Part shown: positions 1 to 64,000 of the stretch, piece by piece
Layout of the letters: every line of letters begins with the position of its first letter
How positions within the stretch are numbered: position 1 is the first letter of the stretch
From: Elusimicrobiota bacterium
GTDB lineage: Bacteria > Elusimicrobiota > Elusimicrobia > Elusimicrobiales > UBA9959
Length of the DNA: 64,000 nucleotides
NCBI GenBank assembly: GCA_016207645.1
Contig: JACQPH010000075.1
Location: forward strand, 8,101 to 72,100
Reading direction: 5' to 3'
The notes under the pieces: generated by a model
Databases searched by the model: none
What the model was told of the DNA's origin: nothing
Seen by the model: the letters and a program-made list of their open reading frames with translations, nothing else
Program-made: the position numbers and the translations under genes

Positions 1-17
1 CGTTAAAGGATTTTAGC

Positions 18-347
18 TTACCACTTGCCGCCGCCGTAGCCGCCGCCGCCGCGACCGCCGCGATCGCCGCCGCGTCCGCCGCCGCCGCCGGAGCGGGGCT
101 CCATCGGGCGGGCTTCGTTGATGGTCAGCTTGCGGCCGCCGAAGTCGGTGCCGTTAAGCTTCTCCATCGCCGCCACGGCTTCCGCGTCGTTCGCCATCTC
201 GACGAAGCCGAAGCCGCGGGACTGGCCGGACTCCCTGTCCGTGATCAGCTTGGCGCTGGTGACCGCGCCGTAAGTGGCGAACAGGGCGCTCATCTCCGCT
301 TCGGTGGTTGAAAAGGGCAGACCGCCCACGTATATTCTCTTGCTCAT
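18..347 (-). CDS. RRM-domain RNA-binding protein with Gly/Arg-rich C-terminal tail
   Basis: RNP2-like IYVGGL and RNP1-like RGFGFVEM motifs; GGGGRGGDRGGRGGGGYGGG tail; AAGGAG SD upstream on minus strand. Confidence 0.9.
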   Translation of the reverse strand: MSKRIYVGGLPFSTTEAEMSALFATYGAVTSAKLITDRESGQSRGFGFVEMANDAEAVAAMEKLNGTDFGGRKLTINEARPMEPRSGGGGGRGGDRGGRGGGGYGGGKW

Positions 348-496
348 TGTGTTGTTCTCCTTGCGACTTTCATACCTGACTCAACTCTCTCTGCTCTATC
401 TTTTCCTGAATGTTGCCCGCTAGAATAGGCTTCAAAAACTTGAGTTCCGGTTTACTACACCTATATTATGACATAATAAACCCGCCGGAGCGGCCT

Positions 497-1756
497 TCAG
501 TTGTAGTGGCCGAAGGGGTCCTGGGGGGGCTTCGCGGAATTGGGGGGGACCACTTCGTAGGGGCAGGCGAAGTCCGGCTTGGTCTTGTCGCCCAGGGGCT
601 TGCGCAGCTTCTCGACCTTGCCGAGGAAAAGGTCGGCCCATTCTTCGGCGGTGTGGTACGGCTCGCGCAGGGGCGCGCGGGCCGCGGTGAAGAGGTCGAT
701 GAGCTGGGCGCGGGAGAGCAGCGAGAGCCGGCTTATCATCAGCTGCCTGGCTTTCTCGCCTATCTGGTGCAGGTCGCGGCCGGTGGAGTCTATCCCCGTC
801 AGCGAGCTGGTATGGGTGGAGTTGAGGTGCATGATGCAGGCGCGGGGGTCGTCCCATACTTTCTCTTTCGCCCATTTTTTGAAGTTCATGCGGCTGTTGT
901 GGTAGAGGCCGCGCCCGCCGAAGCTGATGCCCATATCCTGCAGCAGGACCACGGGGTTATTGCAGACGGCTTTCCCGGAGGCGCCGGCCGCTACGTCGTG
1001 CTTCTGGCAGGCTATGGCCTGGTTGGGGGCCTTATTGTCTGAGTTGGCCAGGAACTGGGCCATGCCGGCCAGGGCTTCCGCGCCCACCCGGTCGGGAAGG
1101 TTGTGGAATTCGTCGAAGCCTATGCCCGTATTGGGCTTGAACTCGATGCGCTCCCCGATCTTATCCTCTATGGTCACCTGCTGGCCCTGCTTCCAGGCGC
1201 CGGGGTCCTTCTCGCTCCTGAAAGGGTCCGAGGGGCAGTCGGGGCAGTTGAGCCGCACCGGGTACATCCGGTCGGCGTAGGCGCCGATGGCGGTCAGCAC
1301 CCAACTGGAGGCCACTTCGGCCATCACTTCGCCGCCGCCGTACTTCACCTTGAATTCCCTGCCCTTGGCGTCGCGGCACTTGAACTTGGGGGACATCCCG
1401 TTGGGCTTGCCGGCCTCGTAAGCCTCTTTCATCGGGACGTAGCTGCAGGTCACCAGCTCTTCGGGGGCGTACTTCATCTTCTCGTAGGGGCCGATCTTGA
1501 AATCAATGGCCGCTACGTTGAGCGAGCTTTCGGGCCGCCAGAGTGAGGCCTTCGTCACATATTCATCCCGCTCGGCTTTGGAAACGATGCCGAGTTTCAG
1601 CTTCTCAGCGGCGGCCCGCGCCGGGAGCGGGACTGCGGCGCCGGCCTGCATTACCCTCAGGTCTGCCGCGTTTAAGCCTTCGAGTTCGAACTGCGCCGCG
1701 GCCGGAGCCGGGCGGGCGAGGACCGCGAGCACCGCGAGAATTATCGTCTTTTTCAT
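497..1756 (-). CDS. secreted hypothetical protein, possible atypical kinase-like fold
   Basis: 419-aa ORF with signal peptide MKKTIILAVLAVLARPAPAAA; motifs FKVKYG, SDNKAPN (DxKxxN) and QDMG; family not recognised with certainty. Confidence 0.6.
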   Translation of the reverse strand: MKKTIILAVLAVLARPAPAAAQFELEGLNAADLRVMQAGAAVPLPARAAAEKLKLGIVSKAERDEYVTKASLWRPESSLNVAAIDFKIGPYEKMKYAPEELVTCSYVPMKEAYEAGKPNGMSPKFKCRDAKGREFKVKYGGGEVMAEVASSWVLTAIGAYADRMYPVRLNCPDCPSDPFRSEKDPGAWKQGQQVTIEDKIGERIEFKPNTGIGFDEFHNLPDRVGAEALAGMAQFLANSDNKAPNQAIACQKHDVAAGASGKAVCNNPVVLLQDMGISFGGRGLYHNSRMNFKKWAKEKVWDDPRACIMHLNSTHTSSLTGIDSTGRDLHQIGEKARQLMISRLSLLSRAQLIDLFTAARAPLREPYHTAEEWADLFLGKVEKLRKPLGDKTKPDFACPYEVVPPNSAKPPQDPFGHYN

Positions 1757-1764
1757 TTATGCTC

Positions 1765-2388
1765 CTAATATGTGCTGTCGCCGGGCAGCAGGCGCTGCGG
1801 TACATCCTTGAAAGAAGCTATCCTGCCGCGGTAGAGGTCCACTATCCAGGCCCTGTCGTACCTGGCGTCGGGCCACTCTACTGGGAAGGAGATTTCCGCC
1901 GCGGGCCCGTAAGGACTGTACTCCGCCAGCTCGCGGATTATGTCAGGGATGTGGCCGTGCTGCCAGGAGATCAGGACCATGCGGCCCGTATACCGCGGGC
2001 TCTCCATGATGTCCTTGACCAGTTTATGCGCCTGGCCGCGCGTGAAACCTGTATCGATGGCGATGTTCAAGGTCCGGGCGAGAGGCGCCACCGTCTGGAT
2101 GGAGCGTATCGAGCTGTCCTCGTTCTTGGGGGCCGTGGCGTAGATGGCGACGGGCGTGCCGTATCGAGTGACGGCCGGTACGGACTGGAAGAACCAGACC
2201 AGCGCGTCCGCGCGCTTGAAGCCTTTTTCGCTGAGCTGGTTGCCGTATTCCTGCTTCTCGGCGTGGCGTATCAGTATCACCTGGGCCGGGGCGGCGAAGG
2301 CCGAAGCGGCGCAGGCAAGCGCGGCGGCCGCGCAGAGAATAAATATGGATATTCTTTTTCTCATGAACTTCAATATCAATCGTAACAT
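1765..2388 (-). CDS. histidine phosphatase superfamily protein, secreted (start could be 2364)
   Basis: Signal peptide then VILIRHAEK (RHxE catalytic-type motif) and later SWQHGH; 8 nt upstream of the 497-1756 gene on the same strand. Confidence 0.7.
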   Translation of the reverse strand: MLRLILKFMRKRISIFILCAAAALACAASAFAAPAQVILIRHAEKQEYGNQLSEKGFKRADALVWFFQSVPAVTRYGTPVAIYATAPKNEDSSIRSIQTVAPLARTLNIAIDTGFTRGQAHKLVKDIMESPRYTGRMVLISWQHGHIPDIIRELAEYSPYGPAAEISFPVEWPDARYDRAWIVDLYRGRIASFKDVPQRLLPGDSTY

Positions 2389-2467
2389 TAGGGCCCGTGC
2401 CGGGGTATGAAGCCAACGGCCCAGGCCGGCGGAGTATTAAGTCCCATGCGGCCTGGGCCCTTACGGG

Positions 2468-3301
2468 TCAGATATCAGCGGGTACCGGGATGCCGCGGGC
2501 GGCGCAGAAAGCGCGCAGGTCGGCGGGGAAAGGGGCGGTGAGAACGCGGTCCAGTCCGGCGCTCCTCATGTCTATTTCATAACAGTGCAGGGCCTGGCGG
2601 GGAAGCAGGAGTTTCTCTTCCAGCGCCGGGGTCCAGCCGCTGTCTATGAAATCCAGGAAGAGGCGCTCGTCCGGGCCGTAGATCTTGTCCCCGACCAGAG
2701 CATGGCCGAGCCATTGGGCATGGGCCCTTATCTGGTGCTTGCGGCCGGTGCCGGTGACTACCCGGGCCAGCGTGAAGCCGCCGCCCTGAGAGAGAGGCTT
2801 GAAATGGGTGACGGCGGCCTGGCCGCCGGGCCGCACGGCCGATTTGGCGAAGACCGGGCTGCCCTCGTCGTCGCCCAGCGGCTGGTCCACCGTTACCGGG
2901 TCTTTAAGTTCCCCGGTCAGGATGGCAAAATAGACTTTGCCCGCCCGGCGCAGCCTCAGCGACTTCTGCAGGCGGTCCGCCGCTTCGGAGGTTTTGGCGA
3001 ACACTACCACCCCGGTGGTCTCGCGGTCCAGGCGGAAGACCAGGTGCGACACGCCGAGGCCCGTGTATTCCCGCACCGCGCCGGCCAGGCTGGACCAGGG
3101 GCCTGCTTTCGACGGGTGGCAGACCACGTCGCCGGGCTTGTCTATGGCGAGCACCCGGTCGTCCTCGTGGAGTATGCGTGTTTTCAGTTCTTCCGGAGCG
3201 AGAAGGCGGGCCCGCGGCTCTTTGAGCCGGCGCGGCCAATGGCTGGCCAGCGAGGGATCGAGCGGCCCCGGAAAGGCGGCGGGAGCCTTTTGAAATATCA
3301 C
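2468..3301 (-). CDS. RluA-family pseudouridine synthase
   Basis: FRLDRETTGVVVFA catalytic-Asp motif and HQIRAHAQWLGHALVGDKIYG C-terminal signature. Confidence 0.85.
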   Translation of the reverse strand: MIFQKAPAAFPGPLDPSLASHWPRRLKEPRARLLAPEELKTRILHEDDRVLAIDKPGDVVCHPSKAGPWSSLAGAVREYTGLGVSHLVFRLDRETTGVVVFAKTSEAADRLQKSLRLRRAGKVYFAILTGELKDPVTVDQPLGDDEGSPVFAKSAVRPGGQAAVTHFKPLSQGGGFTLARVVTGTGRKHQIRAHAQWLGHALVGDKIYGPDERLFLDFIDSGWTPALEEKLLLPRQALHCYEIDMRSAGLDRVLTAPFPADLRAFCAARGIPVPADI

Positions 3302-3302
3302 C

Positions 3303-4235
3303 TTAGAATTCGCTGTTGCTGAGCCCGGCGTAGATCAGGGCGCCGCCGTTCAGGGAGGACAGCGCTCCGCGTATTTCCGTCTTGGACACGGCCAGGCAGC
3401 CGAAGGAGCGGCCCTGGGTCATGTTCGCTTCCCTCACATAATCGGACTCGTGCATTACCACGGCCCTGGAAAGAGCGTTGGAATTGGTGGCGGACTGGCC
3501 GTGCAGGCGCATGGACCTGCCGCGGCTGCCGTTATACAGGGCGCCGGTGACGTAGAACCCCAGGGAGGAAGCCTTCGAGTTGGGCACATTGCTGAACTTG
3601 TTGGCGTAGCCGTCGCCGTCGGGGTCGGAGCCTTTGCCGTGCGCGACGCGGATGGCGCGCACTTCTCCGCTCTGCACGTTCAGGATATAGAACCTGGCCT
3701 TGCTGGAATGCGCGGCGAAATCCACTATGCCGAGATAGTTCCTGTTCTTGATCTTGTCGGGGTTGGCGTTGAAATACTCCAGGGCTTTCCTCTTGAGGTC
3801 CGCGGGGATGCCGTCGCCGCCGGCCTGGCCGCCCTGCGCGGGGCCCGGCTGCTGGGGCTGCTGCGGCTGATCGCCCGGGGTTTCCTGAAGTTCGGACGGG
3901 TCCACGGGGGTGTAGGTGGATTCGTCCTTGTATTCTTCTTCGGGCAGGGAGTCGTCCTCCAGGGTCCCTTCCACCTGGGGCGCTTCCCCGGGCCGGGTGG
4001 CTATCTCGATATCGCCGTTATCGCCGAAGATAAGCTTCAGCAGGTTGATTATGAGCTGTTCGAAAACAGGGGTGGGCTGGATCTCGTACTGGGTGGTGGC
4101 GGAGTTCTTTCTGAGGCTTCCGGTGTCTATGCGTATCTCCTCGGAAGACTTGCGGAGCTGCTCCAGGCTCTGCGCGGCCATGAGCGGTCCGGAAGTGAGC
4201 AGTACGGACAGCGCGATGAGCATGATCTTTTTCAT
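3303..4235 (-). CDS. L,D-transpeptidase catalytic-domain (YkuD_2-like) family protein, secreted
   Basis: Signal peptide MKKIMLIALSVLL (start at internal Met with GGGAGA SD); C-terminal HGKGSDPDGDG...SSLGFYVT...GRSFGCLAV pattern; Pro/Gln-rich linker. Confidence 0.7.
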   Translation of the reverse strand: MKKIMLIALSVLLTSGPLMAAQSLEQLRKSSEEIRIDTGSLRKNSATTQYEIQPTPVFEQLIINLLKLIFGDNGDIEIATRPGEAPQVEGTLEDDSLPEEEYKDESTYTPVDPSELQETPGDQPQQPQQPGPAQGGQAGGDGIPADLKRKALEYFNANPDKIKNRNYLGIVDFAAHSSKARFYILNVQSGEVRAIRVAHGKGSDPDGDGYANKFSNVPNSKASSLGFYVTGALYNGSRGRSMRLHGQSATNSNALSRAVVMHESDYVREANMTQGRSFGCLAVSKTEIRGALSSLNGGALIYAGLSNSEF

Positions 4236-4334
4236 AATGTCTCCCTGTCTATAGTCTAACAAATCCCGCCGTCTTTCAAAGGGGAATTGGACCTATGCGC
4301 GGCTGGGTCCTATGTCCCGGCGCCTGCTTGCTCT

Positions 4335-4363
4335 TGAAATTCCGGGTTCCGGAAGCTATACTA
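4335..4363 (+). promoter_or_regulatory. sigma70-like promoter (TTGAAA-17-TATACT)
   Basis: TTGAAA at 4335-4340, 17-nt spacer, TATACT at 4358-4363 in an intergenic region. Confidence 0.35.
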
Positions 4364-4369
4364 TATTTA

Positions 4370-4483
4370 GGAGTAGCGGTGCGGTGCGCTATAGGTGAGT
4401 ATGGAGCCCATGCAACGACTGGCGGCAAAGGAAAAAGCCGCATAAGCAAGGGAAGCCGGGGGTCGCCCCGGCTTTCTTCGTTC
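4370..4483 (+). ncRNA. candidate small RNA or leader (promoter-to-terminator unit, about 115 nt)
   Basis: Lies between the predicted promoter and an intrinsic terminator; internal hairpins (GCGGC-10 nt-GCCGC); contains a 14-codon mini-ORF at 4402-4446; no known RNA family recognised. Confidence 0.3.
4455..4483 (+). terminator. intrinsic terminator
   Basis: AGCCGGGG-GUCG-CCCCGGCU stem-loop followed by TTCTTCGTT. Confidence 0.5.
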
Positions 4484-4587
4484 CGGCGGAGACGCCGTTT
4501 CCCCGGATAAGCCCGCCGGCGATCGCCGTCAGCGCCTCTCCCGAATAAGCCCTTTTTGGTTCTCCCGATTTATACTATAATTCCGCT

Positions 4588-5553
4588 ATGACCATAATTT
4601 CAAGGTTTTTAGCGGTATGTCTTTGCGCCTTCCTGTCGGTCCGCTCGAGCGCGGCCGTTCCCGGTGAAAATTTAATACCTGCCGAGGGGGCCGGCCTGGA
4701 GCTGGCGCTGCAGGCCGGGGCTCTCGAAAAAGCGCCGCCCGCCGCGGCGCCGGCGTCCAGGACGCAGGAATATTCCGGTACCGAGGCCTGCTACAGGGCC
4801 GCAAGCCCGCTGACCCAGTTCCCGCCCCTGCTCTGCGCCGGCGCTTCTTCCGCCGCCCCGGCCGACTGTTTCAAGGCCGCCAAAGGTCTTACGAATTATC
4901 CCGCCATGCTCTGCTCCGGCGCCGTTTCGAACGCGCCGGTGGACTGCTTCAAGGCGGCGAAGGACCTGACCAGGTTCCCGGCCCTGCTCTGCGCCGGGGC
5001 CGTGGATCCCGTCTCCCCCGCCGCCTGCTTCAAAGCGGCCGACAAGGTCACCAGTTACCCGGCCCTGCTCTGCCAGGGAGCCGTGTCGGAAGCCCCCGTG
5101 GTCTGTTTCCGCGCCGCCGAGAAGGAAACCAGGTACCCCGCCCTGCTCTGCGCCGGCGCGGTGAGCGCCGCGCCGGCCGACTGCTTCAAGGCCGCCAAAG
5201 GCCTGACCGATTATCCCGCGCTTTTATGCTCCGGGGCCGCTTCCCTGGCGCCAATAGACTGCTTCAAGGCCGCCAAGGGCCTGACCGATTACCCGGCCCT
5301 GCTCTGCTCGGGCGCGGTCTCGAACGCGCCGGTGGACTGCTTCAACGGGCTTAAGGACCTGACGAAGAACCCCGCCCTGCTCTGTTCTCCCAACGGCGCG
5401 CTCAAGGGCGTCACGCATCACAAGATCGACCCTTCGTACAGGCACCCGTACCCTTTCCCTTTTCCGAACCCTTACCCGTTCTGGTTCCCTTTCCCGGACC
5501 CGAACACGGACCCCGGCCAGCCTCCGCCGCCCGCGCCTACCCCCCAGCCCTGA
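4588..5553 (+). CDS. secreted tandem-repeat protein (8 x 26-aa two-Cys repeats) with Pro/aromatic-rich C-terminus
   Basis: Signal peptide MTIISRFLAVCLCAFLSVRSSAA; repeats CFKAAKGLTDYPALLCSGAVSNAPVD; tail YPFPFPNPYPFWFPFPDP...PPPPAPTPQP. Confidence 0.75.
   Translation: MTIISRFLAVCLCAFLSVRSSAAVPGENLIPAEGAGLELALQAGALEKAPPAAAPASRTQEYSGTEACYRAASPLTQFPPLLCAGASSAAPADCFKAAKGLTNYPAMLCSGAVSNAPVDCFKAAKDLTRFPALLCAGAVDPVSPAACFKAADKVTSYPALLCQGAVSEAPVVCFRAAEKETRYPALLCAGAVSAAPADCFKAAKGLTDYPALLCSGAASLAPIDCFKAAKGLTDYPALLCSGAVSNAPVDCFNGLKDLTKNPALLCSPNGALKGVTHHKIDPSYRHPYPFPFPNPYPFWFPFPDPNTDPGQPPPPAPTPQP
4789..5391 (+). repeat. in-frame 78-bp tandem repeat array (about 8 units)
   Basis: Repeated coding units visible at both protein and DNA level; units 6 and 7 nearly identical. 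Confidence 0.85.
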
Positions 5554-5597
5554 CCAGCCGCGTTGCGTACATTTGAGAGGCCGAAAGAGAGCGGAGC

Positions 5598-6149
5598 ATG
5601 CCGGAACCGAGTTTCGCCGTAATACTGTTCTGTTTTATTTCCGGCCTGGCCTTTACCGGGGCGGCTTTGCGCGTCCTGGACAGGAAAGCGAAGATCTCGC
5701 GCCGCGCGAAAGCCCGCTTCCCGGACGCCTTCCTGGCCGGCTCCGTGACTTTTACTTTGGTCTATTTCCTGAACAGGCTGGCCTTCCCGGCCCGGCCGAA
5801 AGCGACGGCCGCGGCCAACCTGCTCCTGTTGGCCGGCATTCTGCTCTACCCGTATGCCAGGAAGAAGTTCCGCCGCCTGAAGCCCAAAATAGTGAAAAAG
5901 CACCCGCTGCAGGACGAGGCCGCGGCCCTGGAGCGGATGTTCGCGCGGGACCCGCTCAACGCTTTCTGCCTGGAGAAACTGAGCGAGCTTTATGAAAAGA
6001 TGGGGGAGCACGACAAGGCGCTCTCGGCGGCCAACCAGGCGGCCCGGCTGGACCCGACCGTGAAGAACAAGTGGCGGGCCGAGGACCTGGAAAAAGAGGC
6101 CCGCGGGAAAAAGCCGGGTAAAAAACGCTGGCCCGGCGGCGGACGGTGA
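5598..6149 (+). CDS. membrane protein with C-terminal TPR-like motif
   Basis: Hydrophobic N-terminal helices; LEKLSELYEKMGEHDKALSAANQAARLDP TPR-like segment. Confidence 0.55.
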   Translation: MPEPSFAVILFCFISGLAFTGAALRVLDRKAKISRRAKARFPDAFLAGSVTFTLVYFLNRLAFPARPKATAAANLLLLAGILLYPYARKKFRRLKPKIVKKHPLQDEAAALERMFARDPLNAFCLEKLSELYEKMGEHDKALSAANQAARLDPTVKNKWRAEDLEKEARGKKPGKKRWPGGGR

Positions 6150-6153
6150 AACC

Positions 6154-7464
6154 ATGAAAATATTGAAATTCGGCGGTACTTCCGTAGGCTCGGCGGAAAG
6201 GATGCGCGCGCTGGCCGGCCTGATAAACGACGGCGCGCCCAAGATAGTGGTGCTTTCGGCCATGGCCGGCACCACCAATGCCCTCGTGGAGATAGCCGGC
6301 GCGGTCTGCGCGGGGGAGCGGGTGAAGGCCGAAGGGCTGATCGGCGCGCTGGAGGAGAAGTATTCCGCTGTGGCCGCGGAGCTGTACGGCCGGGGGGAAA
6401 CCCTGGCGGGGGGGAAGGAGCTGCTGGCCTCCCGTTTCGCGGAACTGCGCGCGCTGGCGGCCGGGCCGTTCACGGGGAAAGAGGAGCGCGCCGTGCTCGC
6501 CCAGGGAGAGCTGCTTTCCACCGGGCTGTTCCAACTGCTGCTCGAGGAGGGGAAGATAGACTCGGTACTGCTGCCGGCCCTGGCTTTCATGCGCATAGAC
6601 GCCGACGGGGAGCCGGCTATGGCCTATATCGAGGCTGAAGCCGGGAAGGAACTGGCGAAGCATCCGGGGAAGGAATTGTTCATAACGCAGGGCTATATCT
6701 GCAGGAACCCCGCCGGGGAGATAGACAATTTGAAGCGCGGCGGGAGCGACTATACCGCCACCATCCTGGGCGCCGCCATCCGGGCGGAGGAGATCCAGAT
6801 CTGGACCGATATAGACGGGATGCATAACAACGACCCCCGCGTAGTGGAGGGGACGAGCCCGATAGCGGAGCTCTCTTTCGACGAGGCCGCCGAGCTGGCC
6901 TATTTCGGCGCGAAGATCCTGCACCCGACCTGCATCCTGCCCGCCCAGTTGAGGAACGTCCCCGTGAGGCTGCTGAACACCATGCAGCCCGCCGCCAGGG
7001 GCACCCTGATCACGGAAAGGACGGCGGGGGACCAGATCAAGGCCGTGGCGGCCAAGGACGGCATCACGGCCATCAAGATAAAATCGGGGCGGATGCTCCT
7101 CGCCTACGGCTTCCTGCGGGCCGTCTTCGGGATCTTCGAACGCTATAAGACGCCTATCGACATGATAACCACGTCGGAGGTCGCGGTCTCGCTGACGATA
7201 GACGACACGAAGAACCTGGACGCCATCGTCCGGGAACTGAAGGGCTTCTGCAGCGTCGAGGTGGACTACGGGCTCACCATAGTCTGCGTCGTGGGGAGTT
7301 TCACCGCCGAAAAAGAGGGCTACGCCCTGAAGATCTTCGAGGCCATGAAGAACATCCCCATCCGGATGATCTCCTACGGCGGGAGCGAGAACAACGTGTC
7401 CGTGCTGGTGAAGACGGAAAGGAAGAGCGAAGCGCTGCTGGCCCTGAACAAAGGGCTGTTCTGA
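6154..7464 (+). CDS. lysC: aspartate kinase
   Basis: MKILKFGGTSVGS N-terminus and ACT-domain-length C-terminal region. Confidence 0.9.
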   Translation: MKILKFGGTSVGSAERMRALAGLINDGAPKIVVLSAMAGTTNALVEIAGAVCAGERVKAEGLIGALEEKYSAVAAELYGRGETLAGGKELLASRFAELRALAAGPFTGKEERAVLAQGELLSTGLFQLLLEEGKIDSVLLPALAFMRIDADGEPAMAYIEAEAGKELAKHPGKELFITQGYICRNPAGEIDNLKRGGSDYTATILGAAIRAEEIQIWTDIDGMHNNDPRVVEGTSPIAELSFDEAAELAYFGAKILHPTCILPAQLRNVPVRLLNTMQPAARGTLITERTAGDQIKAVAAKDGITAIKIKSGRMLLAYGFLRAVFGIFERYKTPIDMITTSEVAVSLTIDDTKNLDAIVRELKGFCSVEVDYGLTIVCVVGSFTAEKEGYALKIFEAMKNIPIRMISYGGSENNVSVLVKTERKSEALLALNKGLF

Positions 7465-7544
7465 GCCGCGCGAAGACCGGGCCGCCGGGGGGCCGGGTCC
7501 GTTCTGAGAGGGACCGGCGGGCGCCGGCCCGGGGACTTTTTTAC

Positions 7545-7573
7545 TTGTAGCGGACAGGCCATTTCTGTAGAAT
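7545..7573 (+). promoter_or_regulatory. promoter TTGTAG-17-TAGAAT, -10 ends 6 nt before ATG (leaderless-type)
   Basis: Hexamers at 7545-7550 and 7568-7573; no SD before the ATG at 7580. Confidence 0.4.
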
Positions 7574-7579
7574 CTTAAA

Positions 7580-8911
7580 ATGGGCGAAATCAGGCGGCGC
7601 GTGCTCGTGGTGGATGACGACGACGAGATAAGGGACCTCGCCTCCGCCGTTCTTTCCCAGGAATATGAAGTCATGGATGCCGTGGACGGAGTGGCCGGCT
7701 GGGAAAAAGCCAGGTCCTGGCGCCCCGCCCTTGTTATCACGGACCTGATGATGCCGCGCATGCACGGCTACGAGCTCTGCAAGCTGCTCCGGGGTCGGGA
7801 CGGGCTGAGCGGAGTGAAGATACTTGTCGTGTCCTCGAAACCCTTCGCCACCGACAAGGCTCAGGCCCTCGCGGCCGGCGCCGACGATTACCTGGTGAAG
7901 CCGTTCGTAATAGACGATCTGAAGAACGTGGTAGGGAAACTCCTCTCCTCCGCGGCGGGCGCGCCGCCGCCGCCGGCGCCGGACGAACCCGGCGCGACAA
8001 AGCGCTCCTCCTTCCTCTCTTCCGTGCCGGCGCCGACGGGGGCCAGCCGGATCTATGTGCGTTTCTGGGGGACGCGCGGCTCCTGTCCCACCGGCGGGGT
8101 CAAGACCGTGCGCTACGGGGGGAATACACCCTGCACCGAGGTCAGGGTGGGCGACGTCCCGCTGATAATAGACTGCGGCACCGGCCTGCGCGAGCTGGGC
8201 GTGGAGCTGACCCGCGAGTTCTCCGGCAGGCCCCTGGTGGGCCATATCTTCGTCGGGCATACGCACTGGGACCATATCCAGGGCTTCCCTTTCTTCACGC
8301 CGCTCTACAACCCGCAGAACACCTTCACGGTCTACAGCGTGCACGGGGCGCGCAGCAGCCTGCGGAGCATCTTCAGCGAATCCATGGCCCTGGATTATTT
8401 CCCGGTGCCGCTTTCCAGCCTGGCCAGCAAGCTCAGCTTCGTGGAGCTGGAAGGGTCCGTGGACCTGGGCGTGGCGAAGGTGCATTACCATCACCTGAAC
8501 CATCCGGGGGTCTGCATCGGTTTCCGCATAGAGGCTCAGGGGACGGTCATAACCTACCTGAGCGACCACGAGGGTTTCGTTAAACTCGGGGGCGACGGGG
8601 ACCTGTCCCGCCGCCAGGACGCCGCCGTTGTGGACTTTGCCCGCGGCAGCGACCTGCTGATAATGGAAGCCCAGTACACGGAGCAGGAATATTCCACGCG
8701 GAAGGGCTGGGGGCACGGCACGTATGAGGACGCGGCCGCCCTCGCGGCCGCCGCCGGGGTGAAGAGCCTGGCTCTCTTCCACCACGACCCCTCGCATACG
8801 GACGAGATAATGGACGCCAATGTTAAGGCCTGCCGGGACCTGCTTGGCGCGGCCGGCTCGAAAGCGGACTGTTTTGCGGCCTGCGAGGGCTTGCGCATAG
8901 ATTATCCTTGA
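7580..8911 (+). CDS. response regulator receiver fused to MBL-fold metallo-hydrolase
   Basis: REC N-terminus (VLVVDDDDEIR...ITDLMMP), Pro-rich linker, then HTHWDHIQG metallo-beta-lactamase motif. Confidence 0.8.
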   Translation: MGEIRRRVLVVDDDDEIRDLASAVLSQEYEVMDAVDGVAGWEKARSWRPALVITDLMMPRMHGYELCKLLRGRDGLSGVKILVVSSKPFATDKAQALAAGADDYLVKPFVIDDLKNVVGKLLSSAAGAPPPPAPDEPGATKRSSFLSSVPAPTGASRIYVRFWGTRGSCPTGGVKTVRYGGNTPCTEVRVGDVPLIIDCGTGLRELGVELTREFSGRPLVGHIFVGHTHWDHIQGFPFFTPLYNPQNTFTVYSVHGARSSLRSIFSESMALDYFPVPLSSLASKLSFVELEGSVDLGVAKVHYHHLNHPGVCIGFRIEAQGTVITYLSDHEGFVKLGGDGDLSRRQDAAVVDFARGSDLLIMEAQYTEQEYSTRKGWGHGTYEDAAALAAAAGVKSLALFHHDPSHTDEIMDANVKACRDLLGAAGSKADCFAACEGLRIDYP

Positions 8912-8935
8912 TATCTATATAAACAGGATATCTAT

Positions 8936-9316
8936 ATGAAATTAAATTCCATCTTGTACGTGAAGGACCAGGCTAAAAGCAGGGAGTTCTACGCTATAGC
9001 CCTGGGGATGGCGCCCAGGCTTGATGTGCCGGGCATGACCGAATTCGAGCTTTCGCCCGGCTGCGTGCTGGGCCTTATGCCTGAAAAAGGCATAAAGCGG
9101 CTGCTGCCGGCCATGCCGGACCCGGAAGCCGGAAACGGCATACCCAGGGCCGAAGTATATTTGACAGTGTCCGACCCGGAGCTCTACCATGCCAGGGCGC
9201 TGGCGGCCGGCGCCCGGGAGCTGAGCCCCATGGAGCCCAGGGGCTGGGGCGATAAAGCCGCCTATAGCCTGGACCCGGACGGCCATGTCCTGGTTTTCGC
9301 CGCGCCTTCAAAATAA
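8936..9316 (+). CDS. VOC/glyoxalase family protein
   Basis: 126 aa, ILYVKDQAKSREFY...DPDGHVLVF pattern typical of glyoxalase/bleomycin-resistance fold. Confidence 0.75.
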   Translation: MKLNSILYVKDQAKSREFYAIALGMAPRLDVPGMTEFELSPGCVLGLMPEKGIKRLLPAMPDPEAGNGIPRAEVYLTVSDPELYHARALAAGARELSPMEPRGWGDKAAYSLDPDGHVLVFAAPSK

Positions 9317-9320
9317 ATCC

Positions 9321-9350
9321 TTTACACCTTCCGGAACCTTTTGTTATAAT
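9321..9350 (+). promoter_or_regulatory. promoter TTTACA-18-TATAAT ahead of the ribosomal protein cluster
   Basis: Hexamers at 9321-9326 and 9345-9350; followed by about 280 nt of untranslated leader before rplC. Confidence 0.45.
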
Positions 9351-9631
9351 TAATCCTGTAGTTGATCGCGGCAACGCCGCGGTTTCTTTGAAAAAGCGGT
9401 TTTTATTACGCTGTCGCGTTCTTCGGAATACGGGCAGCGGCCCTATAGACGGAGCGGCCTTGATTCCCTCCGCCTGCGGGCTTAATCATAGAAACTTAAA
9501 ATATCGTATTTGAGAACCGGAGCTGTAAAAGTTCCGGCGCGGTTTGTTCGTCTGTTTTTGCGACCGCGGAGAACCCGGCGTCAGGACCGGGCTTTTCCCG
9601 TCGCAGCGGCTAACGCAAGGAGCGGATCGAT

Positions 9632-10420
9632 ATGACTGAAGAAAACAAAGAGAACACAGCCCCGGCGGCGAAACCCGAAGCCGCGGTGCTGCCCGTGTCG
9701 CATAAATTTCTCGTGGGCCAGAAGGCGGGCATGACCCAGCTCTTCGACGCCGCGGGCAACCTCCACGCCGTCACCGTCGTGAAGACCGGCCCGTGCCGCG
9801 TGGTCTACACCCGCACCAGGGAAAAGGACGGCTACCAGGCCGTCTGCCTCGGCTTCGGGCACAAGGCGGAGCACCGCTCCAACAGCGCCGAGAAAGGCCT
9901 GGCCAAAAAGCTCGATATGAAGCCCATAAAGCACATGAAAGAATTCCGCGTGGCCGACCTCGCGGGCGCCGCCGCCGGCCAGACCGCCGGCGTGGAGCGC
10001 TTCGCCGAGGGCCAGTACGTGGACCTGCAGGGCGTCAGCAAGGGCAAGGGCTTCGCTGGCGGCATGAAGCGCCACGGCTTCCACGGCGGAGCGGCCTCCC
10101 ACGGCGCCTCCGACAGGGAAAGGGCTCCCGGTTCGCTGGGTTCCCGCCGCTCCCTCGGGCGCGTGCTTCCCGGCCAGCGCATGGCCGGCCATATGGGCGT
10201 AGTGACCGTTTCCGTGCAGAAAGTGAAGATCGTGAAGCTCATCCCCCAGGAGAACCTGATGCTCGTGAACAGCGGCATTCCCGGCAGCAACGGCAGCATG
10301 GTCTACATAACGCTCACCAACAAGAAGGTAAGCGTGGCCGCCGCGGAGAACCTCAAGGCCAAATCCAAGAAGGAAGCCATAAAGGGCAAGAAACCGGCGG
10401 CGGCGCCCGCGAAGAAATAG
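9632..10420 (+). CDS. rplC: 50S ribosomal protein L3 (with N- and C-terminal extensions)
   Basis: GQKAGMTQLFD core, AAGGAG SD; first gene of conserved L3-L4-L23-L2 order. Confidence 0.95.
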   Translation: MTEENKENTAPAAKPEAAVLPVSHKFLVGQKAGMTQLFDAAGNLHAVTVVKTGPCRVVYTRTREKDGYQAVCLGFGHKAEHRSNSAEKGLAKKLDMKPIKHMKEFRVADLAGAAAGQTAGVERFAEGQYVDLQGVSKGKGFAGGMKRHGFHGGAASHGASDRERAPGSLGSRRSLGRVLPGQRMAGHMGVVTVSVQKVKIVKLIPQENLMLVNSGIPGSNGSMVYITLTNKKVSVAAAENLKAKSKKEAIKGKKPAAAPAKK

Positions 10421-10442
10421 GGCGCGGTTCTAAGGATAAACT

Positions 10443-11111
10443 ATGGAAACCAGACTTTTAGACCTGAAAGGCAATGAAGTGGGCAAGTACGACCTGCCGG
10501 CGCTTTTCTCCGCGAAGCCCGACTCCTGCTTCATCCACGAGGCGATGAAGTATTACCTGGCCAACAAGCACCGCGGCACGGCCTGCACCAAGACCCGCTC
10601 GGAGATCTCCGGCGGCGGCAAGAAGCCCTGGAAGCAGAAGGGCACCGGCCGCGCCCGCGCCGGTTCCACCCGCTCGCCGATCTGGCGCAAGGGCGGCGTG
10701 GTGTTCGGCCCTAAGCCCCGCTCCTTCCGCCAGTACCTGCCGATACAGAAGCTGCGCGCCGCCCTGGTGGAGGCCCTCTCCGCCCGCGCCGCCGACGGCG
10801 CCGTGCTGGTGGTGGAGAGCCTCGCCCTCGAGACCCCCAAGACCAGTTCCCTTAACGCCCTGCAGAAGGGCATTAACGCCAGGAGCGTTCTTTTCGTCAC
10901 CGACAAGATGGACAAGAATTTCAAGATCGCGGCCAGGAACAGGGCCGACTTCGGCTGGTGCCTGGCCGGCAACCTGAACGCCTACGAAGCCATGCGCAAT
11001 GAAAAGCTGGTTTTTACCGCGGCCGGCCTCAAAGTCCTGGCCGACAGCGTCGAAGCTATGCACGTGCCGCACAAGAGCTCTGCTCCTCAAGCGGCCAAGG
11101 AGGTAAAATGA
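10443..11111 (+). CDS. rplD: 50S ribosomal protein L4
   Basis: [20 protein letters not shown] motif; position after rplC. Confidence 0.95.
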
Positions 11112-11398
11112 ACTTTGCCGAAGTGCTCGTTTCCCCCATCCTCAGCGAGAAAAGCATGACCCTCAAGGACACCCAGAACCGTTATACCTTCCGGGTCAAC
11201 CCCAGGTCCAACAAGAGCGAGATCAAGAAGGCCATCGAGACCCTCTTCAAGGTGAAGGTCACCGCGGTGCGCACCGCCAACTATATCGGCAAGCTCCACA
11301 AAGTGGGCCGCCACGAGGGCTACCGCTCCGACTGGAAGAAAGCTATCGTGACGGTGAAAGCCGGGCAGAAAATAGACGTGACCGAACTGCCGAAATAA
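11108..11398 (+). CDS. rplW: 50S ribosomal protein L23
   Basis: ILSEKS...[19 protein letters not shown] pattern; ATGA overlap with rplD. Confidence 0.95.
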
Positions 11399-11418
11399 GC
11401 GAGAACAGGAAAGAAAAT

Positions 11419-12258
11419 ATGCCGATCAAATCATACAGACCCTATACCCCCTCGCGGCGCACGATGCAGATAGCCGATTTCTCGGAGATCACCAAGACCG
11501 AGCCCGAAAGGAAGCTGGCGACCGGCCTGCGCAAGCACGGCGGCCGCAACAACACCGGCATGGTCATGGTCCGCCATCACGGCGGCGGCCACCGCCGGCG
11601 CTACCGCGACATCGATTTCAAGCGCGAGAAGTACGGCGTGCCCGCCCGCGTGGCCGCGATCGAGTACGACCCGAACAGGAACGCCCGCATCGCCCTGCTG
11701 TTCTACGCCGACGGCGACAAGCGCTATATCCCGGCCCCGCTCGGGCTCGGCGTCGGCGCCAGCGTGATGAGCGGCCCCAAGGCCGAGATCCGGCTGGGGA
11801 ACGCCCTGCCGCTCGCCAACATCCCCGACGGTACTTTCGTCCACGCTATCGAGATGATCCCCGGCAAGGGCGCCCAGTTCGTGCGCGCCGCCGGCACCCA
11901 GGCGCAGCTGATGGCCAAGGAGGGCGACTACGCCCTCGTCAAGATGCCGTCCGGCGAGCTCCGCAAGGTGCTCAAGGACTGCCTCGCCACCATCGGCCAG
12001 GTCGGCAATATCGAACATAACACCATCACCCTCGGCAAAGCGGGCCGCCAGCGCCATATCGGCGTGAAGCCCACCGTGCGCGGCGGAGCCATGAACGCGG
12101 TGGACCATCCGCTCGGCGGCGGCCGCGGCCGCTCCAAGGGCAATAACGTGCCCCGCTCCCCGTGGAACCAGCCCTCGAGGGGCTTCAAGACCCGGACCAA
12201 ATCGAAGATCTGGGGCTGGATGATAGTGCAGGACCGGCGCAAGTCTACGGCCGCATAA
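11419..12258 (+). CDS. rplB: 50S ribosomal protein L2
   Basis: [21 protein letters not shown] motif. Confidence 0.97.
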
Positions 12259-12273
12259 ACGGAGGAAATATAA

Positions 12274-12561
12274 ATGAGCAGATCATCTAAAAAAGGCCCT
12301 TTCGTAGACCAGAAACTTCTGGCCAAAGTGCAGGCCGCCGCGGCCAGCGGCAACAAGGTCCAGATCAAGACCTGGTCCCGCGCCTGCACGATCACCCCCG
12401 AATTCGTCGGGCAGACCCTGATGGTGCACAACGGCCGCAAGTTCCTGCCGGTGTACGTCAACGAGCGCATGGTCGGCCACAAGCTGGGCGAGTTCTCTTT
12501 CCCCAGGCTGTTCAAGGGCCACGGCCAGTCGCATACCAAGGAAGCGAACGCTCTTACCTAA
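12274..12561 (+). CDS. rpsS: 30S ribosomal protein S19
   Basis: [12 protein letters not shown]...[11 protein letters not shown]. Confidence 0.97.
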
Positions 12562-12604
12562 AGGGTGGAGAGCCCGAGATCAAGGAACCGGAACGGAGAA
12601 ATTT

Positions 12605-12961
12605 ATGGAAGCTAAATGTCATCTCAGGTACCAGCGCTTCGGCCGCCGCAAGGTGGCCCAGCTGCTGGACGCGGTGCGCGGCAAATCCCTCTGGGAGGCC
12701 CAGTACATACTGCAGAGCCTCCCCAGGATAGCCACCGACATCGTGGACAAGGCCATCCGGTCCGCCGGCGCCAACCTCTCGGTGAAGCTCGGCCGCAAGG
12801 TAGACCTTAAAGCCGTCTGGGTCAAGGAAGCCAGCGCCGACCAGGGCCCGATGAAGATGCTGCGCCGCGTGCAGCCCGGCCCCCAGGGCCGCGCGATGCC
12901 GTTCAAGCGCAAGATGTGCCACATCAACGTCACGGTTTCGGATACGAAGGAGCGGAAATAA
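12605..12961 (+). CDS. rplV: 50S ribosomal protein L22
   Basis: Size, order and [14 protein letters not shown] pattern. Confidence 0.93.
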
Positions 12962-12962
12962 T

Positions 12963-13703
12963 ATGGGTCAGAAAATACATCCCCGCGGTTTAAGGCTCGG
13001 CTACATCCAGGACTGGCAGTCCCGCTGGTTCTCCCCCAAGAAGATGCCGGAGCTGATAGGAGAGGATTTCGAGATCAGGCGCATGGTTACCGACCGCTTC
13101 CAGCTGGCCTCGGTCAGCTGGGTGGACATCGAGCGCGCCGGCGCCTACCTTAAAGTGACGATACACACGGCCCGCCCCGGCGTGGTGATCGGCCGCAAGG
13201 GCGCGGACATAGAGAACCTCAAGAAGGACATAGAGCGCCTCACGAAGCGCAAGGTCTACATCAACGTTTCCGAGATCAAGATCCCCGAGCTCGACCCCCG
13301 CCTGGTCGGCCAGTCCGTGGCCCAGCAGCTCGAGAAGCGCATCTCTTTCAAACGCGCCATCAAGCGCGCGATGGAGCGCACGATGGGCTCCGGCGCCCTC
13401 GGCATCAAGGTGATGGCCTCCGGCCGCCTCGGCGGCGCCGAAATAGCCCGCCGCGAGTGGTTCCGCAAGGGCCGCGTGCCGCTGCAGACCATCTCCGCCG
13501 ACATCGATTACGGCCTTACCGAAGCCATGACCGGCATGGGCAAGATCGGCATCAAGGTGTGGATCTTCAAGAAGCTGTTCTTCGCGAAGACGCCCCGCGA
13601 GCTGCGCGAGCAGCTGATAAAGATGGAAGCCGAGAACCCCACCGAGATACCGGTGATGGACGAATCGGGGCAGGCCCGCAGGGACGCCCAGCGCGGCGCT
13701 TAA
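12963..13703 (+). CDS. rpsC: 30S ribosomal protein S3
   Basis: [14 protein letters not shown]-terminus, KH domain region. Confidence 0.97.
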
Positions 13704-13725
13704 GCTGTTTCAAGGAGCAATAACC

Positions 13726-14142
13726 ATGTTAATGCCAAAAAGGGTTAAATACCGCAAGACGCATTCGGCCCCGCGCATCAAGGGCATGGCGAAGAGCGGC
13801 ACCACGCTGGCTTTCGGCGAGTTCGGCCTGAAGGCGCTCGAGCCGCGCTGGATCACCGCCCGCCAGATAGAGGCCTGCCGCGTGTGCATCGTGCGCTACC
13901 TGCGCAAGAAGGGCAAGATCTGGATACGCATCTTCCCGGACAAGGCCGTCACCAAGCACCCCGCCGAGACCCGCATGGGCAAGGGCAAGGGCGCGCCGGA
14001 CCACTGGGTGGCCGTAGTGAAGCCCGGCAGGATGCTGTTCGAAGTGGAGGGCCTGGACCACGTCACCGCGAAAGAGGCTTTCACCCGCGCCGGCCACAAG
14101 CTGCCGATCAGGACCCGGCTGGTGTGCCGCGAAGAGAATTAA
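13726..14142 (+). CDS. rplP: 50S ribosomal protein L16
   Basis: [12 protein letters not shown]-terminus. Confidence 0.97.
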
Positions 14143-14157
14143 GGAGCAGCCCCGATC

Positions 14158-14388
14158 ATGAAAAGAAAAGACAAGGAAACCCTGAAGAACATGGGCGACG
14201 CCGAAATGCTGGCGCAGGCCGCGGACCTTAAGAAACAGCTTTTCCAGCTTAAGTTCAAGCGCACCACCTCGCCGATAGAGAACCCGCTGGCGCTGCGCAC
14301 CGCCCGCCGCAAGATCGCCATGATAAACACCTGGCTCAGGCAGCGTGAGCTGGCTAAGTCCAAAACCGCCGCGGAGGCCAAGAAATGA
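14158..14388 (+). CDS. rpmC: 50S ribosomal protein L29
   Basis: Size, order, LKKQLFQLKFK pattern. Confidence 0.92.
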   Translation: MKRKDKETLKNMGDAEMLAQAADLKKQLFQLKFKRTTSPIENPLALRTARRKIAMINTWLRQRELAKSKTAAEAKK

Positions 14389-14666
14389 CCGAAAAAACCG
14401 AAAAGACCGAGACCCGTTCTCCGAGGAAGGTCCTGCGCGGCCTTGTCGTCTCCGACAAGATGGCCAAGACCCGCGTGATCAGCGTGGACCACGTGATCAG
14501 CCACGCCGTGTACTCCAAGACCCTCAGGCGCCACCGCAAGTTCTACGCGCACGACGAGGCCGGGGAGTCGAAGACCGGCGACCTGGTGGAGATCACCAGC
14601 ACCCGCCCCCTGTCCGCGCTCAAGCGCTGGCGGATCAGCCGCATAGTCGAGAAGGCCTCGAAATAA
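14385..14666 (+). CDS. rpsQ: 30S ribosomal protein S17
   Basis: LRGLVVSDKMAKTRVISV...YAHDE pattern; 4-nt overlap with rpmC. Confidence 0.95.
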   Translation: MTEKTEKTETRSPRKVLRGLVVSDKMAKTRVISVDHVISHAVYSKTLRRHRKFYAHDEAGESKTGDLVEITSTRPLSALKRWRISRIVEKASK

Positions 14667-14667
14667 G

Positions 14668-14745
14668 GGCAAAGGATAAAGGCTTAAGGATAAAGGATAA
14701 AAAATTCCACCCTTTAGCCTTCATCCTTTAGCCTTAAGCCTTAGT
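14668..14745. repeat. heptamer-periodic hairpin (AAAGGAT/AAAGGCT arm vs CCTTTAG/CCTTAAG arm)
   Basis: 14679-14689 aaggcttaagg pairs with 14732-14742 ccttaagcctt; 14691-14698 pairs with 14723-14730; arms are tandem 7-mers; lies in the rpsQ-rplN spacer. Confidence 0.8.
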
Positions 14746-14765
14746 TTACAGACGGAGAACGATCT

Positions 14766-15134
14766 ATGATACAGTTGAGAACGATCCTGAACGTAGCCGA
14801 CAATTCCGGCGCCCGCAAGCTGATGTGCTTCCATGTGATGGGCGGCAGCTACAGGCGCTACGCCTTCCTCGGCGACACCGTGGTCTGCTCGGTGAAGGAC
14901 GCCATCCCGCACGGCGCCATAAAGAAAGGCGAGGTGGTGAAGGCCGTGGTGGTGCGCGTCAGGAAGGAAGTCCGCCGCCCCGACGGCTCCTACATCCGCT
15001 TCGACGACAACGCCGTCTGCATCATCGACGAGAACGGCGAACCCAAGGGCACCCGCGTTTTCGGCCCCGTGGCCCGCGAACTGCGCGCGAAGAACTACCT
15101 CAAAATAGTCTCGCTCGCCCCGGAAGTGATCTAA
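14766..15134 (+). CDS. rplN: 50S ribosomal protein L14
   Basis: [19 protein letters not shown]-terminus. Confidence 0.97.
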
Positions 15135-15149
15135 CAAGGCGGAACCAAT

Positions 15150-15458
15150 ATGCTCAAACTCAGAAAAAAAGACACCGTGGTAGTGCTGGCCGGCAAGGAC
15201 AAGGGCAAGAAGGGCGAAGTGAAGGAGCTCATGCCCGTGGAGCGCAAGGTCGTGGTGATGGGGATAAACATAGTCTCCAAGCACAAGAAGACCACCAAGG
15301 AAAAGCCCGGCGGCATCCACAAGTTGGAGGCCCCCATGGACATCTCCAACGTGCAGCTGGTCTGCCCCAAGTGCGGCAAGCCGGCCCGCGTAAAGGTCGC
15401 CGTCCAGGGCGGCGAGAAGCTGCGCGCCTGCAAGAAATGCGGCGAAGCGATAATTTAG
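15150..15458 (+). CDS. rplX: 50S ribosomal protein L24
   Basis: KKDTVVVLAGKDKGKKGEV KOW motif. Confidence 0.95.
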   Translation: MLKLRKKDTVVVLAGKDKGKKGEVKELMPVERKVVVMGINIVSKHKKTTKEKPGGIHKLEAPMDISNVQLVCPKCGKPARVKVAVQGGEKLRACKKCGEAII

Positions 15459-15558
15459 ATTGTGACGTATTAGGGCTATGCCCATGCCGTAACAAGCGCT
15501 ATGCGCTTCATAACGGCCAGGAGCTATGCTCAGCTGACGGCCTAAAGAGGTAATTTAC

Positions 15559-16272
15559 ATGGCGAAGGATACACCCAAAGAACCGAAGAAAGAGCACAAA
15601 GAGCACGCTACCAAGGAGCAGCAGAAGGCTAAGAGCAAGGAACAGCACCAGAAGGTGCAGGCGACGGAGGCCCATAAAGGCGCCGTCATCCCCATGCCCA
15701 GGGACTACAAGGTCCGCATGAACGACCTGTACCTCAACACCGTGCGCCCGGCGCTGATGAAGGACCTTAGCCTGACCTCCCCGATGGCCGTGCCCAGGAT
15801 CACCAAGATCGTGATCAATATCGGCGTCAGCGAGGCCAAGGAGAACATCCAGGCGCTCGACCTGGCCAAGGAGGACCTGACGGTCATCTCCGGGCAGGCC
15901 CCCCAGGTGCGCCGCGCCAAGAAATCCATCTCCAACTTCAAGCTGCGCGAGGGGATGCCCATAGCCGTGCGCGTGACGCTGCGCGGGGCGCGGATGTACG
16001 AGTTCTTCGACCGCTTTGTGACGATCTCCGTGCCGCGCATGCGCGACTTCCAGGGCGTGGATCCCCGGTTCTTCGACGGCCGGGGCAACCTGAACATGGG
16101 GCTGAAAGAGCACCATATCTTCCCCGAAGTGAACATGGAAAAATCGCCCAAGGCGCGCGGCATGAACATAACCTTCGTGACCACCGCCGGCGACGACAAG
16201 AAGGGCCAGGCCCTGCTGGAGTACATGGGCATGCCGTTCAAGAAGCCCGTTAAGCAGGAAGCGAAGCGCTGA
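15559..16272 (+). CDS. rplE: 50S ribosomal protein L5 with about 45-aa Lys/Glu/His-rich N-terminal extension
   Basis: Core from MPRDYKVRMNDLY...VPRITKIVINIGV; AAGAGG SD supports the 15559 start; alternative internal start at 15694 has weak SD. Confidence 0.9.
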   Translation: MAKDTPKEPKKEHKEHATKEQQKAKSKEQHQKVQATEAHKGAVIPMPRDYKVRMNDLYLNTVRPALMKDLSLTSPMAVPRITKIVINIGVSEAKENIQALDLAKEDLTVISGQAPQVRRAKKSISNFKLREGMPIAVRVTLRGARMYEFFDRFVTISVPRMRDFQGVDPRFFDGRGNLNMGLKEHHIFPEVNMEKSPKARGMNITFVTTAGDDKKGQALLEYMGMPFKKPVKQEAKR

Positions 16273-16305
16273 ACTCGGACGTTTTAACGATAAGAGGAGA
16301 AAGAC

Positions 16306-16491
16306 ATGGCTACATACGCTTGGATGGCGAAGATGCGCAAACCCCAGAAGTTCTCTACGCGCTTCCGCAACCGCTGCCAGATCTGCGGCAGGCCGCGCGG
16401 CTACTACCGCGATTTCGGGCTCTGCAGGATCTGCCTGAGGAAGATGGCGCACGACGGCCTGATCCCCGGCCTGAGGAAGTCTAGCTGGTAA
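16306..16491 (+). CDS. rpsN: 30S ribosomal protein S14, zinc-binding type Z
   Basis: 61 aa, CQICGRPRG...CRIC Cys pairs. Confidence 0.95.
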
Positions 16492-16554
16492 GTCACGGGC
16501 CGCGGGCGGCCAAGGCCCGGGCCTTCGGAAGCTTTCAGAACAAGAGGTGAAAAA

Positions 16555-16962
16555 ATGGACCCTATAGCGAATATGCTGTGCGCGATAAAGAACGCCACGA
16601 CCAAGAAGAAAGAGCGGGTGGACGTGCCCTTTTCCGGCATCAAGGCCGGGCTGGTGAAGCTCCTCAAGGACGAGGGTTTCGTCTCCAATTTCAAGGTGCT
16701 CGATCCCAAGCTGGACAAGACCATAGACAGGCGCGGCGTGATCCGCATCACGCTGAAGTACACCACTGACAAGCAGCCGGTGATCAACGGCATCCGCCGC
16801 GTGTCGAAGCCGGGCCTCCGCATCTACAGGGGCCACGACGAGATGCCCCATGTGCGCGCCGCCTTCGGCGTGACCATAGTCTCCACTTCCAGGGGGCTGC
16901 TGACGGACGCGGACGCCAAGAAGCAGAAGCTGGGCGGCGAAGTGCTCTGCCAGGTGTGGTAA
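16555..16962 (+). CDS. rpsH: 30S ribosomal protein S8
   Basis: DPIANMLCAIKNA N-terminus. Confidence 0.96.
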   Translation: MDPIANMLCAIKNATTKKKERVDVPFSGIKAGLVKLLKDEGFVSNFKVLDPKLDKTIDRRGVIRITLKYTTDKQPVINGIRRVSKPGLRIYRGHDEMPHVRAAFGVTIVSTSRGLLTDADAKKQKLGGEVLCQVW

Positions 16963-16965
16963 AAG

Positions 16966-16996
16966 CAGGGTAGAGGGGTCAGGGTAGAGGGTAGAG
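16966..16996 (+). repeat. AGGGTAG-type heptamer block (G-rich half-site)
   Basis: cagggtagaggggtcagggtagagggtagag; exact reverse complement of 26408-26438; four G3-4 tracts at 7-nt period. Confidence 0.9.
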
Positions 16997-17022
16997 TGAA
17001 AGCTGATTTAAGAGGTAAAACT

Positions 17023-17601
17023 ATGAGCAGAATCGGGAAAAAACCTGTCGCGCTTCCGGAAAAGGTGAAAGCCAGGGTCGAGAACGGAAAAGTCCTGGTG
17101 GAAGGCCCCCTGGGCAAACTCTCCTATTCCCTGCCGGACGGCATCAACGCGGCCGTCTCCGGCGCGAACATCAATCTCAGCATCGCCCAGGGCGCGGCGG
17201 ACAAATCCGCGCTTTTCGGCACGGCCAGGGCGCGCGTCAACAACATGGTGGCGGGCGTGACCAGGGAATTCGAGAGGGTGCTCGAGATCAGCGGCGTCGG
17301 TTTCAAGGGCGCCGTGGAAGGCAACCGCGTCTCCATGCAGCTGGGGTTCTCGCACCCCGTGATAGTGGACATACCGGCCGGGATCAAGATGTCCTTCGAC
17401 CCCAAGCAGGTGGTCCTTACGATAAAAGGCATCGACCGGGAGGCCGTGGGCAACCTGGCCGCCCAGATCAAGCGCATCAAGCCCCCGGAACCCTACAAGG
17501 GCACCGGCATAAAGTACCAGGGCGAGCACATCATCCGCAAGGCCGGCAAGACCGCCGCCGGAGCCACCGCGGGCGCGGGCGGCGGCGCGGCCAAGAAATA
17601 A
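17023..17601 (+). CDS. rplF: 50S ribosomal protein L6
   Basis: MSRIGKKPV start with AAGAGG SD; the ORF-track start at 16996 lies within the repeat and is less likely. Confidence 0.93.
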
Positions 17602-17638
17602 CGGGCGCGGAGCAGTTTCAGGAGAAACAGGGACCAAT

Positions 17639-18001
17639 ATGATAAGCAAACAAGAACGTTACGAATTCCGCAAGATCCGCTCCAGGAACAGGCTGTTCGA
17701 GAACGGCATCCATAAGCTGAGGCTGAGCGTCTACCGGGGCGCGAAGTATATCTACGCCCAGGTGGTCGACGACAAGAAGGGCGAGACCCTCGCCGCCGCC
17801 TCCAGCCTGGAGAAGGAGCTGAAGGGCAAGTTCAAGTCGGGCAAGAGCATCGACTCCGCCAAAGGGGTGGGGGCGCTGCTGGCCAGGCGCGCCATAGCCA
17901 AGGGCGTCACCGAAGTCTGCTTCGACCGCGGCGGCAGGATCTACCACGGCCGCATCAAGGCCCTGGCCGACGCGGCCCGCGAAGCCGGATTGAAATTCTA
18001 A
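17639..18001 (+). CDS. rplR: 50S ribosomal protein L18
   Basis: Order and [27 protein letters not shown]-terminus. Confidence 0.95.
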
Positions 18002-18015
18002 GGGAGACGCTACAA

Positions 18016-18570
18016 ATGCTCAGAAACCAGAAACAACTCAAGACCAGCAAGGAACTCAGCGCCCAGGGCAAGACCCCCGGCGAGGCCATGGAGCTCGACC
18101 TCACCGAGGCCAGAGAGGAGAAGGTCGTCACCGTGGTCGTCAACCGCGTCACCAAGGTGGTCAAGGGCGGCAAGCGCTTCTCCTTCAACGCCCTCGTGGT
18201 GGTCGGAGACAACAACGGCAAGGTGGGCGTGGGCCTCGGCAAATCCAACGAGGTGCAGGGCGCCATACAGAAGGGCACCGCCGGCGCCCGCAAGGAAATG
18301 TTCCAGTTCCCGATCGAGAACTTCACCATCCCGCACGAGATCGAAGGCAGGTTCGGCGCGGGCAAGGTCTGGATGAAGCCCGCCGTGGGCGGCACCGGCC
18401 TGATAGCCGGCGGCGGCGTGCGCGCCGTGCTCGAAGCCGGCGGGGTCAGGAACATCCTGACCAAGAACCTCGGTTCCCGCAACGCGTTCAACACGGTTTA
18501 CGCCACCCTGGACGCCCTCAGGCGCCTCAGGAGCAGGGAAGACGTGATGAAGGTCCGCGGCAAGGAATAA
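18016..18570 (+). CDS. rpsE: 30S ribosomal protein S5
   Basis: [16 protein letters not shown] and [15 protein letters not shown] motifs. Confidence 0.96.
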
Positions 18571-18620
18571 GCCGGGGTCCCAGGATCCCGTTCCGGGAAA
18601 AACAGGAGAAACACAACACT

Positions 18621-19142
18621 ATGGTCTCACTCAACGATCTTAAGCCCCATTACGGTTCGGTCCGCAAGCGCAAGCGCCTCGGCACAGGCCAGGGCTCCGG
18701 CCACGGCCAGACCTCCACCCGCGGGCAGAAGGGCCAGCATTCCACTTCGGGCGGCACCAAGCCCGTCGGCTTCGAAGGCGGCCAGACGCCGCTGCTGCGC
18801 CGCATCCCCAAGAGCGGTTTCAGCAACGTCCAGTTCCGCCAGGAATACGAGTGGGTCAACCTCTCCTCCCTCGAGAAGAACTTCTCCGCCGGCGCCACTA
18901 TCACCCCCGCGGACATGCTCAGGCGCAGGCTGGTCAAGCACGACACGCTGGTGAAGGTCCTCGGCAACGGGGAAGTCACCAAGGCCCTTAACGTCGCCGC
19001 CCATTCCTTCTCGAAGGGCGCGGCCGAAAAGATCGCCAAGGCCGGCGGCAAGACCACCCTGCTCGTCGGGCCTAAAGCCGCCAAACAGGCCGGGGTCGAC
19101 GCCCGCGCCGCCGCCGGAAAAGCCGGAACGGACAAGAAATAA
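18621..19142 (+). CDS. rplO: 50S ribosomal protein L15
   Basis: LNDLKP...KRLGTGQGSGHGQTSTRGQKGQ; follows rpsE directly (no L30 gene). Confidence 0.95.
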   Translation: MVSLNDLKPHYGSVRKRKRLGTGQGSGHGQTSTRGQKGQHSTSGGTKPVGFEGGQTPLLRRIPKSGFSNVQFRQEYEWVNLSSLEKNFSAGATITPADMLRRRLVKHDTLVKVLGNGEVTKALNVAAHSFSKGAAEKIAKAGGKTTLLVGPKAAKQAGVDARAAAGKAGTDKK

Positions 19143-20470
19143 TGCAACAGATAACCGACATTTTTAAGATAGAGGATCTTAAAAAACGGATCTTCTTCGT
19201 GCTCGGGGCGCTCGCCGTCTACCGCCTCGGCGCGACTATCCCGATACCCGGCATCAACACCGCCGCGCTGCAGGCCATCTTCGAGGCGCAGAAGGGCTCG
19301 CTGCTGGGCTTCCTGGACATCTTCTCCGGCGGCGCGCTCAGCCGGTTCTCCATCTTCTCGATGGGCGTGATGCCCTACATCAACGCCTCCATCATCATGA
19401 GCCTGGTGCAGGGCGCGCATATCTTCCCGGTGCTCGACCGCCTGCAGAAAGAAGGCGAGAGCGGCCGCAAGAAGATCACGCAGTTCACGCGCCTGTTCAC
19501 CCTGTTCCTCGCGGCTTTCCAGTCGCTGGGCCTCACGATCGCGATGACCAAGATGCAGGCCGGCGGCGGCCCCACCATCGTGACCAACCCTACCCTGGGC
19601 TTCTATTTCGTGACCGTGCTCACGCTGGTCACCGGCACCATCTTCGTGATGTGGCTGGGCGAACAGATCACCGAGCGCGGCATCGGCAACGGCATCTCGC
19701 TGATCATCTTCGCCGGCATCGTGGACCGCCTCCCCGCGGCCGTGATGGACATGGTAAAACTGGTCCAGATAGACGAAATAAGCCTGCTCTCCGGCCTGCT
19801 GATCGTGGCCCTGGTGCTCGCGATCATCGGCTTCGTCATCTGGGTGGAGACCGCGCAGCGCAAGATCCCCGTGCAGTACGCGCAGCGCATGGTGGGCCGC
19901 AAGATGTACGGCGGCGCCTCCACCTTCCTGCCCCTGAAGGTCGACCAGAGCGGCGTCATCGCCGTCATCTTCGCGGTCTCGCTGATGAGCGTGCCCTATA
20001 CCATAGGCTCTTTCAACCCCAACGCGGCCTGGGCCCAGAAGCTGATGGCCCTGATGAACCACTCCAGCATCCTCTACCAGCTGGCTTACGTGGCGCTCAT
20101 CATCTTCTTCTGCTATTTCTACAACTCCGTCAGCATCAATCCGAAGGACCTGGCCGAGAACATGAAGAAATGGGGCGGCTTCATCCCCGGCATGCGGCCC
20201 GGCGAGCCGACGGCGCAGCACATCGAGTGGGTGATGAACCGCATAACCCTGGGCGGCGCGCTGTTCGTCTCCCTGATAGCCGTGCTGCCGGATTACCTGC
20301 GGGCCAAGTTCAACGTGCCTTTCTATTTCGGCGGCACCTCCCTGCTGATCGTGGTGGGCGTGGCGCTCGACACGATAGCCCAGACCGAGGCGCACCTGGT
20401 GATGCGCAACTACGAGGGGTTCTATAAGAACTCCAGGGTGAAAGGGCGCTGGTTCAACGTGGGAAGTTAG
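19142..20470 (+). CDS. secY: preprotein translocase subunit SecY
   Basis: 442 aa, 10-TM profile, GIMPYI-like SMGVMPYINASII motif. Confidence 0.97.
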   Translation: MQQITDIFKIEDLKKRIFFVLGALAVYRLGATIPIPGINTAALQAIFEAQKGSLLGFLDIFSGGALSRFSIFSMGVMPYINASIIMSLVQGAHIFPVLDRLQKEGESGRKKITQFTRLFTLFLAAFQSLGLTIAMTKMQAGGGPTIVTNPTLGFYFVTVLTLVTGTIFVMWLGEQITERGIGNGISLIIFAGIVDRLPAAVMDMVKLVQIDEISLLSGLLIVALVLAIIGFVIWVETAQRKIPVQYAQRMVGRKMYGGASTFLPLKVDQSGVIAVIFAVSLMSVPYTIGSFNPNAAWAQKLMALMNHSSILYQLAYVALIIFFCYFYNSVSINPKDLAENMKKWGGFIPGMRPGEPTAQHIEWVMNRITLGGALFVSLIAVLPDYLRAKFNVPFYFGGTSLLIVVGVALDTIAQTEAHLVMRNYEGFYKNSRVKGRWFNVGS

Positions 20471-20478
20471 AAGATGGT

Positions 20479-20530
20479 CGCCAGTAGCCAGTCGCCGGTG
20501 ACCTGGGTGGCTGGAAACTGGAAACCTTTT
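20479..20530 (+). repeat. heptamer-built hairpin with T-run (terminator-like) in the secY-adk spacer
   Basis: (CGCCAGT AGCCAGT CGCCGGT) at 20479-20499 pairs with (CTGGAAA CTGGAAA) region at 20510-20521, followed by CCTTTTT. Confidence 0.55.
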
Positions 20531-20541
20531 TCGGAAGCTAT

Positions 20542-21180
20542 ATGAATATTATTCTTCTGGGGTACCCTGGTTCCGGCAAGGGAACGCAGGCAAAGGTTCT
20601 TTCTCAAAAGCTGGGCATGTTCCACGTGTCCACCGGGGATATTTTCCGCGAGGAGCTCGCGAAGAAGACCCCGCTGGGGCAGGAAGTGGGCGGTTATCTC
20701 TCCGCCGGCCGCCTGGTCCCCGACAAGCTGGTGCTCGAAGTCCTCAAAGCGCGCCTGAACACGGAAACACGGGGCCTGCTTTTCGACGGCTTTCCCCGCA
20801 CCGTGGACCAGGCCGAAGGGCTGGACAACTGGTTCACCGCCCGCGGCCAGGCCATAGACGCCGTGATCTTCCTCAACGTGCCCGAGGAAGAGGTGGCCAG
20901 GCGCCTGGGCGCGCGGCGCACCTGCACCGGCTGCGCCAGGATCTACAACACCGTTACCTCGCCGCCGGCCAAGGAGAACGTCTGCGACGCCTGCGGCAAG
21001 CCGCTGGCGGTACGCGAGGACGATATGCCGGCGGTCGTGGCGCGGCGCATACAGGTTTACAAGGACCAGACGGAGCCGCTGCTGGCCTATTACCGCTCCT
21101 CCGGGAATTTTTACGAGGCCGACGGCGGGCTTCCGCCCGAGGCGGTGGCCGAAAAGGTCGCCGCGCTGGTCAAGCGCTGA
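20542..21180 (+). CDS. adk: adenylate kinase
   Basis: ILLGYPGSGKGTQA P-loop; Cys4 lid (CTGCARIY...CDACG). Confidence 0.96.
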   Translation: MNIILLGYPGSGKGTQAKVLSQKLGMFHVSTGDIFREELAKKTPLGQEVGGYLSAGRLVPDKLVLEVLKARLNTETRGLLFDGFPRTVDQAEGLDNWFTARGQAIDAVIFLNVPEEEVARRLGARRTCTGCARIYNTVTSPPAKENVCDACGKPLAVREDDMPAVVARRIQVYKDQTEPLLAYYRSSGNFYEADGGLPPEAVAEKVAALVKR

Positions 21181-21183
21181 GCC

Positions 21184-21960
21184 GTGATAGAGATAAAGAC
21201 ACAGGCCGAGATCGAGCGCATGCGCAAGGCCTCGCAGGTGGTCGCCGGGGTCCTGCTCAGGCTCAGGTCCCGGGTGAAGCCCGGGGTTTCCACGGCGGAG
21301 CTGGACAGGTTCGCGGAGAAGAGCGTGCGCGAAATGGGCGCCGTCCCCGCCTTCCTCGGTTACCGCGGCTATCCCGCCACGCTCTGCGTCTCCATCAACG
21401 AGGAGATAGTGCACGGCATCCCCAGTTCCGGGCGGGTGATACGGGAAGGCGACCTGGTGAGCCTGGACATGGGCGCGGTCTGCGAAGGTTTTTACGGCGA
21501 CGCCGCCGTCACCATGGCGGCCGGGGAGGTCTCCGGCGCGGCGCGGAAGCTGATGGAAGTGACCGGCCGGGCGCTGGAACTGGCCCTCTCGGAAGTGAAG
21601 GCCGGCGCGAGGCTGGGCGACGTCTCCCACGCGGTGGAAAAGTGCGCGCTGGAACACGGCATGTCGGTGGTGCGCGAGTTCACCGGCCACGGCATAGGCC
21701 GGCGGCTCCACGAGGAGCCCTCCATCCCGAACTTCGGCAAGCCCGGTTCGGGGCCGGTCCTGAAGGCCGGCATGACGCTGGCCATAGAGCCGATGCTCTG
21801 CCTGGGCAGGGCCGATGTGGTGATAAGGAACGACGGCTGGACGGCGGTTTCCGCGGACGGCAGCCTGGCGGCGCACTGCGAGCACACCGTGGCCGTTACG
21901 GAGAACGGCTGCGATATCCTGAGCGCGGCGCCCCGGCTGAAGAACGATAATTTAGTATAA
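21184..21960 (+). CDS. map: type I methionine aminopeptidase (GTG start)
   Basis: EIERMRKA..., FTGHGIG and HCEHTV motifs. Confidence 0.95.
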   Translation: MIEIKTQAEIERMRKASQVVAGVLLRLRSRVKPGVSTAELDRFAEKSVREMGAVPAFLGYRGYPATLCVSINEEIVHGIPSSGRVIREGDLVSLDMGAVCEGFYGDAAVTMAAGEVSGAARKLMEVTGRALELALSEVKAGARLGDVSHAVEKCALEHGMSVVREFTGHGIGRRLHEEPSIPNFGKPGSGPVLKAGMTLAIEPMLCLGRADVVIRNDGWTAVSADGSLAAHCEHTVAVTENGCDILSAAPRLKNDNLV

Positions 21961-21969
21961 TATACAAAT

Positions 21970-22191
21970 ATGTCAGAAAACAGCGAGAAAATAGAGATAG
22001 AGGGCATAGTGAAGGAATCACTCCCTAACGCCACTTTCAAGGTCGAGATCGCCCCGGGCAAGACCATACTCGGCATAATTTCCGGCAAGATGCGCATTCA
22101 CCACATCAAGATCCTGCCCGGCGACAAAGTAAAGCTCGAGCTGTCCCCGTACGATCTCAGCAAGGGCCGCATAGTTTACAGGGAAAAATAA
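21970..22191 (+). CDS. infA: translation initiation factor IF-1
   Basis: 73 aa S1-like, [16 protein letters not shown]. Confidence 0.96.
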
Positions 22192-22203
22192 GAGGTGTTT
22201 TAA

Positions 22204-22317
22204 ATGAAAGTAAGAGCCAGCGTAAAGAAGATCTGTGTGAAATGCACGATAGTGAAGCGCAAGGGCGTGGTGCGCGTGATCTGTTCCGACCCCCGCCACA
22301 AACAGCGCCAGGGATAA
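22204..22317 (+). CDS. rpmJ: 50S ribosomal protein L36
   Basis: Hand-translated [37 protein letters not shown]; too short for the ORF track; canonical position between infA and rpsM. Confidence 0.93.
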
Positions 22318-22357
22318 AAGCCGGCGCGCGGTCGTTCCGATCAAAAGAGGAGAAAGT

Positions 22358-22759
22358 ATGGCACGTATAGCAGGTGTGGATTTACCCAGAGAGAAGAAGG
22401 TCGTCATAGCCCTCGCCTATGTCTACGGCATAGGGCGGCCGATGGCCCAAAAGATCCTTGAGGGCCTCAAGGCCCAGATCAACCCCGGACTCAGGGTGAA
22501 GGACCTGACCGAGGACCAGGTGGGTCTGCTCAACGCCTTCATCGCGAAGGAGTTCAAGGTGGAGGGCGAGCTCCGCAGGGAGGTTTCCGCCAACCTGAAG
22601 CGCTACGTCGAGATCAACAGCTACCGCGGCTACAGGCACCGCAGGAACCTGCCCGTGCGCGGACAGCGCACCCGCACCAACGCCCGCACCCGCCGGGGCC
22701 GCAGACGGACCGTGGGGTCGTCGGCTAAAGCGGCCGCCGCCGCGCCCGCGAAGGCGTAA
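22358..22759 (+). CDS. rpsM: 30S ribosomal protein S13
   Basis: [16 protein letters not shown]-terminus. Confidence 0.97.
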
Positions 22760-22814
22760 CGGCTCACCCCCCCGCGAAGGCGGGGGGGAAAACTACGGAG
22801 GATGATCTAAGACT

Positions 22815-23246
22815 ATGGCAGAAGAAAACAAGACCCAGCAGCCCCAGGAAGGGGCCAGGAAACCCGAGCAGAAGGCCGCGCCCAAGCGCCGCTTCCGCAC
22901 CGTGGCGTTCGCCCGCGTGTACGTGAACTGCTCGTTCAACAATACGATAATCACCTTTACCGACGAGAAGGGCGGCGTCATCGCCTGGTCCACTTCCGGC
23001 GGCAACGGCTTCCGCGGCACCAAGAAGGGCACCCCCTTCGCGGCGCAGATCACCGCGGCCAAGGCCTCGGCCAAGGCCGCCGATTACGGCGTGCGGCAGG
23101 CCATGGTCTTCGTCAGCGGCCCCGGCCCGGGGCGCGAGACCGCCATCCGCGGCATCGCCCAGAGCGGCATCCACGTGGTGTCCATCAAGGACATCACCCC
23201 GATCCCGCACAACGGCTGCAGGCCGCCCAAGGCGCGCAGAGTATAA
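22815..23246 (+). CDS. rpsK: 30S ribosomal protein S11
   Basis: FNNTIITFTDEKG...GPGPGRE motifs. Confidence 0.96.
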   Translation: MAEENKTQQPQEGARKPEQKAAPKRRFRTVAFARVYVNCSFNNTIITFTDEKGGVIAWSTSGGNGFRGTKKGTPFAAQITAAKASAKAADYGVRQAMVFVSGPGPGRETAIRGIAQSGIHVVSIKDITPIPHNGCRPPKARRV

Positions 23247-23288
23247 CAACGGCGGCCGCGGCCGCCTAAACCAGCAAGGAGACTTTTA

Positions 23289-23927
23289 ATGTCGAGATAT
23301 ACCGGACCCAGCTGCAAGAAATGCGTGAAAGTGAGCCATAAGATGTTCCTCAAGGGAACGAAGTGCCATACCAACTGCCTGGTGGACAAAGCGCAGAGAG
23401 CCGAGAAGGAAAAGCGCTTTTCCTCGGGCAAGCGGCCGACCAAGCAGTCCGATTACGGCAAACACCTGCGCGAGAAGCAGATAGCCCGCCTGACCGCCCA
23501 GGTGACGGAAGCCCAGTTCAAGCGCTTCTTCGCCAAGGCCTCCAAGGACAAGGGCCAGACCGGCGCGGCCCTGCTGCGCTTCCTGGAAGTACGCCTCGAT
23601 AACGTCGTGCGGCGCCTCGGCTTCGCCGTGTCGCTCAAGGCCGCCCGCCAGCTCGTCAACCACGGCCATATCAGCGTGAACGGCCGCTGCGTGGACATCC
23701 CTTCCGCCATCCTCAAGCCCGGGGACGAAGTGGCCATAAACGCCAAGACCGCGGAGACCGTGCTGGTGAAGCAGGGACTGGAGCACGCCGAGAAGGCCAG
23801 CCAGCGCCCCAGCTTCCTGTCCTGGGACGCCGGCGCGAAGAAAGGCAAGCTCGTGCGCTGGCCGGACCGCGCCGAGTCGAGCATCTCCGTCGACGAGCAG
23901 CTCATCGTCGAATTCTATTCCAAATAA
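23289..23927 (+). CDS. rpsD: 30S ribosomal protein S4
   Basis: MSRYTGPSCKKC N-terminus; S4 domain LDNVVRRLGF. Confidence 0.96.
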   Translation: MSRYTGPSCKKCVKVSHKMFLKGTKCHTNCLVDKAQRAEKEKRFSSGKRPTKQSDYGKHLREKQIARLTAQVTEAQFKRFFAKASKDKGQTGAALLRFLEVRLDNVVRRLGFAVSLKAARQLVNHGHISVNGRCVDIPSAILKPGDEVAINAKTAETVLVKQGLEHAEKASQRPSFLSWDAGAKKGKLVRWPDRAESSISVDEQLIVEFYSK

Positions 23928-23939
23928 GCGAGGTCACCA

Positions 23940-24914
23940 ATGGCAACTTTCTCAAAACAGCTCGTTATTCCCGAAGCCCTTAACATAGACGACAAGTCGA
24001 AGACGGACAATTACTCCCGGTTCACCGCCGAGCCCTATGAAAAGGGCTACGGCCATACCGTGGGCAATTCGCTGCGCCGCATCCTGCTCTCCAGCCTGGA
24101 AGGCGCGGCCGTGGTGGCCGTGCGCATCAAGGGCGCCAGGCACGAATACGCCGCCGTCAACGGCGTGCAGGAGGACGTGGTCAACATCGTGCTGAACCTC
24201 AAGAAGCTGCGCGTGCGCCTCAAGGGCGAGGGCCCCGAGACCGTGCAGATCTCCGTGAAGGGCAAGAAGGAAGTGAAAGCTTCCGATATCCGCGAGAATT
24301 CCAACGTCGACATCATCAACAAGGACCTCGTCATCGCCCACGTGGAATCCGGCGCCGAGTTCGAGGCCGAGCTCGAGATCGCCCGCGGTTCCGGCTACCT
24401 CACCTCCGACGAGATCCGCGCCCGGATGAACCTCCCGATGGAATTCATCCCGATGGACGCCATCTTCTCCCCGATCCAGAAGGTCCACTACACCGTGGAG
24501 AACGCCCGCGTGGGCCAGCGCACCGACTACGACAAGCTCGTGCTCGAGGTCTGGACCGACGGGACGATGACCCCGAAGGACGCCGTCTCGAACACCGCGG
24601 CCCTGCTGCGCCGCTCCATAATGCCGTTCCTCCCCGCCGAAGAAGCGGCGAAGGAGCCGGCCAAGGCCGAGGAGGCCAAGAAGGAGGCCGGCGGCGAACT
24701 GACCGGGAAGCTGGACCAGGGCGTGGAGATGATAGAGCTCTCCTCGCGCGCTTCCAACTGTCTGAAAGTGGCCGGCATCCGCACGATCGGCGAACTGGTC
24801 CGCAAATCCGAGGACGATCTGCTGGCCGTGAAGAACTTCGGCCAGAAATCGCTCGACGAGATCAAGGAAAAGCTGAAGGAAATGGGCCTTGACCTCGGCA
24901 TGAAGATAGACTGA
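23940..24914 (+). CDS. rpoA: DNA-directed RNA polymerase subunit alpha
   Basis: GYGHTVGNSLRRILLSS motif; C-terminal LSSRASNCLK...NFGQKSLDEI helix-hairpin-helix. Confidence 0.97.
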   Translation: MATFSKQLVIPEALNIDDKSKTDNYSRFTAEPYEKGYGHTVGNSLRRILLSSLEGAAVVAVRIKGARHEYAAVNGVQEDVVNIVLNLKKLRVRLKGEGPETVQISVKGKKEVKASDIRENSNVDIINKDLVIAHVESGAEFEAELEIARGSGYLTSDEIRARMNLPMEFIPMDAIFSPIQKVHYTVENARVGQRTDYDKLVLEVWTDGTMTPKDAVSNTAALLRRSIMPFLPAEEAAKEPAKAEEAKKEAGGELTGKLDQGVEMIELSSRASNCLKVAGIRTIGELVRKSEDDLLAVKNFGQKSLDEIKEKLKEMGLDLGMKID

Positions 24915-24936
24915 GGATTATTTTTAAGGAACCGTT

Positions 24937-25278
24937 ATGATAAACAACCTGGGCGCCAGAAAACTTTCAAGGACCGGCTCTCACCGCCGCGCGATGTTCT
25001 CGAACATGGCCACGAGCCTGCTGCTGCACGAGCATGTCGAGACCACGCTGCCCAAGGCCAAGGAACTCGTGAAGGTGGCCGAGCGCGTGATCGCCGACGC
25101 CAAGAACGGCCGCCGCGTCGAAGTCCGCCGCGTCGTCAAGGATAAGACGGTCTATCACAAGGTCTTCGACGTCATAGCCCCGCGCTACAAAGAGCGCGAC
25201 GGCGGCTTCACCCGCATCCTCAAGCTGGGCGCCCGCAGGGGAGACGCGGCCGAAGCGGCCCTGGTGAAGCTGGTCTAA
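24937..25278 (+). CDS. rplQ: 50S ribosomal protein L17
   Basis: [25 protein letters not shown] motifs. Confidence 0.96.
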
Positions 25279-25298
25279 ACCGTTCTTACGGGAGCGAA

Positions 25299-26342
25299 AT
25301 GGGACTGTTCGATTATTTTTTCAGCCTGTTCTCCAACGATATCGGGATCGATCTCGGCACCGCGAATACCCTTGTCTACGTCAAAGGCAAGGGTATCGTG
25401 CTGCGCGAGCCCTCGGTGGTCGCGATAGACAAGAACAGGCGGAAGGTGCTGGCCGTGGGCGCGGAGGCCAAGCTGATGCTCGGCCGCACCCCGTCGAACA
25501 TCGTGGCCGTGCGCCCGCTGCGGAACGGCGTGATCGCCGACTTCGAGCTGACGCAGGAGCTGATAAAATATTTCATCCGCAAGGTGCATAACAGGCGCAG
25601 CCTGCTGCACCCCCGCATCGTGATAGGCATACCGTCGGGTATAACGGAAGTGGAGAAGCGCGCGGTGCAGGAGTCCGCCGAGCAGGCGGGCGCCCGCGAG
25701 GTGCAGCTGATAGAGGAGCCGATGGCCGCCGCCATAGGCTCGGACCTGCCGGTGTCGGAGCCGCACGCGAGCATGATCTGCGACATCGGCGGCGGCACCA
25801 CCGAGGTGGCGGTCATCTCGCTGGGCGGCATGGTGGTGGCGAAGTCCATCGACGTGGCCGGGGACGAGATGGACGAGTGCATAGTGCAGTATTTCCGGCG
25901 CAAGCACAATTTAGTCATAGGCGAAACTACCGCGGAAGAGGTAAAGATACAGATCGGCTCGGTTTTCCCTTTAAAAGAAGAAAAGACCATTGAAGTTAAG
26001 GGCAGGGACCAGGCCAAGGGGCTGCCCAAGACGATTCTCGTGACTTCTGAAGAGATTAGGCAGGCCCTGATGGAGCCTGTCCAGCTGATAGTGGACGTGA
26101 TCAAGCAGGTGCTGGAGGCTACTCCGCCCGAACTTTCCTCGGACCTCGTGGACCGCGGGATGGTGCTGGCGGGGGGAGGTTCCCTCCTGCGCGGTTTCCC
26201 GGAGCTGATCCGGCAGGAAACCGAACTGCCCGTCCACAGGGCTGCCGATCCTTTGAGCTGCGTCGCCTTGGGCTGCGGGAAGTATCTTGAAGAGCTGGAC
26301 AAGATCCAGCGCCCCGAGTTCCTGAACTCCTACCGGAGTTAA
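25299..26342 (+). CDS. mreB: rod shape-determining protein MreB
   Basis: [14 protein letters not shown] and actin-fold motifs. Confidence 0.97.
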
Positions 26343-26343
26343 T

Positions 26344-26438
26344 TCAGGGTAGAGGGTTTAGGGTAGAGGGTTTAGGGTATAGGGCAGGAGTTCCTTGGTT
26401 CCGCGAACTCTACCCTCTACCCTGACCCCTCTACCCTG
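26344..26438. repeat. AGGGTWK-heptamer hairpin (G-rich 5' arm, C-rich 3' arm) in the mreB-mreC spacer
   Basis: Six GGG tracts at exact 7-nt period (26347, 26354, 26361, 26368, 26375, 26382); complementary arm ctctaccctctaccctgacccctctaccctg at 26408-26438. Confidence 0.85.
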
Positions 26439-26448
26439 AGGCAAGGCG

Positions 26449-27306
26449 ATGAGCAGAGAAAAGGACGCAGCCAACTACGCGGTAGTTTTTTTCGCCGTCC
26501 TGTCGGTACTCCTCCTTATTTTCCCCGCTTCCAAGACGGCGCATACGGCCCGCATCGTGGCCAGCTACAGCCTTTACCCCTCGCTGCATTACGGCGCCAG
26601 GTACGGGCATTTCGTGCGCAACGTCCCCGCTAATTTCGTGGCCCTGCTGGAGACCGACCAGGAGAACCGCGCTCTCAGGAACAAGGTGAAGGAGCTGGAA
26701 GTGAAGCTGCTCGAAGCTTCCGCTTCGGTCTCGGAGAACGAGCGGCTGGCGAAGGAGCTGAAGCTTTCCCGCTCCCTGCCCTGGGCCGGCTCCTGGGCCA
26801 GGGTGGTCAACAAGACCCCGGCCGACTGGTACGGCTCCTTCTTCATAAACAAGGGCTCGGACGACGGCGTGGGGGTGAACGATACCGTGCTCGGCATGCA
26901 GGACGGCCGGCCCGGGCTGGCGGGCCGCGTGTTCGAGGTCTACCCGGAATTTTCCAAAGTGCTGCTGCTCACCAACGCCGCCGCTTCCGCGGTCTGCGCC
27001 ATAGCGCCGTCCGGGCTGGAGGCGCTGGTGGAGGGAAAGGGGACCTGGCTGCTGAAGGTGAACTACGTCCCGGAGCAGTCGGAACTGGCGGTGGGAGCCG
27101 AGATCACCACGGCCCCGGGCGGCCTGCTTTTCCCGGCGGGCGTGCCGGTGGGCAAGGTGACGAAGGTCTACCCCAGGGAGTCCTTCATGAACTTCATCAC
27201 CGCCGACGTGACCCCGGCGGTGGACGTGAACACCCTCAGCGAGGTCTTCGTGGTGAGGCGCCGCCTGCGGCCGGAGCTTATGGCCGAGGCGGGGGCGGAA
27301 CGCTGA
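26449..27306 (+). CDS. mreC: rod shape-determining protein MreC
   Basis: N-terminal TM, coiled-coil ENRALRNKVKELE, position after mreB. Confidence 0.9.
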   Translation: MSREKDAANYAVVFFAVLSVLLLIFPASKTAHTARIVASYSLYPSLHYGARYGHFVRNVPANFVALLETDQENRALRNKVKELEVKLLEASASVSENERLAKELKLSRSLPWAGSWARVVNKTPADWYGSFFINKGSDDGVGVNDTVLGMQDGRPGLAGRVFEVYPEFSKVLLLTNAAASAVCAIAPSGLEALVEGKGTWLLKVNYVPEQSELAVGAEITTAPGGLLFPAGVPVGKVTKVYPRESFMNFITADVTPAVDVNTLSEVFVVRRRLRPELMAEAGAER

Positions 27307-27785
27307 TGGCCTTCGTGCTGGAGCTCTTCCTTTACCTGGCCTCCGGTACTTTCTACTGGTGGTGGACGCAGAACCTCGCGTTCTTCGGCCTGGCGCCCAA
27401 TTTCATTTTCGCGGCCGCCCTGAGCGCGGCCATCCTCGCCGGGCCGGTCAAGGCCGTGGCCTGGGGCTTTTTCCTGGGGATCTACGCCGACATGCTGGGG
27501 GTCGGCATGTTCGGGGGCTACGCTCTCACCTATTCCCTGATGGCCTACGCCGTTTACGTCGTTAAGCGCCACTTCGACATGGACAGCTTTTTCTCGCAGC
27601 TGGTGGCCGCGCTTTCCCTCTCCTGGCTGGCCATGCTGTTCTACCAGGGGCTCACGCTGGTCTTCTCCAGGATAAACCCCACGGGGCTCAAGCTCTTCCT
27701 GGCGGAACCCTTCCTGAACGCGCTGGCCGTGCCGGCGGTGTTCCAGGTGTTCTACCGGCTCAAGCGCCGTACGGGCATCCTATGA
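27306..27785 (+). CDS. mreD: rod shape-determining protein MreD
   Basis: 159-aa polytopic membrane protein between mreC and mrdA. Confidence 0.8.
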   Translation: MAFVLELFLYLASGTFYWWWTQNLAFFGLAPNFIFAAALSAAILAGPVKAVAWGFFLGIYADMLGVGMFGGYALTYSLMAYAVYVVKRHFDMDSFFSQLVAALSLSWLAMLFYQGLTLVFSRINPTGLKLFLAEPFLNALAVPAVFQVFYRLKRRTGIL

Positions 27786-29644
27786 TAGACCGCCAGATCC
27801 CCCAGGAGAGGCTCGATTTCCTCTGGCTGCTGGCTTACGCGGCCGCGCTGGTCTTCATCCTGCGGCTGGTGAACCTGCAGGTGCTGGGCGGCGCCCATTA
27901 CCGCGAGATAGCCGAAAAGAACAGGACCCAGATCATAGCCCAGGCCGCGCCGCGCGGGCGCATCTTCTCCTCCGACGAGGTGGCCCTGGTCACCAGCAAG
28001 CCCTCCTTCAGCCTCATCTATTTCCCCGGCCAGGCGAAGACCGTCCCGGAGATAGACCGCATGGCGCGGGCGCTGGCCAGGCCGCTCGGAGCGGACTACG
28101 AGGCGCTGCGCAAGAGCATCTACAAGGCGGCTTCCCGGGAGAAACCGGTACGCCTGGCGGAGAACCTGCCGCCGAAAATAATGCTGGCGCTTTCCGAGCT
28201 GAAGGCCGTCTACCCCGGAGTGGACGTCATCGTCGAGGCCAGGCGCTACTATCCCTTCGGCGCCTACCTGAGCCACCTGGTGGGCTACATCGGCAAGATG
28301 GACCCCAGGGAATGGGCTTCCCGCTCGAAGGACAAGAACTATTCCATGGATTCGCGGCTGGGCAAGGCCGGCCTCGAGCAGATGTACGAGCGCGAGCTGA
28401 AGGGCAAGGACGGCGGCATTTACCTGGAAGTCGATTCCAGGGGCAAGCTCAACCGGGTGCTGGAAAGCCGCAAATGGGTGCCCGGCGCGGATATTTTCCT
28501 GACGATAGATTCGAAAGCGCAGGCGGCCGCGGAAGAGGGGCTGCAGAAGTCCGTAAGCGGCAAGGGCGCCGTGGTGGCGCTGGACCCGCGCACCGGCGCG
28601 GTGCTCGCCTTCGTCTCCATGCCGGATTACGATCCCAACATGTTCGTGCTGTCGGGCGCCGAAAAGGAGGGGCTGGCGGCGGGGAAGATACTCCCCGAAT
28701 TCAACGTGGCCCTGCAGGGCAGCTATCCGCCCGGCTCCATCTTCAAGATCGTCACCGCCGCCGCCGTGCTCGAGTCGGGGCGCGTGAGGCCGGACGAGAA
28801 GTTCCACTGCCCCGGCTGGTACGACGCCGGCAGCCGCGTCTTCAAGTGCTGGGAGAAGAAAGGGCACGGCGACGTGGCCTTCGTAGAGGGTCTGTCGAAG
28901 TCCTGCGACGTGTATTTTTATAACGCCAGCCAGCGCGCCGGCGCCCTGGCGATAGAGAGGCAGGCCAGGGCTTTCAGGCTGGGCCAGATCTCCGGGATCC
29001 AGCTGCCCGGGGAGAAGCCGGGGAACGTTTTCGGCCCGAGCCTGCGGGCCGCCAGGAAAAGCTACTGGTTCATCGGCGACACTCTTAACCAGGCCATAGG
29101 CCAGGGCGAGACCCTGATGACCCCGATACAGGCCGCCGGCGAGATCGCCGCGGTGGCCAACGGCGGGATCTTCCACCGGCCCTACTACGTGGACCGCGTC
29201 GTGAAGAGCGACGGCCAGCTGTTCTACAAGGGAGAGCCCAGGACCCTGAGCCGCGTGGAGCTGAAGGACGGCACCTGGGAACTGATCAGGGAGGGTCTGC
29301 GCAGCGTGGTGCTGGAGGGGACTGGCCAGGCGGCGAAGATAGCCGGCGCGGAAATTTACGGCAAGACCGGCACGGCGCAGAACCCGCAGGGCAAGGACCA
29401 TGCCTGGTTCGTGGCCTACGCCACCGTCAATAACGAGCCGGCGAAGATCGCCGTGGCCGTGCTGGTGGAGCACGGCGAACACGGCGCTTCCGCGGCCGTT
29501 CCCATCGCCAAGGCCGTGATAGAGGCCGCGCTGCGCGCCGAGCTGCCCTCCGGGAACAAGCGCGCCGCGGACCCCGGGCCGCCGCAGGGCCCGAAACTTC
29601 CTCCGCCCGCGGCCGTTCCGGCAGGCGTCAGGGGGATACTGTGA
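27782..29644 (+). CDS. mrdA: penicillin-binding protein 2 (elongasome transpeptidase)
   Basis: SIFK (SxxK) active-site motif, KTGTAQ motif, operon context. Confidence 0.93.
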   Translation: MIDRQIPQERLDFLWLLAYAAALVFILRLVNLQVLGGAHYREIAEKNRTQIIAQAAPRGRIFSSDEVALVTSKPSFSLIYFPGQAKTVPEIDRMARALARPLGADYEALRKSIYKAASREKPVRLAENLPPKIMLALSELKAVYPGVDVIVEARRYYPFGAYLSHLVGYIGKMDPREWASRSKDKNYSMDSRLGKAGLEQMYERELKGKDGGIYLEVDSRGKLNRVLESRKWVPGADIFLTIDSKAQAAAEEGLQKSVSGKGAVVALDPRTGAVLAFVSMPDYDPNMFVLSGAEKEGLAAGKILPEFNVALQGSYPPGSIFKIVTAAAVLESGRVRPDEKFHCPGWYDAGSRVFKCWEKKGHGDVAFVEGLSKSCDVYFYNASQRAGALAIERQARAFRLGQISGIQLPGEKPGNVFGPSLRAARKSYWFIGDTLNQAIGQGETLMTPIQAAGEIAAVANGGIFHRPYYVDRVVKSDGQLFYKGEPRTLSRVELKDGTWELIREGLRSVVLEGTGQAAKIAGAEIYGKTGTAQNPQGKDHAWFVAYATVNNEPAKIAVAVLVEHGEHGASAAVPIAKAVIEAALRAELPSGNKRAADPGPPQGPKLPPPAAVPAGVRGIL

Positions 29645-30981
29645 TCTTCACCCCCCAGGGCGGGCTCAGGAAAGGCCGGATAGACTGGGCTCTTTTCCTC
29701 GCCGCGCTGCTGCTGCTCGCGCTGGGTACTATCGCTATTTTCTCCTCGGTGGCCGTGCTGCCGGGCCAGGCGCGCATCGTCAGGGTGCAGCTCATCGCCA
29801 TCCCGCTGGCCCTTATCGCCTTCGGCGCGGCCTGGAGCCTCAACTACCAGGTCTACCAGGACCAGTGGAAGTTCGTCTACGGAGCGCTGCTGGTCTTCCT
29901 CGCCGGGGTGCTGTTCCTCGGCGTGGTGGACAAGGGGGCCCGCTCCTGGTACAGGCTGCCGTATTTCTCCGTGCAGCCCTCCGAGTTCGCGCGGGTGGGG
30001 CTCATCCTGGTGCTGGCTAATTTCCTGGACAAGCGCATCGGCAAGATCAAGGAGCTGCAGACGGTGCTCGGCGCTTTCGCGCTAGCCGTGCCGGTCTTCC
30101 TGCTGCTGATAAAACAGCCGGACTTTTCCGCCATCCTGCTCACTTTCCCGGTTGTCCTCATCATGCTCTTCGCCTCCGGCGCCAGCCTGTTCCACCTGTT
30201 CATCATCCTCGGCTACGCCTTCATCTCCGCGCTCTTCCCCATCCTCTGGAGCATCATCACCCTCACCCCGGAGCTGCTGGACAATACGCTGGTGAGCTAC
30301 TTCTTCCACCTCTCCGATTCCTGGCTCAGCGCCTCCACTTTCATGGCTTTCGTGGTCTTCGGCTCCTGGCTGCTGTGGCGGCTTTCCGTGCGGCTTTACG
30401 CCAACGTCTCCGGCGTCTATTTCGCCGGGGCCGCGCTGGTGCTGATGCTCGGCTTCTTCTCCGGCATACTGGTGAAGAACCAGATGAAGGAATACCAGCA
30501 GAAGCGGCTGGAGGTCTTCCTCTCCCCGGAGACCGACCCGCGCGGGGCCGGCTACAATCTGCTGCAGGCGCGCATAGCGATAGGGTCCGGCGGCATACTG
30601 GGCCGCGGCATCTTCTCGGGCACGCAGTCGCGCCTGGGTTTCGTGCCGGAGCGGCACACGGACTTCATCCTGGCGGTGGTGGGCGAGGAGATGGGCTTCT
30701 GGGGCATGCTGCTGGTGACCGGTCTTTACGCGCTGCTGATGCGCAGGATAATGCAGGGGGCGCGCCTGGCGCGCGACCGCTTCGGCTACCTGGTCAACTG
30801 CGGCATCTTCGGCATGTTCCTGGTCTACTTCTGCATTAATTTCGGCATGCTGCTGGGGCTCTCTCCGGTCGCCGGGGTGCCGCTGCCGCTGGTTTCCTAC
30901 GGCGGCTCCAACCTGGTGGCTACGCTGATGGCGCTGGGGATAGCGGAGTCGGTCTACGCGAGAAGATATGCTTTGGTATAG
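29641..30981 (+). CDS. rodA: rod shape-determining SEDS protein RodA (GTG start)
   Basis: Polytopic, ...PLVSYGGSN motif near C-terminus. Confidence 0.92.
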   Translation: MIFTPQGGLRKGRIDWALFLAALLLLALGTIAIFSSVAVLPGQARIVRVQLIAIPLALIAFGAAWSLNYQVYQDQWKFVYGALLVFLAGVLFLGVVDKGARSWYRLPYFSVQPSEFARVGLILVLANFLDKRIGKIKELQTVLGAFALAVPVFLLLIKQPDFSAILLTFPVVLIMLFASGASLFHLFIILGYAFISALFPILWSIITLTPELLDNTLVSYFFHLSDSWLSASTFMAFVVFGSWLLWRLSVRLYANVSGVYFAGAALVLMLGFFSGILVKNQMKEYQQKRLEVFLSPETDPRGAGYNLLQARIAIGSGGILGRGIFSGTQSRLGFVPERHTDFILAVVGEEMGFWGMLLVTGLYALLMRRIMQGARLARDRFGYLVNCGIFGMFLVYFCINFGMLLGLSPVAGVPLPLVSYGGSNLVATLMALGIAESVYARRYALV

Positions 30982-30993
30982 TGTTGCGCGCTC

Positions 30994-31107
30994 GGGGGCG
31001 GCCGGAGAGGCCCTGCGCGCCCGGGCCGAGGAAACCCTTGCGTCGGTTTCCCCCCGAAGCGGGGCCCCCCTTCCGCAAGGGCGCGCAGGGCCTCTCCGGC
31101 CGCCCCC
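30994..31107. repeat. MITE/REP-like long palindromic element, copy 1
   Basis: Perfect 27-nt inverted repeat 30994-31020 / 31081-31107 around a conserved core gaggaaacccttgcgtcggtttccccccgaagcggggccccccttccgcaaggg. Confidence 0.85.
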
Positions 31108-31136
31108 TCCGGTCGCTTAAGCGTAATGGCTTTATT

Positions 31137-31814
31137 ATGAACGAAGTCCCCAAGTCCAGGATACGCCTGAAGTTCGCGCGGCTCGAAGCCGCGAAGGACC
31201 TCAGCCACCTGGAGCAGATAAAGGTCCTGCGCGCCAGGGCCGCGGCCTGCGGCCTGAAATTCGCCCCGGCGAAAACCGGCGGCCAGGCCGTGCCCCGTAT
31301 GGCCTTCGGGCCCGCGGTCTCGGTGGGGCACGAGAGCCTGTGCGAATACGCGGACCTCTACCTGGAGGAGTTCGTCAGGGAGGAAGCCGCGGCGGAGAAG
31401 CTCCGGCCGCTGGACGACGGGTCTTTCCGCCTGGTCTCGGCGCGGCGCATCCCGGTGTTCTTCCCGTCGATCGAGGCGGCGGTGAACCCGGCGGAATATT
31501 TCCTGGAGGCCGATTTCCCCGGCGGCTTCTCGCAGGCCGCGGTGGATTCCTTCCTGGCGCTGAAGAACCTGGCCTATGAGAAGGTGAAGCCCTCCGGGGA
31601 GAGGAAGGTCCTGGACGCGCGGACGCCCGTGCTGGCGGCCTCCTTCGACAGGGAGTCCTCGCTGCTGAAGGTCACGCTGAAGCTGGAGCCCGGCAGGAGC
31701 GTGAAGCCGGAGATAGTCGCGGAGCTCATGTGCGGGGGCAGGCCCGCTTTCAGGCGCATAGTGCGCAAGGAACTTTACTGGTTCAATTCGGGCGGGAAGC
31801 TGGAAGTATTTTAG
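31137..31814 (+). CDS. DUF2344 (TIGR03936-like) radical-SAM-associated protein
   Basis: RIRLKFARLEAAKDLSHLE pattern and usual position just upstream of rng; start moved to the Met downstream of the repeat element. Confidence 0.6.
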   Translation: MNEVPKSRIRLKFARLEAAKDLSHLEQIKVLRARAAACGLKFAPAKTGGQAVPRMAFGPAVSVGHESLCEYADLYLEEFVREEAAAEKLRPLDDGSFRLVSARRIPVFFPSIEAAVNPAEYFLEADFPGGFSQAAVDSFLALKNLAYEKVKPSGERKVLDARTPVLAASFDRESSLLKVTLKLEPGRSVKPEIVAELMCGGRPAFRRIVRKELYWFNSGGKLEVF

Positions 31815-31836
31815 CCGACGGTTTTAAGGAGAGTTT

Positions 31837-33285
31837 ATGGCAAACGCAAAGTTCAAGAAGGAAATTTTCGCGAACACCTCGTTCGAGGAGACGCGCATAG
31901 CGATACTGGAGGACGGCAGGCTGGCCGAGCTCTTCTGGGAGCGCCGCAGCTCCGGCAATATCGTCGGCAACATCTACAAGGCCCAGGTGGAGAACGTGCT
32001 GCCCGGCATCTCCAGCGCCTTTATGAACATCGGCCTGGACAAGAACGCCTACATCTATATCTCCGACGTGCTGGGCAACCAGAAGGAGCCGATAGACAAG
32101 CTGCTGAGGAAGGACCAGGAGGTGATGGTGCAGGTGACCAAGGACGCCATCGGCACCAAGGGCATGAAGGTCACGATGGACGTGTCGCTCCCGGGGCGCT
32201 TCCTCGTGCTGACCCCTTTCCAGGAATTCGTCGGCGTCTCCAAGAACATCGAGGACGCCGAGGAGCGCAAGCGCCTCTCCGAGATCATGCGCAAGATAGC
32301 CGACACGAAGACGCTGGGCACGAAGGGCTGCATAGTGCGCACCGAGGCCGAGGGGGCCAGCGAGGAGGAGATGGAGCGGGAGGTGAAGTACCTGCTCAGG
32401 ATGTGGGAGACGATACAGGGCCGCTACGACACCTCCAGGCCGCCCGCGCTGCTGCACAAGGACATGGACATGACCATGCAGGTGGCGCGCGACATCCTCT
32501 CGGCGGACACCACCATCTACATGCTGGACAACAAGGACGACTTCCACAACGTGGCCGAGTTCGCGGCCAAGATCTCCCCGGACCTGAAGGACCGGATCAA
32601 GTTCTACGACAGCAAGACGCCCGTCTTCAAGGCCTTCAACATCGAGAAGGAGATAGACGAGCTCCGGCGCGTCAAGGTGCCGCTCCCGAACGGCGGCAGC
32701 ATCATCATCCAGGAGGCCGAGTCCCTCTGCGCCATCGACGTGAACACCGGCCGCTTCACCGGCTCCAAGTCGCAGGAGGAGACCGTGACCGCCACCAATA
32801 TCGAGGCGGCGCTGGAAGCGGCGCGCCAGCTCAGGCTGCGCAACATCGGCGGCATCATAGTCATAGACTTCATAGATATGAAGAAGGCCACGAACCGCCA
32901 CAAGGTGGTCAGCGCGATGGAGGCCGCGGTAAGCCGCGACCGGGCCAAGATCCGCATCCTGCCCATCACCCGGCTGGGCCTGGTGGAGATGACGCGCGAG
33001 CGCAAGCGCGAAAGCACGGTAAGCCTCCTTACCGAGGAATGTCCCGAGTGCCGCGGCTCCGGCCGCGTGCTCTCCAGCGAGAGCATACGCATAAAGATAC
33101 AGCGCGAGATCCACAATATAACCATGGGCCGGCCGGGAGGGAACCTGCGGATAGTGACGCACCCGCTGCTGGCCGAGGTGCTCAGGAAGAAGCAGGGGAT
33201 GCTGGAGAAGAACGTGCACCGCGGCGTGAAAATAGCGTCCGACCCGCAGCTGACCTGGGAAGACTACAGGATAATCCTGGAGTAG
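31837..33285 (+). CDS. rng: Rne/Rng family ribonuclease (RNase G-like)
   Basis: N-terminal S1 domain (GNIYKAQVENVLPGISSAFMNIG), DNase-I-like core IDVNTG, Zn-link CPECRGSG. Confidence 0.9.
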   Translation: MANAKFKKEIFANTSFEETRIAILEDGRLAELFWERRSSGNIVGNIYKAQVENVLPGISSAFMNIGLDKNAYIYISDVLGNQKEPIDKLLRKDQEVMVQVTKDAIGTKGMKVTMDVSLPGRFLVLTPFQEFVGVSKNIEDAEERKRLSEIMRKIADTKTLGTKGCIVRTEAEGASEEEMEREVKYLLRMWETIQGRYDTSRPPALLHKDMDMTMQVARDILSADTTIYMLDNKDDFHNVAEFAAKISPDLKDRIKFYDSKTPVFKAFNIEKEIDELRRVKVPLPNGGSIIIQEAESLCAIDVNTGRFTGSKSQEETVTATNIEAALEAARQLRLRNIGGIIVIDFIDMKKATNRHKVVSAMEAAVSRDRAKIRILPITRLGLVEMTRERKRESTVSLLTEECPECRGSGRVLSSESIRIKIQREIHNITMGRPGGNLRIVTHPLLAEVLRKKQGMLEKNVHRGVKIASDPQLTWEDYRIILE

Positions 33286-33308
33286 GTATAATAAGGCAGA
33301 GGACCGAT

Positions 33309-34895
33309 ATGCTTAAAAGACTGCTAGCGTTCATGTTCGTCGCGGCGGCGCTCTGCGCTCCGGCGCAGGCCAGGGTGGACGAGGTGACCTACCTGAAGAA
33401 CGGCGTTTACGCCGGGAAGATAGGCACCTACTCCCTGAGCGGGGCGGTCTACCTGGACGCCGCCCAGGCCGCCAGGCTGATCGGCGGGAAGATCTACTGG
33501 TACCCGGTCTCCGGCAAGCTGCTGCTGCAGATCAAGGGCAAGAAAGTGGTGTTCCTGATGAAGTCGGACTCCGTGGTGATAAACGACGAGACCGAGCAGT
33601 TCCCGAACCCGATGATAGTGCGGGGCGGCAAGGCTTTCCTGGCCCTCGAATTCTTCGTCTCGCGGCATTTCTCCGACGCCTTCGGCTTCAAGCTCGATTA
33701 TAACCGGGCGACCGGCGCCCTGGCCGCGCAGCGCGCGGTCAACATAACTTCGATGAACTATTTTTCCTACCGGGACAAGACGCGCATCGTGGTCTACATG
33801 GAGGAGCCGCTGGAATGGCAGTCCTCGCAGAAGGAGAACAACCTCTTCAAGGTGACCATTTTCGGCGGGGTGGTGGGGCGCGAGGAGAAGCTCGCCATCG
33901 GCGACGGCGCGGTGCGCGGGGTGGACCTGACGCAGGAGAACAAGACCGCCAACCTGGTGATAAACCCCGACGAGAATTTCGGCAAGGCGAACGTTTTCAG
34001 GCTTTCCGACCCCGACCGCCTCGTGATAGACGTCACTAAGCTGGCCGCCCCGGTGCGGCAGAGCATAACCGGCGAAAGCCCCGTGGCGGAGGGCGGGGGC
34101 ATCACCGTCATCCCGCCCTCGGACGGCGGCTTCGGGCTCGGTACCGCCAGCGCCGCGGTGGCCGCCTCCTCCGCGGCGGGGGTGAACATCCCCGACAAGC
34201 TGGAGGTGGGGGCGGGCCGCAAGAAAGTGGTGATAGACGCGGGGCACGGAGGCAAGGACCCCGGAGGCAAAAAGCTTTTCGGCCTCAAGGAGAAGGAGCT
34301 GAACCTGCTGGTCTCCAGGGAACTCTATGAGCTCCTGAAAGGCGAGGAGAACTTCGACGTGGTCATGACCCGGAGTTCGGACGAGTTCGTCCCGCTGGCG
34401 GACCGTTCGGTCATAGCCAACGACCTGAAAGCCGACCTCTTCATCTCGATCCACGCCAACGCCTCGCGCGACAGGCGCGAAAGAGGCTTCGAGATCTATT
34501 TCATGTCGGAGAAGGCCTCGGACCCCTGGGCCGCGGAAGTGGCCGACTTCGAGAACTCCGTCATAGGCCTGGAGGACGGCGGGGGCCAGGCCGACCCGGC
34601 GGCGATACTGCTGCATTCCATGGCCAGGAACGAATACATGAACGAGGGCAGCCGGCTGGCGGGCCTGGTCACCGCGGAGATGGAGAAGCGCACTCCCTTC
34701 GTCAACCGCGGGGTGAAGCAGGCCGCTTTCTACGTGCTGCGCGGCACCTACTCCCCCGGGATCCTGGTGGAGATGGGCTTCATGACCAATTCCTCGGACC
34801 AGAAGAACATGAACGACAAGAAAGTGCGCGCCAAGATAGCGAACGCCATCTACAGGGCCGTGCTGAAATACGCCGAGATGAAGCAGTGGAAATGA
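33309..34895 (+). CDS. N-acetylmuramoyl-L-alanine amidase with N-terminal AMIN-like domains
   Basis: Signal peptide MLKRLLAFMFVAAALCAPAQA; VVIDAGHGGKDPG and SIHANA amidase_3 motifs. Confidence 0.88.
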   Translation: MLKRLLAFMFVAAALCAPAQARVDEVTYLKNGVYAGKIGTYSLSGAVYLDAAQAARLIGGKIYWYPVSGKLLLQIKGKKVVFLMKSDSVVINDETEQFPNPMIVRGGKAFLALEFFVSRHFSDAFGFKLDYNRATGALAAQRAVNITSMNYFSYRDKTRIVVYMEEPLEWQSSQKENNLFKVTIFGGVVGREEKLAIGDGAVRGVDLTQENKTANLVINPDENFGKANVFRLSDPDRLVIDVTKLAAPVRQSITGESPVAEGGGITVIPPSDGGFGLGTASAAVAASSAAGVNIPDKLEVGAGRKKVVIDAGHGGKDPGGKKLFGLKEKELNLLVSRELYELLKGEENFDVVMTRSSDEFVPLADRSVIANDLKADLFISIHANASRDRRERGFEIYFMSEKASDPWAAEVADFENSVIGLEDGGGQADPAAILLHSMARNEYMNEGSRLAGLVTAEMEKRTPFVNRGVKQAAFYVLRGTYSPGILVEMGFMTNSSDQKNMNDKKVRAKIANAIYRAVLKYAEMKQWK

Positions 34896-34902
34896 ACGCC
34901 CG

Positions 34903-35703
34903 ATGAAGAACAGGGAAAGGCCGATAGGCATCTTCGATTCCGGGCTGGGCGGGCTGACGGTCTTCAAGGAGCTCCGCGCCCTGCTGCCCGGCGAGGACCT
35001 GGTCTATTTCGGGGATACGGCGCGCGTCCCTTACGGGACCAAATCCCCGGAAGCCGTCCTGGCCTTTTCGAAAGAGATAACCGCCTACCTGCTGGAAAAA
35101 AAGATAAAATTCCTGATAGTGGCCTGCAATACGGCCTCTTCCCTGGCGCTGGAGGAAATACGCGGGCTTTCTCCCGTGCCGGTGCTGGGGGTCATAGAGC
35201 CGGGCGTGGAGGCCGCGCTGAAAGCGGTCCCCGCCGGCGGCCGGGTGCTCGTCACCGGCACCTCCGCCACCGTGAACAGCCGCGCCTATTCCCGCGCGCT
35301 CGCGGCGGCGGGGCCGGGGATAAAGGTGGCCGAGAAGGCCTGCCCGCTTTTCGTGCCGCTGGTGGAGGAGGGCTGGTGCGCCAGGCCGGCGGCGGCGATA
35401 GCGGCGCGCGAATATCTGGCGCCCTTCAGGGGAAAGGCCGACGTGCTGATACTCGGCTGCACCCATTACCCGCTGCTCAAGAAAGTGATAGCGCGGGTGA
35501 TGGGCCCGCGCACCAGGATAGTCGATTCCGCGCTGGCGGCCGCGCGGGCCGCCCTGGCGCAACTCTCCGGGCTCGGGCTGCTTAACCCGGCCCGCAGGGG
35601 GAGTTCGGAGTTCATCGTCAGCGACGCCCCGGCCAGGTTCTCGGAACTGGCGTACAAACTGCTGAGGATAAGGACCGGCAAGGTGGCGGTCAAGAGGTTT
35701 TAG
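34903..35703 (+). CDS. murI: glutamate racemase
   Basis: IGIFDSGLGGLTV, ACNTAS and GCTHYP motifs. Confidence 0.95.
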   Translation: MKNRERPIGIFDSGLGGLTVFKELRALLPGEDLVYFGDTARVPYGTKSPEAVLAFSKEITAYLLEKKIKFLIVACNTASSLALEEIRGLSPVPVLGVIEPGVEAALKAVPAGGRVLVTGTSATVNSRAYSRALAAAGPGIKVAEKACPLFVPLVEEGWCARPAAAIAAREYLAPFRGKADVLILGCTHYPLLKKVIARVMGPRTRIVDSALAAARAALAQLSGLGLLNPARRGSSEFIVSDAPARFSELAYKLLRIRTGKVAVKRF

Positions 35704-35733
35704 GAATGGCGGAGCGAGATGGAGGCTAAAGTT

Positions 35734-36201
35734 ATGAATAAATATTTGATGGCGGCGCTGCTGGTTTGCGGCGGTCAGCTTTGCGCCCAGGAGCCGGCCG
35801 ATAAAAAGGCCGCGGCGGAGAAGAGAACGGTGACGGCGCAGGCGCCGGCTCCGGCCGCGCAGCCCAAAAAGGCGCTGAAAGCCGAGCTCAAGCCGGCTGC
35901 GGCCAAACAGGAGGAACAGGAGGCCGAGGAGTCGGTGGTGCTGATAGATTCCAAAGGCGAGCCCGAGGCCGGGGAGACCCAGGACCTGTCCGCTTTCGGC
36001 CGGGAAACGGAAGAGCGCCTGGCGCCCGGCGGGCTGCCTTCTTCCTACGGCCAGTGCAAAGGCCTCATGAGCGACGCGGGCCGGAACATCCTGATCTTCG
36101 AGAGCCCCGACGACGGCGCGCTTTCCTTCGTACAGGTGACGCTCGGGAAGGGCGGGGTTTCCTGGAAGCTTATCGACCGCATACCGCGCAGCGCCGACTG
36201 A
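35734..36201 (+). CDS. secreted hypothetical protein
   Basis: MNKYLMAALLVCGGQLCAQ signal peptide, Ala/Lys/Glu-rich region; GGAGG SD supports the 35734 start. Confidence 0.6.
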   Translation: MNKYLMAALLVCGGQLCAQEPADKKAAAEKRTVTAQAPAPAAQPKKALKAELKPAAAKQEEQEAEESVVLIDSKGEPEAGETQDLSAFGRETEERLAPGGLPSSYGQCKGLMSDAGRNILIFESPDDGALSFVQVTLGKGGVSWKLIDRIPRSAD

Positions 36202-36284
36202 CCGGGCGGGTTTTCCGGCCCCCTCCGCGGAATGCTAAAATATAGCCGGGGCCGCGCGTTCCCCGGCGGCCAAGAGGTGCGAAT

Positions 36285-36470
36285 ATGAAAAGAAAGGACC
36301 TTGTAAGACATTTGATGGGCAAAGGCTGCGTGCTCTCCCGCGAGGGCGGGAAATATTCCGTTTTCCTGAACCCGGTCACCGGCAAGGAAGTCCCCGTCAC
36401 CAGGCATACCGAGATAGCGGATTTCACCGTGCGCAAGATCTGCCGGGACCTGGGAGTGGACCAGCCATAA
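36285..36470 (+). CDS. hicA: HicA-family toxin (YcfA-like mRNA interferase)
   Basis: 61 aa, KRKDLVRHLMGKGCVLSREGGKYSVF...VTRHTEIADFTVRKICRDLG pattern. Confidence 0.75.
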   Translation: MKRKDLVRHLMGKGCVLSREGGKYSVFLNPVTGKEVPVTRHTEIADFTVRKICRDLGVDQP

Positions 36471-36574
36471 GAAAGGATGAAGGATCAAGGATGAAGGATG
36501 AGGGGCGGAAGCGCGGAAAAGCGAAAGTATTTTCTCTGCCCTTCAGCCTTTATCCTTTAGCCTTTATCCTTTCC
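36471..36574. repeat. heptamer-periodic hairpin (AAGGATG arm, CCTTTAK arm)
   Basis: 5' arm 36471-36505 (gaaaggat gaaggat caaggat gaaggat gagggg), 3' arm 36540-36574; 36547-36572 is a 25/26 reverse-complement match to 14671-14696. Confidence 0.8.
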
Positions 36575-36925
36575 TCGTGCGCCGCGGCGAAACTGGACGT
36601 GATACAGGTAGGTCCCTGGTTCGCCCCGCGCGACTGGCGCGAAGTGGAGGTGTTCTCTTCGCGCGGGGAGACCGGCGCCCCCTGGGGCGGCATAGCCATC
36701 ATCCACGGCGGGCGGGTCGGCGCGAAGAGCGGCGAAAAGCGCCTGGAGGCGCTCAAGCTCGAGGCCCGGAAAAAGGCCGCCGAAATAGGGGCCGACGGCG
36801 TGATCCTGACCGTCAACTCCGTCCCCTCCGGGCCGGAGATGGGCGTGTATCAGGAGCCCGAGCTCTACCTGAGCGCCCTGGCCATAAAATATGTCACAGC
36901 AGTCTCCACTCCGCCGGCAAAATAA
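36491..36925 (+). CDS. lipoprotein, function unknown
   Basis: Basic n-region, hydrophobic core and ILSSC lipobox; start codon and signal peptide lie inside the repeat hairpin. Confidence 0.6.
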   Translation: MKDEGRKRGKAKVFSLPFSLYPLAFILSSCAAAKLDVIQVGPWFAPRDWREVEVFSSRGETGAPWGGIAIIHGGRVGAKSGEKRLEALKLEARKKAAEIGADGVILTVNSVPSGPEMGVYQEPELYLSALAIKYVTAVSTPPAK

Positions 36926-37613
36926 TATTCAAGTAGCGCTGGACCGTTCCGAAGCCGTCACCTGGCGCGGCCGCGGCATAGTCATAGACCTGTTCAGGTT
37001 CTCCAATACCATCTGCGCCCTGCTGGAAAGCGGGCGCCGCGACGTGCGGGTCTACGCCAGCCCGGCCATGGCGCTGGCCGCGCGGCTCCGTATCGCGGGC
37101 GCGGACATTTTTTCGGAAATAGACCTGGGCCCCGGCGTGGACAAGTACGACAATTCGCCCTATACCGCGCTGCACGGCTCCGACCCCTCCCGCCCCGCGC
37201 TGTCGGTCACCAATTCGGGCTCGCCGGCGGCCGCCTCGCTGCTGCTGGCCGAGGAGGTGCTGGTGGCCTGCTTCGCTAATTTCCCGGCGCTGGCCGCCTA
37301 CTGCCTGGCCGACCCGAAGCCGACCCTTATCGTGCCGGCCTGCCTGTTCTACGACAGCCGGCACGTAGAGGACCTGATCTGCGCCCGCGCCCTCGTCGAA
37401 GAACTGGCGGGGCGGGACGTTTTCGAGCGGGCCCTGCAGGAGATCCACGCCAGCGGCAGGGTGCTGGATTTCATGGCCGGCAGGCCGGAAACAGGCAGGC
37501 GCGACCTGGACCTGGCGCTGAAAAGGGGCTATATGAAGGCCGTGCCCAGGATAAAATTCAAGGCCGGGGCCGGGCTGGTGGACAATGCCGCGGAGAAGAA
37601 GGGCGGGCGATGA
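36891..37613 (+). CDS. 2-phosphosulfolactate phosphatase (ComB) family protein
   Basis: IVIDLFRFSNTI, DNSPYTA, VTNSGSPA and HVEDLICARAL segments match the ComB-family pattern from memory; ATGA overlap with queC. Confidence 0.55.
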   Translation: MSQQSPLRRQNNIQVALDRSEAVTWRGRGIVIDLFRFSNTICALLESGRRDVRVYASPAMALAARLRIAGADIFSEIDLGPGVDKYDNSPYTALHGSDPSRPALSVTNSGSPAAASLLLAEEVLVACFANFPALAAYCLADPKPTLIVPACLFYDSRHVEDLICARALVEELAGRDVFERALQEIHASGRVLDFMAGRPETGRRDLDLALKRGYMKAVPRIKFKAGAGLVDNAAEKKGGR

Positions 37614-38290
37614 AAAAGAAGAAGGCCGTGGTCCTGTTCTCCGGAGGTCTGGATTCCACCACCGCTTTGTGCTGGGCCCTTTCAAAAGGCTACGACTGCC
37701 TGGCGGTATCGTTCGCTTACGGGCAGCGCCATTCCCGCGAGAACGCGGCCGCCCGCGCCATCGCCCGCCGCCTGGGCGTAAAGCTCTACGAGATAAAGCT
37801 GGATCTTCCCTGGCTCGCCGTCAGCTCCCTGGTCAACGGCGGCCTGAAGCTGCCCGACGTCGAGCTTTCGAAGATAGGCGCGAAGGGGGGGATCCCTTCC
37901 ACTTATGTGCCGGGGCGCAACCTGGTCTTCGCCTCGGTCGGTTTTTCGCTGGCCGACGCCGTGGGGGCCGCGGCGATCGTGCTCGGGCCCAACGTGGTGG
38001 ACTATTCCGGCTACCCGGACTGCCGCCCGGCCTTTTACCGCGCCCTGGAGAAAGCCGCGGCGCACGGGACCAGGAGCGGGTCGGGCGGAAAGAAAATAAA
38101 GCTGCTAACGCCCCTTATCAGGCTGAGCAAGGCGGGCATAGCCAGGCTGGCGGTGAAGCTCAAGGCGCCGCTGGAGCTGACCTGGTCCTGCTACAGCGGC
38201 GGAGCGAAACCCTGCGGCCATTGCGATTCCTGCAAGCTCCGCGCGAAAGGCTTCGCCGAAGCCGGGCTGAAAGACCCGGCCCTGAAATAG
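37610..38290 (+). CDS. queC: 7-cyano-7-deazaguanine synthase
   Basis: VVLFSGGLDSTT PP-loop; C-terminal CGHCDSCKLR zinc cluster. Confidence 0.93.
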   Translation: MKKKKAVVLFSGGLDSTTALCWALSKGYDCLAVSFAYGQRHSRENAAARAIARRLGVKLYEIKLDLPWLAVSSLVNGGLKLPDVELSKIGAKGGIPSTYVPGRNLVFASVGFSLADAVGAAAIVLGPNVVDYSGYPDCRPAFYRALEKAAAHGTRSGSGGKKIKLLTPLIRLSKAGIARLAVKLKAPLELTWSCYSGGAKPCGHCDSCKLRAKGFAEAGLKDPALK

Positions 38291-38294
38291 CCGC

Positions 38295-38996
38295 ATGAAA
38301 GAACTCACAGCCCCCATAGCCGAGATCTTCTGCTCGCTGCAGGGCGAAGGGCTTTACTGCGGGCAGAAGCAGGTTTTCCTGCGCTTCGCCGGCTGCAACC
38401 TCGCCTGCGTCTACTGCGACGAGCCCGCGGCCCGGGACGCCGCCGCCTCGCCGATGACTCCCGCGGAGGCGGCGCGGGCGATAATAAAGCTGGCCCGCGC
38501 GAAAAAGGCCCGGGCGGTTTCTCTTACCGGCGGCGAGCCGCTCCTGCACTGGCGCTTCATCAAGGCCGCCGCGCCGGCGCTGAAAAAGGCCGGGCTGGCC
38601 CTGCACCTGGAGACCAACGGCGTGCTTTACCGCGAACTGTCCAAAACGGCTTCCGCGGCCGACGTGATAGCCATGGATATCAAGCTGCCTTCTTCCACCG
38701 GCGGGCGGGCCTTCTGGGCGGAGCACGGGAAATTCCTGGCCGCCGCGCCGGGGAAGACCTTCATCAAGACCGTGGTCACCTCCAGGACGAAGCTCTCCGA
38801 ATTTAAAAAAGCCGTCGACCTGGCCGTTGCGGTGCGGCGCGGCATCCCATTTTTCATCCAGCCGGCCACGGCCGGGCGCGGGAAGGCCCGCCCTCCTTCG
38901 GCCGGGTTCATGGAGGGGGCCCGCCGCTACGCGGCCTTGAAACTGTCCGCGGTGAAAGTGCTGCCGCAGCAGCACCCCTTGTGGGGCGTTAAATAG
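38295..38996 (+). CDS. queE: 7-carboxy-7-deazaguanine synthase (radical SAM)
   Basis: FCSLQGEG and CNLACVYCD cluster motif. Confidence 0.88.
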   Translation: MKELTAPIAEIFCSLQGEGLYCGQKQVFLRFAGCNLACVYCDEPAARDAAASPMTPAEAARAIIKLARAKKARAVSLTGGEPLLHWRFIKAAAPALKKAGLALHLETNGVLYRELSKTASAADVIAMDIKLPSSTGGRAFWAEHGKFLAAAPGKTFIKTVVTSRTKLSEFKKAVDLAVAVRRGIPFFIQPATAGRGKARPPSAGFMEGARRYAALKLSAVKVLPQQHPLWGVK

Positions 38997-39010
38997 GAGC
39001 TGTTACGCTT

Positions 39011-39316
39011 ATGTCCGAAGGAACTTTTCTCATAGACTGCCCGTGCTGCAAAGCGCGGGTGGAGGTGGATAAAAAGACCGGCAAGGTGCTGCGCCACTGG
39101 GAGAAGCCCGTGGTGAAGGAAGGCGGCGACCCCATGCGGGAGGCCTTTAAAAAGATGAAGGAAGATAAAAGCCGCCTGGACAGCTATTTCTCTAACGCCG
39201 GCAGGAGCCTGGAAGACAAGAAGAAGGAACTGGACGAGAAGTTTGAAAAAGAGAAGAAGCGCATTAAAGATTCCGGGGACAATTCCAGGCCGGAAACGCC
39301 CTGGGACCTTGACTAG
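39011..39316 (+). CDS. hypothetical protein with N-terminal CxxC knuckle and Lys/Glu-rich tail
   Basis: 101 aa; IDCPCCKARVEVD then charged helical region. Confidence 0.5.
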   Translation: MSEGTFLIDCPCCKARVEVDKKTGKVLRHWEKPVVKEGGDPMREAFKKMKEDKSRLDSYFSNAGRSLEDKKKELDEKFEKEKKRIKDSGDNSRPETPWDLD

Positions 39317-39433
39317 GCCCGCGTAACCGCGGCCCTGTTCTTTCATATTCATGCTTACCCGCGTCCGGCAACGCCCCGTAGCAATATGAATTCCGCTTAA
39401 CAATGTTCAAAAAGCGGGAATGAACCTTATAAT

Positions 39434-39546
39434 ATAGATAGATATAATCAAGACGGGAAGGCGTTTAAGCGCCCGCGCGCGCGGGTACATTGCGCGGCCG
39501 CGGGTTGGCCTGCCCTTAGTGCCCATATTTCTATGGGTCTTTTTTT
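39434..39546 (+). ncRNA. candidate small RNA (promoter-to-terminator unit)
   Basis: TTCAAA (39406-39411)-16-TATAAT (39428-39433) upstream; GC-rich palindromes CCCGCGCGCGCGGG and CGCGGCCGCG; ends with CCCATA-TTTC-TATGGG plus TCTTTTTTT. Confidence 0.3.
39522..39546 (+). terminator. intrinsic terminator (short stem, long T-run)
   Basis: CCCATA/TATGGG stem followed by TCTTTTTTT. Confidence 0.4.
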
Positions 39547-39605
39547 AGGGCTTCCGGGCCTTTACGGCCCTTTAAGAAAAGCGCCGCGGGCCGTATACTA
39601 TAAGC

Positions 39606-41183
39606 ATGACGAATAAAAAAACCGCCCTTACCATCCTAGCAGCCTGTGTCCTGCTCCACGTTCCAGCCTCGGCCCAGACTACCGCCAGGCAGGCGGCTAT
39701 CCTTGAAAAGTACGGCGCCTCGGCCCCGGGTCTCGGCTTGAACATGGACGGGCTGAAGGCTTCCCCGGTACCGGACCCCAAAGCCCAGCCGATACCCGTA
39801 CCCCAGCAGTTCTCCACCTACGAAGCCATCTCCTACACCGGCACCGCGGTCACCGCCTGGTACGCGCTGGGCGCCCAGGTAACCGACAACCTGCCCTGGA
39901 CCAATACCCCCACTTTCGAAGCCATCTCCGACCGCGTGATGCGGGCCTCTAAATCCAAGGCCTTCCCCGCCCGGCCGGCCGGCCAGCCCTCCCTTTTCAC
40001 CGACGAGGGCTTCATCCGCGAATACGAGCGGGTCACCAACGGCCGTTTCTCCTCCGGCAATTCCGTCCGCTTCCTGATCAACGGCCCCGCCTCCTTCGAG
40101 GTCAAGGACGCCCTGATCCGCAGCGCGAAGAAGAGCCTGCTGGTCTCCACCTGGGCCTTCTACGACGATACCACCGGCTACCAGGCCGCGCAGATGCTGA
40201 TAGCCAAGAAGAAAGAGGGCGTGGACGTGAAGGTGATGCTGGACAAGAAGGTGCTGGCCGGCCACGGCAAGAAGGTGGTCAGGCTGATGACCGACGCCGG
40301 CATAGAGGTGCTCAAGTATACCGAGAAACGTGCCAACGATATCTGGCACGTGAAAGTGCTGATAGCCGACGACCAGTACGCGGTGGTGGGCGGCCTGAAT
40401 TTCGCCGACGTGTACTCGCATAAGTCCGGCACTATCCTCTGGCGCGACACCGACGTGGTCTACTCCGGCCCGGCCGTGCTCGACGCCCGCAAGCTGCTGG
40501 CGGACGTCTGGAACGCCAACGCCAAAAAGAACGGCTTCAAGACCATAGACGCCCGCACCACCGGGATGCCCTTCGAGGGCGGCGCCGCCCGCGTGGCCAC
40601 CGTGATGCAGGACCCGCCCCGGGATTCCACCATCCTCATCAGCATCATCAAGGCGATGTACGCGGCCACTAAGAACATCAATATCGAGAACGCCTACTTC
40701 GTCTCCCTGCCCGTGGTGACCCAGGCCGTGCTCGACGCCCGCGCCCGCGGCGTGGAGGTTAACATCCTGACCAATTCCAGGGAGAGCATCGACCCCGAGG
40801 GCCTGGTGATAGTGGAGGCGATGTACAAGTGCCTGGTCCCGCTGGCCGAGGCCGGCGCCAGCATCTACCTCTATAACGGCATCCGCTCCCCCGGCGACAC
40901 CCTGCACTCCAAGTTCATGACCGTGGACGGCGAGTTCGCCGACATCGGCTCCTACAACCTGCACCCCCGCGGCGAGCGCTACGACACCGAGGTCAACGTG
41001 AACGTCCTGGACCGCGGCTCGGTGGCGCAGCTGGACGAGGCTTTCTACAAGGACGTGAAGAACTCCCGCCGGGTGAAGACCTCCGCCGACCTGGGCGGCA
41101 AGCCCGGCTTCCTGGCGAACATGGCCAACAACTACTTCTACGCGCAGCTCGAGGCCCCCCCGGGGGGCCTGAGCCGGGAGTAA
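39606..41183 (+). CDS. secreted phospholipase D / cardiolipin-synthase-like family protein
   Basis: Signal peptide; two HKD motifs (WHVKVLIADDQYAVVGGLNF and LHSKFMTVDGEFADIGSYNL). Confidence 0.85.
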   Translation: MTNKKTALTILAACVLLHVPASAQTTARQAAILEKYGASAPGLGLNMDGLKASPVPDPKAQPIPVPQQFSTYEAISYTGTAVTAWYALGAQVTDNLPWTNTPTFEAISDRVMRASKSKAFPARPAGQPSLFTDEGFIREYERVTNGRFSSGNSVRFLINGPASFEVKDALIRSAKKSLLVSTWAFYDDTTGYQAAQMLIAKKKEGVDVKVMLDKKVLAGHGKKVVRLMTDAGIEVLKYTEKRANDIWHVKVLIADDQYAVVGGLNFADVYSHKSGTILWRDTDVVYSGPAVLDARKLLADVWNANAKKNGFKTIDARTTGMPFEGGAARVATVMQDPPRDSTILISIIKAMYAATKNINIENAYFVSLPVVTQAVLDARARGVEVNILTNSRESIDPEGLVIVEAMYKCLVPLAEAGASIYLYNGIRSPGDTLHSKFMTVDGEFADIGSYNLHPRGERYDTEVNVNVLDRGSVAQLDEAFYKDVKNSRRVKTSADLGGKPGFLANMANNYFYAQLEAPPGGLSRE

Positions 41184-41201
41184 ACTCCGGGACCCGGAGA
41201 G

Positions 41202-41236
41202 GAGGAAGCCGGGGGCCGCCCCGGCTTCCTCTTTTT
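41202..41236 (+). terminator. intrinsic terminator
   Basis: GAGGAAGCCGGGG-GCCG-CCCCGGCTTCCTC followed by TTTTT. Confidence 0.75.
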
Positions 41237-41276
41237 CATTGGTAAAGCACCCTCTAAAAAATCTAAAATATAAATA

Positions 41277-41828
41277 ATGCATAAGGACCTGCGGGAGGTG
41301 CTGCTTTCCCGGCCCGAGCTGGAAGCCGGCGTAAAGAAGCTGGGCGAGCGGATCTCCGCCGACTACGCGGGCCGCTGCGTCACGCTGGTGGGCGTGCTGA
41401 AGGGCTGCGTGCTCTTCATGTCGGACCTGGCCAAGAGCGTTTCCGTGGACACCCGCATGGATTTCATGATGCTCTCCTCTTATTCCGGCGCGCATTCCAC
41501 CGGCGTGGTGCGCATCCTGCTGGACCTGAAGGAGAGCATCGAGGACTGCGACGTGCTTATCGTCGAGGACATAGTGGATTCCGGCCTGACGATGGAGTAC
41601 ATGCTGCAGAACCTCAGGACCCGCCGGCCCCGGTCGCTGGAGGTCTGCACGCTGCTGGACAAGCCCAGCCGCCGCCGGGCGCAGGTGCCGATAAAATACG
41701 CCGGCTTCACCATCGAGGACAAATTCGTGGTGGGCTACGGGCTGGACTTTAACGGGCTCTACCGCAACCTCCCGTACATCGGCGTTTTGAAGCCGGAGGC
41801 CATAGAAGGAAAGAATATATGCCGTTGA
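41277..41828 (+). CDS. hpt: hypoxanthine phosphoribosyltransferase
   Basis: VLIVEDIVDSGLT PRPP-binding motif; hpt-ftsH synteny. Confidence 0.93.
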   Translation: MHKDLREVLLSRPELEAGVKKLGERISADYAGRCVTLVGVLKGCVLFMSDLAKSVSVDTRMDFMMLSSYSGAHSTGVVRILLDLKESIEDCDVLIVEDIVDSGLTMEYMLQNLRTRRPRSLEVCTLLDKPSRRRAQVPIKYAGFTIEDKFVVGYGLDFNGLYRNLPYIGVLKPEAIEGKNICR

Positions 41829-43627
41829 AAAAGAATTTAAGGCAGCTGCTGTTCTGGTTCCTGGCGTTCACGCTCTTCGTGGCCGTGTACCAGAACATGA
41901 AAGGCGTGGAGCGGGAGCGCCAGCTCCCCTATTCCGAATTCAAGGCCAAGCTCCGCGACAGGCAGATCACCGACGTCAGCGTGCGCCAGGACATGATCAG
42001 CGGCAAGCTCAGGGAGGGCGACAAGAGCGTCGCCTTCAAGACCATCCCGATGACCGACGCGAAGCTGATAGAGGACCTGGAGACCGCCGGCGTAACGAAC
42101 TTCAAGGCCGAGGCCGACCGGGGCTGGATAGCCGGGCTCATCCTCAATATCGGCTGGATCCTCGTTTTCGTCTTCATCTGGTGGTTCCTCTTCATCCGCC
42201 AGGCCCAGATGGGCGGCAAGCAGGCCATGGCCTTCGGCAAATCCAAAGCCAAGCAGCAGGACATGAAGAAGCAGAAGGTCACTTTCAAGGACGTGGCCGG
42301 CTGCGACGAGACCAAGGAAGAGCTGAAGGACATAGTCGACTACCTCAAGAACCCCAAGAAATACCAGGTCCTGGGCGGCGAGCTGCCCAAGGGCGTGCTG
42401 CTCTACGGTCCCCCCGGCACCGGCAAGACGCTGCTGGCCCGCGCCGTGGCGGGCGAGGCCGGCGTGCCTTTCTTCACCGCCTCCGGCTCGGAGTTCGTGG
42501 AAATGTTCGTGGGTGTGGGCGCCAGCCGCGTGCGCGACCTGTTCGAACGGGCCAAGAAGAGCGCCCCGGCGATAATTTTCCTCGACGAGCTCGACGCCGT
42601 CGGGCGGTCGCGCTTCGCCGGCATCGGCGGCGGGCACGACGAGCGCGAGCAGACCCTCAACCAGATGCTCGTGGAGCTGGACGGCTTCGAATCCAAGGAA
42701 GGCATCATCCTGATAGGCGCCACCAACCGCCCCGACGTGCTGGACACCGCGCTGCTGCGGCCCGGCCGCTTCGACCGGCGCATCAACGTGCCGGTGCCGG
42801 ACATCAAGGGCCGGCTGGAGATCCTCAACGTGCACGCTAAAAAGGTGAAGCTCACCCCGGACACGGACCTGAACGTGATAGCCCGCCACACCCCCGGCTG
42901 CACCGGCGCGGACCTGGCCAATATAGTCAACGAGAGCGCCATCCTCGCCGCGAAGAAGGAGCAGAAGTCCGTGGACCTGAAGGACCTGGAGGAGGCCATC
43001 GAGAAGATGTTCGCCGGCCCCCAGCGCAAGTCCCGCATCATTTCGGACGCCGAGAAGAGGGTGGTGGCCTACCACGAGGCCGGACATACGCTGGTGGCGA
43101 AAACCCTGCCCGGCTGCGACCCGGTGCACAAGGTGACCATCATCCCGCGCGGACCCGCCCTGGGCTATACCATGCAGATGCCGCTGGAGGACAAATATCT
43201 CACCTCGAAGACCGAGATCCTGAACCGGATCTGCGTGCTGCTGGGCGGCCGCGCGGCCGAGGAGATAGCCATCGGCGAGATCACCACCGGCGCCCACGAC
43301 GACCTGAACAAGGTGACCAGCTTCGTCCAGAAGATGGTGCTCGAATTCGGCATGAGCGAGAAGATCGGCCTGCAGTCCCTCAAGAAGGACGAGTCCGAAG
43401 TGTTCCTCGGCCGCGACATAGTGCGCCAGGCCGGCTACTCCAACGAGACCGCCCGCCTGGTGGACGAGGAGATCAAGCGCATCATCAGCGACAGCTATAT
43501 GAAGGCCAAGGCCGCGCTGACCGGCAACCGCAGGGCGCTGGACGCCATAGCCAACCGCCTGATAGAGAACGAGGTCGTGGACGCCTTGGAGATAGACGCT
43601 TTGATGGCCGCGGCGAAGGCCGCCTGA
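41819..43627 (+). CDS. ftsH: ATP-dependent zinc metalloprotease FtsH
   Basis: [23 protein letters not shown] Walker A, HEAGH zinc site. Confidence 0.97.
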
Positions 43628-43652
43628 AAATAAACGGGGGGGAAAGTAACGG

Positions 43653-44483
43653 ATGTACCTGCAGTACGCCAAGAACCTGGTGGATATCGCGGTGGTATAC
43701 TACATAGTATACCGCCTGATCCTGCTGCTCAAGGGCACGCGCGCCATGCAGGTCATCTGGGGCGTCTTCATCCTGGCCGTGATCACGGCCGTGGCCAAGT
43801 ACCTGCACCTCGCCGCCACCGTCTGGCTGATGCAGCAGTTCTGGCTGGCCGGCATGTTCCTCCTGATCGTGGTCTTCCAGCCGGAGATCCGCTTCGCCCT
43901 GGCCAATATCGGCTCGAACCCGCTGGGCCGGGTGATGGTCTCGCAGGAGTACCGCTTCATAGGCGAGATGATGGAGGCCATCCGCTCCGCCGCCGCCGAG
44001 AAGATGGGGATGCTGATAGTGCTGGAGCAGGACATGGCCCTGCGCGACATCGTGGAGACCGGGGTGCGCGTGAACGGCGAGGTCTCCAAGGAGCTGCTGC
44101 TTACCGTTTTCCATATCAACACCCTGCTGCACGACGGCGCTTCCGTGATAGCCAATAACAGGCTGGTGGCCGCCGGCTGCATCCTGCCGCTGACCGAGCA
44201 GCAGGAGCTGTCCAAGATCCTCGGCATGCGCCACCGCGCCGCGCTGGGCCTGAGCGAAGTGGCCGACGCCATCATCATCATAGTTTCGGAGGAGACTGGC
44301 ACGCTGTCCGTGGCCCGCAACGGGAAGCTGCAGCAGGCGGTGGACCCCAAGGACCTGGAGGCCATGCTGTACCAGCTCTACCGCTCCAAGGCCGAGAAGA
44401 CCCTGCTCAGGCGCGGCGCGCGCCAGGAGGCCGCGCCGTCCCCGGCCGCCCCGCCCGCCGGCGCGCCGCCGTCGCAGGCCTGA
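43653..44483 (+). CDS. cdaA: diadenylate cyclase CdaA
   Basis: Three N-terminal TM helices; DGA and RHR motifs (LLHDGASVI, GMRHRAALGLSE). Confidence 0.92.
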   Translation: MYLQYAKNLVDIAVVYYIVYRLILLLKGTRAMQVIWGVFILAVITAVAKYLHLAATVWLMQQFWLAGMFLLIVVFQPEIRFALANIGSNPLGRVMVSQEYRFIGEMMEAIRSAAAEKMGMLIVLEQDMALRDIVETGVRVNGEVSKELLLTVFHINTLLHDGASVIANNRLVAAGCILPLTEQQELSKILGMRHRAALGLSEVADAIIIIVSEETGTLSVARNGKLQQAVDPKDLEAMLYQLYRSKAEKTLLRRGARQEAAPSPAAPPAGAPPSQA

Positions 44484-44520
44484 GATATGCCCCCTCTTCA
44501 ACTCCGCCCGGCATCCACGG

Positions 44521-44552
44521 CCCTCTACCCCCTACCCTCTACCCTCTACCCT
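44521..44552 (-). repeat. CCCTCTA-type heptamer block (C-rich half-site; G-rich on minus strand)
   Basis: ccctctaccccctaccctctaccctctaccct immediately upstream of the cdaR-like ATG. Confidence 0.8.
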
Positions 44553-44557
44553 TCTTT

Positions 44558-44656
44558 ATGAACATCCAGGAACTTTTCACCCGCAACTGGCAGATAAAAC
44601 TGCTCTCCCTCATCATAGCCCTGCTGATCTGGTACTTTATCACCGGCGGCGCTTAA
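44558..44656 (+). pseudogene. cdaR: truncated cdaR (YbbR-like) gene: N-terminal TM helix only
   Basis: MNIQELFTRNWQIKLLSLIIALLIWYFITGGA resembles YbbR/CdaR N-termini (NxW..K..ALL.A.LLW); stop codon abuts the repeat element at 44657. Confidence 0.5.
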
Positions 44657-44808
44657 GTTACTGCCCGGGTTCGGTGGTGGCCGGGGTTTTGCCCCGCGCA
44701 CCCGGAAGAGGAAACCCTTGCGTGGTTTCCCCCCGAAGCGGGGCCCCCCATCCGCAAGGGTGCGCGAAACAAAACCCCGTCCGCCCCCTCCAGCACCTGA
44801 GCAGTTAC
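44657..44808. repeat. MITE/REP-like long palindromic element, copy 2
   Basis: Termini gttactgc / gcagttac; same core as copies 1 and 3; arms fold into a long imperfect hairpin. Confidence 0.85.
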
Positions 44809-44913
44809 CTTTACCTATAAAATGTCTAGGCCCTAAAACAGCCGTTTCAGGGGCCTTTCGACCCTAGGTCCTTTTCGCGATAAAGGGCATAATAATATTA
44901 ACACGTAAAACTA

Positions 44914-46032
44914 ATGGCCAGGATAACCTTACTTTTAACAGCCCTGCTCCCGCTCCTCCCTCTCCAGGCCGCCTCCGCCGGGGCCCTGCGGCTGCCGGCT
45001 CTTCCCTCTTCCGTCGAAGTTCCCGCCGCCGGCCCGGCCGAAGAGAATCCCGGCGCCCTGGAGCTGGAATACGAGGAGTTCTATTCCGCCCTCAGGGTAT
45101 ATTCGGAAGTCGCCTACGTTTCCCCGCAGGACAGCCCCGCTTTTCTGGAAGCTTCCGCCGCCGGCCAGTATCTGCGCGGCCGCCTGGAGGAGATGGGCCG
45201 CCGCATCGAGCGCCTTACCGGCCGCGGCTACGCGCCGGTAATGTCGGTAAGGCGGGAAATCTCGTTCAGGGTGCGGAACGAGCTTGACGGCGTTTTCGGC
45301 TTTTACGGCTACGGCGCGCTGGAAGACCGGCCCGAAGAGGACCGCGGCGTGGTCATCAAGCAGGGCTACTGCCAGGTGAACTACGTAAAGAACAACGTGC
45401 CTTTCCTCGTGCAGTCCGACGCCTTCCTCAGGCAGGGCGAGGTCATACTGACCTTCGACGACGGCCCCGGTCAGTTCACGGAAGAGGTTTCCTCGACCAT
45501 GAAGGAAGGGGGCGCTCCCTCGGTCTTCTTCGTGCTGGGCTCCAAACTGGGCGCCGCGGGGAAGGAGCGGATACGCAGGGCCGCCGCCGACGGGCACGAG
45601 GTGGCGGTGCACGGCTATCACCACGCCACGGAATCCGGGAAGCCTTTCACGGCCCTTTCGCAGGAGGAGACCCTCCGCCAGCTGTCCCTGGTGCGGGGCG
45701 CCATCAAGTCCTCCGTCGGCAGGCGGCCGGACTTCTTCAGGCCGCCTTACGGCATAATCTCCCCGGAGGCGCTCAAAGCCGTGATCTCCGACCTGGAACT
45801 GGTGCCGGTGGGCTGGACTATAGATACGCTCGACTGGTCCACCAAGGACCCCGAAGAGCTTTTCAACAGGACGGTCTCCATGCTGAGCCGGCGCGGCAAG
45901 GGCATAGTGCTGCTGCACGACGTGCACGACCAGAGCCGCCTGGCCTCCGCGCGCCTGGTGAAGTGGCTGGCTGAGAACGGCTTCAAGGCGGTTTCCCCGG
46001 AAAGGCTGACGCAGGCTTTCAGGGGGGAGTGA
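44914..46032 (+). CDS. polysaccharide deacetylase (NodB homology) family protein, secreted
   Basis: Signal peptide; LTFDDGPG and HGYHH motifs. Confidence 0.85.
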   Translation: MARITLLLTALLPLLPLQAASAGALRLPALPSSVEVPAAGPAEENPGALELEYEEFYSALRVYSEVAYVSPQDSPAFLEASAAGQYLRGRLEEMGRRIERLTGRGYAPVMSVRREISFRVRNELDGVFGFYGYGALEDRPEEDRGVVIKQGYCQVNYVKNNVPFLVQSDAFLRQGEVILTFDDGPGQFTEEVSSTMKEGGAPSVFFVLGSKLGAAGKERIRRAAADGHEVAVHGYHHATESGKPFTALSQEETLRQLSLVRGAIKSSVGRRPDFFRPPYGIISPEALKAVISDLELVPVGWTIDTLDWSTKDPEELFNRTVSMLSRRGKGIVLLHDVHDQSRLASARLVKWLAENGFKAVSPERLTQAFRGE

Positions 46033-46086
46033 GGAAAAAAGCATCAAAGCCGGGAACTGAAGGGCAAAGACGGGAAAGACAGAACA

Positions 46087-46111
46087 GCGGGTCCGCGCGG
46101 ACCCGCTTTTT
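46087..46111 (+). terminator. intrinsic terminator
   Basis: GCGGGTCCG-CG-CGGACCCGC followed by TTTTT. Confidence 0.8.
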
Positions 46112-46138
46112 CGCGTCCAGATTTACTAAAATAAATTC

Positions 46139-46882
46139 ATGCAGCGAATCCAGGTTTACGCGCACAGGGGCGGCATGCTCAGGGCCCCGGAGAACACCGC
46201 GGCCGCTTTCAAGGCGGCCCTTTCCGACGGCGCCGACGCCGTGGAGTGCGACATCCGCCGCACCGCGGACGGGCAGTTCGTGGCCTTCCACGACGCCCGC
46301 GCGGGCAGGGTCTGCGGCCGGAACTGGAAGATCTCGGAAACGACCTGGCCCCATTTGAAAAGCCTGCGCGTGCTGGGCAGGGAGCCCATCCCCCACCTGG
46401 ACGATATCCTCAACCTGATGATACTGCGCCCCTCGGCCGAATTTTATTTCGAGCTGGCGCTCGGGAAAGGGTCGGACGCCGCCGACCTGGCCCTCCAGAT
46501 CAGCAGGGCCGGCGTCCAGTCCCGCGCTTTCATGCTGACCTATTCCTGCAGGACGGAGCTTCTCTCGGCCGCGCGCGCGGCCGTGCCGGGGGTGGGCCTG
46601 GCGGTAATGCCGCTTTTCCCTTCCTCCATGCTCGCTACGGCGGTGAAGGCGGGGGCCTCGAAGGTCTGCGCCGGCTGGGTGGACTGGCCGCTGACGAAGC
46701 AGCTTTTTTTCCTCGGCGCCTCGGCCTTCGATTTCAGGAAGCAGGCCGAGGGGGCGGCCCTGGCGGGGGTGGAGATCTCGGCCGGCATAGCGAACGACCC
46801 GCGCGAAGTGAGGAGGCTGAAGGAACTGGGCGCGAGGGCGGTCTGGACCGACGACATCCCCATGGCTTTAAAATATGTTTAA
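46139..46882 (+). CDS. glycerophosphodiester phosphodiesterase family protein
   Basis: YAHRGG...ENT...ECDIRRTADGQFVAFHD motifs. Confidence 0.85.
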   Translation: MQRIQVYAHRGGMLRAPENTAAAFKAALSDGADAVECDIRRTADGQFVAFHDARAGRVCGRNWKISETTWPHLKSLRVLGREPIPHLDDILNLMILRPSAEFYFELALGKGSDAADLALQISRAGVQSRAFMLTYSCRTELLSAARAAVPGVGLAVMPLFPSSMLATAVKAGASKVCAGWVDWPLTKQLFFLGASAFDFRKQAEGAALAGVEISAGIANDPREVRRLKELGARAVWTDDIPMALKYV

Positions 46883-47564
46883 AAAAATACTGCTAGTGGA
46901 CGACGACAAGCTGGTGCTCAACTCCACCAGGCGCTACCTGGAGGAGCGCGGCTTCAGCGTGGCCGCCGCCGACAACGGCGCCGAGGCGGTGGCGCTGGCG
47001 CGGGAGTCGAAGCCGGACCTCCTGATCACCGACGCGCAGATGAAGGGGCTGGACGGCTTCGCGCTCTGCCGGGCGATAAAGGAGACGGAGGGGTTCGCGG
47101 GCATCCCGGTGATAATAATTTCCGGCGCCAAGATCAGCGAGGAGGATATCCTGGCGGGCTATAACAGGGGCGCGGACGATTACATTCTCAAGCCTTTCTC
47201 CTTCCCGGTGCTGCTGGCCAAGCTGAAGGCGGTGATGAAGCGCTACGAGGGAGTGGCGGAGAAGACGGAGAAGATAAAGAAGCTCGGCATGGTGATAGAC
47301 CCCTCCGGCCGGACGGTGACGATAAAGAACGCGGTCATCAACCTGACCCGCAAGGAATTCGACCTGCTGATGGCGCTGATCACGGAAGAAGGCCGCCTGC
47401 TGGCCATCCCGCATTTGCTGGAGACGGTCTGGGGCTACGACCCGGCCAGCTACAACGACCCGCATACGGTGGGCGTGCACGTTTCCTCCCTGCGCAAGAA
47501 GCTGGGCCCGGAGATCGGCGCGCATATCACCAGCGTGACCGGCCACGGGTATAAGTTCGAATAA
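46875..47564 (+). CDS. OmpR-family response regulator (REC plus winged-helix)
   Basis: KILLVDDDK...ITDAQM receiver; C-terminal LTRKEFDLLMAL...GHGYKF; 8-nt overlap with the upstream gene. Confidence 0.9.
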   Translation: MFKKILLVDDDKLVLNSTRRYLEERGFSVAAADNGAEAVALARESKPDLLITDAQMKGLDGFALCRAIKETEGFAGIPVIIISGAKISEEDILAGYNRGADDYILKPFSFPVLLAKLKAVMKRYEGVAEKTEKIKKLGMVIDPSGRTVTIKNAVINLTRKEFDLLMALITEEGRLLAIPHLLETVWGYDPASYNDPHTVGVHVSSLRKKLGPEIGAHITSVTGHGYKFE

Positions 47565-47612
47565 ATCACACACAAGCAGAAGGGTCCGGCAGCCTCGCCG
47601 CCCTACACGCAA

Positions 47613-47783
47613 TGTAACTACTCTGCTCCCCCATCGGGTCCGGGTTGGCCGGTGTTTTGCCCCGCGAACCCCGGAAGAGGGAAACCCTTGCGTCGGTTTC
47701 CCCCCGAAGCGGGGCCCCCCTTCCGCAAGGGGTTCGCGAAACAAAACCCCGTCCAACCCTCCAGTTGCACCTGAGCAGTTACA
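47613..47783. repeat. MITE/REP-like long palindromic element, copy 3
   Basis: Termini tgtaact / agttaca; core identical to copy 1 except flanks; arms homologous to copy 2. Confidence 0.85.
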
Positions 47784-47872
47784 GCACAGCGCAGATTTGA
47801 CCGAAATTTGATTATTTTTTGCTCTTTACCGTAATTCCCTCTGATAGAGTATTAGCGTGGAGAGGAGGGGTT

Positions 47873-48784
47873 ATGAGAACGATCGGACCGGCTTTCAAAC
47901 TAACCGTCGCTTCGGCCTTCGCTTTAGCGCTCGGCGTCACTCCTCCCGCCGCGGCGGAGGACGTCTACAAGAAGATGGCGAACGACTTCGCCAAGTACTC
48001 CAGCGACAAGAAAGTGAAGAACGTGACCGTGGTGGGCTTCTCGCGCAAAGCCAGGACCTCCCGCGAGGAGAGCGAATATTTTTCCGAGAAGCTGATGTCG
48101 TGCCTGGTGGCTTCCGGCAAGGTGCACCTGCTGGAACGCTCCCAACTGGACAAGGTGCTGGAGGAGAGGAAGCTGGCCGCTTCCGGCGTGGCGGAGGAAT
48201 CGGAGGAGAACTCCGGGAAGAAGATAGACCCCAGCAACGCTATAATAGTGGGGACCATCTTCGGCACCAGCAAGCACCTTAAAATAATAGCCAAGATGGT
48301 GGACCCGCTCACAGGCGCGGTGCTGCACACCGTGGAGGGCCAGACCGACCGGCAGTGGGAGATCATGCCGGAGCGGCCCGAGTTCGAGTTCGACGTGCCG
48401 GACCTCCGCGTGGTGGCGGCCATGTTCGCCGAGGAAGATATCACCCCGGAGCTGTCCGGCTTCCGCGACGCCCCCGTCAGCATGAACACCGACAGCTGTA
48501 ATACCCGCCGCGCGCGCCTGGTCTCCATGCAGGCGGCGGCGCTCGAGGCCAAGGCCAAGTACTGGGCGCTGCAGGTGCGGGACCCCGATTTCAAGGCCAG
48601 GAAACTTACTCGCAATCCCGGCGGAGAGATAAAGGACAACGACGCCAGGAGGAAGTTCTACGCCCTGCTCCAGGCCTTCCACCGCTCTCCGGAACTCCCG
48701 AAGCTTTCCGTGCCCGAGATGAACGCCGTGATCACGGTCATGGACGAAGAGGGCAGGATCTCGGACGAATGCGGGCTGCACTGA
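47873..48784 (+). CDS. secreted protein with FlgO/LpoB/CsgG-like N-terminal domain
   Basis: Signal peptide; VTVVGFSRK...LMSCLVASGKVHLLERSQLDKVLEERKLAASG pattern; GGAGAGGAGGGG SD before 47873. Confidence 0.55.
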   Translation: MRTIGPAFKLTVASAFALALGVTPPAAAEDVYKKMANDFAKYSSDKKVKNVTVVGFSRKARTSREESEYFSEKLMSCLVASGKVHLLERSQLDKVLEERKLAASGVAEESEENSGKKIDPSNAIIVGTIFGTSKHLKIIAKMVDPLTGAVLHTVEGQTDRQWEIMPERPEFEFDVPDLRVVAAMFAEEDITPELSGFRDAPVSMNTDSCNTRRARLVSMQAAALEAKAKYWALQVRDPDFKARKLTRNPGGEIKDNDARRKFYALLQAFHRSPELPKLSVPEMNAVITVMDEEGRISDECGLH

Positions 48785-48837
48785 AAAGGACCGGGTGCCG
48801 CTATGAAGGGAAAGCCGCGCCGGGCAGGGCGCGCTGT

Positions 48838-49221
48838 TCAGGGTCTTTCTGCCGGCGGTTCAGAGCCGGTCACTTTTTCTATCAGGTCCCTTATTTCGTC
48901 TATGCCGAAGGGCTTTATCAGGAAGCCCTCCAGTTCCACGCCCGGCACCAGCGGGGTGGTTATGTTGGAGACCGAGCCGGTGATGGCTATGATCTTCATG
49001 CCCGGCAGCATGTCGCGGATCTTCTTTATAACTTCCTCGCCCCGCATGTCCGGCATTTTCAGGTCGCAGATGACGGCGTCGAAATCCTTCCGCCGCAGCA
49101 GGTCCAGCGCCGTCGCGCCGTTGTTCGCCTCGCTTATCTCCCAGCCGCGGCTGGCCAGCGCCCGGCGCACGTAGTTGCGCACCAGGTCCTCGTCGTCGAT
49201 AATAAGTATGCTTTTTCCCAT
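48838..49221 (-). CDS. single-domain response regulator (CheY-like)
   Basis: ILIIDDEDLVR...ICDLKMPDM receiver motifs; 127 aa. Confidence 0.9.
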   Translation of the reverse strand: MGKSILIIDDEDLVRNYVRRALASRGWEISEANNGATALDLLRRKDFDAVICDLKMPDMRGEEVIKKIRDMLPGMKIIAITGSVSNITTPLVPGVELEGFLIKPFGIDEIRDLIEKVTGSEPPAERP

Positions 49222-49227
49222 CAGCGT

Positions 49228-50781
49228 TCAGGAGACCGGCAGGCTGATCGTGAAGGTCGTGCCGCCGCCGGGGCGGCTATGCGCTTTTATCGTGCCGTTA
49301 TGCCTGTGTATTATGCCCAGGCAGACCGACAATCCCAGGCCGGTGCCCTTGCCCACGGGCTTGGTCGTGAAGAAAGGGTCGAAGATCCGGTCCAGGATCT
49401 CCGGCTTTATCCCGGCCCCGGTATCGGAGACGGTGCTCATCACCAGTTCCCTGCCGGCCGGGTCCTTCAGCAGATTGGTCTCCACCGTAAGCTCGCCGCC
49501 GTCGGGCATGGCGTCGCGCGCGTTGCTGAAAAGGTTCAGAAAGATCTGCATCAGCTGCTGGAAATCCCCGGTCACCAGAGGCAGGCCCTGCGCGAAGTTC
49601 CTGTCTATGCGCACGCTCTTGAGCTCCATCTGCCGGGCGCAGAGGGTCAGGGTCTCCTCTATCACCTCGTTCACGCTCACCGGTTCCAGGCGCGTTTTTT
49701 CCTGCCTGGCGAAGGAAAGCAGCGAGACGATTATCTTCTTGCAGCGGAAGACGGCTTTTTCTATGTCCTTCAGGTCGGTGTAGGTCTGGCTGTCCGGCTT
49801 CGCGCTCTCCAGCACCAGCTGGGTCAGGCCGAGTATGCCGGAGAGGGGATTGTTGATCTCGTGCGCGAGCCCGCCGGCGAGCTGGCCCAGCGCCGACATC
49901 TTCTCGGCCTGGATCAGCTGCGACTGGGTCTCCTGCAGCTGCCGGTAGAGGTTGGAGTTCCGGAGCGCCAGGTTCACCAGCGAGCCGAAGATCTTCGCCC
50001 GCTGCAGGTCGGCCTCGGTGAAATATTCGCCTTCCTGGTCGCGGTTTATGCTGATCAGCCCGGCGGGCCTGTTCTCCTCCATCAGCGGCAGGAACAGCGC
50101 GCATTTTATCTCGCCTATGCCGGGCAGGTCCGAGAAGGTCTTATCCCTGGCGGGCTCGTCCACCAGCAGGAAGGACTTCGCGCCCCCGTCAAGGCGCTTC
50201 ATCATCCTCTCGCAAAGGGTCAGCCTGGAGTTCAGCCGGGACTCCTCGTCCAGGCCTTCGGAGACCGCCACTCTCAGCTTGCCGTCCTTGTCGGGCAGCA
50301 CCAGCAGCGACTCCTCCGCTTTCAGGATGCGGGTCACGGAGTCGAGGGTGACGCGCAGCAGCTCCTCCGGCTTTATGGTGGAGAAAATGGCCTTGGTGAT
50401 GTCGTTGAACTTTCGCTTCTCCAGCGCTTTTTCAACTACGGCCAGCAGTTCCTTGATCTCGAACGGTTTATGCAGATAGTCGAAGGCGCCCTTGCGCATG
50501 CTCTGGATGGCCGTGCCCATGGTGCCGTGGCCGGTGGCGATGATGACCTCCACCTCCGGGTCCAGCTTCTTCATCTCGCCCAGCGCGGTGATGCCGTCCA
50601 TGCCCGGCATCTGTATGTCGGTGATGGCCAGGTCGAATTTTTCGGAGCCTATTTTCCTGACGGCCTGCTCGCCGTCGTAGACCACCGAGACCGAGTAGCC
50701 GTTCGCCTGCAGCGAGGCCGAGATCATCTCCGCTATCTGCGGCTCGTCGTCCACCACGAGGATATTGGCCTTGGTCGTCAT
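49228..50781 (-). CDS. hybrid sensor histidine kinase (REC-GAF-like-HisKA-HATPase)
   Basis: Start at MTTKANILVVDDEPQ; H-box GGLAHEINNPL; N/G boxes FSNARDAM, DTGAGI, GTGLGLS. Confidence 0.88.
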   Translation of the reverse strand: MTTKANILVVDDEPQIAEMISASLQANGYSVSVVYDGEQAVRKIGSEKFDLAITDIQMPGMDGITALGEMKKLDPEVEVIIATGHGTMGTAIQSMRKGAFDYLHKPFEIKELLAVVEKALEKRKFNDITKAIFSTIKPEELLRVTLDSVTRILKAEESLLVLPDKDGKLRVAVSEGLDEESRLNSRLTLCERMMKRLDGGAKSFLLVDEPARDKTFSDLPGIGEIKCALFLPLMEENRPAGLISINRDQEGEYFTEADLQRAKIFGSLVNLALRNSNLYRQLQETQSQLIQAEKMSALGQLAGGLAHEINNPLSGILGLTQLVLESAKPDSQTYTDLKDIEKAVFRCKKIIVSLLSFARQEKTRLEPVSVNEVIEETLTLCARQMELKSVRIDRNFAQGLPLVTGDFQQLMQIFLNLFSNARDAMPDGGELTVETNLLKDPAGRELVMSTVSDTGAGIKPEILDRIFDPFFTTKPVGKGTGLGLSVCLGIIHRHNGTIKAHSRPGGGTTFTISLPVS

Positions 50782-50826
50782 GCCTAGACCAATTGTATAA
50801 AATAAAGCCTCGCGTATTCGTGCCGG

Positions 50827-51165
50827 GTGTACCGCAGGCCAGTACTGCAAGGCCACCTTACACGGTCCGAATACGCTGAGCGTAAAACCCAATTGGTCAA
50901 TGAGAAAAAGGAAATTGAAAACAAACTCGCAGCTTTTGCCCGGCAGGGAGCCAATCGGTTCGAACCGGAAATAGAACTGTACCGCGAGGCGGTTCACGTC
51001 GGAGAACTGGCGGAGAGCGGGAAAGCGGAGGAAAACCGGGAAAAGTTGAAAAAGATCGGTTCGAACTTCCGTATAGGCAGGCGGCGGCTTTCCGTTGACT
51101 TCAAAAAACCTTGGGAATTACTACTTAATTTTAATTCTGCGCGCGCGGAAAAGAATTATTTTTCG
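50827..51165 (+). pseudogene. C-terminal remnant of a large serine recombinase-like gene
   Basis: YAERKTQLVNEKKEIENKLAAFARQGANRFEPEIE...KLKKIGSNFRIGRRRLSVDFKKPWELL resembles recombinase C-terminal coiled-coil tails; no catalytic N-terminus; locally lower GC; abuts tRNA-Ser. Confidence 0.45.
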
Positions 51166-51192
51166 GCAGAATTTTTTAAAAGCAAAAAAGTT

Positions 51193-51277
51193 CGGAGAGG
51201 GAGGGATTCGAACCCTCGAGGGTGTTACCCCTACAGGTTTTCGAGACCTGCTGTTTCAACCGCTCACACACCTCTCC
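51193..51277 (-). tRNA. tRNA-Ser (anticodon CGA)
   Basis: Hand-folded: acceptor GGAGAGG/CCTCTCC, anticodon loop CTCGAAA, long variable arm, T-loop TTCGAAT; no encoded CCA. Confidence 0.9.
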
Positions 51278-51333
51278 ACACTATCGCGCCCCGTATGCAC
51301 GGAGCGGATAAGCATTATATTATCTCAAATTTT

Positions 51334-51421
51334 CGGAAGGAGTGGGATTCGAACCCACGGTACGGATTAACCGTACACCGGTTTTCAAGACCGGCGCCTT
51401 AAACCACTCGGCCATCCTTCC
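51334..51421 (-). tRNA. tRNA-Ser (anticodon UGA)
   Basis: Hand-folded: acceptor GGAAGGA/TCCTTCC, anticodon loop CTTGAAA, 19-nt variable arm, T-loop TTCGAAT. Confidence 0.9.
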
Positions 51422-51569
51422 ATGCCGGGTGCTTACCGCGCCCGTTCAGTAATGATATAATATAAAATTATATAAAGCACTTTAACGGCGGCCGCCCTGC
51501 TAGCATAGCTCTTATGGCGGCACAAGAAAGCGGCGAAGCGGCACTGGCATAGCTTCGGGGCTTATTTAA

Positions 51570-52934
51570 ATGGGCAAACTATTCGGCACCGACGGCATAC
51601 GCGGCATCACCTGGGAGCATCCCTTCACGCCTGATTTTATCCGCAAGATAGGCTACGCGGCCTCGCTGGTGCTCCCTAAGTATAAAAAAACCGGCTCCGG
51701 CAAGTCTGTGGTACTGCTGGGCATGGATTCCCGCGCCTCCGGCCGGCTGATAAAAAGATATCTGGTCGAAGGCCTCGGCGCGAGCAAGTTCAAGGTTGTG
51801 GACCTCGGCATCATCCCCACCCCGGCGGTCTCCTACCTGGTCAAGCGCGAGAACGCCGATTTCGGCATAGTCATCTCGGCCAGCCACAACCCGCCCGAAT
51901 TCAACGGGATAAAGTTCTTCTCCGGCGACGGGCTCAAGCTCAGCGAGAAGATAGAGGACAAGATGGAGAAACTGCTGCTCGGCAAAAAATCGCTTTCCTT
52001 CAGGCCCTCCCATCCCGGCCTGCATAAAAAAGATTTCACCCGCGATTACGAGGCCTTCCTGAAAAGCACGCTGCCGCCCGGCTTCACCCTGAAGGGCGTG
52101 AAGATCCTGCTGGACTGCGCCAACGGCGCCGCGTACAAGATAGCCCCGCGCATCTTCAGGGACCTGGGCGCGAAGGTGAAGGTCATAGGCGACAAGCCGG
52201 ACGGGAAGAACATCAACGCAGGCTGCGGCGCCCTGCACACGGAGAAAATGGCCAAGGCCGCCGCCTCCTGGGGCGCTTTCTGCGGCATCAGCTTCGACGG
52301 GGACGCCGACCGCTGCATGTTCGCGGACGAAAAGGGCGCGCAGTTGGACGGGGACGACATAATTTCGATGATGGCGCCTTATCTCAAGGAGCGGGGCCGC
52401 CTCACCAATAACGGGGTTTCGCTCACCTTCATGTCCAATTACGGCCTGCTCAAATATCTGGAGGGGCTGGGGATAAGCGTCACGCAGGTGCCGGTGGGCG
52501 ATAAGAACGTCACCGACGCCATGGAGAGGGGCGGCCTGAAGCTGGGCGGCGAGTCCAGCGGGCATATAATTTTCCGCGAGTTCGCGCCCACCGGCGACGG
52601 GGTGCTGACCGCGCTGCAGACCCTGGCCGCCGTGCTGGACATGGGCAGGCCTTTCAGCTGGTTCCGCCGCCACTGGAACCGCTACCCGCAGGTGGTGGAA
52701 AAGGTCAAGGTCTCGCATAAGCCCGCTTTCAAGAGCGTCACCGGCTTCAGCGACAAGGTAGTGAAATTCGAGAACGACCTGAAGGGCAACGGGCGCATCT
52801 TCATCCGCTACTCCGGCACGGAGCCGCTGCTGCGGCTGCTGGTGGAAGGCGAATCCCGCGCCGAGATCAAGGCCATCGCCGACGAGCTGCTGGAGCATTA
52901 CAGGAAGCACTCCGGCGCGGTGGCGGGCAAATGA
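51570..52934 (+). CDS. glmM: phosphoglucosamine mutase
   Basis: GTDGIRG and SASHNP active-site motifs. Confidence 0.95.
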   Translation: MGKLFGTDGIRGITWEHPFTPDFIRKIGYAASLVLPKYKKTGSGKSVVLLGMDSRASGRLIKRYLVEGLGASKFKVVDLGIIPTPAVSYLVKRENADFGIVISASHNPPEFNGIKFFSGDGLKLSEKIEDKMEKLLLGKKSLSFRPSHPGLHKKDFTRDYEAFLKSTLPPGFTLKGVKILLDCANGAAYKIAPRIFRDLGAKVKVIGDKPDGKNINAGCGALHTEKMAKAAASWGAFCGISFDGDADRCMFADEKGAQLDGDDIISMMAPYLKERGRLTNNGVSLTFMSNYGLLKYLEGLGISVTQVPVGDKNVTDAMERGGLKLGGESSGHIIFREFAPTGDGVLTALQTLAAVLDMGRPFSWFRRHWNRYPQVVEKVKVSHKPAFKSVTGFSDKVVKFENDLKGNGRIFIRYSGTEPLLRLLVEGESRAEIKAIADELLEHYRKHSGAVAGK

Positions 52935-52967
52935 CCGTTTTATCGTTCAGTTCGACCGGAGGAATTC

Positions 52968-53687
52968 ATGAAACATGTTAAGCTGGGAGTAAATATAGAC
53001 CATATCGCCACGCTGCGCCAGGCGCGCGGGGAGAAGAACCCGGACACCGTGGAAGCCGCCCGCGTGGTGTACAGTTCCGGCGGGGACATGGTGGTCATGC
53101 ATTTGCGCCAGGACCGCCGCCATATTCAGGACTCCGACCTGGAGCGGGTCCGCCACGATGTGAAGGGCCTTGTCCACCTTGAGATGGCCGCCGTTCCCGA
53201 AATGGAGAAGGTGGCGCTGCTGGTGCGCCCCGACTCCGTCTGCCTGGTGCCCGAAGGCCCGCGCGAGCTCACCACCCAGGGCGGGATGAAGCTGGACCGC
53301 AGGAATCCCGAGCTGGAGAAGCTGATAAAAAAACTCTCCGGCGCCGGCATGGAGGTCAGCGTTTTCGCCGATCCCGAGCCGCAGGCCATACGCACCGCCC
53401 ACAATATGGGCGCCGACAGCATAGAGCTCTGCACGAAGCAGTACGCCGAGTCCTGGGGCAAGAAGCTGCAGGCCAAGGAGCTGGAGAAACTGCAGCTCGC
53501 GGGCTTCCTGGTGAAGGAGCTCAAGATGGACCTGCACGCCGGGCACGGCCTGGACTACTACAACGTGTCGCCGGTGGCGCGCATCGAGGGCATGGACTGC
53601 CTGAACATCGGTTTCTCGATAATTTCCCGCGGCATGTTCGTGGGGCTGAAGACCGCCGTCGCGGAAATGAAAAGGCTGATACAATAA
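52968..53687 (+). CDS. pdxJ: pyridoxine 5'-phosphate synthase
   Basis: LGVNIDHIATLRQARG N-terminus. Confidence 0.94.
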   Translation: MKHVKLGVNIDHIATLRQARGEKNPDTVEAARVVYSSGGDMVVMHLRQDRRHIQDSDLERVRHDVKGLVHLEMAAVPEMEKVALLVRPDSVCLVPEGPRELTTQGGMKLDRRNPELEKLIKKLSGAGMEVSVFADPEPQAIRTAHNMGADSIELCTKQYAESWGKKLQAKELEKLQLAGFLVKELKMDLHAGHGLDYYNVSPVARIEGMDCLNIGFSIISRGMFVGLKTAVAEMKRLIQ

Positions 53688-53707
53688 CGACGCTGGTATG
53701 CCGGTAG

Positions 53708-53731
53708 GCTGGCAGGCTGGTCAGCTTTTTT
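53708..53731 (+). terminator. possible intrinsic terminator
   Basis: GCTGGC-loop-GGTCAGC short stem followed by TTTTTT. Confidence 0.4.
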
Positions 53732-53794
53732 CTGCATGCGCGCACCGGCATACTGGCGTGCTTGCACACAATAAGACACAAGGAAATCCTTAAT

Positions 53795-55669
53795 ATGTGC
53801 GGAATAACCGGCTACATCGGCGACAATAAGACCACGGACATTCTCATAGACGGCCTCAAGCGTCTCGAGTACCGCGGCTACGATTCCTGCGGCATAGCCG
53901 CCGTGGATTCTAAGAACCATCTTTACCTCAAGAGGGTGAGCGGCCGCGTGGACCTGCTGGACAAGCTGGTGGCCGAAGAGCCGGTGAAAGGCGCCCACTC
54001 CGGCGTGGGGCATACCCGCTGGGCCACGCACGGCGCGCCGTCCGAGGACAACGCCCACCCGCATACCGACTGTTCCTCCGAAGTTGTTGTGGTGCATAAC
54101 GGCATCATAGAGAACTACCTGGACCTGAAGGAAAAGCTGCTGGCCGCCGGCCATAAGTTCAAGTCCGAGACCGACACCGAGGTCATCGCCCACGTGCTGG
54201 AAGAGAAGCTGAAGAGCCTGCACGTGCAGGCCTCGGCCGCGCGCGCAGATATGCTGGAGCCGGTCTTCTTCGAGGCTTTCCGGCGCGCTATCGCGGACCT
54301 GAAGGGTTCTTTCGCGCTTTCGGTGGTCTGGGCGAAATGCCCGGGGATGCTGCTGGCCGCGCGCATGCACAGCCCGCTGGTGGTGGGGCTGGGCAAGGGC
54401 GAGAATTTCATAGCCTCCGACGTCTCCGCTTTCCTGAAGTACACCAAGAAGGTGGTGTTCCTGAACGACGGAGAGATGGCCGCCGTGAAGAAGGACGGCG
54501 TGGATTACTACACCTTCCAGGGCAAGAAGACCGACAAGGAGTTCATGACTATACAGTGGGACTCCACCATGGCCGAGAAGGGCGGCTACAAGCATTTCAT
54601 GCTGAAGGAGATCCACGAGCAGGCCCAGGCGGTGGAGGACACGCTGCGCGGGCGCCTGCTGCCGCTGGGCGGCGACCTGCTGAAGGCCGAGCTGGGGCTT
54701 TCCGCCGAGGTCATGAAGTCGTTCTCCTCGCTGCAGTTCATAGCCTGCGGCACGGCCTATCACGCCGCCCTGGTGGGGCGGGTGCTGTTCGAGAATTTCG
54801 GCATTGCCGCGCACGCCGACGTGGCTTCGGAGTTCACCGACCGGGCGAAGCTGATGGCGCCGAATACGCTGGCGGTGGCCGTTTCGCAGTCCGGCGAGAC
54901 CGCCGACACGCTTTTCGCGGTGCGCGAGGCCAAACTGTCCGGCGCGAAGGTGCTGGCCATCACCAATACCGTGGGCTCCACGCTGACCCGCGAGGCCGAC
55001 TTCGTGCTCTATACGCACTGCGGGCCGGAGATAGGCGTGGCTTCCACCAAGGCTTTCCTGGGCCAGCTGGCCGCTATCTATCTGCTGGCGGGGCATTTCG
55101 CCGCCGCGAGGGGCCGCCTGCCGGGCCCCGACGCGAGGCGCTACGCCGAGGAGCTGCTCAAGATCCCCCGCCTGATCGAGGAGATCCTGCAGAAGGAAAA
55201 AGAGATAGCGAAGGTGGCGGACAATTTTTCCTCGAGCGAGCATTTCCTGTTCATCTCCCGGCATATCAACTTTCCTATAGCGCTGGAGGGGGCGCTGAAG
55301 ATAAAGGAGATCGCCTACGTGCACGCGGAGGGCTACGCGGCCGGCGAGATGAAGCACGGGCCGATAGCGATGATCTACAAGGGGATGCCGGTGCTGGCGG
55401 TGGCGCCCTCGGGCCGGGCGCTGGACCTGATGGCGGGGAATATCGAGGAGGCGAAGGCGCGCGGGGCGGAGGTGGTGGCGATAGTGGACGCGGCTTCGCA
55501 GAAGACGGTGAAGGCCTCGCGCTATATCGTGCTGCCGGCCACCGGCGAGCTTTTTACCCCGCTGCTGACGGTGATACCGCTGCAGCTCTTCGCCTATTAC
55601 GTGGCGCTGGCGAAAAAGTGCGACATAGACAAGCCGCGCAACCTGGCCAAGAGCGTGACCGTTAGGTAA
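53795..55669 (+). CDS. glmS: glutamine--fructose-6-phosphate aminotransferase
   Basis: MCGITGYIG start (Cys2 nucleophile), two SIS domains, C-terminal AKSVTVR. Confidence 0.96.
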   Translation: MCGITGYIGDNKTTDILIDGLKRLEYRGYDSCGIAAVDSKNHLYLKRVSGRVDLLDKLVAEEPVKGAHSGVGHTRWATHGAPSEDNAHPHTDCSSEVVVVHNGIIENYLDLKEKLLAAGHKFKSETDTEVIAHVLEEKLKSLHVQASAARADMLEPVFFEAFRRAIADLKGSFALSVVWAKCPGMLLAARMHSPLVVGLGKGENFIASDVSAFLKYTKKVVFLNDGEMAAVKKDGVDYYTFQGKKTDKEFMTIQWDSTMAEKGGYKHFMLKEIHEQAQAVEDTLRGRLLPLGGDLLKAELGLSAEVMKSFSSLQFIACGTAYHAALVGRVLFENFGIAAHADVASEFTDRAKLMAPNTLAVAVSQSGETADTLFAVREAKLSGAKVLAITNTVGSTLTREADFVLYTHCGPEIGVASTKAFLGQLAAIYLLAGHFAAARGRLPGPDARRYAEELLKIPRLIEEILQKEKEIAKVADNFSSSEHFLFISRHINFPIALEGALKIKEIAYVHAEGYAAGEMKHGPIAMIYKGMPVLAVAPSGRALDLMAGNIEEAKARGAEVVAIVDAASQKTVKASRYIVLPATGELFTPLLTVIPLQLFAYYVALAKKCDIDKPRNLAKSVTVR

Positions 55670-55688
55670 ATAGCGCCGGGCTTTTACA

Positions 55689-56060
55689 ATGCCTGCAAAA
55701 ATAAAAAAGCTGCCGCCGGCCGTGATCGGGCTTGGCGTGGACCTTGTCGAGGTTTCGCGGGTGCGCGGCATGGCCGCGCGCAGCCCGGGTTTTTTGAAAA
55801 GGGTGTTTACGGCGGGGGAACTGGGGTACGCTTTCAAGAGCAGGAATAAATTCGAGCGGCTGGCGGCGCGGTTCGCGGTGAAGGAAGCGGTTATCAAGGC
55901 GCTGGACGCCAGGGACCTGCCGCTTAAGAGCATCGAGGTGAAAAATACCGCGGGCGGCGGACCGCAAGTCGCAGTGAAAGGCCGGCCCGGTCTGCGCTTG
56001 CTGGTCTCTATCTCGCATACCAGCACCCATGCCGTGGCTTCCGTGATAGCGTTCTCCTGA
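55689..56060 (+). CDS. acpS: holo-ACP synthase
   Basis: GLGVDLVEVSRV and FAVKEAVIKAL motifs. Confidence 0.9.
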   Translation: MPAKIKKLPPAVIGLGVDLVEVSRVRGMAARSPGFLKRVFTAGELGYAFKSRNKFERLAARFAVKEAVIKALDARDLPLKSIEVKNTAGGGPQVAVKGRPGLRLLVSISHTSTHAVASVIAFS

Positions 56061-56065
56061 ATGCT

Positions 56066-56959
56066 ATGAAGATAAAGACCATAACTTCCTCGTTTTTGAA
56101 GCCGCTGCTGCCGGCGCGCCGCAGGGATTCCCATAAGGGGGATTTCGGGCGCTTGCTGGTGGTAGCGGGTTCGCGGGGGATGGCGGGGGCGGCGGTGCTG
56201 GCGGTGCGCGCGGCGCTTAAGGCGGGGGCCGGGCTGGTGACGGTGGCCTGTCCGGAAAGCGAAAGGAAAATTATAGCCTGCGCCCTGCCGGAGGCCATGA
56301 CCTTCGGCGCGGACTCGGCGGGCGGGGCTTTTTCAGTTAAGGCCGCCGCGCAGGTGGCGGCTTTCGCCAGGCTGAAAAAGACGGACGCTCTGCTTCTCGG
56401 TCCCGGGCTGGGTTCTTCGGCGGGAGCCCGCGCTTTCGCGGTGAAGCTTCTGAAGACTTTAGCTCTCCCGGCCGTGATAGACGCCGACGGCCTGAACGCT
56501 CTGGCCGTCGCGGGTCTGCGCTCCTTTAAATTCGCCGCCGGGCCGCTGATCCTGACGCCGCATCCCGGTGAAGCGGAGCGGCTGCTCGGGAAGAAGCTCA
56601 AGGACAGGCCGGCGGCGGCGCTGGAACTGGCCGCCCTTTCCGGCGGCATTGTCGCTTTGAAGGGGGCGGGCACCCTGGTCTGCGGCGGGAAGACCGTGCT
56701 GAAGAACCCCACCGGCGGCCCGGCCCTGGCCAAGGGCGGGTCCGGCGATGTGCTGGCCGGTTTCTGCGCCGGCTTTTACGCCCAGGCCGGGCTCAGGCGC
56801 GGTTTCAACGCGGTGACGGCCCTGGAAAGCGCCGCGCTGGCGGTTTACCTGCACGGGCTTTGCGGGGACCTGGCCGCGGAAAAATTCACCGAGCGCTGCG
56901 TGCTGGCCGGCGAGCTGCTCGAGCTCCTCCCGGCGGCGATACGGAGCCTTAAGAAATGA
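56066..56959 (+). CDS. nnrD: ADP-dependent NAD(P)H-hydrate dehydratase (YjeF C-terminal type)
   Basis: HKGDFGRLLVVAGSRGMAGAAVLA and GGSGDVLAG motifs. Confidence 0.88.
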   Translation: MKIKTITSSFLKPLLPARRRDSHKGDFGRLLVVAGSRGMAGAAVLAVRAALKAGAGLVTVACPESERKIIACALPEAMTFGADSAGGAFSVKAAAQVAAFARLKKTDALLLGPGLGSSAGARAFAVKLLKTLALPAVIDADGLNALAVAGLRSFKFAAGPLILTPHPGEAERLLGKKLKDRPAAALELAALSGGIVALKGAGTLVCGGKTVLKNPTGGPALAKGGSGDVLAGFCAGFYAQAGLRRGFNAVTALESAALAVYLHGLCGDLAAEKFTERCVLAGELLELLPAAIRSLKK

Positions 56960-57930
56960 AAAACAGGAAGACCGGAGAAGCCAGGCTGCTGGAGCATATA
57001 GAAAAGACTTTCCGGTTCCCGCTGGACCGCCGCCTGCTGCTGGGGCCCGGCGACGACTGCGCCGTGCTGCGGCACGCGCCGGGCAAGGACCTGGTGATAA
57101 CCACCGACGAGCTGGTGGAAGGCACGCATTACCTCGCGCGCTTCGCCGCCCCTGAGGACCTGGCCAGGAAGCTTATCCGCATCAACCTGAGCGACCTGGC
57201 CTCCATGGGCGAAGTTACTCCCGTTTCCTGCGTGGTGGGCTCGGGGCTGCGGAAGGATACGCCTGAAGATTTTATCCTGCGCTTCATGAAGGAGCTCAAG
57301 GCCGAGGCGCTGCGCTTCGGCATCTCCATAGCAGGCGGCAATCTGGCGGGGGCGCGCGAGAACCATTTCTACATGACGGTCTGGGGGGAATCCGGCGGCT
57401 CGGAACTCGTGACGCGCTACGGCGCGAAACCCGGCGACCTGCTTTTCAATTTCGGCCCGCTGGGCCTGGCCGCGGCGGGACTGGAAATACTGCTGGGCGG
57501 CCGGGCGGCGGAAAAGAAAAAGTTCCCGGGTCTGGTAAAGGCTTTCTGGCGGCCCGAGCCGCTGCTGAAGGCGGGCGCGCTGCTGGGCAGGACCGGACTC
57601 GCCTCGGCCATGCTGGACAATTCCGACGGTCTGGCGCGGAGCGCGGCGATAATCTCGGAACTTTCACGCTGCCGCGTCCTCGTCAGCCCGGGCGAGGGCG
57701 CCTGCCCGCCGGAGCTGAGGGCCTACAGCGCTTTGAAGAAAAAGCCCTGGCGCCATTATGCCGTCAACGGCGGGGAGGACTATGGCCTTATCTTCACCTC
57801 TCCCGCGAAGGAACTGGCCCGGATCAAAGCGCTGCTCCCGGGCGCGCTGGTCGTAGGGCGGCTGGAAAAGGGTTCCGGCTCCGAGCTGGAGAATTTCAAT
57901 GGCAAGGTCGAAAGCTTCGAGCACTTTTAG
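56956..57930 (+). CDS. thiL: thiamine-monophosphate kinase
   Basis: GPGDDCAVL and TTDELVEGTH motifs. Confidence 0.9.
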   Translation: MKNRKTGEARLLEHIEKTFRFPLDRRLLLGPGDDCAVLRHAPGKDLVITTDELVEGTHYLARFAAPEDLARKLIRINLSDLASMGEVTPVSCVVGSGLRKDTPEDFILRFMKELKAEALRFGISIAGGNLAGARENHFYMTVWGESGGSELVTRYGAKPGDLLFNFGPLGLAAAGLEILLGGRAAEKKKFPGLVKAFWRPEPLLKAGALLGRTGLASAMLDNSDGLARSAAIISELSRCRVLVSPGEGACPPELRAYSALKKKPWRHYAVNGGEDYGLIFTSPAKELARIKALLPGALVVGRLEKGSGSELENFNGKVESFEHF

Positions 57931-58384
57931 CGTAAGCAGTTCCTGTCCCGCGGACACGGCGCGGCTGGCGGGGCTGTTCGCCGCCGGTCTCAAAGGCGGG
58001 GACGCTGTTTTTCTGGAGGGGCCGATAGGCTCCGGGAAGACTTTTTTCGTGCGGGAGCTGGCCGCGGCGCTGGGCGCCAAAAGACTGCCTGTCAGCGCCA
58101 GCTTCAACCTGATGCGCGCCTACCGGGGCCGCCTGAAGCTCTACCATTTCGACCTGTTCCGCGCCGGGGAAGCCGACATGGAGAATATCGGCCTGGACGA
58201 ATACCTGGGCCGCGCCGACGGCATAACCGCCGTGGAGTGGCCGGCCGCCGCCGGGACCTGCGGCGTGGAGCCGATAAAGCTGGAATTCGAGCTGGCCGGG
58301 GGCGACCGCAGGCTGATAAAGATGAACGCCGGAGCCGACGACCGGCGGAAACTCGCCGCTATAGAGGGTGAATGGAAAAAATAA
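57899..58384 (+). CDS. tsaE: tRNA t6A biosynthesis ATPase TsaE
   Basis: LEGPIGSGKTFFVREL P-loop; HFDLFR motif; start uncertain (overlaps thiL). Confidence 0.85.
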   Translation: MARSKASSTFSVSSSCPADTARLAGLFAAGLKGGDAVFLEGPIGSGKTFFVRELAAALGAKRLPVSASFNLMRAYRGRLKLYHFDLFRAGEADMENIGLDEYLGRADGITAVEWPAAAGTCGVEPIKLEFELAGGDRRLIKMNAGADDRRKLAAIEGEWKK

Positions 58385-59085
58385 TTCTTGGCCTCTGCAC
58401 TTCGGGCTCCAGGCTGAAGGTCTCGGTCCTGGCAGGGGGGCGCTTTTTCCAGGCGCAGAAAAAAGTTTTCAACCAGGAGCGCGTCCTGTTCCCCCTGGTC
58501 AAAAGAGAGCTGAAAAAAGCCGGCGCCGAACTGCGCGGCGTCACGGCGGTCTGCGCGGCGCGCGGCCCCGGGCGTTTCACGGGCATCCGCATTTCCCTGA
58601 CCCTGGCCGGAGCTTTGAAGGCTATGGCCGGCGCGCGGGTCTATACCGCCACGCTTTTTGAGATACTGGCGCTGCAGGCTGCGGAAAGCGCTCATTTCAG
58701 GACCTGGGCGGGAAAGACCGGGGGGACCAGAATAGCCGCGCTGCTGCACGCTTTTAAGGACGAATATTTCTGCCAGTTCTTCACCGCGGGAAAACTTCCG
58801 CGCCCGGAAGGGGAGCCGGTGTGGCTGAAAGAGGATGAAATGCGCAGGCTGCTGTCGGGGAAAGGCTCGCCTTTTTACGCGATAGCCGACGCCGAGGAAG
58901 CCCCCGGCATTTACGGCCTGCTTCCGTCAACCGCGGTAAAAGCGCCGCCGGCTCTCTCCAGAATGATCCCGGCCTATAGCATCAAAGCCGCGCTGGCTTA
59001 CAAGAACGGAACGCTGAAGCCGCTTTACCTGAAACCCGCGAAATACGAGCTGGAGAGCAAGAAGCCGGTCCTGCCCATATGCTGA
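58372..59085 (+). CDS. tsaB: tRNA t6A biosynthesis protein TsaB
   Basis: ARGPGRFTGIRISLTLAGAL motif; tsaE-tsaB-rimI order. Confidence 0.85.
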   Translation: MEKIILGLCTSGSRLKVSVLAGGRFFQAQKKVFNQERVLFPLVKRELKKAGAELRGVTAVCAARGPGRFTGIRISLTLAGALKAMAGARVYTATLFEILALQAAESAHFRTWAGKTGGTRIAALLHAFKDEYFCQFFTAGKLPRPEGEPVWLKEDEMRRLLSGKGSPFYAIADAEEAPGIYGLLPSTAVKAPPALSRMIPAYSIKAALAYKNGTLKPLYLKPAKYELESKKPVLPIC

Positions 59086-59528
59086 TCCGCAGGGCGAGAA
59101 AAGAGGATTATCCCGCTTTCGCCGCTATCGAGGCCGGGCAGCCGGGCTACCCGGCCTGGGGCGTAAAAGGTTTCGAAGCCGAAGAGCGGAACCGCAACTC
59201 GGTCACGCTGGCCGCCGAGCTGGACGGGCAGGCGGCGGGGTTCATGAATTTCTGGGTGCTCAGGCCGCAGGTGCAGCTCAATACCCTGGCCGTGGGCCGG
59301 GCCTTCCTGAGGCGCGGCGCGGCCGCGGCCCTGCTGGGCAAACTGTTCGAATACGCCGCCAAGAGCGCCTGCCGGGAGATAGACCTGGAAGTGAACGAGC
59401 ATAACGCCCCGGCCATAGCGCTCTACGCCTCGCGCGGCTTCGAGGTGGTCGGGAAAAGGCCAAAATTCTATAATAACACCGATGCGGCTTTGCTGATGCG
59501 AAAGGCGCTTCCCTCAAAGGACTTATGA
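59079..59528 (+). CDS. rimI: GNAT acetyltransferase, RimI-like
   Basis: RRGAAAALLGKL acetyl-CoA motif region, YASRGFEVVG; synteny with tsaB. Confidence 0.8.
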   Translation: MLIRRARKEDYPAFAAIEAGQPGYPAWGVKGFEAEERNRNSVTLAAELDGQAAGFMNFWVLRPQVQLNTLAVGRAFLRRGAAAALLGKLFEYAAKSACREIDLEVNEHNAPAIALYASRGFEVVGKRPKFYNNTDAALLMRKALPSKDL

Positions 59529-61681
59529 TCAAAAGACTTCTCAACAGCGTTCTCCTGCTGGCCTCTTTCGCTTCGGTCTCGGCGGCCGCGGCCGACAAGG
59601 AAGCCTACCTGCACTTCATGACCGGCATGGTGCAGGAGCGGAAGGGCAACTACGATACCGCCCTGCAGGAATACCGCCGCACGATGCTGCTGGACCCGCA
59701 GTCGGTGTACGTCTATAAGCAGGCGCTCAACCTGGCCCTGCATATAGGCAAAGTGGACGACGCCGCCGAGTGGGCCGAGTTCGTGGTGCGGACCGACTCC
59801 GCCACCGCGGACAACTGGGTGCTTTACGGCAATGTGAAGTGGGCCCGGGGCGACCTGGACGGGGCGCGAGCGGCTTATGAAAGAGCGGTCGAGCTGGACC
59901 CGGCCTCCCACGAGGCCCTCTACCAGCTCGCCAGCCTGAGCAGCTCGCGCGGCCCGGACAAGGCCATAGGCTACCTCCGGAAATACCTGGAGCTGCGCCC
60001 CGAGGACGCCGCGGAGGTCTATTACCAGATAGCCGTGCTTTACAATGCCAAAGGGGACGCCGCCGGCGTGAAGGAGAACCTGCTGAAGTCCAGGCAGGCC
60101 GACCCCTACTACCCCCAGCCCCGCTATATGCTGGCCAGCCTTTACGAGCTGAACAGCGACAGCGCGGCCGCGCTGGGCGAGTACCTGGAGCTGGTTACCC
60201 TGGAGCCGAAGAACATCGAGCTCCTCGACCGCGTGGGCGAGCTTTACGCCGGGCCCCTGCTGAACAACCTCGAAGAGGGCGAAAAATATTTCCTCAAGGC
60301 CTGGGCGCTGGACAAGAAGGACCCGGCCGCCTGCTTCTGGCTCTCGGTCATAAACGAGCAGAAAAGGGATTTCAACGCCGCGGCTTCCTACCTGGAGAAC
60401 TCCGCCGGGCTGAAGGACGACGCCGGCCTGGTGCTGCGCCTGGCCTATTACTACACGCAGAGCGGCCGCTATGAAAGGGCCATCGCCCTGCTCGAGCTGG
60501 CCATGAAGAAGTGGCCGGACAATATGGAGATAGCCTATTTCCTGGCGTTGGGCTACGACGACACCGGCAAGACCGACAGGTCGCGCGAGCTGCTGCGGAC
60601 CATTTTGGCCAGGGAGCCGGAGAACGCCGAGGCCCGCATGCAGTACGGGGTCATCAGCGAGCGCGAGAACGACATGCCCGCCGCCGAGGAGAGCTTCCGC
60701 TACCTGCTGCGCAAAAAGCCGGACAACGCCAACGTGCTGAACTACCTCGGCTATTCGCTGGCCGACCGGGGCCTGAAGCTGGACGAGGCCGAGCTGCTGA
60801 TCATGGGGGCCGTCTCCCTGGAGCCCGAGAACGGCGCCTTCCTGGATTCGCTGGCCTGGGTCAGGTTCAAGCGCGGGAACGTGCAGGGGGCGCTGGAGGG
60901 GATAAAGAGGGCGGTTAAAGCGGTCTACGACGACCCCGTGATCTGGGCGCATGCCGGGGATATTTACGAGGCCAACGGGGAGAACAACGTGGCCTGGCTG
61001 GCCTGGAGGAAGTCCTGGCTGCTGGAAAAACCCGCCAAGCGCGCCAAGGCCGCGGCCAGGCTGAAGGAGCTGCGGAAAAAAATAGAGCCCGGCGTGCTGC
61101 CGGCCCTGGAGCTGGCTTACCTGAAGAACTTCAGCCCCTCCGGCCTGGAATTCTCCTCCTTCGCCAAGGTGGAGGCGAAACTGCGGGGCAAGACCGTGAA
61201 ATTCGACGCCATCCTGCATTTCTCCCCGCCCTCCGATTTCAACCTGACCGTGATGGGCCCCCTGATGGTGCCGCTCTGGAAAGCCAAAGTTTCCGGCGGC
61301 GTCATGGACATGGACGCCATCTCGATAAAGGACATAGATTCCGGCTCTTTCAGCTACTGGGCTTCCCTCATAGCCGGCGAGCTGAGCGGCTGGTTCTCCG
61401 GCGAATACCTCGAAGGCGCGAAGGGCGGCGGCTGGCGGGAGCCCTGCTTCACCGGCGGCGGCAGGGAGGTCTGCCTGGACCCCGCCCTGGCCTGGCCGGA
61501 GGAGATAACCAACAAGGCCGAGGGCAAGCTGTCTTTCCGGCCCGGTAATTATTTCCTGAAAAACCTTTATCTTTTTCCCGAGACCCTGGATTTCAAGCTG
61601 CCTTTCGTCCTGGTGAAGATAACGCTGGACAAGAACCAGATGAATTTCGCCGGCGCGAACACGCTGAAGCTGCCCGACTGA
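59525..61681 (+). CDS. secreted TPR-repeat protein with possible LolB/DUF4292-like C-terminal domain
   Basis: Signal peptide; many 34-aa TPR units; C-terminal about 200 aa beta-rich region. Confidence 0.7.
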   Translation: MIKRLLNSVLLLASFASVSAAAADKEAYLHFMTGMVQERKGNYDTALQEYRRTMLLDPQSVYVYKQALNLALHIGKVDDAAEWAEFVVRTDSATADNWVLYGNVKWARGDLDGARAAYERAVELDPASHEALYQLASLSSSRGPDKAIGYLRKYLELRPEDAAEVYYQIAVLYNAKGDAAGVKENLLKSRQADPYYPQPRYMLASLYELNSDSAAALGEYLELVTLEPKNIELLDRVGELYAGPLLNNLEEGEKYFLKAWALDKKDPAACFWLSVINEQKRDFNAAASYLENSAGLKDDAGLVLRLAYYYTQSGRYERAIALLELAMKKWPDNMEIAYFLALGYDDTGKTDRSRELLRTILAREPENAEARMQYGVISERENDMPAAEESFRYLLRKKPDNANVLNYLGYSLADRGLKLDEAELLIMGAVSLEPENGAFLDSLAWVRFKRGNVQGALEGIKRAVKAVYDDPVIWAHAGDIYEANGENNVAWLAWRKSWLLEKPAKRAKAAARLKELRKKIEPGVLPALELAYLKNFSPSGLEFSSFAKVEAKLRGKTVKFDAILHFSPPSDFNLTVMGPLMVPLWKAKVSGGVMDMDAISIKDIDSGSFSYWASLIAGELSGWFSGEYLEGAKGGGWREPCFTGGGREVCLDPALAWPEEITNKAEGKLSFRPGNYFLKNLYLFPETLDFKLPFVLVKITLDKNQMNFAGANTLKLPD

Positions 61682-61694
61682 GGAAGCGGGCGCC

Positions 61695-62564
61695 ATGATA
61701 ACACTTAAGGCCCGCGCCAAGCTCAATCTTTTCCTGGAGGTAACACGCCGCAGGCCGGACGGGTATCATGACCTGGCTACGCTTTTCGCCCGGATCGGGC
61801 TCTGCGACGGGCTTTCTTTCAGGAAGTCCGGGCCGGGGATCAGGTTGATAGTGAAAGGCGGGCCGCGCGGGCTCGGTCGGCCCGCGGAGAATATAGTTTT
61901 GAAAGCGGCGGCGGGGTTCTTCGAGGTTTTCGGCATAAGTCCGGCGGTTGAAATAAGGCTGGAAAAGAAGATCCCGGTGGGCGCCGGCCTGGGCGGCGGG
62001 TCTTCCGACGCCGCGGCGGCCCTGCTGGGCCTGGCCGGGCTTTATAAGCTGCCGCGCGGAGCTGCGGGGCGGCTGATGAAGCTAGCGGCAGAGCTGGGCT
62101 CGGACGTGCCTTTCTTCATGCTCGGGGCTGCCATGGCAGAGGGGACAGGCAGGGGGGAGAAGTTGAAGGTACTTAAGCCGGCGGGAAGTCTGCCGCATAT
62201 CGTGCTGGTCTATCCCGGCGTTCCGGTCTATACTAATGAAGTTTACTGCAGGCTGAAACCGGGCGGAGTTTCCGAAATAAAAAAGCGCTTGAAGGATTTT
62301 CACAAGCTGTCGGGGCTGCTGAAAAAAGGCGGGGATTTCGGCCCCCTGCTTTTCAACCGGCTGGAGGAGCCGGTGCTGCCTAAGCACAAGGCGGTGAGGC
62401 TGGCGAAGGAAAAACTGCTGGAACTGGGGGCGGACGCGGCCCTGATGTCGGGTTCGGGGGCCTCGGTTTTCGGCCTTTGCCGGAACAGGGCGAAAGCGGC
62501 CCGGCTGGCGGCCCAGATGAAGTGTATCCGCGGTTACTCTGTATTTTTGACTAAATTTTGCTAG
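61695..62564 (+). CDS. ispE: 4-diphosphocytidyl-2-C-methyl-D-erythritol kinase
   Basis: AKLNLFLEV, PVGAGLGGGSSDAAA GHMP motif. Confidence 0.93.
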   Translation: MITLKARAKLNLFLEVTRRRPDGYHDLATLFARIGLCDGLSFRKSGPGIRLIVKGGPRGLGRPAENIVLKAAAGFFEVFGISPAVEIRLEKKIPVGAGLGGGSSDAAAALLGLAGLYKLPRGAAGRLMKLAAELGSDVPFFMLGAAMAEGTGRGEKLKVLKPAGSLPHIVLVYPGVPVYTNEVYCRLKPGGVSEIKKRLKDFHKLSGLLKKGGDFGPLLFNRLEEPVLPKHKAVRLAKEKLLELGADAALMSGSGASVFGLCRNRAKAARLAAQMKCIRGYSVFLTKFC

Positions 62565-62653
62565 AATTCCAGTTAGTTGAACATTGTTACGCTGCCTTGC
62601 CGGAAGTAGAAGCGCTCTGTGTTTCTGTGGGGGGGCGGTAATAGGGGGGGAAT

Positions 62654-62962
62654 ATGGAAATCACCGAAGTGAGGATACATCTCAGGAACGAGGCTCGCCT
62701 TAAGGCTTTCGCCACTGTTACCTTTGAAAACGCGTTCGTTGTGCACAATATGAAGGTGGTGAGCGGCAACAACGGGCTGATAGTGTGCATGCCGTCCAGG
62801 AAGATCAAGGACGGCACGTACAAGGACATCGCTCATCCTATCAATAACGAGTTCCGCGGCGTGCTGGAGCGGCTCATACTTAAGGAGTATGAGGCGGAAG
62901 TGGCGAAGGCCGGCCCGTTGCCGGTCCAGACCCAGACCGAAGGCTTCGCCGAGGGCGTTTAA
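62654..62962 (+). CDS. spoVG: septation protein SpoVG
   Basis: MEITEVRIHL...LKAFATVTFENAFVVHNMKV signature. Confidence 0.93.
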   Translation: MEITEVRIHLRNEARLKAFATVTFENAFVVHNMKVVSGNNGLIVCMPSRKIKDGTYKDIAHPINNEFRGVLERLILKEYEAEVAKAGPLPVQTQTEGFAEGV

Positions 62963-62984
62963 CCCTATGCGGTAAGGTTTCAGA

Positions 62985-63017
62985 CCCTTCCCGCGGGCCG
63001 CGGGAAGGGTTTTCGTG
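62985..63017 (+). terminator. intrinsic terminator
   Basis: CCCTTCCCGCG-GGC-CGCGGGAAGGG followed by TTTTCGTG. Confidence 0.8.
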
Positions 63018-63039
63018 CTTGCGGTAAAGTTTGTTTTAT

Positions 63040-63110
63040 TCCCGGGTGGTGTAACGGTAGCACAACCGACTTTGACTCGGTTAGACATGGTTCAAATCCA
63101 TGCCCGGGAG
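63040..63110 (+). tRNA. tRNA-Gln (anticodon UUG)
   Basis: Hand-folded: acceptor TCCCGGG/CCCGGGA, anticodon stem ACCGA/TCGGT with loop CTTTGAC, T-arm CATGG-TTCAAAT-CCATG. Confidence 0.85.
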
Positions 63111-63328
63111 TGGCTTTAATAAGGCAACGGCAGGCCTGCAAGTTCGCGGGCGTCCAGGGGACAGGAACGCAAAACCGGCGTCGCGCACACCGTGCGCGCG
63201 CCTGCCGGTCTCGGACTCGGCGCTTACGCAAGCCTCGTCCTCCGACGGGCTTTTGCTAACCCTGTCCCCCGGCCGCCCGCTCCAATTATCATGCCTGCCG
63301 CTTTCTTAAATAGGCGTTATTACTGGGG

Positions 63329-63357
63329 TTGACAAAGTGTAACACTTGTGTTACACT
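63329..63357 (+). promoter_or_regulatory. promoter TTGACA-17-TACACT with embedded palindromic operator
   Basis: TTGACA 63329-63334, TACACT 63352-63357; inverted repeat GTGTAACAC-TT-GTGTTACAC at 63337-63356 spans the spacer and -10. Confidence 0.6.
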
Positions 63358-63373
63358 ATGAGGGAGGGGAAAT

Positions 63374-63601
63374 ATGCCCGCTAAAAATCCGAGAGTCAAT
63401 ATAGTCCTGGATCAGACGCTTTATAACGTGCTGGGCCGGATGGCGCAGCGCGACGGGATCTCCATGTCGCTCGAAGCCCGCGACCTTATAAAGGAAGCCC
63501 TGGAGGCTAAAGAGGACATTTACTGGGATATCGTCGCGTCCGAAAGGAAGCGCACCTACTCGGCCAAAAAGGCCCTCTCCCATAAAGACATCTGGAAATA
63601 A
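63374..63601 (+). CDS. ribbon-helix-helix antitoxin (RelB/CopG-like)
   Basis: 75 aa, RVNIVLDQTLYNVLGRMAQRDGISMS RHH pattern; immediately precedes the toxin. Confidence 0.75.
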   Translation: MPAKNPRVNIVLDQTLYNVLGRMAQRDGISMSLEARDLIKEALEAKEDIYWDIVASERKRTYSAKKALSHKDIWK

Positions 63602-63871
63602 ATGCTTTTCGAACCGAAATATCACCCGGAAGTGGCGCGGGATATCTCGGGCTTTCCGCAGAACATCAAGTTCCGCATCCGCAAAGCCATAGAAGACCGC
63701 CTTATCCTCGACCCGGTAAAATTCGGCGAGCCGCTGCGCCGCAGCCTCGCCGGCTACCGTAAACTGCGCGTAGGCGACTACCGCGTGATCTACCAGGTCC
63801 AGGGCCGGACCGTGCTCATCCTCAAGATCGGCCACCGCAGCGAAGTCTACAAAAAATCCGGTCGAACCTGA
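63602..63871 (+). CDS. RelE/ParE-family toxin
   Basis: 89 aa, ...LRVGDYRVIYQVQGRTVLILKIGHRSEVYK signature; ATG directly follows the antitoxin stop. Confidence 0.85.
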   Translation: MLFEPKYHPEVARDISGFPQNIKFRIRKAIEDRLILDPVKFGEPLRRSLAGYRKLRVGDYRVIYQVQGRTVLILKIGHRSEVYKKSGRT

Positions 63872-64000
63872 CCTTTTTTGCACTTGCTAAAAGCTTATCC
63901 CTCTGCTATAATATAGGCTAAACCACTTATAATAAGTGTTGTGGCATATAATATGTATAACCGACAGGAGTTAACAAACGCTCTGGATTTATTAGCCCAA

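Follow-up and report, generated by a model that had tools for sequence, protein, structure and literature searches.

The window analysed here, a stretch of 64,000 nucleotides (64 kb), belongs to an uncultivated Elusimicrobia bacterium, whose SecY shares 93-95% identity with proteins from Elusimicrobia MAGs. Six intergenic elements built from tandem heptamers lie between its protein-coding genes, four of them as hairpin-forming pairs of arrays and two as single arms. The flanking genes are those first named from the letters alone, since NCBIfam gives S17, L14, S8, L6, SecY, Adk, MreB, MreC and CdaA, and Pfam confirms the HicA neighbour. Units of the AAGGAT type are termed family A and units of the AGGGTAG type family B. 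The elements and their parts, with array calls by Tandem Repeats Finder (TRF), are the following:

14667..14745, unstranded: palindromic element between rpsQ and rplN (TRF, fold)
14671-14701: its purine arm, AAAGGAT/AAAGGCT/TAAGGAT (TRF AAAGGAT x4.4)
14702-14710: its centre
14711-14742: its pyrimidine arm, CCTTTAG/CCTTCAT/CCTTAAG (TRF CCTTTAG x4.6)
16967..16996, plus strand: single purine arm between rpsH and rplF, units AGGGTAG AGGGGTC AGGGTAG AGGGTAG (TRF AGGGTAG x4.3; no fold)
20470..20532, unstranded: degenerate period-7 hairpin between secY and adk, GTCGCCA-type units, then TGGAAAC units (lag-7 score 15/21)
26343..26439, unstranded: palindromic element between mreB and mreC (TRF, fold)
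26346-26384: its G-rich arm, AGGGTAG/AGGGTTT, 5.6 units (TRF AGGGTAT x5.6)
26385-26407: its centre, which contains the conserved core CAGGAGTTCCTTGG
26408-26439: its C-rich arm (TRF 26408-26437, CTCTACC x4.3)
36471..36574, unstranded: palindromic element downstream of hicA (TRF, fold)
36472-36501: its purine arm, AAGGATG/AAGGATC (TRF 36473-36501, AAGGATG x4.1)
36502-36539: its centre
36540-36574: its pyrimidine arm, CCTTTAG/CCTTTAT (TRF 36547-36572, CCTTTAT x3.7)
44521..44552, plus strand: single pyrimidine arm after cdaA (TRF CCCTCTA x4.6; no fold)

Period-7 arrays were found by TRF at all six loci, with 3.7-5.6 units per array at five of them. In our own scan, 6 of the 34 intergenic spacers match themselves at 15 or more of 21 positions with a lag of 7, and the other lags from 3 to 12 yield none or one spacer at the same threshold. 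Dinucleotide-preserving shuffling (500 replicates) leaves a mean of 0.06 spacers with a lag-7 signal and a maximum of 1, and a single further match at threshold occurs in the whole 64 kb, in an A/T-rich stretch (41257-41286). The native fold stability of each of the four paired loci is matched by none of 200 shuffles, and the stems at 14667, 26343 and 36471 measure approximately 25-40 bp. The TRF calls, the lag-7 scan and the folds thus bear out the proposal that hairpins built from heptamers are scattered through the spacers as a family, and within the window the blocks are far commoner than in shuffled sequence. Rfam, run at gathering thresholds over the whole window, returned three tRNAs only, with no match on the elements and no rRNA gene.

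The rpsQ/rplN element begins 4 nt past the S17 stop codon (14664-14666) and stops 20 nt short of the L14 ATG (14766), in a spacer of 99 nt that measures 24-54 nt in four relatives without the element; the segment 14664-14750 folds at -30.9 kcal/mol (z -4.5). The more stable folds of the mreB/mreC element (26340-26448, -63.1 kcal/mol, z -6.5) and of the element downstream of hicA (36468-36580, -58.5 kcal/mol, z -7.5) are accompanied by that of the secY/adk locus (20470-20541, -35.0 kcal/mol, z -5.1), which is the weakest member of the family, with degenerate units, a reversed purine polarity and a TRF array (20511-20525, CTGGAAA) of merely 2.1 copies.

The two loci that had been described as carrying one arm only are indeed of this kind, with z about 0 and no fold at either. 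The rpsH/rplF arm lies 4 nt past the S8 stop codon, and the 32-mer at 16966 is the exact reverse complement of 26408-26439; the same spacer holds a matching arm type in the distant relative L007 and none in L006 or L002-L005. The arm after cdaA is separated by a 5 nt gap from the ATG (44558) of a cdaR/ybbR-like ORF, a truncated stub of 32 residues that resembles the CdaR/YbbR N-terminus. Upstream of what appears by eye, from ATGAACATC, to be the same gene start, locus L056 (Elusimicrobia UBA9634) features a complete G-arm, core and C-arm, and the window arm is probably the remnant of a complete pair.

Polarity, array length and placement

The arms are arranged with a pronounced polarity: among 124 pairs in all, the purine arm comes first in 107 and second in 2 strongly skewed pairs, and this holds for every gene context (46:2 in co-directional, 11:0 in convergent and 16:0 in divergent spacers). 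Since the order of purine arm, then complement is identical whichever strand is read, the asymmetry, which had been counted among the features that ordinary terminators leave unexplained, is strand-symmetric and not tied to transcription. A second feature of this kind, the position inside highly expressed operons, also lost its special standing. Related elements adjoin assorted housekeeping genes, and the spacers that hold elements (41 co-directional, 11 divergent, 9 convergent) show no preference for a type, compared with expected values of 38-44, 9-12 and 8-10 (p about 0.75), where the background rates are approximate because the fetched loci were chosen for containing arrays. Genes in these loci were called with a crude caller of our own, which places approximately 95% on the correct strand in test loci.

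Array length has a mode of 4.0-4.9 units, which is seen for period 7 alone, and many distinct unit sequences coexist within a single genome. These properties bear on the view that the arrays are G-quadruplex regulatory elements, as suggested for the Xanthomonas unit GGGAATC. The family-B arms 26346-26384 and 16967-16996 contain at least four GGG runs at 4-nt spacing, about four units are the minimum for one quadruplex, and the Xanthomonas units form G4 in vitro (PMC4692102). However, family A and many related units possess GG only or no G run and still exhibit a similar length mode and polarity, and a hairpin with the complementary arm would compete with quadruplex formation. As a general explanation the G-quadruplex was rejected, given that GG-only units peak at 4 units and units without a G run at 3-4, and we regard it as exceedingly improbable.

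The claim that the hairpins are not ordinary terminators was substantiated, as they lack a U-tract, have stems of 25-40 bp and are not called by a simple terminator scan: a promoter and terminator scan of 12-28 kb called no element a terminator. The sole U5 run, absent from the other elements, is located within the 3' arm of the secY/adk hairpin (20470-20532), and the intrinsic (Rho-independent) terminator was rejected on these grounds.

Alternatively, the hairpins might be selected mRNA elements, which between cistrons guide processing, attenuate read-through or make the message upstream more stable, and in this way tune the ribosomal-protein and mre operons. The hairpins are highly stable, they start 1-7 nt past stop codons and finish just before the next ribosome-binding site, and two of the loci in the window fold more stably in sense than in antisense. 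Moreover, comparison of orthologous spacers, as proposed in the sequence-only reading, revealed that some divergent genomes are occupied at the same sites (mreB/mreC, rpsH/rplF and cdaA/next gene), but also that these spacers are empty in close relatives. Selection on the message is further opposed by the missing U-tract and Rfam match, by divergent and convergent spacers that hold as many elements as expected by chance, and by the folds of 39 pairs, where sense is stronger in 17 and antisense in 22 (Wilcoxon p = 0.50) and G-U pairs are even between the two strands (127 versus 129). This comparison of G-U with A-C lends no support to a role in mRNA processing or stability, and the lack of a sense-strand G-U bias disfavours current selection for RNase III stems in ORF-less copies. 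We consider selected mRNA elements unlikely but conceivable.

Copy number, gain and loss, and a dispersed core

In related genomes the arrays change in length and come and go as entire elements. The orthologue of the mreB/mreC element at locus L097 comprises 9.7 and 5.3 units (also counted as 11 and 5), compared with 5.6 and 4.3 in the window, and the arm length of orthologous copies shifts by whole units. The loci L006 and L007, which are 96% identical, differ in their spacers by indels of 65-185 nt, several of which are heptamer elements or pieces thereof; arms or entire elements are gained or lost between genomes of this similarity. Filled and empty sites were compared, and no target-site duplication was detected at the element boundaries, a result on which classification as a MITE was rejected. 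Viral carriage was searched for as well, and among 2.9 million viral contigs only four matches to (GGGTAGA)n were obtained.

Between the arms of Elusimicrobia elements lies a conserved core of about 20 nt, GCAGAAATAAGGAAYTCCTTA, which could be aligned across 14 elements; these come from several MAG assemblies of Elusimicrobia with approximately 51-63% GC. Its orientation relative to genes (7 versus 2) is not significantly biased. The presence of the core at unrelated sites in several assemblies shows that the copies have been dispersed and did not grow independently in place. In addition, the non-orthologous locus L027 combines a centre like that of the window element at 36471 with a mixed pair of one A-type and one B-type arm.

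These observations have to be weighed against pure microsatellites, where heptamers expand in place by polymerase slippage that favours a length of 7 nt and template switching creates the inverted arm, with neither dispersal nor an associated gene. Variation in copy number by whole units is what slippage would produce, period 7 is heavily over-represented (396 TRF rows, compared with 55 for period 6 and 85 for period 8), and both an excess of heptameric repeats in many bacteria and the idea of slippage have been published (Mrazek 2007, as cited in PMC4692102). Against microsatellites, the non-repetitive core and the occurrence of one and the same irregular order of units at unrelated loci call for copying from site to site, the lengths peak near 4 units and show no decay, and neither the polarity of 107:2 nor the tight association with PF05635 genes (see below) is predicted. 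Slippage alone thus seems to us a rather improbable account.

PF05635 genes and related repeat systems

PF05635 proteins are four-helix bundles with a bAvd domain, also known as the 23S rRNA intervening sequence protein family, and Avd partners the reverse transcriptase in diversity-generating retroelements. The family is very large, with 7,651 matches at E <= 1e-15 among the 8,000 candidates scored. All 23 PF05635 genes examined adjoin heptamer arrays, usually with the purine arm ahead of the start codon and its pyrimidine complement at or after the stop codon. In the repeat-selected loci, all 7 PF05635 genes lie beside arrays, most of them on both sides, compared with 39 of all 1,094 genes. 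Among unselected homologues on long contigs, six out of six have a purine array on one side and a pyrimidine array complementary to it on the other, and plasmid homologues of cultured bacteria have an adjacent array in ten out of ten, with the canonical layout in about six. Some PF05635 genes, such as those at L238, L260, L261, L263 and L264, deviate from this layout. As GC content confounds the comparison of cognate with non-cognate duplex energies, shuffle controls were used instead, and the duplex between upstream and stop region proved more stable than all 100 shuffles in 11 of 20 PF05635 loci.

The window itself holds no PF05635 ORF, as judged by jackhmmer over the 64 kb, and is linked to these genes through locus L030 and the general association: at L030 a PF05635 gene with family-B arms lies beside the core, and arm type and core are those of the window element 26343-26439. 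At L030, L143 and L266 a full palindrome and one additional pyrimidine arm adjoin the gene, a layout that might reflect insertion of PF05635 genes into pre-existing palindromes. The association of heptamer arrays with PF05635 genes is a new lead of the present analysis; searches of the openly accessible literature for a pairing of such arrays with a four-helix-bundle or S23 protein returned only the Coxiella paper (PMC4990558).

In Coxiella burnetii, the intervening sequence (IVS) of the 23S rRNA has a terminal stem of 28 bp and a set of GACAGAT heptamers 5' of the S23p ORF whose number differs among strains; it is cleaved by RNase III in vitro, its in vivo ends map inside the stem, and it is regarded as a selfish element (PMC4990558). 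The window elements share with it a long stem made by terminal inverted repeats (about 28 bp in the IVS, approximately 25-40 bp here) and purine-rich tandem heptamers of variable number on the 5' side. The Coxiella IVS and the related loci described here encode a PF05635 protein in the loop, whereas the window elements are devoid of an ORF. Furthermore, the IVS resides in helix 45 of the 23S rRNA (insertion in helix 25 or 45 being the mark of this class), while the window elements are found in mRNA spacers, where cutting by RNase III, shown for the Coxiella IVS, would be expected by analogy.

Cyanobacterial STRR heptamers were reportedly described by Mazel in 1990 (cited in PMC4692102), and they had been offered as the closest analogy to the window blocks, with the arrangement in inverted pairs as the difference. 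The analogy holds for the kind of repeat but not for the named family, as the units CCCCAGT, TTGGTCA and CAACAGT differ and the host belongs to the Elusimicrobia. Like the window elements, the STRR and TAACTGA repeats are tandem heptamers in spacers, including those inside ribosomal-protein operons, and one unit is spread across phyla. They have chiefly been described as direct repeats, with one indirect repeat among 170 sets of TAACTGA in Beggiatoaceae (PMC4679880), in contrast to the window blocks, which are mostly inverted pairs.

Inverted pairing as such does not set the window apart, since Xanthomonas, Geobacter metallireducens and cyanobacteria are already known to contain tandem heptamers, about four to an array, in convergent pairs. 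The GGGAATC repeats of Xanthomonas form convergent pairs in 70 cases in Xcc (186 repeats) and 75 in Xac (183 repeats), and the heptameric repeat of Nostoc is GGGGA(C/T)T (Rehm et al. 2015, PMC4692102). Like the window arrays, these are intergenic tandem heptamers of mostly about four units, and the Xanthomonas pairs, too, could form stem-loops; their length differs from one related species to another, but whether they are single or paired usually does not (PMC4692102). The window pairs likewise consist of 7-nt units in opposite-strand arrays that are intergenic and vary in length. Differences are that the Xanthomonas and Nostoc genomes have one dominant G-rich unit each, whereas several unit families (families A and B, and others in relatives) occur side by side in Elusimicrobia, and that a conserved central core is peculiar to the Elusimicrobia elements. 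Rehm et al. 2015 (PMC4692102) connected the heptamers neither with PF05635 genes nor with RNase III. The "global regulator binding sites" of G. metallireducens are composed of 3-5 tandem units of 7-9 nt in opposite-strand pairs with variable spacing (Aklujkar et al. 2009, PMC2700814). They occupy spacers, including operon-internal ones such as in proBA, and are missing from the sister species (PMC2700814). Their unit sequences differ from those of the window, and the class-3 unit MTYCTGA matches the PF05635-flanking arms of Nostoc punctiforme (CTCCTGA/TCAGGAG).

A further reading takes the arrays as DNA or RNA sites for an oligomeric binder. CsrA binds a GGA motif, which occurs within AAGGATG, and the mode of about 4-5 units, irrespective of unit sequence, would suit an oligomer. 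Candidates are IHF/HU, proposed for G. metallireducens without experimental support (PMC2700814), S1/Csp/CsrA, proposed for Beggiatoa, or the PF05635 proteins, which are encoded beside arrays and form toroidal homopentamers (Lin 2006, as cited in PMC4990558). A single sequence-specific binder is disfavoured by the many unit sequences that coexist in one genome, and we regard binding arrays as rather improbable.

REP and REPIN elements, which are moved by a RAYT (Y1 HUH) transposase, also bear comparison (PMC2817692; PMC3116915). They are abundant extragenic hairpin doublets without target-site duplication, as expected under HUH transposition and as observed here at a density of about 6 per 64 kb, and they represent small non-autonomous elements tied to one single-copy, repeat-flanked gene. 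GTAG, a REP head tetranucleotide (PMC2817692), is found within family-B units. Yet a REP consists of a single GT(A/G)G head and one GC-rich imperfect palindrome of approximately 20-35 nt (PMC2817692), while the arms described here are tandem arrays and the AAGGAT-type units of family A lack the head; this architecture speaks against the assignment. The REP gene encodes a Y1 transposase, whereas the gene within the arms here encodes the four-helix-bundle protein PF05635 and no RAYT. Pfam analysis of 20 array-flanking ORFs returned housekeeping genes and two PF05635 genes, with no transposase and a Y1 transposase domain in none of the 20. Genuine REP/REPIN elements are very unlikely, although among the roles listed at the outset (mRNA processing or stability elements, attenuators, protein-binding arrays or REP-like mobile sequences) the last is the best fit.

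A proposed IVS-like selfish element

The elements belong to a class of widespread intergenic palindromes, whose arms each consist of some four heptamers in tandem, or of octamers in certain lineages, and span approximately 28-33 nt. On balance, we judge it somewhat probable that the six window loci belong, as copies without an ORF, to a family of IVS-like selfish palindromes. They may be non-autonomous relatives of the IVS-like element or, alternatively, landing sites for it. The one place where such elements would survive is the neutral stretch that separates a stop codon from the following ribosome-binding site, and their transcribed stems of 25-40 bp would be substrates of RNase III, as for the Coxiella 23S IVS. 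The universal polarity would be explained if ribosomes bind at the purine arm to translate the enclosed ORF.

More tentatively, and with considerable doubt, the hepta- and octamer palindromes of bacteria, including the STRR-type repeats, the Xanthomonas GGGAATC pairs and the Elusimicrobia hairpins, might be non-autonomous derivatives or dedicated landing sites of one unrecognized cross-phylum selfish element that rides host transcripts, whose full form comprises a purine array, a PF05635 gene and a pyrimidine array, and whose best-known insertion site is the 23S IVS. The purine arm of such an element would halt upstream translation and also provide the enclosed gene with a ribosome-binding site, and RNase III would excise the element at the stem. 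Spread via an RNA intermediate is conceivable, given the partnership of Avd with a reverse transcriptase in diversity-generating retroelements.

In practical terms, the window hairpins most likely represent fast-evolving selfish or neutral DNA that inflates the spacers of essential operons, and most likely not a dedicated regulatory system of these operons. Reports of tandem heptamers in bacterial genomes go back to 1990, and many phyla carry them in excess. The reproducible physical link described here joins two puzzles, namely the heptamer arrays and the role of PF05635 outside diversity-generating retroelements, and it makes testable whether the protein binds or mobilizes the arrays, whether RNase III cuts within the operons and whether ORF-less copies derive from ORF-bearing ones.

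Heptamer arrays in the window

Tandem Repeats Finder (TRF) places period-7 arrays at all six loci where the sequence-only reading had described blocks of tandem heptamers, between the flanking genes that it had named:

14668, between the genes for S17 (rpsQ) and L14 (rplN)
16966, between the genes for S8 (rpsH) and L6 (rplF); single arm
20479, between the genes for SecY and Adk
26344, between the genes for MreB and MreC
36471, between the HicA gene and a lipoprotein gene
44521, downstream of the CdaA gene; single arm

A lag scan of the window with a threshold of 15 self-matches out of 21 picks out 6 of the 34 intergenic spacers at lag 7, compared to 0 or 1 at any other lag between 3 and 12 and to a mean of 0.06 in 500 dinucleotide-preserving shuffles. 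The observation itself is therefore confirmed, and its interpretation is supported in part. Purine-rich arms and their pyrimidine-rich complements fold into the proposed hairpins at four loci (-30.9, -35.0, -63.1 and -58.5 kcal/mol; z -4.5 to -7.5); the single arms at 16966 and 44521 form none, as had been said. Arrays start 1-7 nt past the stop codon of the preceding gene and stop shortly before the next ribosome-binding site. Neither Rfam nor a terminator scan of 12-28 kb yielded a call on the elements.

Several further features of the window were recorded. At 36473-36501, as in many of the fetched loci L131-L250, (AAGGATG)n puts an SD-like AAGGA 6 nt upstream of every ATG and encodes overlapping mini-ORFs (ATG AAG GAT GAA GGA TGA, MKDEG*; in the window MKDQG*). 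Unlike the other arrays, the sequence at 41257-41286 (TCTAAAAAATCTAAAATATAAATAATG), just upstream of a gene starting at 41277, is A/T-rich and shows a weak period of 7. The ORF from 44558 stops after 32 codons (MNIQELFTRNWQIKLLSLIIALLIWYFITGGA*) and reads like a CdaR/YbbR-type N-terminus, so that the gene downstream of cdaA is taken to be a remnant; about 430 nt (44484-44913) lack an ORF of at least 60 codons. Finally, the ORF at 4588-5553 harbours a 78-nt tandem repeat (4820-5384) with 7.2 copies at 68% matches, followed by a 30-nt repeat (5444-5501) that by eye appears to code for a proline-/aromatic-rich stretch.

Turnover and dispersal among Elusimicrobia

The SecY protein of the window shares 93-95% identity with proteins of groundwater Elusimicrobia MAGs, which places the host among the uncultivated members of this phylum. 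The comparison of orthologous spacers proposed earlier revealed elements that are absent, present or different in unit number. At syntenic loci, the S17-L14 spacer spans 99 nt in the window versus 24-54 nt in relatives, and the mreB-mreC spacer 106 nt versus 52-53 nt with small GC hairpins. A MAG with 86-92% nucleotide identity (L097) carries the mreB-mreC element at the same site, with 9.7 + 5.3 units versus 5.6 + 4.3 in the window. Spacers of the fetched loci L006 and L007 (SecY identical, 96% overall identity) differ by 65-185-nt indels, several of which are heptamer-repeat elements or portions thereof. At one and the same spot, L006 has a purine arm, a core and a pyrimidine arm, whereas L007 retains the pyrimidine arm only, and therefore single arms look like deletion remnants; the single arm at 44521-44552 versus a full pair in L056 (Elusimicrobia UBA9634) is consistent with this reading. 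Elsewhere in this operon, the spacers of L006 and L007 contain different units, e.g., AAAGATT, CAGTGGT, TAGTGAA or TTAAGGA. The elements are insertions or expansions with fast turnover.

Local slippage alone does not account for them. A 32-mer with irregular unit order at 16966 is identical to the reverse complement at 26408. Moreover, pairs built from AGGGTAG-type units (family B) have a common non-repetitive centre, GCAGAAATAAGGAAYTCCTTA, aligned over 14 elements from several Elusimicrobia MAG assemblies; one of the 14 is window positions 26385-26407, in opposite orientation. At a non-orthologous locus, L027, a purine arm of AAGGCT/AAGGAT/AGGGAT units and a CCCTCTA arm together enclose a centre resembling window 36502-36539. 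This mixed pair turns the two separate unit families of the sequence-only reading (family A being AAGGAT-type) into a continuum. The window elements are thus dispersed copies. Genes beside the elements are ordinary housekeeping genes, and no target-site duplication was found on comparing filled with empty sites.

The mreB-mreC spacers of L002 (17290-17345), L003 and L005, which lack a heptamer element, contain two small GC hairpins (CCCCTTTAGAGGGG, CCCCCCGCAAGGGGGG) with the C-rich arm first, a polarity opposite to that of the heptamer palindromes.

Spread and general rules of array pairs

Searching one genome from each species for AGGGTAGAGGGNNNAGGGTAGAGGGT returned at least 119 loci, the matches listed including Elusimicrobia, Gemmatimonadota, Cyanobacteria, Chloroflexota, Planctomycetota, Bacteroidota, Methylomirabilota, Acidobacteriota and others, and a metagenome scan for four AAGGMT units at least 120 loci, with 28-66% GC among the matches listed. 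TRF rows among these listed matches number 396 for period 7, far above the 55 and 85 for periods 6 and 8. Xanthomonas harbours 186 and 183 GGGAATC repeats in two genomes, mostly of four units, with 70 and 75 convergent inverted pairs (Rehm et al. 2015, PMC4692102); in Geobacter metallireducens, hepta-/octanucleotide sites are paired on opposite strands (Aklujkar et al. 2009, PMC2700814), and TAACTGA repeats lie inside ribosomal-protein operons (MacGregor 2015, PMC4679880). Given these published pairs, inverted pairing is no new feature and does not distinguish the window elements as had been thought. This kind of repeat is widespread and previously described yet unexplained, and the window element adds an Elusimicrobia member.

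Genes in the fetched loci were called with our own simple composition-based caller (strand correct for about 95% of its calls in test loci; agreement with Pfam on 20 ORFs). The purine-rich arm comes first in 107 of 124 complementary array pairs and second in 2, the remainder being weakly skewed; the ratio is 46:2 in co-directional, 11:0 in convergent and 16:0 in divergent spacers. Since a palindrome reads identically from either strand, this polarity is no transcription-strand asymmetry, and the asymmetry claimed earlier is not tied to transcription. Over 39 co-directional pairs no mRNA-level selection was detected (sense fold stronger in 17, antisense in 22; p = 0.50), nor a bias in G-U pairs (127 versus 129), and no preference of the elements for a spacer type was found. 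The length distribution of by-catch arrays has its maximum at 4.0-4.9 units (about 30-33 nt), also among units with GG only; at periods 6, 8 and 9 it decays from 2 units without a 4-unit peak. Single arms in co-directional spacers lie a median of 4 nt past the upstream stop codon if purine-sense, and 35 nt ahead of the next start codon if pyrimidine-sense.

PF05635 genes between array arms

PF05635 genes (“23S rRNA intervening sequence protein”, a four-helix bundle) are in general enclosed by such arms. A transposase was sought among ten small genes with arrays on both sides, and Pfam assigned two of them to PF05635 instead. Iteratively searching every six-frame ORF in the fetched loci identified seven PF05635 genes, all adjoining arrays, most on both sides (background 39 of 1,094 genes). 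Among homologues chosen without selection for arrays, 6/6 on long metagenomic or MAG contigs (Elusimicrobiota, WOR-3, Curtissbacteria and three others) are bracketed: about four purine-rich 7- or 8-nt units end at the ATG, and the complementary pyrimidine-rich array begins at or over the stop codon. On plasmids of cultured bacteria, tblastn matches come chiefly from Nostoc, Calothrix and Trichormus, three genera with heptamer repeats known from the literature, and also from Gemmatirosa, Azospirillum and Riemerella; an adjacent array is present at 10/10 loci examined and the canonical layout at about six. The duplex between the upstream 70 nt and the stop region beats all 100 shuffles in 11 of 20 loci and is matched by at most 3 of 100 in three more. 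Two plasmid copies with repeat arms sit among CRISPR-associated genes:

L264 401-760, Pseudanabaena plasmid, PF05635 gene between cas6 and cas4
L269 392-748, Picosynechococcus plasmid, PF05635 gene between cmr2 and cmr3

Other copies show individual traits. The arms around the copy in Nostoc punctiforme pNPUN02 (L262 349-380, 734-765; TCAGGAG / CTGACTC, CTCCTGA) fit MTYCTGA, the reported consensus of paired “class 3 global regulator sites” in G. metallireducens. For the homologue on Azospirillum lipoferum 4B plasmid AZO_p2 (L267 380-770), whose arms are canonical (GAGGACG / GTCTTCT), the record's PLSDB gene table, a source known to be incomplete, lists no gene. Many four-helix-bundle homologues listed are on contigs of only about 0.5-1.5 kb, a pattern that assembly breaks at flanking repeats would yield.

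Palindromes of heptamer arrays without an ORF, the window loci belong to a dispersed, fast-evolving family. Its arms and core recur in an element next to a PF05635 gene of another Elusimicrobia genome: in the MAG locus L030, AGGGTAG arms flank the gene and the conserved core lies beside it. The L030 ORF (2-871, minus strand) meets no stop codon ahead of the pyrimidine arm; its reading frame stays open across the array (LPSTLSPLP) and continues into the following gene, an apparent fusion.

The 23S rRNA intervening sequence (IVS) of Coxiella is a published precedent for PF05635 between arms: it has a 28-bp terminal stem, GACAGAT heptamers in its 5' region differ in number among strains, RNase III excises it in vitro, and its in vivo ends map within the stem (PMC4990558). 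The heptamer-repeat descriptions PMC4692102, PMC2700814 and PMC4679880 mention neither a PF05635 protein nor IVS or RNase III, and no further co-mention of arrays and this protein was found in the literature outside subscription journals.

We infer that the window elements are non-autonomous and related to an IVS-like selfish element; alternatively, they could be its preferred landing sites. The elements would persist where harmless, in the gap from a stop codon to the following ribosome-binding site, and RNase III would cut their stems in polycistronic transcripts. The purine arm may serve as ribosome-binding region for an enclosed ORF, and the purine-first polarity would arise because this arm must precede that ORF; a palindrome of opposite polarity would offer no upstream purine arm in either orientation. 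What merits follow-up is the association of arrays with PF05635 genes.

Follow-up and report, generated by a model that had tools for sequence, protein, structure and literature searches.

What three long and similar palindromes might be doing in a stretch of Elusimicrobiota DNA is the question raised by this locus. The stretch as a whole, 64,000 nucleotides in length and here called the window, is C49:8101-72100 of a MAG of 2.8 Mb (167 contigs, 81% complete, 62% G+C). An initial annotation, made from the letters of the window alone, described these palindromes as a three-copy family, found just downstream of plus-strand genes and with stems that vary in a paired manner, and offered as readings a terminator or stabiliser, a protein-binding site, or instead a non-autonomous transposon. 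The three elements very probably are members of a single large family of mobile, non-coding repeats, which is built from two separable modules, that is, an IS66-type ‘shell’ and a hairpin ‘payload’. Apart from one feature that calls for explanation, the family is a familiar sort of repeat DNA, and it is not a gene-specific control element.

The coordinates first assigned to the three copies were correct, and all are found on the plus strand (Table 1). They share a core, 26 nt of which, GGTTTCCCCCCGAAGCGGGGCCCCCC, recur exactly at 31045, 44724 and 47695, with none of 100 shuffles of the window giving a match. Core motifs of the hairpin family are GGAAACC..GGTTTCC, CCCCGCC/GGCGGGG and AAACCCTTGCG. 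Each copy is one long hairpin (z = -7.0, -5.1 and -5.7 for copies 1, 2 and 3, respectively), of a stability that is unmatched by any shuffle. Outside of the core the stems differ between copies in the paired way that had been described, i.e., CCCTGCGCGCCC/GGGCGCGCAGGG, CCCCGCGCACCC/GGGTGCGCG and CGCGAACCCC/GGGGTTCGCG, and the purine-rich bulge of the left arm is seen in all three. Copies 2 and 3 have in common the termini GT(A/T)ACT...AGTTAC, as we read them. Copy 2 is without the CGCTATA subterminal segment and follows directly on the stop codon of a small ORF that is conserved. The 29-bp stem of copy 1 has a sequence which is found nowhere else in the genome, and its core is that of the MITEs.

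Table 1. Positions of the three window copies and their parts, of a second dispersed module, and of the full-length IS66 elements (window coordinates unless otherwise indicated).
Feature	Position	Strand	Description
Copy 1, inserted block, rodA to next gene	30980..31128	+	bare hairpin module, without IS66 termini
Copy 1, hairpin	30994..31107	+	perfect 29-bp stem, GGGGGCGGCCGGAGAGGCCCTGCGCGCCC and complement, around conserved core
Copy 1, conserved core	31028..31081	+	P2 GAAACC/GGTTTC; P3 apical CCCCG/CGGGG; 3' single strand CCCCCCTTCCGCAA
Copy 1, possible degenerate direct repeat	30970..30979 and 31129-31138	+	left GCTTTGGTAT, right GCTTTATTAT; 8/10 identical
Copy 2, 152-bp MITE	44657..44808	+	left terminal repeat degenerate, GTTACTGCCCGGGT; right exact (44795-44808)
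Copy 3, complete 169-bp MITE	47614..47782	+	IS66-type shell plus hairpin payload
Copy 3, left terminal inverted repeat	47614..47627	+	GTAACTACTCTGCT; 2 mismatches versus consensus GTAACTRCTCAGGT
Copy 3, right terminal inverted repeat	47769..47782	+	ACCTGAGCAGTTAC; exact
Second dispersed module, 45-47 nt	51489-51557		GCCGTCTGAKGRGCATAGCYCTTGATACGGCACTRGCATAGCYTYG; about 47 BLAST hits
IS66 element of G354 (same family), L201			2,436 bp; ends GTAACTACTCAGA / GTAACTGCCCAGGTCCCTAT; DruA-domain ORF; zf-IS66 + DDE_Tnp_IS66
IS66 element of G365 (congener), L200			2,634 bp; perfect 20-bp repeats GTAAATATTCAGTAAACCCG; TnpC (LZ_Tnp_IS66 + DDE_Tnp_IS66); DruA-domain ORF
IS66 element of G372, L287	G372:C81:1370-4499		3,130 bp; exact terminal repeats; perfect 8-bp duplication AATTAATG; DruA-domain ORF, TnpC, 186-aa ORF

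The elements, at 150-170 bp, are non-coding, as the ORFs that run across them are solely spurious, antisense ones. Two minus-strand open frames, at 30957-31823 (289 aa) and 46896-47825 (310 aa), cross elements in this manner and could be miscalled as genes. The repeat encodes the peptide LAEGGPRFGGKPTQGFP in both, as the initial annotation had described.

The count of three, by contrast, describes the window rather than the family. Across the MAG as a whole the core is matched 34 times with at most three mismatches, versus not at all for a reversed control, and a looser core pattern is matched 119 times (62 forward, 57 reverse). BLAST using six family members finds 223 loci, adding up to 23.8 kb or 0.85% of the assembly. 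Fully 115 of the 334 contig ends fall inside a piece of the family, i.e., about one in three contig breaks of this MAG is associated with a single repeat family. For the assembly and annotation of Elusimicrobia genomes the family consequently should be masked, particularly as it also yields spurious antisense ORFs with a common peptide. Location downstream of plus-strand genes holds within the window but not genome-wide, where the four possible arrangements relative to flanking genes are represented 10, 9, 8 and 6 times, that is, without bias. Integron attC sites were rejected upon considering orientation and arrangement, with copies dispersed over contigs instead of in arrays, and found in either orientation in each of the four gene contexts.

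Mobility is indicated first of all by the ends. A 14-bp terminal inverted repeat, consensus GTAACTRCTCAGGT, is matched exactly at 50 sites of the MAG, versus none for the reversed control, and is present as the termini of copies 2 and 3 but is absent from copy 1. Pairing forward with reverse ends that are no more than 450 bp apart defines elements of 39 to 278 bp. Twenty of these terminal-repeat-bounded elements (39-233 bp) have 8-bp flanking repeats with zero or one mismatch, the chance of which is 3.8e-4 per element, and examples of these target-site duplications are TTTTGAAG, GATGGACA, GTAATATC and GAATAATC. Interiors occur as subfamilies, namely a core hairpin with either a GAAG or a GCCAGGC apical loop, a 232-278-bp type, and an 86-bp C-rich type. 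Derivatives of 39-91 bp, products of internal deletion, still possess target-site duplications, and transposition machinery thus requires the ends only. What terminal-repeat-bounded copies display is the signature of DDE-type transposition, with IS66-type ends and duplications of 8 bp.

At the window copies themselves a clean target-site duplication is seen in none of the three. No duplication is recognisable at copies 2 and 3, for which later rearrangement is a plausible reason, and the direct repeat flanking copy 1 (Table 1) is a weak match, expected by chance at about 4e-3 with offsets allowed. A composite transposon, consisting of copies 2 and 3 along with the intervening 2.8 kb, was considered and rejected, as the outer flanks differ (GCGCTTAA versus AGCACAGC). 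A pair of terminal repeats 2.8 kb apart on contig C29 encloses a PAS sensor kinase and is a chance match. At the start of contig C140 there is an odd terminal-repeat end, unique in the genome and cut by the contig start, with no sign there of an IS.

Relatives supply the corresponding empty sites. For copy 1, the joined flanks align contiguously in 39 of 40 congeners; rodA of these relatives ends in TGA and lies 0-9 nt before, or overlaps, the ATG of the next gene, versus a spacing of about 150 nt in the window. The TAG stop codon of the window's rodA (30979-30981) is itself supplied by the copy 1 insert. Copy 2 is absent in at least three relatives (G020, G006, G019), in which 8 nt are found instead and the site is contiguous. 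Copy 3 is absent from the same spacer in at least seven (G036, G030, G026, G027, G020, G015, G005). With all three sites empty in related species, all three copies are insertions. The proposed checks for duplications and empty sites thus both came out in favor of transposition, and non-autonomous transposon proves to be the apt description of copies 2 and 3, i.e., given their terminal repeats, the 8-bp duplications of sister copies, the empty sites, and the IS66 ends. The marks by which a MITE is recognised are all seen within the family: a short, non-coding, multi-copy element with terminal inverted repeats, 8-bp duplications, empty sites, and ends that are shared with an IS.

The IS66 family is defined in ISfinder by ends that begin with GTAA, by 8-bp direct repeats, and by a DDE transposase, TnpC. 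The MITE ends start with GTAA and the duplication is 8 bp, which we take together to point to IS66. A search for a cognate transposase was successful outside of the source MAG but not within it. The MAG, at 81% completeness, has no match to an IS66 transposase, whether using Pfam DDE_Tnp_IS66 or tblastn, and DDE_Tnp_IS66 likewise was found in none of the 40 congeners first sampled, including the MITE-bearing G026 and G036. Multi-copy IS elements are commonly missing from genome bins. Across the phylum the domain is present in 23 of 401 genomes, including that of one congener (G365), and IS66 elements with these ends occur both in other genomes (Table 1) and in metagenomes. Metagenome relatives of the G354 transposase are 42-81% identical and are located mostly on contigs of 2-3.5 kb; about 50 of 80 contigs with such relatives carry GTAACTRCTCAGG at zero or one mismatch.

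The right end of the IS overlaps the stop codon of tnpC, and its sequence, GTAACTACTCAGGTCGCTAT, is the same as the first 20 nt of the MITE, with divergence beyond that point, and the other end of the MITE has about 16 nt in common with the IS left end. Because the right end of the IS is the start of the MITE, the window plus strand of the MITE is antisense with respect to the parent IS. The shell, that is, consists of the 14-bp repeats along with 2-6 subterminal bases, and these are the ends of an IS66-family IS of 2.4-3.1 kb, which encodes a DruA-domain ORF as well as a TnpC-type DDE transposase. Whatever is found between IS66 ends would then be moved in trans by the IS66 transposase, with duplication of 8 bp of target. 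The transposase so acting probably either was left unbinned with the source genome or has been lost from it.

These results point to a subgroup of IS66 having a DruA-domain gene. In elements L200, L201, L208 (from a metagenome) and L287, an ORF of about 290-310 aa with this domain (PF14236, Druantia protein DruA) adjoins TnpC, and TnpC of end-sharing IS66 elements also has DUF6444. The other ORFs scanned in full-length IS66 relatives match no Pfam family, classical TnpA and TnpB thus not being seen, and full-text search found no literature on IS66 together with DUF4338. About 30-55 nt inside of one IS end of L200, at 2630-2660, the sequence GTCCAGTCGGGGCGGGGGTTTTC resembles the left extension plus outer stem that are seen in many of the bare hairpins (CCCAGTCGGGGGCC..GGGGTTTTG). 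That likeness could be a trace of how payload and IS became joined.

Exact terminal-repeat sites are present in 27 of the 401 phylum genomes, with blooms of 418 in the congener G365 and 231 in G384, a member of another genus. In both of these genomes an identical IS66 shell surrounds unrelated palindromic payloads, again with 8-bp duplications. Those payloads, as seen at G365:C7:12533-12648, G365:C7:14944-15061 and G365:C9:9226-9322 (L288-L290) as well as on G384:C1 (L291, L292), are palindromes of either CAGAATT- or GGTTCAA-type heptamer repeats. The window as well contains a heptamer-repeat hairpin, at 14668-14745, around which there are no IS66 ends. IS66 termini with heptamer payloads may account for some heptamer-repeat hairpins.

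The payload has a distribution of its own. It is an interior of about 125 nt, in which a long stem without fixed sequence is combined with two small hairpins and with a C-rich single strand that is conserved. By BLAST the canonical element is found in 31 of 36 congeners and in none of 24 genomes of other genera of the order. Most of the congener matches span positions 28-148 only, that is, the interior without the termini, and copies taken from more than 25 species agree in being interiors without these termini. Several copies in relatives retain degenerate remnants of the terminal repeats, and an old copy at an orthologous site is common to G024 (L056) and G027 (L039). A covariance model built on 48 sequences gives full-length matches in all 21 congeners sampled and weaker ones in further genera, families and classes (E 1e-8 to 1e-14), for a total of 40 of 401 phylum genomes and 16 of 122 genera; further copies, for which such a model had been suggested as a check, do therefore exist. 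The features that persist in distant copies are P2 (GGRAACC...GGTTYCC), P3, and the 3' strand CCYCCCUUCCGCWA, on stems that are wholly different. The exact core is found also in Elusimicrobia MAGs such as GWA2_61_42 and GWC2_64_44, and in no IMG/VR viral contig.

The payload is an older module than are the IS66-type ends. Its architecture may be described as a long closing stem, a variable 5' spacer, P2 (GRAACC/GGTTYC), P3 (CCCCGCC/GGCGGGG, with a variable loop), and a single-stranded CCCCCYUUCCGCWA. It exists also free of the shell, in almost all species of the genus and, with weaker matches, in other parts of the phylum, copy 1 being one such bare copy. Bare copies may be old MITEs, the termini of which have decayed, or instead may have been moved by another route. 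Two points were missed by the initial annotation here: that copy 1 is a bare interior module without IS66 termini, and that termini and interior differ in taxonomic range.

One such other route would have the bare hairpins, copy 1 included, be REP/REPIN-like and moved as single-stranded DNA by a Y1 (HUH) transposase of the RAYT type, independently of IS66. The hairpin architecture and the strand asymmetry of mismatches, as considered below, are consistent with this, as is the presence of Y1_Tnp genes (220-370 aa) in 35 of 41 congeners, with four in the MAG. Nevertheless, a Y1 domain is missing from five repeat-rich genomes (G003, G021, G025, G032, G034; completeness 90-98%) and is present in each of the 11 genomes in which BLAST finds the repeat rarely or not at all, and the element flanks none of the four Y1 genes of the MAG. 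Copy 1 furthermore has a possible direct repeat of 8-10 bp. Y1 transposition is not known to make such repeats. A RAYT-linked repeat was rejected on the basis of the phyletic pattern and the Y1 flanks, and we consider Y1-mediated movement of the bare copies to be very improbable.

The stem is where the payload becomes more difficult to account for. In MAFFT alignment A2, also of 48 sequences, 23 of the 29 pairs of the long stem change on both sides, with a covariation score of 0.236 versus 0.077 and none of 500 shuffles scoring as high, though these are non-independent events, as are the mismatches counted below, given that copies share ancestry. The covariation proposed from three sequences thus is upheld. 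Paired cells make up 88.5% of the total, versus 79% upon shuffling and at most 54% with the partner slid. P2 displays a single A-U to G-C switch, in 15 sequences and with no intermediates. An alternative, long-hairpin pairing, TTGCG/CGCAA, was rejected, being without covariation, disrupted in 18 of the 48 sequences, and lost in distant members.

Mismatches are strand-asymmetric. One-sided changes (G.U) are nearly absent on the window strand, mismatches there instead being A.C or C.A. Two partly overlapping sets give 74 A.C versus 8 G.T and 57 versus 16, with 44 of the 74 A.C cells of the first set coming from stem columns 19-21, where CCC faces a variable A/G triplet. That one block runs AAA, AAG, GAA, GAG, GGG opposite a fixed CCC. 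Copies are found in both orientations relative to genes, so the asymmetry is intrinsic to the element. An A.C or C.A on the window strand is a G.U on the complementary strand, which indicates a single-stranded form of the latter. The mismatch types consequently are suggestive, and suggestive only, of folding of the complementary strand, the one that serves as sense in the parent IS, whether as RNA or as single-stranded DNA. Pairing within the stem then would be kept since that strand, when single-stranded, must fold.

Is the hairpin then mainly a functional, structured RNA, i.e., a cis-acting terminator or mRNA stabiliser, a small RNA, or a ribozyme, with transposition secondary? The strength of the stem covariation, the unpaired nucleotides that are conserved across genera, the P2 switch without intermediates, and mismatches of the kind expected were G.U tolerated on one strand all speak in its favor. 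A role in cis, though, fits poorly with orientations that show no bias relative to genes, with a T-run following none of the three window copies, and with sites empty in relatives, the neighboring genes of which thus work without the element. None of 18 terminator-like sites lies at the three copies, and intrinsic termination, along with the terminator-or-stabiliser option of the initial annotation, accordingly was set aside. Furthermore, relative to the genes upstream of the window copies the wobble-tolerant strand is the antisense one, and single distant copies have 30-bp stems consisting of Watson-Crick pairs only. Nor does the element belong to a known RNA family, with solely tRNAs passing the gathering threshold of Rfam 15 and nothing meaningful matching even at permissive E-values, up to 10. 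A primarily RNA-based role therefore seems unlikely, and a mobile repeat with a structured interior is the reading that we retain.

A different possibility is that the stems covary without selection. Quasi-palindromes, that is, would be corrected by template switching in the course of replication, a mechanism that reportedly is established in E. coli (Ripley; Lovett), and the structure as such would have no function. Nearly all of the changes in fact exchange one Watson-Crick pair for a different one, one-sided changes being very few, and single copies exist that have perfect stems of 29-31 bp of unique sequence. What such correction leaves unexplained are the conserved, asymmetric core and the persisting bulge of 14-15 nt, the excess of A.C over G.T, and an architecture that is conserved across 16 genera. 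Selection as the means by which the stem is kept up is favored by that core and by the asymmetry of the mismatches, while the purely Watson-Crick stems of single copies favor a DNA-level process. Correction acting alone is, in our estimation, rather unlikely.

If instead the folded strand is what is selected, then the payload might be a functional, strand-specific three-way junction, either of RNA or of single-stranded DNA acting with TnpC or the DruA-domain protein, or might be a new small ribozyme or guide, which spreads within IS66 shells. This we view as improbable. Were it true, then this would be a structured-RNA passenger, the evolution of which has been coupled throughout a phylum to that of a DDE transposon.

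Returning to the family as mobile repeats of two modules, the comparison with known bacterial MITEs, i.e., Correia/NEMIS of Neisseria, RUP of Streptococcus pneumoniae, and MITEAba12 of Acinetobacter (PMC6382973), is a close one in most respects. These too are small, non-coding, intergenic, of high copy number, and accompanied by deletion derivatives, with terminal repeats identical to those of an autonomous IS and with a duplication of fixed length. The Elusimicrobia interior differs from theirs in being not an IS leftover but rather a separate, conserved, structured module with a range that is wider than that of the termini; in addition, the same Elusimicrobia termini hold unrelated palindromic payloads in other genomes. 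With the IS66 family there are in common the GTAA ends, the 8-bp duplication, and the zf-IS66 and DDE_Tnp_IS66 domains of full-length relatives, but those relatives are without an ORF that matches TnpA or TnpB, instead having a DruA-domain (PF14236) ORF beside TnpC, and the window elements encode nothing. REP/BIME/REPIN and ERIC sequences of Proteobacteria similarly are intergenic, hairpin-forming, abundant and lineage-restricted, with complementary stems and mosaics with other repeats. The Elusimicrobia element, unlike these, is longer, has a three-way core, shows 8-bp duplications when bounded by terminal repeats, and has no association that we found with Y1/RAYT.

As a kind of element, then, a MITE or REP-like repeat is known, and the combination of a shell with a conserved payload is a variant. 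New here are the IS66 shell, the duplications, the empty sites, the two-layer distribution, the test between two core folds, and the strand asymmetry; full-text searches found no literature on Elusimicrobia MITEs. Two layers that usually are confounded in MITEs can be separated in this case, with IS66 ends blooming in few lineages, where a genome has 50 to 418 exact sites, versus a much older payload, the stem of which stays complementary as its sequence drifts freely. The family thereby offers a natural system for asking why the interiors of MITEs so often are palindromic, i.e., due to selection on a folded strand versus replication-driven palindrome correction.

Copies of the hairpin also associate with other small repeats. 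In G033 (L042, about 1300-1470; G033:C30) an unrelated long palindromic repeat (GGCGGAGACCGTGGGGATGGGTCCGGCAAAAGC ... GGGCCCGTCCCCACGGTAGGCCGCC) lies about 40 nt after the hairpin, and this second palindrome recurs downstream of several hairpin copies of that genome, giving rise to a BIME-like mosaic. Hairpin loops of L139, L140, L175 and L179 (GWC2_64_44), for which the matches extend over about 210 nt, have a further 80-90 nt inserted. Given such loop insertions, nesting of small elements within the hairpin family would appear to be common.

A second dispersed module, GCCGTCTGAKGRGCATAGCYCTTGATACGGCACTRGCATAGCYTYG, is found within the window as well (Table 1). It has no Rfam match and consists of two GCATAGC boxes along with an inner stem that covaries (GGGC/GCCC, GAGC/GCTC, GCGC/GCGC, GGCC/GGCC). 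In the source genome, G000, it is nested in MITEs on contigs C5, C11, C24, C71, C86, C105, C125, C144, C148 and C150, entering the MITE left arm at two different places, both of which are occupied on C86. Free-standing copies are seen on contigs C7, C23, C37, C53, C63, C76, C91 and C101, and in free-standing copies the 5' flank and the 3' end often match over 3-5 nt (TTG, TTCG, ATG). Some copies of this module are located exactly at start codons, and that of the window lies just upstream of glmM.
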